This document shows positions 1 to 23,103 of a stretch of DNA of 23,103 nucleotides, in pieces. The notes under the pieces are model-generated. The model did no database searches. It worked only from the letters and a program-made list of their open reading frames with translations, and had not been told where the DNA came from. Made by a program: the position numbers and the translations under genes. The first letter of the stretch is position 1; every line of letters starts with the position of its first letter. Source of the DNA: Candidatus Latescibacterota bacterium (lineage in GTDB: Bacteria; Latescibacterota; UBA2968); the NCBI GenBank assembly GCA_038279365.1, contig JAYODI010000050.1, positions 7,829 to 30,931 of the forward strand, read 5' to 3'.

Positions 1-699
1 CCCGACGCCGAATCATTAGACTGGGCCTATCGGGTTGCCGCAGGCTTAAACAAACTCACCAACGATTTTGATTTGCAAGGTTTAACCTATTACTATCGCG
101 GGCTGAACGACAATGCAAACGAACGCCTTGGTGCAGGCCTTATTCTTGGGTGTTCACTCCTCACCGCCCAACACATTCCCTGCAGTGGCGAAGGCGACCT
201 CAAAAACTGTATGGCCATGAAAGTGATGGACAGCTTAGGTGCCGGTGGCAGTTACACCGAACTTTATGCCATGGACTTTGAAGACCAACTCATTCTCATG
301 GGCCACGACGGCCCTTTTCACATTGCCATTGCCGAGGGCAAACCCATTCTGCGCGGCTTGGGGCTCTATCACGGCAAACGCGGTTCGGGCATCTCGGTAG
401 AAGCCCACGTGAAGGAAGGCCCCATCACCATTCTTGGCCTCACCCAAACACGCGATGGTGCCCTCAAATGGCTCACCGCAGAAGGTTGGTCACTCCCCGG
501 TGACATCATGCGCATTGGCAACACCAACTCACGCATTCGATTTACACAAGACCCCAATGACCCCTTTGACATTGCCACTTGGATGAACAACTGGGCCGAA
601 CAAGGCCCCACACACCACGTGGCATTAGGAGTAGGACACCACGCAAACACACTGGCCAAACTCGCCAAATTGCAAAACATCACCTGCGTCACCATGTAA
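1..699 (+). CDS. L-arabinose/L-fucose isomerase family protein, C-terminal part (5'-truncated by window edge)
   Basis: The frame is open from base 1 (PDAESLDWAYRVAAGLNKLTNDFDLQGLTYYYRG...), so the TTG at 73 is not the real start. Motifs CSGEGDLK, YTELYAMDF, MGHDGPFH, IGNTNSR and GPTHHVALGVGH match the metal-binding Glu/Glu/His/His pattern of AraA-like isomerases. Confidence 0.8.
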   Translation, partial: PDAESLDWAYRVAAGLNKLTNDFDLQGLTYYYRGLNDNANERLGAGLILGCSLLTAQHIPCSGEGDLKNCMAMKVMDSLGAGGSYTELYAMDFEDQLILMGHDGPFHIAIAEGKPILRGLGLYHGKRGSGISVEAHVKEGPITILGLTQTRDGALKWLTAEGWSLPGDIMRIGNTNSRIRFTQDPNDPFDIATWMNNWAEQGPTHHVALGVGHHANTLAKLAKLQNITCVTM

Positions 700-732
700 C
701 CTCATTCGCCAATTTATAAGGCACCTACATTT

Positions 733-1935
733 ATGACCACAGATGCACCCACACAAGAAAACCACCAAACAGCCATTCAAGAAGCCATTGCCCAAGACAG
801 CTTTTTGAGACTCACATTTAGCGGAAAAACACGCGCCCAAAGTTCACCGTGGCTCAAAGTGGTGGTGCGCCCCATTGAAATCAAACAACAAAAGCAAATC
901 CAGTTCACCTACTTTGATGACAGGCAAGACACCACCAAAAATCATTCAACACAAGAAAGCATTGAAAAATTAGACGAACTGTTCGCGCTCGCATTTGGCA
1001 ACATTCACCTTCAAACAAGCACACACGATCTTCATGTTCGCATCACCAAAAAACAAAAAGTGCTCGTCAAAAAATCCGCCCCATCGCGCCAAGAAGACAC
1101 GCCCGATTTACAACACAATCGCGTCAAAAACCACCCCATTTCAGCCAACACGCCCGACAGCTTTTTACAAGGCATTGGCATTATGGACAAGGCCGGAAAT
1201 GTCAAACCCACTCGCCAAGACAAATTTCGCCAAATCAATGAATTTCTCAAACAACTCCAGCAAATCCTCAATCTCTCAGCATACACAAACAAACCGCTTC
1301 ACATCATAGACTGTGGCTGTGGAAACGCCTATCTCACCTTTGCAGCCTATCACTATCTCACGCACATCCACAACATCAATACCCACCTCACAGGCATAGA
1401 CAACAACCCCAAAGTCATTCAAAATTGCATTCAACTACGCAACAATTTGGGTTGGCATGGTTTGGAATTTGTCACCACACCCATTGCCCAATACGTTCCA
1501 GATACACCACCCGATTTGGTCCTAAGTTTACACGCCTGCGACACCGCCACCGATGATGCCATTGCCCAAGGTGTGCGCTGGAACAGCAGCACTATCTTGG
1601 CCGCACCCTGTTGCCAACACGAGTTGCGATCACAAATAGCCTCACAAGATTTTTCACCCGTGTTACAACACGGCATACTCAAACAAAGAACCGCCGAAAT
1701 ACTCACCGATGCGTGTCGTGCCCAAATCTTACGCATATTGGGTTACCGCGCCGACGTGGTCGAATTTATCGACTCCAAACACACACCCAAAAACCTGCTC
1801 ATTCGCGCCCAAAGAACATCACCACAAAACACAAAAAAAAGCGTTGAAGAATACCTCATCTTACGCAACCAATGGCACATCAAGCCCAGCCTCGAAACAT
1901 TCTTACAAAAAGAACTCTCTCCTTACCTCACCTAA
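733..1935 (+). CDS. SAM-dependent methyltransferase (Methyltransf_32-like)
   Basis: 400-aa ORF with DKFRQINEFL, SAM-binding IIDCGCGNAYLTF, LSLHACDTATD, APCCQHEL and HTPKNLLIRA motifs. Confidence 0.85.
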   Translation: MTTDAPTQENHQTAIQEAIAQDSFLRLTFSGKTRAQSSPWLKVVVRPIEIKQQKQIQFTYFDDRQDTTKNHSTQESIEKLDELFALAFGNIHLQTSTHDLHVRITKKQKVLVKKSAPSRQEDTPDLQHNRVKNHPISANTPDSFLQGIGIMDKAGNVKPTRQDKFRQINEFLKQLQQILNLSAYTNKPLHIIDCGCGNAYLTFAAYHYLTHIHNINTHLTGIDNNPKVIQNCIQLRNNLGWHGLEFVTTPIAQYVPDTPPDLVLSLHACDTATDDAIAQGVRWNSSTILAAPCCQHELRSQIASQDFSPVLQHGILKQRTAEILTDACRAQILRILGYRADVVEFIDSKHTPKNLLIRAQRTSPQNTKKSVEEYLILRNQWHIKPSLETFLQKELSPYLT

Positions 1936-1947
1936 TATGGAGTGCCC

Positions 1948-2271
1948 ATGAAACGCATTGGTTTTTTACTCAAAGTCAAAACAGATAAAATTGCCGAATA
2001 CAAAAAAATTCACGCCAACGTTTGGCCCGAAATGTTAGATGCCCTCAAAAGATGTGGTTGGCACAACTATTCGCTCTTTATGCAAGCCAACGGCACACTC
2101 TTTGGTTATTTTGAAACCCCAACCGACCTGCAAACCGCCATTGAAGCCATGGGCAAAGAAGCCATCAACACCAAGTGGCAAGAAATGATGGCTCCTTTTT
2201 TTGAATCGCCCAACGGTGCCAGAGCCGATGAAATTCTCATTCGTTTAGAAGAAGTATTTCACGCTGAGTAA
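1948..2271 (+). CDS. rhaM: L-rhamnose mutarotase
   Basis: EYKKIHANVWPEM, HNYSLF, LFGYFE, KWQEMMAP and LEEVFH are typical RhaM/YiiL motifs. ATG at 1948 follows a GGAG RBS at 1939-1942. Confidence 0.88.
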   Translation: MKRIGFLLKVKTDKIAEYKKIHANVWPEMLDALKRCGWHNYSLFMQANGTLFGYFETPTDLQTAIEAMGKEAINTKWQEMMAPFFESPNGARADEILIRLEEVFHAE

Positions 2272-2296
2272 AAATGAATACCGTAAACACTTACCC

Positions 2297-2329
2297 AAAA
2301 CCCCGAAGAATCAACACTTCGGGGTTTTT
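2297..2329 (+). terminator. Rho-independent terminator after rhaM
   Basis: AAAACCCCGAAG-(8-nt loop)-CTTCGGGGTTTTT. Confidence 0.8.
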
Positions 2330-2330
2330 C

Positions 2331-2359
2331 TTGACCCCAGCGTAGAGAACCTATATTTT
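2331..2359 (+). promoter_or_regulatory. Putative sigma70 promoter of tex
   Basis: TTGACC (2331-2336), 17-bp spacer, TATTTT (2354-2359), directly after the terminator. Confidence 0.5.
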
Positions 2360-2425
2360 ATTGCCCCCCAAACACCCCATCTTTCCCCTTGCCTAACTTA
2401 TCCAATCTATTATCCAGAGGAATAC

Positions 2426-4726
2426 ATGAACCCCATTCACCTCCAAGTGATTGCCGAAGAACTCAACATCCGCATCAACCAAGTAGAAGCTGTTGCCAAC
2501 TTGCTCGCCGAAGGCGGCACCGTGCCCTTTATTGCCCGCTATCGCAAAGAAGCCACCGACAGCTTAGACGAAGTGGCCATCACCAGCATTCGCGATCGCT
2601 TAGACCAATTGGCCGAGCTCGACAAACGCCGTGAAGCCATTCTCAAATCACTCGAAGAACACGGCCACCTCAATGACGACCTTCAAAAAAAGGTCAACGC
2701 GGCCAAAACCCTCACCGAGCTCGAAGACATTTATTTGCCCTATCGCCCCAAGCGACGCACACGTGCCACCATCGCCCGCGAAAAAGGTTTGGAACCGCTT
2801 GCGCAACAACTCTTTGACCAAGAAGACATCATTCCCGAAACCGAAGCCCAAAACTATATTGACGCAGAAAAAGAAGTCAATACCATCGAAGAAGCCTTGG
2901 CGGGTGCGCGTGACATCATGGCCGAATGGGTCAGCGAAAACCAACAAGCCCGTGTAGAAATGCGTACCCTTTATGAAACACGCGGCACCTTTCGCTCCAA
3001 ACTCATTCCTGGCAAAGAAGAAGAAGGCGCCAAATATCGTGATTACTTTGAGTGGGAAGAATCCGTTGCCCAAGCGCCCTCCCATCGCATCTTGGCCATG
3101 CGACGCGGTGAAAAAGAAGGCATTCTGACCCTTCGTATTTTACCCCCTGAAGAAGACGCCATTGCCAGCTTGGAATCGCTCTTTGTCAAAACCCAAAATG
3201 AAGCCGCCAAACAAGTTAGAGCGGCCATAGAAGACAGCTACAAACGCCTCTTATCTACATCTATAGAAACAGAAATTCGTCTCAGCACCAAAAAACGTGC
3301 CGATGAAGATGCCATCACCATTTTTGCCGAAAACCTGCGCCAACTCCTAATGGCCGCACCCTTGGGGCAAAAAAATGTAATGGCCATTGACCCCGGTTTT
3401 CGCACAGGGTGCAAACTCGTCTGCCTCGACCGCCAAGGCAAGCTCGGTTTTACCGACACCATCTACCCCGGCCAAGGTGCAGGCCGCGATGCCGAGGCAC
3501 GTGAAAAGCTCGTCCAATACACAAAAAAATACGACATCGAAGCCATCGCCATTGGCAACGGCACCGGTGGGCGTGAGCTCGAAAGCATGGTGCGCGACTT
3601 ATCCCTTGGCATTCCCATTGTGATGGTCAACGAAAGTGGTGCATCGGTTTACTCCGCCTCTGAACTTGCCCGTGAAGAATTTGCCGATTATGACCTCACC
3701 GTACGCGGTTCAGTCTCCATTGGGCGTCGCCTCATGGACCCCTTAGCCGAACTCGTCAAAATTGATCCCAAATCCATTGGTGTCGGACAATATCAACACG
3801 ATGTGGATCAACACGCCCTCAAAAACAGCTTGGACGATGTGGTGATGAGCTGTGTAAATGCTGTGGGCGTCGAAGTCAACACGGCAAGCAAACAACTCCT
3901 CACCTACGTCTCTGGTTTGGGCCCACAACTTGCAGGAAACATTGTTGCCTACCGCGATGAAAACGGCCCCTTCAAATCACGCGCCGCACTCAAAAAAGTG
4001 CCCCGATTAGGCCCCAAAGCTTTTGAACAAGCCGCCGGTTTTTTACGCATTCAAGACGCCAAAAACCCTTTGGATGCCAGTGCGGTTCATCCCGAAAGTT
4101 ATGACATCGTCGATGCCATTTCCAAAGACCTACAAACCACCATTGAAAACCTCATGCAACAAAGTGATCTGCGCCAACAAATTGATCTCAATCGCTATGT
4201 TACAGAAACCGTTGGCCTACCCACTCTCACAGATATTTTAGAAGAATTGGGCAAACCAGGGCGGGATCCGCGCGAACAATTTGAAGCCTTCAGTTTTACA
4301 GAAGGGGTCAACACGCCCAACGACCTCAAACCCGGTATGAAGTTACCCGGCTTGGTCACCAACATCACAGCCTTTGGCGCCTTTGTAGATATCGGCGTGC
4401 ACCAAGACGGCCTCATACACATCAGCCAATTGGCCGATCGGTATGTCAAAAACCCTGCCGACGTTGTGCACGTACAACAAAAAGTAAATGTGACCGTGCT
4501 CGAAGTCGATCTTGCACGCAACCGAATTTCGCTCTCCATGCGCCAAAACCCAGAAGCCAGTGCAGAAGCCACACCCGGTGTGCGTGAACCCAAAACCAAA
4601 CCCAGCAACACACGCCCACCTCAAAAAACACATTCACAACAAAAAGCGCGCCCACAACAAAAACGCGAAGCACCCGTAAACAACAGCGCGTTTGCTGATG
4701 CACTTAAAAAGGCGGGTTTGAAATAA
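2426..4726 (+). CDS. tex: Tex/YhgF transcription accessory RNA-binding protein
   Basis: GGTVPFIARYRKEAT, EDIYLPYRPKRRTRA, YqgF-like AIDPGFRTGCK, NESGASVYSAS, HhH GLGP repeats, C-terminal S1 domain (FGAFVDIGVHQDGLIHIS). AGAGG RBS upstream. Confidence 0.96.
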   Translation: MNPIHLQVIAEELNIRINQVEAVANLLAEGGTVPFIARYRKEATDSLDEVAITSIRDRLDQLAELDKRREAILKSLEEHGHLNDDLQKKVNAAKTLTELEDIYLPYRPKRRTRATIAREKGLEPLAQQLFDQEDIIPETEAQNYIDAEKEVNTIEEALAGARDIMAEWVSENQQARVEMRTLYETRGTFRSKLIPGKEEEGAKYRDYFEWEESVAQAPSHRILAMRRGEKEGILTLRILPPEEDAIASLESLFVKTQNEAAKQVRAAIEDSYKRLLSTSIETEIRLSTKKRADEDAITIFAENLRQLLMAAPLGQKNVMAIDPGFRTGCKLVCLDRQGKLGFTDTIYPGQGAGRDAEAREKLVQYTKKYDIEAIAIGNGTGGRELESMVRDLSLGIPIVMVNESGASVYSASELAREEFADYDLTVRGSVSIGRRLMDPLAELVKIDPKSIGVGQYQHDVDQHALKNSLDDVVMSCVNAVGVEVNTASKQLLTYVSGLGPQLAGNIVAYRDENGPFKSRAALKKVPRLGPKAFEQAAGFLRIQDAKNPLDASAVHPESYDIVDAISKDLQTTIENLMQQSDLRQQIDLNRYVTETVGLPTLTDILEELGKPGRDPREQFEAFSFTEGVNTPNDLKPGMKLPGLVTNITAFGAFVDIGVHQDGLIHISQLADRYVKNPADVVHVQQKVNVTVLEVDLARNRISLSMRQNPEASAEATPGVREPKTKPSNTRPPQKTHSQQKARPQQKREAPVNNSAFADALKKAGLK

Positions 4727-4741
4727 CGCCATAACATTCAG

Positions 4742-5077
4742 ATGGACACGATGAAAAACCTATTCGATCTTCCCAATCCGCTACCCAACCAAGAACAATT
4801 TGACGACCTTATACCCGATCAAGGCGTCAAAATTGAGCGTATCATCTCCACAGGGCAAACCACGCCCAATGGTGAATGGTACGATCAAGACCGCGACGAA
4901 TGGGTGATCTTACTTCAAGGGCAGGCCACACTCGAATATGAGAGTGGCCCGCCCCAATCTCTCCAATCAGGTGACCACATCCTCATTCCAGCCCACAAAA
5001 AACACCGTGTTACCCACACCAGCACAGATCCACCTTGCATCTGGCTTGCCGTACATGGCTCTCTAACTTCTATATAA
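4742..5077 (+). CDS. Small cupin-domain protein
   Basis: KIERIISTGQTTP, WYDQDRDEWVILLQG, IPAHKKHRV and CIWLAVH give a cupin-2 pattern. Alternative start at 4751. Confidence 0.82.
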   Translation: MDTMKNLFDLPNPLPNQEQFDDLIPDQGVKIERIISTGQTTPNGEWYDQDRDEWVILLQGQATLEYESGPPQSLQSGDHILIPAHKKHRVTHTSTDPPCIWLAVHGSLTSI

Positions 5078-5084
5078 CACCATT

Positions 5085-5119
5085 AAAAGCGAGCAGGTCT
5101 TTTCCCTGCTCGCTTTTTT
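5085..5119 (+). terminator. Rho-independent terminator after tex-cupin
   Basis: AAAAGCGAGCAGG-TCTTTTC-CCTGCTCGCTTTTTT. Confidence 0.85.
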
Positions 5120-5214
5120 CAAGATTGGGGTATCATATACCGATAATAAGAAGAGTGGGCTATTGCCCAACAAGAACAAACCCTTAACAAACCATCCCCC
5201 AACAGCGACAAAAC

Positions 5215-6381
5215 ATGAAACACCTGAAAACCATCTTCGCATGCATCGTGCTCTGCTTAGGCATCACCACACCGATATTTGCCGGCCGATTTGCAGGTCT
5301 CCCCATGATCATAGACACCCGAATCGGCTCCGAACGCAGCCCCATTAATGAGGGCATCAGCGACCTGCCCGTTCTCCTTGCAAACGACACCTTTCAATTT
5401 GAAATGTTTGTCGATGGAGGACGCGGTGGCAGAACAAAAATTATTACGGTCACCTTTGATAACACAGCCAATAACTTTGGAGAATTCTTTTCTATTGTAA
5501 AAATAGAGGGTATTTTACCCCAAGCCGAGGCACCCGGTCCAACATCTGTAAAAGCATGTTCCGACTTTGCCGCCATCGTTCCTGCAAGTGGCTATTTTGC
5601 AACCATCACCTTACACGTCAAAAAAGATCTGATACCCGGTCAACAAATTCGGTTTCATACCTCGCGTACCACCATTGTAGACGATAACGCGGGTACAGCA
5701 GACATCTTAAGTGTTGGCAATACCATTATCACATTTGGTCGCCCAGATTACAATCTTTCCCTCGATCTCGACACCGCACCAGGCGATCAAGGTGTTGTTA
5801 AAGGATCGGGGCTAAGACCCAATACGGACATCGACATCCAAATCTTTGGAGATGGTATTCGCTTCATGACAGGTATTATTCTCCGCTTCGAATATGACAA
5901 AACACAACTCTTATTCCACACCTTTATCCCGGGTCCGGCACTGCCCAATGCACAAACATTGACACCCGTTCAAACCCTGCTCGACAGCACACATGTCGAA
6001 GTGGAAGTGACAACGGCGTCCTTTAGCGGCAGTGCCAATGTAGACGGTGGTCTACTCGGCACACTCACATTCAAACCCAATGCTGAGCTCACCGCAACAA
6101 ATGTGATTATGTCAGGTGCCGAGATACGGCGGGGGGGCACATTCAACCCTTATATTATTCCTCTCAGCATCGAACTTACAAGCCTCGACGCCGACTTTGA
6201 CAATGATGGGTTTGTTGGTTTTCGTGACTTTTTGTTGTTTGCAGAACATTTCGGCAGCCACATAGGCCAAGACCGCTACCACTCAGAATTCGATATCCTA
6301 CCCGATGGCCAAATTAATTTTGCAGACTTTGTGCTTTTCACCGAAAGCCTCACCGTCTTTACTGTTACGGTGATAAACTAA
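5215..6381 (+). CDS. Secreted protein with two cohesin-like beta-sandwich domains and a C-terminal dockerin-like (paired EF-hand) module
   Basis: Sec signal peptide (MKHLKTIFACIVLCLGITTPIFA). Two beta-rich repeats, the second with FEYDKTQL...GLLGTLTFK. Duplicated C-terminal Ca-binding loops DFDNDGFVGFRDF and DILPDGQINFADF. Confidence 0.65.
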   Translation: MKHLKTIFACIVLCLGITTPIFAGRFAGLPMIIDTRIGSERSPINEGISDLPVLLANDTFQFEMFVDGGRGGRTKIITVTFDNTANNFGEFFSIVKIEGILPQAEAPGPTSVKACSDFAAIVPASGYFATITLHVKKDLIPGQQIRFHTSRTTIVDDNAGTADILSVGNTIITFGRPDYNLSLDLDTAPGDQGVVKGSGLRPNTDIDIQIFGDGIRFMTGIILRFEYDKTQLLFHTFIPGPALPNAQTLTPVQTLLDSTHVEVEVTTASFSGSANVDGGLLGTLTFKPNAELTATNVIMSGAEIRRGGTFNPYIIPLSIELTSLDADFDNDGFVGFRDFLLFAEHFGSHIGQDRYHSEFDILPDGQINFADFVLFTESLTVFTVTVIN

Positions 6382-6412
6382 AAATAGCGCAGAGCCTGGT
6401 GGCCCTGCGCTA
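6380..6412 (-). terminator. Terminator for the lyase-sulfatase transcript
   Basis: Minus strand reads TAGCGCAGGGCC-ACCA-GGCTCTGCGCTA-TTTTT. The internal mismatch is a G-U pair only on the minus strand. Confidence 0.7.
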
Positions 6413-6436
6413 CAAAACCTTCACCATCCCAATCCT

Positions 6437-7867
6437 CTAACGCCACCCCGCCTGCCATTGTCCTGTCTTTAAATTGCTTTCGATCAACCAGTTCCGCATC
6501 GCCTCCAGCATCTCCTGCTTCACACCTTGACACGCCACATCATTCCACAGGTTTTTCTCCTCTTTGGGGTCTTTTTCCAAATCAAACAACTGCCCCAGCG
6601 GCTCATCAATAAAATGGACCAACTTCCATTTCTCAGATCGCACCATGGTCATAAATGCTGTCTCTTGCAAAATGCCATCACGTGCGTGTTCGGCAAATAC
6701 ATACTCTCGCAACGGCTGATCTTCACCATTCAATGTAGGTACCAAAGACATCGCCTCCATTGTCTCTGGTGGTTCCACGCCCGCCAACTCCAAAATGGTA
6801 GGCCCCAAGTCAAACAACTGACACAACCCATCCACACGCCGCCCACCTTCTATTTGCCCAGGTGACCAAACGATTGTGGGCACACGCGTAATGGTATCAT
6901 ACATTGTCCACTTTTGTGAATGACCGTGATCCGTCAAACAATCACCATGGTCAGACGTAAACATCACCACCGCATTGTCCAAATAACCATTGCGATCCAA
7001 CGCCTCCAAAATTTCACCCACCTTTTGATCTATCATCGACACATTGGCCAAATAATACGCCCGCTGACGATGACGTTGTTCATCTGTAGGGTTCATCTGA
7101 TGCACCACCGAATCATGATCCACATCACAATTGTGTTGGCGCATCGCCTTAAATGGAGGCGGTTGACCTTCTAAGTCTTCTTCGGTCACTTCATCAATAG
7201 GCAAATCTTTTTTCATATATCGCTTGGCATATTCGGGTGTCGGGTCATAAGGCGGGTGCGGCCCAGGAAAACCAATTTCCATAAACAAAGGTTGTGTGGT
7301 TGGATATGTGTCTATCCACCACTTGGCCATATTGCCCACAAATACATCTGGGTGCGCATCTTCGGGCAGCTCCCAATCAAAAGCCCCCAATGCCGTATCA
7401 TAATCATCGCGCTGGCGATACAACACGCGCTGCTGTTTAATCAACCCACGTGCAGCCAAAGCCTTGTCCCACTCATCAAAAAAATAACGCCCTTCCAAAT
7501 AACGGTCTTTGTTCTCCACCACATAACGCTCGTGAAACCCAGCAGGTGTTTCAAATGGGAATGTATGCATCTTGCCCACATTCACACAGTGATATCCCGA
7601 ATCGGCCAACTGCTCAACCCACGTTTTGGTCCACCTGTCGGCATTTTTATAAACACCCGTTGTGTGTGGATAATACCCCGTAAACAAACTGGCCCGTGCA
7701 GGCGCACACGAAGGTGCCGTAATAAAACACTTATCAAAAGAAACACCTTCACGCACCAACCGATCCAAATTGGGTGTTTCCATATGCGGAAACCCCAATT
7801 CGGCAATGGTATCGTAGCGTTGTTGATCTGTAATAATCAGAATAATATTGGGTTGTTCCGTTGCCAT
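6437..7867 (-). CDS. Formylglycine-dependent (S1) sulfatase, Cys-type, no signal peptide
   Basis: PNIILIITDQQR, signature CAPARASLFTG, VGKMH, GPHPPYD, FTSDHGD, LFDLEKDPKE. Confidence 0.93.
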   Translation of the reverse strand: MATEQPNIILIITDQQRYDTIAELGFPHMETPNLDRLVREGVSFDKCFITAPSCAPARASLFTGYYPHTTGVYKNADRWTKTWVEQLADSGYHCVNVGKMHTFPFETPAGFHERYVVENKDRYLEGRYFFDEWDKALAARGLIKQQRVLYRQRDDYDTALGAFDWELPEDAHPDVFVGNMAKWWIDTYPTTQPLFMEIGFPGPHPPYDPTPEYAKRYMKKDLPIDEVTEEDLEGQPPPFKAMRQHNCDVDHDSVVHQMNPTDEQRHRQRAYYLANVSMIDQKVGEILEALDRNGYLDNAVVMFTSDHGDCLTDHGHSQKWTMYDTITRVPTIVWSPGQIEGGRRVDGLCQLFDLGPTILELAGVEPPETMEAMSLVPTLNGEDQPLREYVFAEHARDGILQETAFMTMVRSEKWKLVHFIDEPLGQLFDLEKDPKEEKNLWNDVACQGVKQEMLEAMRNWLIESNLKTGQWQAGWR

Positions 7868-7891
7868 TTATAATCCTTTCGTCATCATTAC

Positions 7892-9019
7892 TTAAGTATT
7901 CTTTTCAATTTCCACGGCATAAATATGAGATGCGCCGTGCATATTTGATCTAAAAATGATCCACTTCATATCGGGTGAAAAATGAACATTCGGTTCAAGT
8001 TTGTAATCATGGTCTGCCAAACACACCAATCGCTCGGCCTGTAGGTGATCACCCTCTGGACGAAACAAATAAATCCACTGCCCATTATTGGGCTTGGCCA
8101 CACTGTTGGGGCCACCCCCATCACCAGCAAACAGTTTTTCATCGGGTGAAATGGTAAAATGAACAGACCATTCTACTGCAGATAATGAATATTGTGTTTC
8201 TTCTTGAGATTCAAGATCATAACTTGCCAAAAAGAAATTTTCACCCTTTGGCCTTTGCAAGTCAAACCAAATGCGTTTTCCATCGGGGCTCCAAAACTCA
8301 TGTCCCGCAATTTCCATATCCATCGTACGCGGGTGAATCTTGTGCGGTATCTGATCGTCAATATTCATCAACCACATCCGCTGTAGCCGATGCCAAGGCC
8401 CTTCGTGACAATAGCTTAACATCTTCGGGTCTGTCGGTGAAAATTGCAAATGGTTCAACCAATTGTTCTCCTGATAAAAATCAGTCACGTCACCAGTCTC
8501 AACATCAATCGAAAATAAATGATGCAACAAATGCGCTTCATATATAGCCGTAAACCAGTAGCTACGCGGTTTCTCCATAAAAGGTGCCTTACCCTCGCCA
8601 TATGAACCCGCAATCAAAGACTCGTCTGCATTAATGGTCGCCAAGCCTCCCGCAAACCCTTCAGGTAAAACCCCCACTTGTCGCAGTGTGCCATCATCCA
8701 CATTTACCGCATGAACAACATCACCTTGCCGATAAAATGCTTCACGGCGTTTGCGCCCCAATACCTCCGACAATTTGATATCGTCACTCGAAAATTCTGT
8801 AACCTGCTGCAATGCCAGCGTCTTCAAATTCACAGTAAACAGTTGCCAACCGTGTGCGGTTTGCCCACGAAACACCATCTTGTCACCTTCACCCGCATCA
8901 ATTACAAAGGGATAGTTGTGGAAATACCAGCTCAAATTATCTCCTTCACGCCGAGACAACCGAATCACCCGATGCCCCGTTTTTTCATCTACCCATTCTT
9001 CTGGAATCTGTGTTGCCAT
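7892..9019 (-). CDS. Oligogalacturonate lyase family (PL22-like) beta-propeller
   Basis: WVDEKTGHRVIRLS, WYFHNYPF, WLNHLQFSPTDP, YCHEGPWH, AGHEFWSPDG, WSVHF, WIIFRSNMHG. GAGAGG RBS upstream. Confidence 0.85.
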   Translation of the reverse strand: MATQIPEEWVDEKTGHRVIRLSRREGDNLSWYFHNYPFVIDAGEGDKMVFRGQTAHGWQLFTVNLKTLALQQVTEFSSDDIKLSEVLGRKRREAFYRQGDVVHAVNVDDGTLRQVGVLPEGFAGGLATINADESLIAGSYGEGKAPFMEKPRSYWFTAIYEAHLLHHLFSIDVETGDVTDFYQENNWLNHLQFSPTDPKMLSYCHEGPWHRLQRMWLMNIDDQIPHKIHPRTMDMEIAGHEFWSPDGKRIWFDLQRPKGENFFLASYDLESQEETQYSLSAVEWSVHFTISPDEKLFAGDGGGPNSVAKPNNGQWIYLFRPEGDHLQAERLVCLADHDYKLEPNVHFSPDMKWIIFRSNMHGASHIYAVEIEKNT

Positions 9020-9357
9020 ATGTTTCGCCTCTCTTTAAATTTTCTTCCAAGATAACCCTCAGTAACCCGAAATGGATTGTGATGATTACCAATCCGTTTT
9101 TTTCAGTGTACGCTCCCTATACCAACGTGTTCCCAAAATAAGCGCAGTATTTCAATTCCCCAAAGAAAAAACCACCTGTCCAACACACCGCACGAGTGTC
9201 ACATAGATAACGATCACTGATAGGGTTGCAGTATATGTCACACACTTTCTTTATTGCTCACAGTAATAGATCATTTTCATATGGACGTTAACCAAAAACA
9301 CCCTTATCTTGTTTGTCCACCAAATGATATTTTCACATATCCAGTTAAGGCACAATC

Positions 9358-10023
9358 ATGGCCAAACGACTTGCGCTCATTCACACTGCCAGCTTTTTAT
9401 CGGGTGTTTTTGGCAACTTGAGCAAAGAAATTATGCCCGAAGTAGACACCTTCAACATTGTAGACGAAAGCCTTATTGGCAACACCATTGCTGCTGGCAA
9501 ACTCACAGCAAACACATCTAAACGTGTGGCACAATACATCCAATCGGCCGAAGAAGCCGGCGCCGACATGGTTTTGGTTACTTGTTCGTCTATTGGCCCT
9601 GCCGTTGAAGCTGCACGTCCATTTGTCAACATTCCCGTAAGGCGCATTGACGAACCCATGGCCGACATTGCGGTTCAAAGTGGCAACCGTATTGGGGTCA
9701 TCGCCACATTATCGACCACATTGGAACCCACCCTTGCACTCGTTCAAGCGCGCGCAACGGCTCAAAACAAAAGTCCCGAAATGATTTCACATCTTTGTGA
9801 AGGTGCCTTTCAAGCTGTCATCTCAGGAGACACAGACACACATGATCGCATTGTGGCCGATGGCCTGCGCCAACTCATGCCTCAAGTAGACATTGTGGTG
9901 CTCGCCCAAGCCTCCATGGCACGTGTGGTTGACACACTCTCAGACGAAGAAAAAACAGTGCCCATTTTATCCAGTCCAAAATCAGGCATGGAAGCCACAA
10001 AAATCGCCATCGAAAAACTCTAA
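9358..10023 (+). CDS. Asp/Glu/hydantoin racemase-fold protein (single catalytic Cys)
   Basis: LALIHT, GADMVLVTCSSIG, RIDEPMA, IGVIATLSTTLEPT, VVLAQASMA, PILSSP. Confidence 0.78.
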   Translation: MAKRLALIHTASFLSGVFGNLSKEIMPEVDTFNIVDESLIGNTIAAGKLTANTSKRVAQYIQSAEEAGADMVLVTCSSIGPAVEAARPFVNIPVRRIDEPMADIAVQSGNRIGVIATLSTTLEPTLALVQARATAQNKSPEMISHLCEGAFQAVISGDTDTHDRIVADGLRQLMPQVDIVVLAQASMARVVDTLSDEEKTVPILSSPKSGMEATKIAIEKL

Positions 10024-10070
10024 AAAATCCATATCGCATTTTCACCCCCCATAGCACAAACGGACCACTT

Positions 10071-10721
10071 ATGCCTGCAGAAAACGACACGCCCCATATT
10101 GTTATAGTGGGAGATTCAACCGTTGCCACCAATCGCGAAGGCAACCCCAGCCACGGTTGGGGGGGTGTCATTCACGAGTTCTTTACCCAAGACGTCACCA
10201 TCATCAACCTTGCCGCTGGTGGGCGCAGTTCCAAAAGCTTCATCGGTGAAGGCCGTTGGGAAAAAGCCCTGACACATCCAGCCGATTACATCCTCATCCA
10301 ATTTGGTCACAACGACTGCCCCGGTAAAGGCCCCGAACGCGAAACCAATCCCGAAACCGATTTTCGCGACTACCTTCGCAAATATGTAGACGACTCACGC
10401 GCCATCGGTGCCGTTCCCATACTCATCACATCTGTCACGCGCCGCCGATTCGACAACGAAGGAAACATTCGCACCATCTTAGGCCCCTATGCAGAAGGCG
10501 CACGCGTGGTGGCAAAAGAAAAGGAGATCGCGTGTTTGGATCTCCACACCAAAAGCATCGACATGTTCAATCGCCTCGGAGATGAAGGAAGCACCTACAT
10601 CTCAGCGACACCAGAAGATCGCACACACTTTTCAGCAGAAGGCGCAAAAGTGATTGCCAAATTAGTCATCGAAGAACTCTCCGAAAAAGTGCGTGCACTC
10701 AAACCTTATTTACAAACATAA
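10071..10721 (+). CDS. Rhamnogalacturonan acetylesterase-like SGNH hydrolase (CE12-like)
   Basis: SGNH blocks VGDSTV, GGRSSKSF, IQFGHND and DRTHF. Confidence 0.88.
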   Translation: MPAENDTPHIVIVGDSTVATNREGNPSHGWGGVIHEFFTQDVTIINLAAGGRSSKSFIGEGRWEKALTHPADYILIQFGHNDCPGKGPERETNPETDFRDYLRKYVDDSRAIGAVPILITSVTRRRFDNEGNIRTILGPYAEGARVVAKEKEIACLDLHTKSIDMFNRLGDEGSTYISATPEDRTHFSAEGAKVIAKLVIEELSEKVRALKPYLQT

Positions 10722-10809
10722 ATCCCTCGTTTTGCAAAAAACAATCTGTATCATTTCTGATAAAAAACATTCAATCCGTAACAACACTTCACATGAGAAG
10801 GAGAAACAC

Positions 10810-11607
10810 ATGAAACTCGGAGCAAACTCAGTTCTTTTTGGCGGTCACGACATGGAAACCGCATTTCGGTGTATTGCAATGGCCGGTTATGACGGCGTTG
10901 AAGTCTCAGCCATTGTGGGCATGAGCGAACACTTGGTGCTCGACAACTGGCAAGAAATCGCCCCCAAAGTCAAAAGCTTGGCCAAAGAATATGGCTTAGA
11001 ATTGTTGGCCATGGAACAATCGCGCCAAGATGCCGAACTCATGGAAAAAGCGATGCAAGCCGCCGTTGAAGCAGGCATTCCCATTGTCAACTGTGGCCCT
11101 GGTGGCAAAACCGATGATCCATCCACTTTTCAACAAAGCGTAGACACCATTGGTGGCCTTGTGGATATGGCCGAAAAATATGGCGTCACACTCTGCGTCA
11201 AAGCCCACGTGGGGGCCGCCATCTACAACACACCCACCACCCTTAAACTGATGGAAGCCATCACCTCACCTTCTTTTGGCATCGACATGGACCCTTCGCA
11301 CATTCACCGTGCAGATGAAAATCCAGTAGACGCCATCGCCGCTGTCATCTCTCGCGTCAAACACGTTCACATTCGCGACTGCAAGGGCAAACAACACGGC
11401 CCAGGCGCACCCGAAGATCAGGCCAATGGCCGGGGTGACATTGACCTCGTGGGTTACATTCGCGTCCTTCACGAAAACGGCTATACCGGCCCTGTAGATC
11501 TCGAAGTCATTGGTGCAAAAGAATACAGCCTCGAACAATGCTGCACCATCGCCGCAGAGTCACGCGGTCACATGCAAGCCTGTCTGCAAGCTTGCGGCGC
11601 ACGTTAA
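10810..11607 (+). CDS. Sugar phosphate isomerase/epimerase (xylose-isomerase-like TIM barrel, AP_endonuc_2)
   Basis: AGYDGVEV, GIDMDPSH, HVHIRD, GRGDID, GYTGPVDLE. ATG at 10810 follows an AAGGAG RBS; the upstream extension in the ORF track is unlikely. Confidence 0.85.
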   Translation: MKLGANSVLFGGHDMETAFRCIAMAGYDGVEVSAIVGMSEHLVLDNWQEIAPKVKSLAKEYGLELLAMEQSRQDAELMEKAMQAAVEAGIPIVNCGPGGKTDDPSTFQQSVDTIGGLVDMAEKYGVTLCVKAHVGAAIYNTPTTLKLMEAITSPSFGIDMDPSHIHRADENPVDAIAAVISRVKHVHIRDCKGKQHGPGAPEDQANGRGDIDLVGYIRVLHENGYTGPVDLEVIGAKEYSLEQCCTIAAESRGHMQACLQACGAR

Positions 11608-11609
11608 AT

Positions 11610-11644
11610 AACAATGCCCTCCCTATTTGGGAGGGCATTGTTTT
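11610..11644 (+). terminator. Rho-independent terminator
   Basis: Perfect 14-bp stem AACAATGCCCTCCC-TATTT-GGGAGGGCATTGTT followed by further Ts. Confidence 0.85.
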
Positions 11645-11695
11645 GCCTTCAGCATTCCATCCATTATTCACAGGCCATCATCAGCGGAACCACCT

Positions 11696-12589
11696 ATGCC
11701 CCAAAATTTTCTCTTTTCTTACTTCCAAAACAACGGTGAAGATGGCCTGCATCTCGCATACAGTCACGACGGCTTGAATTGGGAACCCCTCAAAAACCAC
11801 CAACCCTTTTTGGCACCCAATGTCGGCAAAGACAAACTCATGCGCGATCCGTGTATTTACCCGGGTCCCGATGGACGTTTCCATTTGGTATGGACAGTGA
11901 GTTGGAAAGAAAAGGGCATTGGTTATGCATCATCTGATGATCTCATTCATTGGTCAGAACAACAATACATTCCCGTAATGGAACACGAAGAAAAGGCTCA
12001 AAACTGTTGGGCACCCGAAATAATTTATGATCCCGAACAAAAAGAATATCTCATCTTTTGGGCCACCACCATTCCTGGTCTTTTTCCCGACACAGATTAT
12101 CAAAGCAGCACCGGTGAAACGGGCAAAGGAAACAATCACCGAATGTATAGCACCACCACCCAAGACTTTATCACCTTCTCACCCACCAAGCTTTTTTATG
12201 ACCCCAGTTTCAATGTCATTGACCTCAACATCGTCAAAGACAAAAACCGTTACATCATGTTTCTCAAAGACGAAAGCGACAAACCCTTTACACCACAAAA
12301 AAACATCAAAATCGCCTATGCCGACCATGCCTCAGGCCCCTACACAAACGCCTCAGAACCCATAACCGGTGATTACTGGGCAGAGGGACCTTCTGCCATC
12401 AAAATTGGCGATACATGGCACGTATATTTCGACCGTTACCGCGATCACTTTTATGGCCTTATCACATCTACGGATCTCATACATTGGCAGGATAAGACCG
12501 ATCACCTCAACATGCCCAACGGCACCAGACACGGCTCCATCTTTAGCGTGTCAGATAAAGTTCTAAAACGCCTCTTAAAAAGCCAATAA
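11696..12589 (+). CDS. Glycoside hydrolase family 43-like five-bladed propeller
   Basis: GLHLAYSHDGLNW, LMRDPCI (general base), CWAPE, NVID, WAEGP (general acid), RHGS. Start taken at ATG 11696, downstream of the terminator. Confidence 0.85.
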   Translation: MPQNFLFSYFQNNGEDGLHLAYSHDGLNWEPLKNHQPFLAPNVGKDKLMRDPCIYPGPDGRFHLVWTVSWKEKGIGYASSDDLIHWSEQQYIPVMEHEEKAQNCWAPEIIYDPEQKEYLIFWATTIPGLFPDTDYQSSTGETGKGNNHRMYSTTTQDFITFSPTKLFYDPSFNVIDLNIVKDKNRYIMFLKDESDKPFTPQKNIKIAYADHASGPYTNASEPITGDYWAEGPSAIKIGDTWHVYFDRYRDHFYGLITSTDLIHWQDKTDHLNMPNGTRHGSIFSVSDKVLKRLLKSQ

Positions 12590-12724
12590 AACCCGTGTGT
12601 CAATTAACCCTAACACTCACCATTATCTTATCTGCCCCATTCATCAATGTCCTCACCATTTTTCAGGTATTGCACGGGCGTCATCGCGCCTCCGTAAATG
12701 GATAACACTTCCAAGGAAAATATC

Positions 12725-14104
12725 ATGGCCGAAAAACCGAATGTCCTCTGGATCTACGGTGAAGACCTCTACCCCAATCTCGCCTGTTACGGCACCCCAG
12801 TCGTACAAACACCCAACATTGACCAATTTGCCTCACAAGGCACCCTTTTCACAAACGCTTTTGTCACATGCCCCGTCTGCTCACCCAGTCGCTCAGCCAT
12901 CATATCGGGCCGCTATCAAACAAGCATTGGCGCACACAATCACCGCAGCAACCGAGACCTTCCCCTACCTCAAGACATTCGCCTCATCACCGAATATTTT
13001 CGCGATGCAGGCTATTACACCTGCAACAGCCCCGGCCCACCCTATGACAAGCCAGGCAAAACAGACTTCAACTTTCAACGCAATGGTGTCTTTGATGGCA
13101 TCGACTGGGCCAACCGAGAGCAGGGTCAGCCTTTTTATGCCCAAAACAACATCACCGACACCCACCGCGATTTCACACCAGATCCCAGCAATCCCATAGA
13201 CCCAAACACCGTTGAACTGCCACCTTATTACCCAGACCATCCACTCATTCGCAAAGACTGGGCGATGTATTTAGAAAGCATCCAAGTCTTTGATCAAAAA
13301 GTCGGCCAAGTACTCCAACGCCTTGAAGACGAAAACCTCGCCGAAAACACCATCGTCTTCCTCATCAGTGACCACGGCCGTGCGCACATTCGCGACAAAC
13401 AATTCCTCTACGACGGCGGCATTCGCATACCCTGCATAGTCAGATGGCCAGGCCACATCGAAGCCGGTGCGGTCAGCGACGCACTCGTCAGCGGCATCGA
13501 CTTTGCCCCCACATCCCTCTCACTTGCAGGCCTCGACGTTCCAAAAGAAATGGAAGGCAACACCTTCCTTGGTCCCAATGCAAAATTGCGCAACGAAGTT
13601 TTCTCCGCCCGCGACCGCTGCGATGGCACCGTAGACCGCATCCGTTGTGTGCGCACCCAAGATTATAAGTACATTCGCAACTACCACCCCGACCGCCCCT
13701 ACATGCAATTCAATGGATACAAATACCAGCAATACCCCCTTTGGACACTGTTGCCCCAGCTTGACAAAGAAGGCAAACTCACCGATGCGCAAAAAAAGTT
13801 CCTCTCCCCCTTTCGCCCCTACGAGGAACTCTACGACCTAAAAAAAGACCCACACGAACTCAACAACCTCGCCGAATCGACAGATCACCAACACATCCTA
13901 ACCGATCTCGGCAAACGCTTAGATCACTGGATAGAAACCTACAAAGATCAAGGTGCCATTTCCGAAGACCCTGCACGCATCGCAGAATACGCCCAAGACA
14001 TGCACAGCAAAAACCAATCGCGAATGGAAAACCAACATGGCATCACCCAACCCGTATCACCTGAAGAATATATTCAGATTTGGGAAAAAAGATTGTTGGG
14101 TTAG
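12725..14104 (+). CDS. Formylglycine-dependent (S1) sulfatase, Cys-type, sulfamidase-like, no signal peptide
   Basis: PNVLWIYGEDL, CSPSRSAIISGRY, GKTDFN, LPPYYPDHP, SDHG, EELYDLKKDPHE. AAGGA RBS before ATG 12725. Confidence 0.92.
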   Translation: MAEKPNVLWIYGEDLYPNLACYGTPVVQTPNIDQFASQGTLFTNAFVTCPVCSPSRSAIISGRYQTSIGAHNHRSNRDLPLPQDIRLITEYFRDAGYYTCNSPGPPYDKPGKTDFNFQRNGVFDGIDWANREQGQPFYAQNNITDTHRDFTPDPSNPIDPNTVELPPYYPDHPLIRKDWAMYLESIQVFDQKVGQVLQRLEDENLAENTIVFLISDHGRAHIRDKQFLYDGGIRIPCIVRWPGHIEAGAVSDALVSGIDFAPTSLSLAGLDVPKEMEGNTFLGPNAKLRNEVFSARDRCDGTVDRIRCVRTQDYKYIRNYHPDRPYMQFNGYKYQQYPLWTLLPQLDKEGKLTDAQKKFLSPFRPYEELYDLKKDPHELNNLAESTDHQHILTDLGKRLDHWIETYKDQGAISEDPARIAEYAQDMHSKNQSRMENQHGITQPVSPEEYIQIWEKRLLG

Positions 14105-14188
14105 AACGTATATACTTGGCATTGATACCAAAAAGCATTTCAAAATCAACACGTCACCTCTCAACTCAAATTTAAAAAGACCCAAACC

Positions 14189-15475
14189 ATGTCCGCTCCA
14201 AAAGAATCTGTCATCCGCAAAATGACCCGCCTCGCCATTGAGCACAACGCCGTCAACCTCTCCCAAGGCATCACCGACGAACCCGTCGTCTACGACCTTG
14301 CTTGGGCAGGCATATCGGCCATCCTTGGAGGCTCCGACGAAGGTGCCGAACAACTCCAAACCCTCACCTTAGGTGACCTGCTGAGCATACATAAGAGCAA
14401 CATAGAGCCTCACCTCAATACCTCACTCAAAAACCTCCTCTCGGTGCTTCAACCCACCCGAGATCGTTACAACCAATACTCATTCCCATTTGGCCTACCC
14501 GAACTGCGCACAGCCATTGCCGACTATACAAACCGGTTCTACAATTTCCGACCAGACCCAGACACACAAATCACGGTCACATCGGGCTCCACCGAAGCCC
14601 TCTCATCCACTCTACGCGCCATGTGCAACCCCGGTGACGGACTCATCATCTTCCAACCCTTTCACGAAATGTATCCCAACCAAGCCAACATTTTTGGCCT
14701 CAAACCCATTTATGTGACCCTCAACGAAAACCCAGAGACACAACAGTGGGAACTCAACGAAGATGAATTGACCAACGCTGCAAAAAACGCACGTGCCATC
14801 ATCCTCAATACCCCACACAACCCCACAGGCAAAGTCTTTACCGAAACAGAACTCACCTTTATCGCCAACTTATGCAAGCAACACAACCTCTACCTCATCA
14901 CCGACGAAATCTACGAACACATTCTCTACAACGACCACATCCACATATGCCCAGCAACCATAAACGGCATGGCCGAACGCACATTTGTCATCAACTCCAT
15001 CTCCAAAACCGCCAACGCCAGTGGCTGGCGCATCGGTTGGATTATTTCTCCGCCCCAATACACACCCCAAATTCGAGCCATTCACGACACCCTTGTCGTA
15101 CAAGCCCCCACACCACTGCAAAAAGGCGCCGAACATCTCTTAACGATGCCCGACGCCTTCTATAAAAACATCCATGTCCTCTTTCAACAAAAACGCGATC
15201 TGCTTGTAGATGCCTTGCGCAAAATTGGTTTTCAAATCACACCACCCAACGGCGCCTATTACCTCTTTGCAAACTACCGTTCCGTACCCAAATTATCTAA
15301 AATGAACCCCACCGATGCAGCGATGTATCTCATTGAAAAACTCGGTGTGGCCTGTGTTCCTGGCGACAACTTCTACCAACAAGGCAACAATGGCGACAAC
15401 TATTTACGCTTCTCCTTCTGTCGCCACCTCGACACCCTTACCGAAGCCGCCAACCGTCTCCAAGCCCTCACCTGA
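14189..15475 (+). CDS. PLP-dependent aminotransferase class I/II (YbdL/kynurenine aminotransferase-like)
   Basis: AVNLSQG, NQYS..GLPELR, NTPHNPTGKVF, TDEIYEHI, PLP lysine in SISKTANASGWRIGW, YLRFSFC. Confidence 0.9.
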   Translation: MSAPKESVIRKMTRLAIEHNAVNLSQGITDEPVVYDLAWAGISAILGGSDEGAEQLQTLTLGDLLSIHKSNIEPHLNTSLKNLLSVLQPTRDRYNQYSFPFGLPELRTAIADYTNRFYNFRPDPDTQITVTSGSTEALSSTLRAMCNPGDGLIIFQPFHEMYPNQANIFGLKPIYVTLNENPETQQWELNEDELTNAAKNARAIILNTPHNPTGKVFTETELTFIANLCKQHNLYLITDEIYEHILYNDHIHICPATINGMAERTFVINSISKTANASGWRIGWIISPPQYTPQIRAIHDTLVVQAPTPLQKGAEHLLTMPDAFYKNIHVLFQQKRDLLVDALRKIGFQITPPNGAYYLFANYRSVPKLSKMNPTDAAMYLIEKLGVACVPGDNFYQQGNNGDNYLRFSFCRHLDTLTEAANRLQALT

Positions 15476-15480
15476 CCCCC

Positions 15481-15509
15481 TTGCATGCCCATCCAAAACA
15501 CCCTATCTT
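15481..15509 (+). promoter_or_regulatory. Putative sigma70 promoter of the intergenic structured RNA
   Basis: TTGCAT (15481-15486), exact 17-bp spacer, TATCTT (15504-15509). No + strand CDS follows. Confidence 0.55.
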
Positions 15510-15515
15510 TTGCAC

Positions 15516-15636
15516 ATATTGGCCATTGCCCAAGCGCATTCAGGTAGCCAACCTATCAGCCGCTCGGACAGACGCCTTGATGCGATCGTCCGCCTGCACC
15601 TGACTCTACCTAATGCCTTTGGTGATGGCCGTTTTT
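15516..15636 (+). ncRNA. Candidate unclassified structured ncRNA (~120-nt rod-like hairpin)
   Basis: Nested helices between 15520 and 15631, upstream promoter, downstream TTTTT, located between convergent genes. Confidence 0.5.
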
Positions 15637-15645
15637 ATACCCTTA

Positions 15646-17835
15646 TCAACGCATAAATGCATCCCGCAACCCCGCATCCACATTCAAAATTTGCCCCGTT
15701 GTTTTGCTCAAGCGCCCAGAGCACAACAAATACGCAGCTTCGGCCTGATCTTCGGGTGTAATAGCCAAGTTGAGCAACGTGCGCTTGGCATAAAAAGCCG
15801 ACAGCTTATCGCGCAATACCTCATCCGAATCATCTTCAGCAAACGGCACATCATATTGCGCAAGCGAAGCCATCACTCGATCGCGCGGAAACAAAGAACT
15901 TCCCTTCACCACCGTTGCTGGTGCCAACCCATTTACGCGCACAAGCGGTGCCAATTCAATGGCTAACTCACGCACCAAATGATTGGCCGCCGCCTTGCTC
16001 GTATCATACGCCAAGGCACCTTTTTTTGCAACCACGCCGTTCACACTTGTGGTTAACACCAATGCACCCGAAAGCTTTTGTTTGGCCCAAATCTCACGCG
16101 CCACATCCGCCACGCGATAACTCCCCGTCACATTAATATCAAAAGTAAAAGCCCACTTGTCATCGGCAATACGCCCCGACTTATCAGGTGGCACAAACAC
16201 ACCCGCCGTAATGACCACCTCATCAATGCCACCATAAGCCAAAATTGCTTGGTTAAACAAAGCCACAATGCTCTCACGTTGGGTAATATTCACGCTCAAC
16301 CCAATCGCCTGCCCACAATTTGAAATGCCCGTACCAGCCACACCAATACCCGCACCGTACTTGGTCGCAATTTCCTGTGCCGTTTCTTGTGAGGCGTCTA
16401 AGTTCAAATCGGCACACACCACATGAGCACCTTCCGATGCCAACCGCAAAGCCGTCTTGCGCCCAATACCACTGCCTGCACCAATCACCACAGCCACGTG
16501 CCGAGCAAACTCTTTTTCAGGAGGCATGCGTTGCAACTTGGCTTCTTCTAAGGCCCAATATTCAATATCAAACGCTTCTTGTTGTGGCAATGCAATATAT
16601 TCATCAATGGCTTCCGCACCTCGCATCACTTCGACAGCACAATTATAAAACTCAGCCGTCACACGCGACTCACTCTTGTTTTTACCCCACGCAATCATAC
16701 CAATCCCCGGAATCAAAATCACCGTCGGGTTTGGATCACGCATCGCAGGCGAATCCGCTCGTTTACACGCATTGTAATAAGCTGCATAATCTGCGCGATA
16801 TTGAGCCAAGCCATCGGTCAACTTTGTCTTAAGCGCAGCCACATCCTCTTCTTGAGGATTCCAATCGACATACAAAGGCTTAATTTTGGTGCGCAAAAAA
16901 TGATCGGGGCAAGATGTGCCCAAAGCGGCCAACCGTTCGGCATCTGCGCTGTTCACAAAACGCAAAATGGCATCATCTGACTGAATCGTTGCCACAAAAC
17001 GATTGTGAACCGACACTTGCCCACGCAACCACGGCAACACATCTGCCAAAACTTCTAAACGCTTATCATCCGCCAAAGCATCATACTTCTGCCCACCAAA
17101 TGTCATATCGCCTTTGTCGCGTTTTTCAATATAATCTGCCGCTTTTTCAATCAACTGCAACGTCAATTCATAACACGCCTTGTCGTCATCAGCCCAGTTA
17201 ATGAGCCCATGTTGGCCCAATACAATGCCCTTTAAGTTGGGCTGTGCACGACACACGTTTTCCAGCACCAATCCCAAATCAAACCCAGGCCGTTGCCAAG
17301 GCACCCACGCCACATCCTCACCATAAATCTCACGTGTCAACTGTTCACCGTTTTTGGCCGCCGCAATCGCAATCACCGCATTGGGGTGCATGTGATCAAT
17401 GTGTTTAAACGGTACAAAAGCATGCAAGGGTGTATCAATTGAAGATGCGCGCGGATTGAGATTAAAGGTTGTGTGTCGATACAAATCCACCATCGCATCT
17501 TCCACGGGTGTTTTGGCTCCCTTATCTGGCGCTTGGTTATAAATGGCCTGTAACGCATACAATTTGTCTTGATAAAGCGACGCAAAATTCTCTGCATTTG
17601 CCGTTCTCAAATCACCACCAGACCCCTTCACCCACATCACATTTGTAGACGCACCGCCCAACGGATCATGTTCATTAATCTTCGAAGACGTATTGCCCCC
17701 TCCCGTATTGGTAATGCGCTGATCGCTACCCAATAAATTTGAGCGATAAACCAACCGTTCTAAAGCATCCATTTGATTGGCCTTTTGATCATCCCATCCA
17801 TACGTCACATACTGAAAATCATCTTGTGTTGCCAT
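15646..17835 (-). CDS. rhaEW: Bifunctional L-rhamnulose-1-phosphate aldolase / short-chain (lactaldehyde) dehydrogenase
   Basis: N-terminal class II aldolase (TNTGGGNTSSK, SIDTPLH, DHMHP, GTSCPDHFLRTK, FDIEYWALEEAKL) fused to an SDR domain (GAGSGIG, YDTSK). Confidence 0.93.
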   Translation of the reverse strand: MATQDDFQYVTYGWDDQKANQMDALERLVYRSNLLGSDQRITNTGGGNTSSKINEHDPLGGASTNVMWVKGSGGDLRTANAENFASLYQDKLYALQAIYNQAPDKGAKTPVEDAMVDLYRHTTFNLNPRASSIDTPLHAFVPFKHIDHMHPNAVIAIAAAKNGEQLTREIYGEDVAWVPWQRPGFDLGLVLENVCRAQPNLKGIVLGQHGLINWADDDKACYELTLQLIEKAADYIEKRDKGDMTFGGQKYDALADDKRLEVLADVLPWLRGQVSVHNRFVATIQSDDAILRFVNSADAERLAALGTSCPDHFLRTKIKPLYVDWNPQEEDVAALKTKLTDGLAQYRADYAAYYNACKRADSPAMRDPNPTVILIPGIGMIAWGKNKSESRVTAEFYNCAVEVMRGAEAIDEYIALPQQEAFDIEYWALEEAKLQRMPPEKEFARHVAVVIGAGSGIGRKTALRLASEGAHVVCADLNLDASQETAQEIATKYGAGIGVAGTGISNCGQAIGLSVNITQRESIVALFNQAILAYGGIDEVVITAGVFVPPDKSGRIADDKWAFTFDINVTGSYRVADVAREIWAKQKLSGALVLTTSVNGVVAKKGALAYDTSKAAANHLVRELAIELAPLVRVNGLAPATVVKGSSLFPRDRVMASLAQYDVPFAEDDSDEVLRDKLSAFYAKRTLLNLAITPEDQAEAAYLLCSGRLSKTTGQILNVDAGLRDAFMR

Positions 17836-17878
17836 GTCCGTTTATCTCCGTTTAATTGTTTTTTTGTTGAATAAACCC

Positions 17879-17907
17879 AATATAACATAAAATTCGGACA
17901 CAAACAA
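17879..17907 (-). promoter_or_regulatory. Putative promoter of rhaEW
   Basis: Minus strand TTGTTT-17 bp-TATATT with an extended TG. RBS CGGAGA at 17845-17850. Confidence 0.55.
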
Positions 17908-18018
17908 ACATAAAAAATGTGGTTTTTGTTTTGTTTTTTTGTATTTTTGAGATAACTTATAAACAAACGCAGATTGATTTTCCTAAAATTATCTCCCAAT
18001 TTCCCATTGGAGCACACC

Positions 18019-18780
18019 ATGCTCGCCCTACAACGCCACCGCCAAATCTTGGACCAGCTCAACCAAGACAACAGTGTGCGTGTCACCACATTGGCCAAAG
18101 CCTTTCAAGTCACAGAAGAAACCATTCGCCGAGACTTAGAGAAATTAGAAACCGATGGCAAGCTCTTGCGCTCGCATGGTGGGGCCGTACGCATTGAAAA
18201 CGATCACCGTGACATTCCCTTTTTACAACGCAAAATCACACGCATCAAAGAAAAAACCGCCATTGCCAAAAGAGCCCTTCAAGAAATTGTCGAAACCGAT
18301 GTCATCGCCTTAGATGCCAGCACCTCAGCCTATCAAATGGCGCGCCTCATGCCCGACATGGCCATTCACATTGTCACCAACTCACTCCCCATCATTACCG
18401 AACTCGAAAAGCGCACCCATGTCAAAGTCATCGCCACTGGTGGTATGATTGATCACAACACACAATCACTAACAGGCCCTCTGGTCGACTTGGCACTCGA
18501 AACCTATCACATCAACAAATTCTTCTTTTCGTGTCGAGGCATCGACTTCAAACGCGGTTTGAGCGAAGCGTGGGAAGAAAATGCACGTTATAAACAAAAA
18601 CTGCTCACCCTTGCCGACCAATCGTATCTCTTGGCCGACACCAGCAAATTGGATGTGCGCTCAAAAATCTTCTTTGCCCAAATCAAAGACATTGATGTTC
18701 TCTTTACCGACACACACATCACCGAAGACCAATTAGGGCAATTGCAACAGGTAGAAACCATCACCTGCTCCAGTACATAA
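18019..18780 (+). CDS. rhaR: DeoR/GlpR family regulator, probable rhamnose repressor (RhaR/YulB type)
   Basis: HTH VTEETIRRDLEKLE, RSHGGA, EKTAIA, LDASTS, VTNSL, LADTSK. Divergent from rhaEW. GGAG RBS before ATG 18019. Confidence 0.85.
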   Translation: MLALQRHRQILDQLNQDNSVRVTTLAKAFQVTEETIRRDLEKLETDGKLLRSHGGAVRIENDHRDIPFLQRKITRIKEKTAIAKRALQEIVETDVIALDASTSAYQMARLMPDMAIHIVTNSLPIITELEKRTHVKVIATGGMIDHNTQSLTGPLVDLALETYHINKFFFSCRGIDFKRGLSEAWEENARYKQKLLTLADQSYLLADTSKLDVRSKIFFAQIKDIDVLFTDTHITEDQLGQLQQVETITCSST

Positions 18781-18805
18781 AAAAAGAGCGACATCGCTGC
18801 CGCTC
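18779..18805 (-). terminator. Terminator of the minus-strand SGNH gene
   Basis: Minus strand GAGCGGCA-GCGA-TGTCGCTC-TTTTTTT (GNRA loop, one G-U pair). Confidence 0.7.
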
Positions 18806-18831
18806 CCTTGATGTTCAACTGTTCATGCGAA

Positions 18832-19476
18832 CTATGCGTGCAAAGCGTCCATCACAGCTTGGGCAATAATCAAATGCCCTGTTCGATTTGGATGCACGGG
18901 TTCTGGGCAAAAAGTTTCCGCATCGCGATATTTCAAATGCTCCTGAAACAAATCGTGCAAACGCACCAACTTGGTACCATACTTTTCGCTCATCTTTTCA
19001 ACCACAGAAATATATTCGGGCAACAATTCCAACACCGTGCTTCGAAATGTTTGCCCAGACGTATCGGTTGAAATATAAAACGGCGTAATCAACACCACCG
19101 GACATCCCAGTTCTTTTTGGGTTGTCGCTAAAATCGAATCATACAATTCTTCAAACAAGTCTGGCGGCACAGCATCATCGGCCTTGCGCAACACACTGTG
19201 TAAATCATTAATCCCAATCTTAATCGACAACTTATCGGGCTTGTGATAAATCACATCATCGCGCCAACGCTCATGCAAGTGCGAAACGCGATTGCCACCA
19301 ATACCTTTATTGATATACCGAATATTGCGGTTGGGATATTGCGCCGTTGCAAGCTCTGTAAATGTGCGCACATACCCAATGCCCAAAGGTGCTTCTGCAC
19401 CTCGCCGACCACAATCGGTAATGCTGTCGCCAATAAACAACATCGTTTCACCATCTTCTATCCAAAAATCACTCAT
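18832..19476 (-). CDS. SGNH/GDSL hydrolase
   Basis: FIGDSITD, NKGIGGN, IGINDL, EPVHPN. GGAGG RBS before ATG 19476. Confidence 0.88.
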   Translation of the reverse strand: MSDFWIEDGETMLFIGDSITDCGRRGAEAPLGIGYVRTFTELATAQYPNRNIRYINKGIGGNRVSHLHERWRDDVIYHKPDKLSIKIGINDLHSVLRKADDAVPPDLFEELYDSILATTQKELGCPVVLITPFYISTDTSGQTFRSTVLELLPEYISVVEKMSEKYGTKLVRLHDLFQEHLKYRDAETFCPEPVHPNRTGHLIIAQAVMDALHA

Positions 19477-19722
19477 CGACCAACCTCCCATTTTGGTTAC
19501 CTTTATGAAATTGCGCGATCAAGATAGTCAAACGTAAACCAAATCGCCACAGTTATTCCATCGCACATCTTTAACATTGTCTTTTACCTTGACATCCATC
19601 CAGCTTCGGCTTTTTTTGAGAGCAATCATTCATCAGAAGCTATGCGGTTTGTTTTTGATTTTTACCAAAGGCAGACCGCTCAAAGCTGACCGCTACCAAC
19701 TCACAGCCCTTGAGGACGTACA

Positions 19723-21012
19723 ATGAGTTACGAATCCAAACTAACCGACGCACAAATTGAAGCCAACTTCAAACAAGCCGCCGAACAATATGCCGCATTT
19801 GGCGTAGACATTGAAAAAGCCGTTAACAAAGCCCTCGAAATCCCAATCTCACTCCACTGCTGGCAAGCCGATGATGTGGGTGGTTTTGAAGTAAAAGACT
19901 CGGCCGTTGAAGGCGGTGGCATTATGGCCACAGGCAATTACCCAGGCCGTGCCCGCAGCGGTGACGAACTGCGCCAAGACATCAACAAAGTGGTTGAGCT
20001 TTTGCCTGGGCCACATCGCCTCAACCTCCACGCTTTTTATTGCGAAACAGATGGCGAAGTGGTCGACCGCGACGCCTTAGAGCCCAAACACTTTGCAAAA
20101 TGGATCGACTGGGCCAAAACCAACAACATTGGCATCGACTTTAATCCCACCTACTTTGCCCATGCCAAAGCCAACGATGGTTTTACCTTAAGCCACTCAG
20201 ACAAAGCCATTCGTGAGTTTTGGATTCAGCACGGCATTGCGAGTCGCAAAATTTCTGAAGCCATCAGCAAAGAACTCGGTGGCGAAGTGGTCAACAACCA
20301 CTGGGTACCCGATGGTGCCAAAGATCACCCTGCCGACCGTTGGTCACCTCGCGAACGCTTGGTCGAATCATTTGACGCCGTTTTTGACGAAAAATTGGGC
20401 ATTGGCCCCGAATGTGTCGACGCCGTTGAAGGCAAACTCTTTGGTTTAGGCATGGAAGACTACACCGTCGGCTCCAATGACTTTTATGCCAACTATGCCA
20501 TCAGCCGCAACAAACTCCTCTGCCTCGACATGGGACACTTTCACCCCACCGAATCCATTGCCGACAAAATTTCGGCGCACTTGGCCTTTCACAAAAAGCT
20601 CCTCATTCACACCAGCCGCCCCATTCGCTGGGATTCGGATCATGTGGTGGTCTTAAGTGACGATGTGCGCAATGTCTTTCTCGAACTGGCCCGCCACAAC
20701 GCCATTGACCGCATGTATCTCGCACTCGACTTCTTCGACGCCAGCATCAACCGCATTGGCGCATACGTCATTGGTACACGCGCCACCCGCAAAGCCTTGC
20801 TCTATGGCCTCGTGGATCCATCCGATTATTTGCAAAAACTCGAATGCGAAGGCAAACTGGCCCAAAAGCTCGGCCTCATGGAAGACATGAAAACCATGCC
20901 CTTCTCAGCCGTATGGGATATGTGCTGCCTCAAAGCAGGCACACCCGTAGGTGCATCTTGGATTGCCGAAATTGAAGCCTATGAGAAAAACGTATTATCA
21001 AAACGAAGTTAA
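19723..21012 (+). CDS. rhaA: L-rhamnose isomerase
   Basis: SLHCWQADDV, TGNYPGRAR, DFNPTYF, DAVEGKLFG, GHFHPTE, RWDSDHVV, LDFFDASINRI. Confidence 0.95.
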   Translation: MSYESKLTDAQIEANFKQAAEQYAAFGVDIEKAVNKALEIPISLHCWQADDVGGFEVKDSAVEGGGIMATGNYPGRARSGDELRQDINKVVELLPGPHRLNLHAFYCETDGEVVDRDALEPKHFAKWIDWAKTNNIGIDFNPTYFAHAKANDGFTLSHSDKAIREFWIQHGIASRKISEAISKELGGEVVNNHWVPDGAKDHPADRWSPRERLVESFDAVFDEKLGIGPECVDAVEGKLFGLGMEDYTVGSNDFYANYAISRNKLLCLDMGHFHPTESIADKISAHLAFHKKLLIHTSRPIRWDSDHVVVLSDDVRNVFLELARHNAIDRMYLALDFFDASINRIGAYVIGTRATRKALLYGLVDPSDYLQKLECEGKLAQKLGLMEDMKTMPFSAVWDMCCLKAGTPVGASWIAEIEAYEKNVLSKRS

Positions 21013-21032
21013 TAAATATCACAGGGTCAGTT

Positions 21033-21064
21033 AAAAAGCCACCTCTTACAGAGGTGGCTTTTTT
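21033..21064 (+). terminator. Rho-independent terminator after rhaA
   Basis: AAAAAGCCACCTCT-TAC-AGAGGTGGCTTTTTT. Confidence 0.87.
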
Positions 21065-21070
21065 GCTTAT

Positions 21071-21131
21071 TTGACAATTTTTTGTTTTGATGTAAATTTT
21101 ATGACCATAGTCATATACACATGGTCATAAA
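21071..21131 (+). promoter_or_regulatory. TA promoter and autoregulatory operator
   Basis: TTGACA (21071), 16 bp, TAAATT (21093). Inverted repeat TTTATGACCAT (21098-21108) / ATGGTCATAAA (21121-21131). Confidence 0.7.
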
Positions 21132-21142
21132 TGGAGATAAAC

Positions 21143-21370
21143 ATGAAAACCATACCCGCAGGACAATTTAAAACACATTGCCTAGCATTATTAGATGAAG
21201 TGTCTCAAAACCACGAAACCCTCATCGTTACCAAATATGGCAAGCCAGTAGCACGCATCTTACCCATTGACACAAAAAATGATCAAGACGAGAATCCTTT
21301 AAAAAACAGCATCGTATTTGAAAAAAATATTATCGATCCTATTGAAGATGTTTGGGAGGCAACATTGTGA
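21143..21370 (+). CDS. Type II antitoxin, Phd/YefM family
   Basis: MKTIPAGQFKTHCLALLDEV...LIVTKYGKPVARILP. GGAG RBS. Confidence 0.9.
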   Translation: MKTIPAGQFKTHCLALLDEVSQNHETLIVTKYGKPVARILPIDTKNDQDENPLKNSIVFEKNIIDPIEDVWEATL

Positions 21371-21753
21371 TTCTGTTAGATACACATGCTTGGTTGTGGT
21401 GGGCAACAGAATCCGACAATCTTTCACCAAATGCCAAAAAAGCCATTGAAAATTCTCCTGATATTGGCGTTAGCATCCTCTCTTGCTGGGAAATTGCAAT
21501 GCTTGTATCTAAAGAACGCATTGGTTTAAACTTAGATGTAAAAGCTTGGATTGACCTCGCTCTCCAACGCCCAAAAATCAGACTCATTCAATTAAACCCA
21601 GAAATTGTTGTTTTATCCACGCGCCTTCCCGGAAATTTTCACGCAGATCCAACAGATCGTATGCTTGTAGCAACCTGCCTTTCTATGGGTATTCCAATTG
21701 TCAGCAAAGATCATCAAATAACAGACTGGAACCACATTTCTGTTATTTGGTGA
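21367..21753 (+). CDS. vapC: Type II toxin, VapC/PIN-domain ribonuclease
   Basis: ILLDTHAWLWW, SCWEIAML, HADPTDRMLVA, IVSKD. The GTG start overlaps the antitoxin stop (GTGA). Confidence 0.9.
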   Translation: MILLDTHAWLWWATESDNLSPNAKKAIENSPDIGVSILSCWEIAMLVSKERIGLNLDVKAWIDLALQRPKIRLIQLNPEIVVLSTRLPGNFHADPTDRMLVATCLSMGIPIVSKDHQITDWNHISVIW

Positions 21754-21782
21754 ATGATCGTTTATCAAATATAATGATTCAA

Positions 21783-21818
21783 AAAACCAACTCAGAAATT
21801 GAGTTGGTTTTCTTTTTT
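21783..21818 (+). terminator. Terminator after the TA module
   Basis: AAAACCAACTCA-GAAAT-TGAGTTGGTTTT-CTTTTTT. Confidence 0.8.
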
Positions 21819-21829
21819 GATCAAATAAC

Positions 21830-21872
21830 TTGACATCTGCATTCCAATCTGTATATATTGCATACATACAGA
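21830..21872 (+). promoter_or_regulatory. Promoter with overlapping YtrA-type operator
   Basis: TTGACA (21830-21835) with TATATA/TATATT at 16/18 bp. Palindrome TCTGTA-N13-TACAGA (21848-21872). Confidence 0.72.
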
Positions 21873-21923
21873 ATACACAACTTCTTTAGCTTATCAATTT
21901 ACCGGATATACACCGAATACCTT

Positions 21924-22307
21924 ATGCTCCTAAACCTCACAGAACACTCTGATGAACCCTTACAGGGCCAAATTGCGCGCCAAATTCGCGCCAAAATTCT
22001 CGCAGGAGACTTACCCGAAGGAGAAGCCTTGCCATCCATTCGCGCCTTGGCCAGCGAACAACGCGTGAGTGTGATTACAGTACAACGCGCCTACGAACGC
22101 CTTGAGCGCGATGGCCTCATTCAGTCGCGCCAACGACGCGGTTTCTTTGTGGCCCCCATATCTGACGCATCCAAAAAGAAACGCGCAGAGCAACACCTTC
22201 AAGAGCAAATCGAACCCTTTATTCGCAACGCCCTCGCCGAAGGTTTAACCGCACAAGATATTGCCCAAATTGTTGAGCAATTGCTTGCAACCAAAAAAAC
22301 GCATTGA
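21924..22307 (+). CDS. GntR family regulator, YtrA subfamily
   Basis: 127 aa. PLQGQIARQIRAKILAGDLPEGEALPSIRALA...VITVQRAYERLE...RGFFV, followed by a short helical C-terminus. Sits upstream of an ABC ATPase. Confidence 0.9.
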   Translation: MLLNLTEHSDEPLQGQIARQIRAKILAGDLPEGEALPSIRALASEQRVSVITVQRAYERLERDGLIQSRQRRGFFVAPISDASKKKRAEQHLQEQIEPFIRNALAEGLTAQDIAQIVEQLLATKKTH

Positions 22308-22335
22308 CCCAATTATTTCACACCAAGGAGAAAAC

Positions 22336-22767
22336 ATGAAAAAAACAATCGCAGTTATCATGATCGGCCTCAGTATTCTCATAGGCTCCGCACAAGCCCA
22401 AGAAGAAACAAAGCTCAAACTCGCAGACAAACTTCTCATCGTGATGGAAATGCAAAAAACCATCGAACAATCATTTGGTGCCGCTACCCAAATGATGCCC
22501 AACCAGGCCAATATGCCCCCAGAAGCCCAAGAAGTCATGAACATGATCATCAAAGAACTCAGTTGGGAAAACATCAAAGCGGACTATATCGAACTCTATG
22601 CAGAAGTTTTTACCGAAGACGAACTCAAGGGCCTCATCAACTTTTACGAATCACCTATTGGCAAAGCGTATATCAAAAAACAACCCGAACTCACCCAAAA
22701 GTCTATGATGCTCTCTCAAAAAATGATGATGAAAGTCATGCCCAAACTCCCTGGCATGGGCCGATAA
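22336..22767 (+). CDS. Secreted DUF2059-like protein
   Basis: Signal peptide (MKKTIAVIMIGLSILIGSAQA) and motif YAEVFTEDELKGLINFYESPIGK. AAGGAG RBS. Confidence 0.8.
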   Translation: MKKTIAVIMIGLSILIGSAQAQEETKLKLADKLLIVMEMQKTIEQSFGAATQMMPNQANMPPEAQEVMNMIIKELSWENIKADYIELYAEVFTEDELKGLINFYESPIGKAYIKKQPELTQKSMMLSQKMMMKVMPKLPGMGR

Positions 22768-22777
22768 GGAGGGTTTC

Positions 22778-23103
22778 ATGAACGCATTTGAACTGAACAA
22801 CCTCACCAAAGTATTTCCAGACTTCACACTCGGGCCACTCAACCTCAATCTTGAACCCGGCATAGTGCTCGGCTACATTGGCCCCAATGGCGCAGGCAAA
22901 TCCACCACCATGCACTGCATGATGGGCCTGTTGCGCTCCGATTCGGGTTCCGTCACCATCTTCGGCAAACCCAACGACCTCAACAAACCTGAGTGGAAAC
23001 ACGACGTCGGTTATGTGGGCGACGAAAACCCATTTTATGAAAATTGGTCATGCGCTAAAAATCTTACATTCTTACGACATTTTTATCCCGCATGGTCAGA
23101 TGA
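22778..23103 (+). CDS. ABC-2 type transporter ATP-binding protein (3'-truncated by window edge)
   Basis: Not in the ORF track. After an AGGAGG RBS the frame reads MNAFELNNLTKVFPDFTLGPLNLNLEPGIVLGYIGPNGAGKSTT (Walker A) and stays open to the window end. Confidence 0.92.
   Translation, partial: MNAFELNNLTKVFPDFTLGPLNLNLEPGIVLGYIGPNGAGKSTTMHCMMGLLRSDSGSVTIFGKPNDLNKPEWKHDVGYVGDENPFYENWSCAKNLTFLRHFYPAWSD

Follow-up and report, generated by a model that had tools for sequence, protein, structure and literature searches.

The gap between an aminotransferase gene and a rhamnulose-1-phosphate aldolase/dehydrogenase gene in a Candidatus Latescibacterota genome is predicted to encode a small structured RNA, here called the hairpin RNA, that belongs to a well-supported and previously undescribed family. 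The RNA is of an ordinary kind, a stable rod; what is new is its sequence, the details of its fold and its size class. Judging from sequence, this is very probably a real, independent, structured RNA gene that would be transcribed from its own sigma-70-type promoter. So far as the searches reach, the predicted family is limited to a single order of Latescibacterota; the RNA described here would be its first recognised member. It lies in a 23,103-nt stretch of contig JAYODI010000050.1 (assembly GCA_038279365.1), hereafter the window, whose numbering is used throughout.

The hairpin RNA occupies a 170-bp space between convergent genes. Upstream is a class I/II aminotransferase gene (14189-15475, + strand; Pfam PF00155), whose ORF ends at 15475, and downstream is the gene for the bifunctional enzyme, rhaEW (15646-17835, - strand; NCBIfam NF006189, 1120 bits), whose ORF ends at 15646. 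An earlier note, made from the letters of the sequence, had described this gap as folding almost end to end, and had read in it a TTGCAT-N17-TATCTT promoter-like motif, a series of helices and a terminal TTTTT. The ORF ends and the ViennaRNA fold agree with the description of the gap, and each of these elements is present in the sequence at the coordinates given for it. The start of the RNA was placed about 7 nt past the -10 hexamer and its end within the U-run. The features, all on the + strand, are the following:

15481-15486, + strand: -35-like hexamer TTGCAT, read in the sequence; TTGACA in most homologues
15504-15509, + strand: -10-like hexamer TATCTT, read in the sequence, after a 17-nt spacer from the -35 hexamer
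15516-15636, + strand: predicted small RNA of about 120 nt, with both ends predicted
15521-15530, + strand: 5' strand of helix P1, GGCCATTGCC, paired with GGTGATGGCC at 15621-15630
15532-15547, + strand: 5' strands of P2 and P3 (AAG; GCATT, 15536-40; AGGTAG, 15542-47), paired with 15606-15619
15548-15558, + strand: CCAACCTATCA, the 5' side of the central bubble; its CCAACCT is nearly invariant in the RNA family (alignments A1 and A3)
15559-15597, + strand: apical domain with P4, P5 (CGGAC, 15565-69, with GTCCG, 15588-92), P6 (GA and CGC with GCG and TC) and the loop CTTGAT, from the fold and the alignment
15598-15605, + strand: ACCTGACT, the 3' side of the central bubble, whose sequence differs among family members
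15606-15630, + strand: 3' strands of P3, P2 and P1 (CTACCT, 15606-11; AATGC, 15612-16; CTT; GGTGATGGCC), from the fold and covariation
15632-15636, + strand: U-run TTTTT, a putative intrinsic terminator directly 3' of P1, read in the sequence

The region 15520-15631 on the + strand forms a 110-nt rod with a free energy of -49.7 kcal/mol in ViennaRNA, and its helices are those read from the sequence. The mean energy of 200 dinucleotide shuffles is -30.3 (sd 3.3), which gives the hairpin a z-score of -5.82, and none of the shuffles (0/200) folds as well. The opposite (-) strand also folds (-52.7, z -4.41). We also scanned the 6.03-Mb assembly for perfect 9-bp closing stems directly before a T-run with a span of 100-230 nt. 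Among the closed single-hairpin folds from the 5206 anchors that this gave, none is more stable per nucleotide than the hairpin RNA (-0.438 kcal/mol per nt).

The hairpin is single-copy in its genome, with only the locus itself full-length among 17 blastn matches at E<=10, and the many dispersed copies that the earlier note had taken into account were not seen in this search. Among 40 related genomes, blastn detected alignable copies, 70-85% identical, in several genera from two families; two matches (L003 and L023) were judged to be chance and were excluded from the alignment. An exact-pattern scan of the genomes of 185,579 species returned 77 loci, and 23 of them also have the 3' half of the hairpin. 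By record title, these 23 are assigned to Candidatus Latescibacterota/Latescibacteria (17), to Gemmatimonadota (3) or to unclassified organisms (3). The other 54 lack the 3' half and lie in unrelated DNA, and were therefore treated as chance matches. Diverse members were added by a metagenome scan, about half of whose 24 matches were chance. The homologue set comprises 33 distinct sequences of 114-151 nt, metagenome contigs included.

Two covariance models were used, one built from 23 sequences (R1) and a broader one (R2), and the locus 15516-15636 scores 92.2 bits with the former and 82.7 bits with the latter. Across 151 genomes sampled phylum-wide, R1 matched 28, always with one match per genome. 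The match is strong in 27 of these genomes (70-134 bits); the remaining one, at 26 bits, is in coding-like DNA, and weak covariance-model matches were coding-like DNA or plain terminators. Strong matches occur in every genome of family f2 (19/19) and in 7 of the 29 genomes of family f1 (genera g1, g2, g3 and g6, where g1 is the genus of the window), all of them in one order. In the same 151 genomes, R1 gave no strong match in genus g5 (0/20), in genus g4 (0/1) or in any other family. Diverged copies were not found in 13 g5 genomes with R1 at relaxed settings, and R2 recovered no additional copies in 41 genomes of the class. Run without filters on eight syntenic g5 loci, which carry an aminotransferase ortholog of 70-73% identity, R2 detected no copy either. 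Sense matches score 70-134 bits, far above the five antisense matches among those listed (22-29 bits), and several G-U pairs of P1 would turn into A-C in the opposite strand; on these two grounds the strand of the RNA was fixed as +.

Two genomes depart from the general pattern. No copy was found in G001, an assembly of 930 contigs (90% complete) from the same genus as the window, although its sister species G002 has one with 85% identity; the missing copy is probably an assembly gap. In a genome of genus g3 (G011, locus L131), the otherwise invariant core is altered, with AGGUUGUCAUCC for AGGUAGCCAACC, and the match has the lowest score (70 bits). This copy is possibly decaying.

Covariation was evaluated against the fold of one g7 sequence, which has 34 pairs. 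In a sequence-only MAFFT alignment (A3), 89.8% of 1118 cells can pair, as compared with 29-46% for partners slid by 1-3 columns, and the covariation score is 0.129 versus at most 0.054 for the slid partners. Both-sided, compensatory changes are seen in 8 of the 34 pairs. In a model-fitted alignment (A4), which leans towards the structure, 92.0% of cells pair versus at most 45.5% after sliding, double changes occur in 34 cells, and the covariation score is reached by none of 500 shuffles. A measure that counts further pair types does not exceed the shuffled values, which reach it in 495/500 and 476/500 cases. Relatedness among the sequences inflates the shuffle test, so that sliding provides the fairer control. 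The earlier note had allowed for a hairpin with neither conservation nor covariation; the 33 homologues and their compensatory changes show both.

The conserved structure is a closed rod with one large opening. P1 has the consensus GGCCAUUGCC/GGURAUGGCC, and all nine modelled pairs are paired in 33/33 sequences, including one in which a G-C pair has become A-U by a double change. Columns of P2 and P3 also show compensatory changes (e.g. C-G to U-A), and the AGGUAG/CUACCU helix is nearly invariant across the family. Above it the rod opens into a bubble of about 10 x 8 nt. Its 5' strand, CCAACCU followed by 2-6 nt, is nearly invariant, and its 3' strand of 6-8 nt is variable. When the 33 sequences are folded singly, the mean unpaired probability is 0.67-0.94 for the 5' strand and 0.52-0.92 for the 3' strand. 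In g1 only, CTGA of the 3' bubble strand can pair with TCAG at 15556-59, which partly closes the bubble there. The TCAG/CTGA helix of the earlier reading is present in the fold of the window and absent outside this genus, and so is not a conserved part of the structure. The genera differ in the sequence of the apical domain (P4-P6) but not in its pairing; P5 occurs, for instance, as CUGA/UCAG, CGGAC/GUCCG and CCGAG/CUCGG. The apical domain of genera g2 and g3 carries an insertion of 18-35 nt.

The promoter-like motif is conserved together with the hairpin. The form TTGACA-N16-18-TATCTT is matched at >=10 of its 12 positions (that is, at least 10) in 29 of the 33 distinct homologues, and TATCTT is exact in 30/33 and ends 7-23 nt ahead of the first paired base. 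By reading, a T-rich run follows P1 on its 3' side in nearly all 33, and is weak in G009. A clear promoter was not seen in genus g6. Exact TTGACA-N16-18-TATCTT occurs at 12 sites in the window's own genome, versus about 3 expected from base composition. Sites of this form (e.g. C14:26586 and C61:1985) precede ORFs with 30-60-nt leaders and a tRNA gene, and the form therefore looks like the housekeeping promoter of the lineage. TATCTT may be its preferred -10 hexamer. A near-consensus housekeeping promoter predicts that the RNA would be abundant. Three metatranscriptome runs (one study, kept as contigs) were compared with 13500-17500, and the sole match, a 153-nt contig at 13569-13719 within a sulfatase gene, is uninformative on expression of the RNA. 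Conservation, covariation, promoter and U-run together uphold the prediction in the earlier note of a structured RNA, possibly lineage-specific, with its own signals, here in one order only.

The hairpin RNA does not correspond to a catalogued RNA. Rfam 15 gave no match anywhere in the window at gathering thresholds, so the confident hit to a known RNA that the earlier note had reckoned with did not appear, and at E<=10 the only match in 15400-15720 was a 10-bit chance match beside the hairpin. A full-text literature search returned nothing on non-coding RNAs of Latescibacterota, and among the matching records none names a cultured member of the group. Several RNAs of similar shape deserve comparison. 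Small SRP RNA (4.5S, RF00169) is likewise rod-like and encoded by a gene of its own, measures about 100-115 nt and has an asymmetric internal loop that is conserved. In SRP RNA a GNRA tetraloop adjoins the conserved loops, whereas the apical loop of the hairpin RNA is CUUGAU. The earlier note had raised a highly diverged SRP RNA as one possibility and had proposed a search for canonical ffs elsewhere. Such a gene is present on another contig (C17:4868-4968, 72.6 bits), and the SRP identity was rejected for this reason; RF00169 has no match at the hairpin locus.

Y RNAs, which are bound by Ro60/Rsr, also resemble the hairpin RNA in having a sequence-conserved stem formed by the ends, a variable upper part, a U-tail and a length of about 100-120 nt, and the Ro60/Rsr gene usually lies near the Y RNA gene. 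This candidate was rejected too. A TROVE/Ro60 gene (PF05731) was not found in the 98.5%-complete genome (0 matches; the control was detected in Deinococcus and Bacteroides), no Rfam Y-RNA model matched at E<=10, and there is no rsr neighbour. The orphan motifs Acido-1, Chlorobi-1 and Dictyoglomi-1 (Weinberg et al. 2010, PMC2864571) are comparable in being lineage-restricted, intergenic, supported by covariation and from poorly sampled phyla, but differ in sequence and fold, and have no Rfam 15 match to the hairpin RNA. Mimicry of the 16S rRNA 3' end, suggested by the shared AGGUAGCC, was discarded: the local alignment scores 17, less than the mean of 18.8 for shuffles, 257/300 of which score as high. 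The 16S rRNA of the genome itself is assembled only in part (C168:77-957, model positions 9-873).

With regard to function, we lean towards a trans-acting RNA that binds a protein, as a decoy or a scaffold. Sequence is conserved at the base of the closing stem, in AGGUAG/CUACCU and in the single-stranded CCAACCU, while the apical stem conserves pairing only, which points to a protein as the recognising partner. The same pattern, a protein recognition site on a rigid rod, is found in SRP, 6S and Y RNAs. In the mechanism that we propose, the sigma-70-type promoter would start transcription of a stable structured RNA, the closing stem and U-run should end it, and the rigid rod would present CCAACCU, on the 5' side of the open bubble, as the recognition site.

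The strongest competing idea is a regulatory sRNA that acts by base pairing, in which CCAACCU and its flanking bases would be the seed that pairs with mRNAs, with stability the sole role of rod and U-tail. An independent promoter and terminator, as in classic trans-acting sRNAs, and an accessible, nearly invariant single-stranded stretch of 7-10 nt are what this idea would lead one to expect. The conservation of sequence, however, reaches into paired P1 and AGGUAG/CUACCU, which a seed does not need, and a seed placed within the internal bubble of a closed rod would be unusual. A search of the 98.5%-complete genome for an Hfq gene (PF17209) gave 0 matches, and an Hfq-dependent sRNA was rejected on this ground. 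In addition, perfect 11-mer complements (AGGTTGGCTAC) in 41 genomes, RNA genes aside, occur at the rate of the reversed control, although this is a weak test. We regard base pairing as rather improbable, and as clearly less probable than binding to a protein.

For the protein-binding RNA, the most likely specific partner is the RNA polymerase holoenzyme, with the hairpin RNA as a miniature 6S-like mimic of an open promoter; we put this forward tentatively. A protein partner other than a named candidate has about equal odds. 6S RNA binds the sigma-70 holoenzyme and templates short product RNAs. In outline the hairpin RNA resembles 6S RNA (SsrS, RF00013) and 6S-Flavo: it is a single-copy non-coding rod in which a central bubble, open and bordered by G-C pairs, separates the closing stem from the apical stem, and it shares with them independent transcription, in its own case predicted from sequence. 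It differs from 6S RNA in length (114-151 nt, about 120 here, versus about 160-200 nt), in the size of the bubble (about 10 x 8 nt versus about 16 x 13 nt in the Rfam 6S consensus) and in the concentration of its sequence conservation in the closing stem and 5' bubble strand.

The 6S models themselves do not recognise the hairpin RNA: neither RF00013 nor RF01685 (6S-Flavo) matches it even at E<=10. RF01685 has no match in the genome at E<=1, and a search for canonical ssrS with RF00013, a check that the earlier note had proposed, found none in the genome or in 40 relatives (0/41). In the 151 phylum genomes, RF00013 has only six sub-threshold matches, in families f9 and f12, both of which are without the hairpin RNA. 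These six loci (L133-L138, in genomes of 0.8-2.6 Mb) encode full-length 6S-like RNAs of about 178 nt with their own promoter and T-run, and score 22-43 bits versus the Rfam cut-off of 46.4. They are probably genuine, unannotated 6S RNAs. Run without filters on these six loci, on a genuine 6S-Flavo locus (RF01685 score, 92.2 bits) and on the SRP locus, R2 gave only terminator-like matches of at most 13 bits. A link between the hairpin RNA and the 6S RNAs of f9 and f12 through a short resemblance (GAGGAAUCCAAAC versus GAGGUAGCCAACC) was dropped, as no model score backs it. A 6S gene beside ygfA was rejected as well: the space upstream of the 5-formyltetrahydrofolate cyclo-ligase gene (C32:20945) is no more than a short, AT-rich divergent spacer. 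Both the hairpin RNA and a detectable 6S RNA are lacking in genus g5 and in most other families, and because g5 has neither, the two RNAs are not neatly complementary in distribution.

Length bears on this comparison. According to PMC9130861, the shortest accepted 6S RNA is about 160 nt, and candidates below 150 nt are excluded on that ground. Rfam holds a 6S-type model of 108 positions, namely 6S-Flavo (RF01685); in PMC2864571 its authors mark its alignment for merging into the 6S family and list the motif for Bacteroidetes. The fullest form of the proposal, that an RNA of about 115-120 nt is a holoenzyme-sequestering open-promoter mimic, the 6S-equivalent of one Latescibacterota order and the shortest such RNA, with CCAACCU and the AGGUAG helix as template for release RNAs, is likewise tentative. 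If RNA polymerase were bound, the accepted size limit for 6S-type regulators would be lowered by about 40 nt, and the undetectable 6S RNA of the carrier genomes would be explained. If another protein were bound, the hairpin RNA would mark a new ribonucleoprotein.

The gene neighbourhoods bear on whether the element is an RNA gene at all. In g1 and g6, an aminotransferase gene lies upstream and rhaEW, a GDSL lipase gene or RhaA downstream. Genera g7 and g8 have ThiE upstream, g2 has a peptidase M19 gene, g3 has YdjC and a GDSL lipase gene, and g9 has a divergent RpoS/RpoD-like sigma factor gene and TauD. No protein gene travels with the RNA across the carrier loci. It is very unlikely that the element does no more than terminate the aminotransferase and rhaEW transcripts, as a long bidirectional terminator or 3'-UTR hairpin beside a sequence that resembles a promoter by chance. 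Its position between convergent genes and the T-run at its end would suit a terminator, a generic promoter scan did not list the promoter, and g6, as noted, has no clear one. Yet the element, its promoter and its U-run are kept beside the quite different neighbours of other genera, and 29-30 of the 33 sequences retain the promoter hexamers. The conserved bubble sequence and the covarying inner helices also go beyond a stem and T-run, the - strand has no T-run after the stem, and the eight g5 genomes with the orthologous aminotransferase (70-73% identity) do without the element.

The sigma factor gene of g9 was seen in both genomes of that genus (loci L120 and L121), where a divergent gene for a 284-aa RpoS/RpoD-like protein adjoins the RNA gene. 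The two sigma-like proteins are 94.7% identical and score below the NCBIfam cut-offs. The adjacency fits a link to RNA polymerase, if only anecdotally.

In two other genomes, transposase genes lie directly 3' of the RNA gene, one of them IS481-like with an rve domain (L124, G026) and the other an ISL3 DDE transposase (L127, G003); insertion beside a stable-RNA gene may explain them. These neighbours and the palindromic form are what could be said for a dispersed repeat or mobile-element remnant (REP, MITE, IS end or guide RNA of a transposon nuclease). We consider this extremely improbable, since all 27 genomes with a strong match have one copy each, the changes are compensatory, the element has a strand, and no nuclease or transposase is consistently adjacent. 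A small protein is just as improbable: the mechanical ORF list does contain frames of 40 and 113 aa over the region, but the 40-codon TTG frame (15481-15603) begins within the -35 hexamer, and homologues differ by indels of 1-2 nt and insertions of 18-35 nt, with substitutions that keep the pairing and not the frame.

A well-supported structured RNA family is thus missing from Rfam 15, and the alignment and covariance model are directly usable for annotating Latescibacterota genomes and for seeking the transcript in metatranscriptomes. The genes around the window's copy (11627-14104 and 15646-18780) resemble a neighbourhood for polysaccharide and rhamnose utilisation. In addition to rhaEW (15646-17835, - strand), they include a GH43/GH32-like hydrolase gene (11627-12589), a sulfatase gene (12698-14104) and a gene for a DeoR-family regulator (17974-18780).
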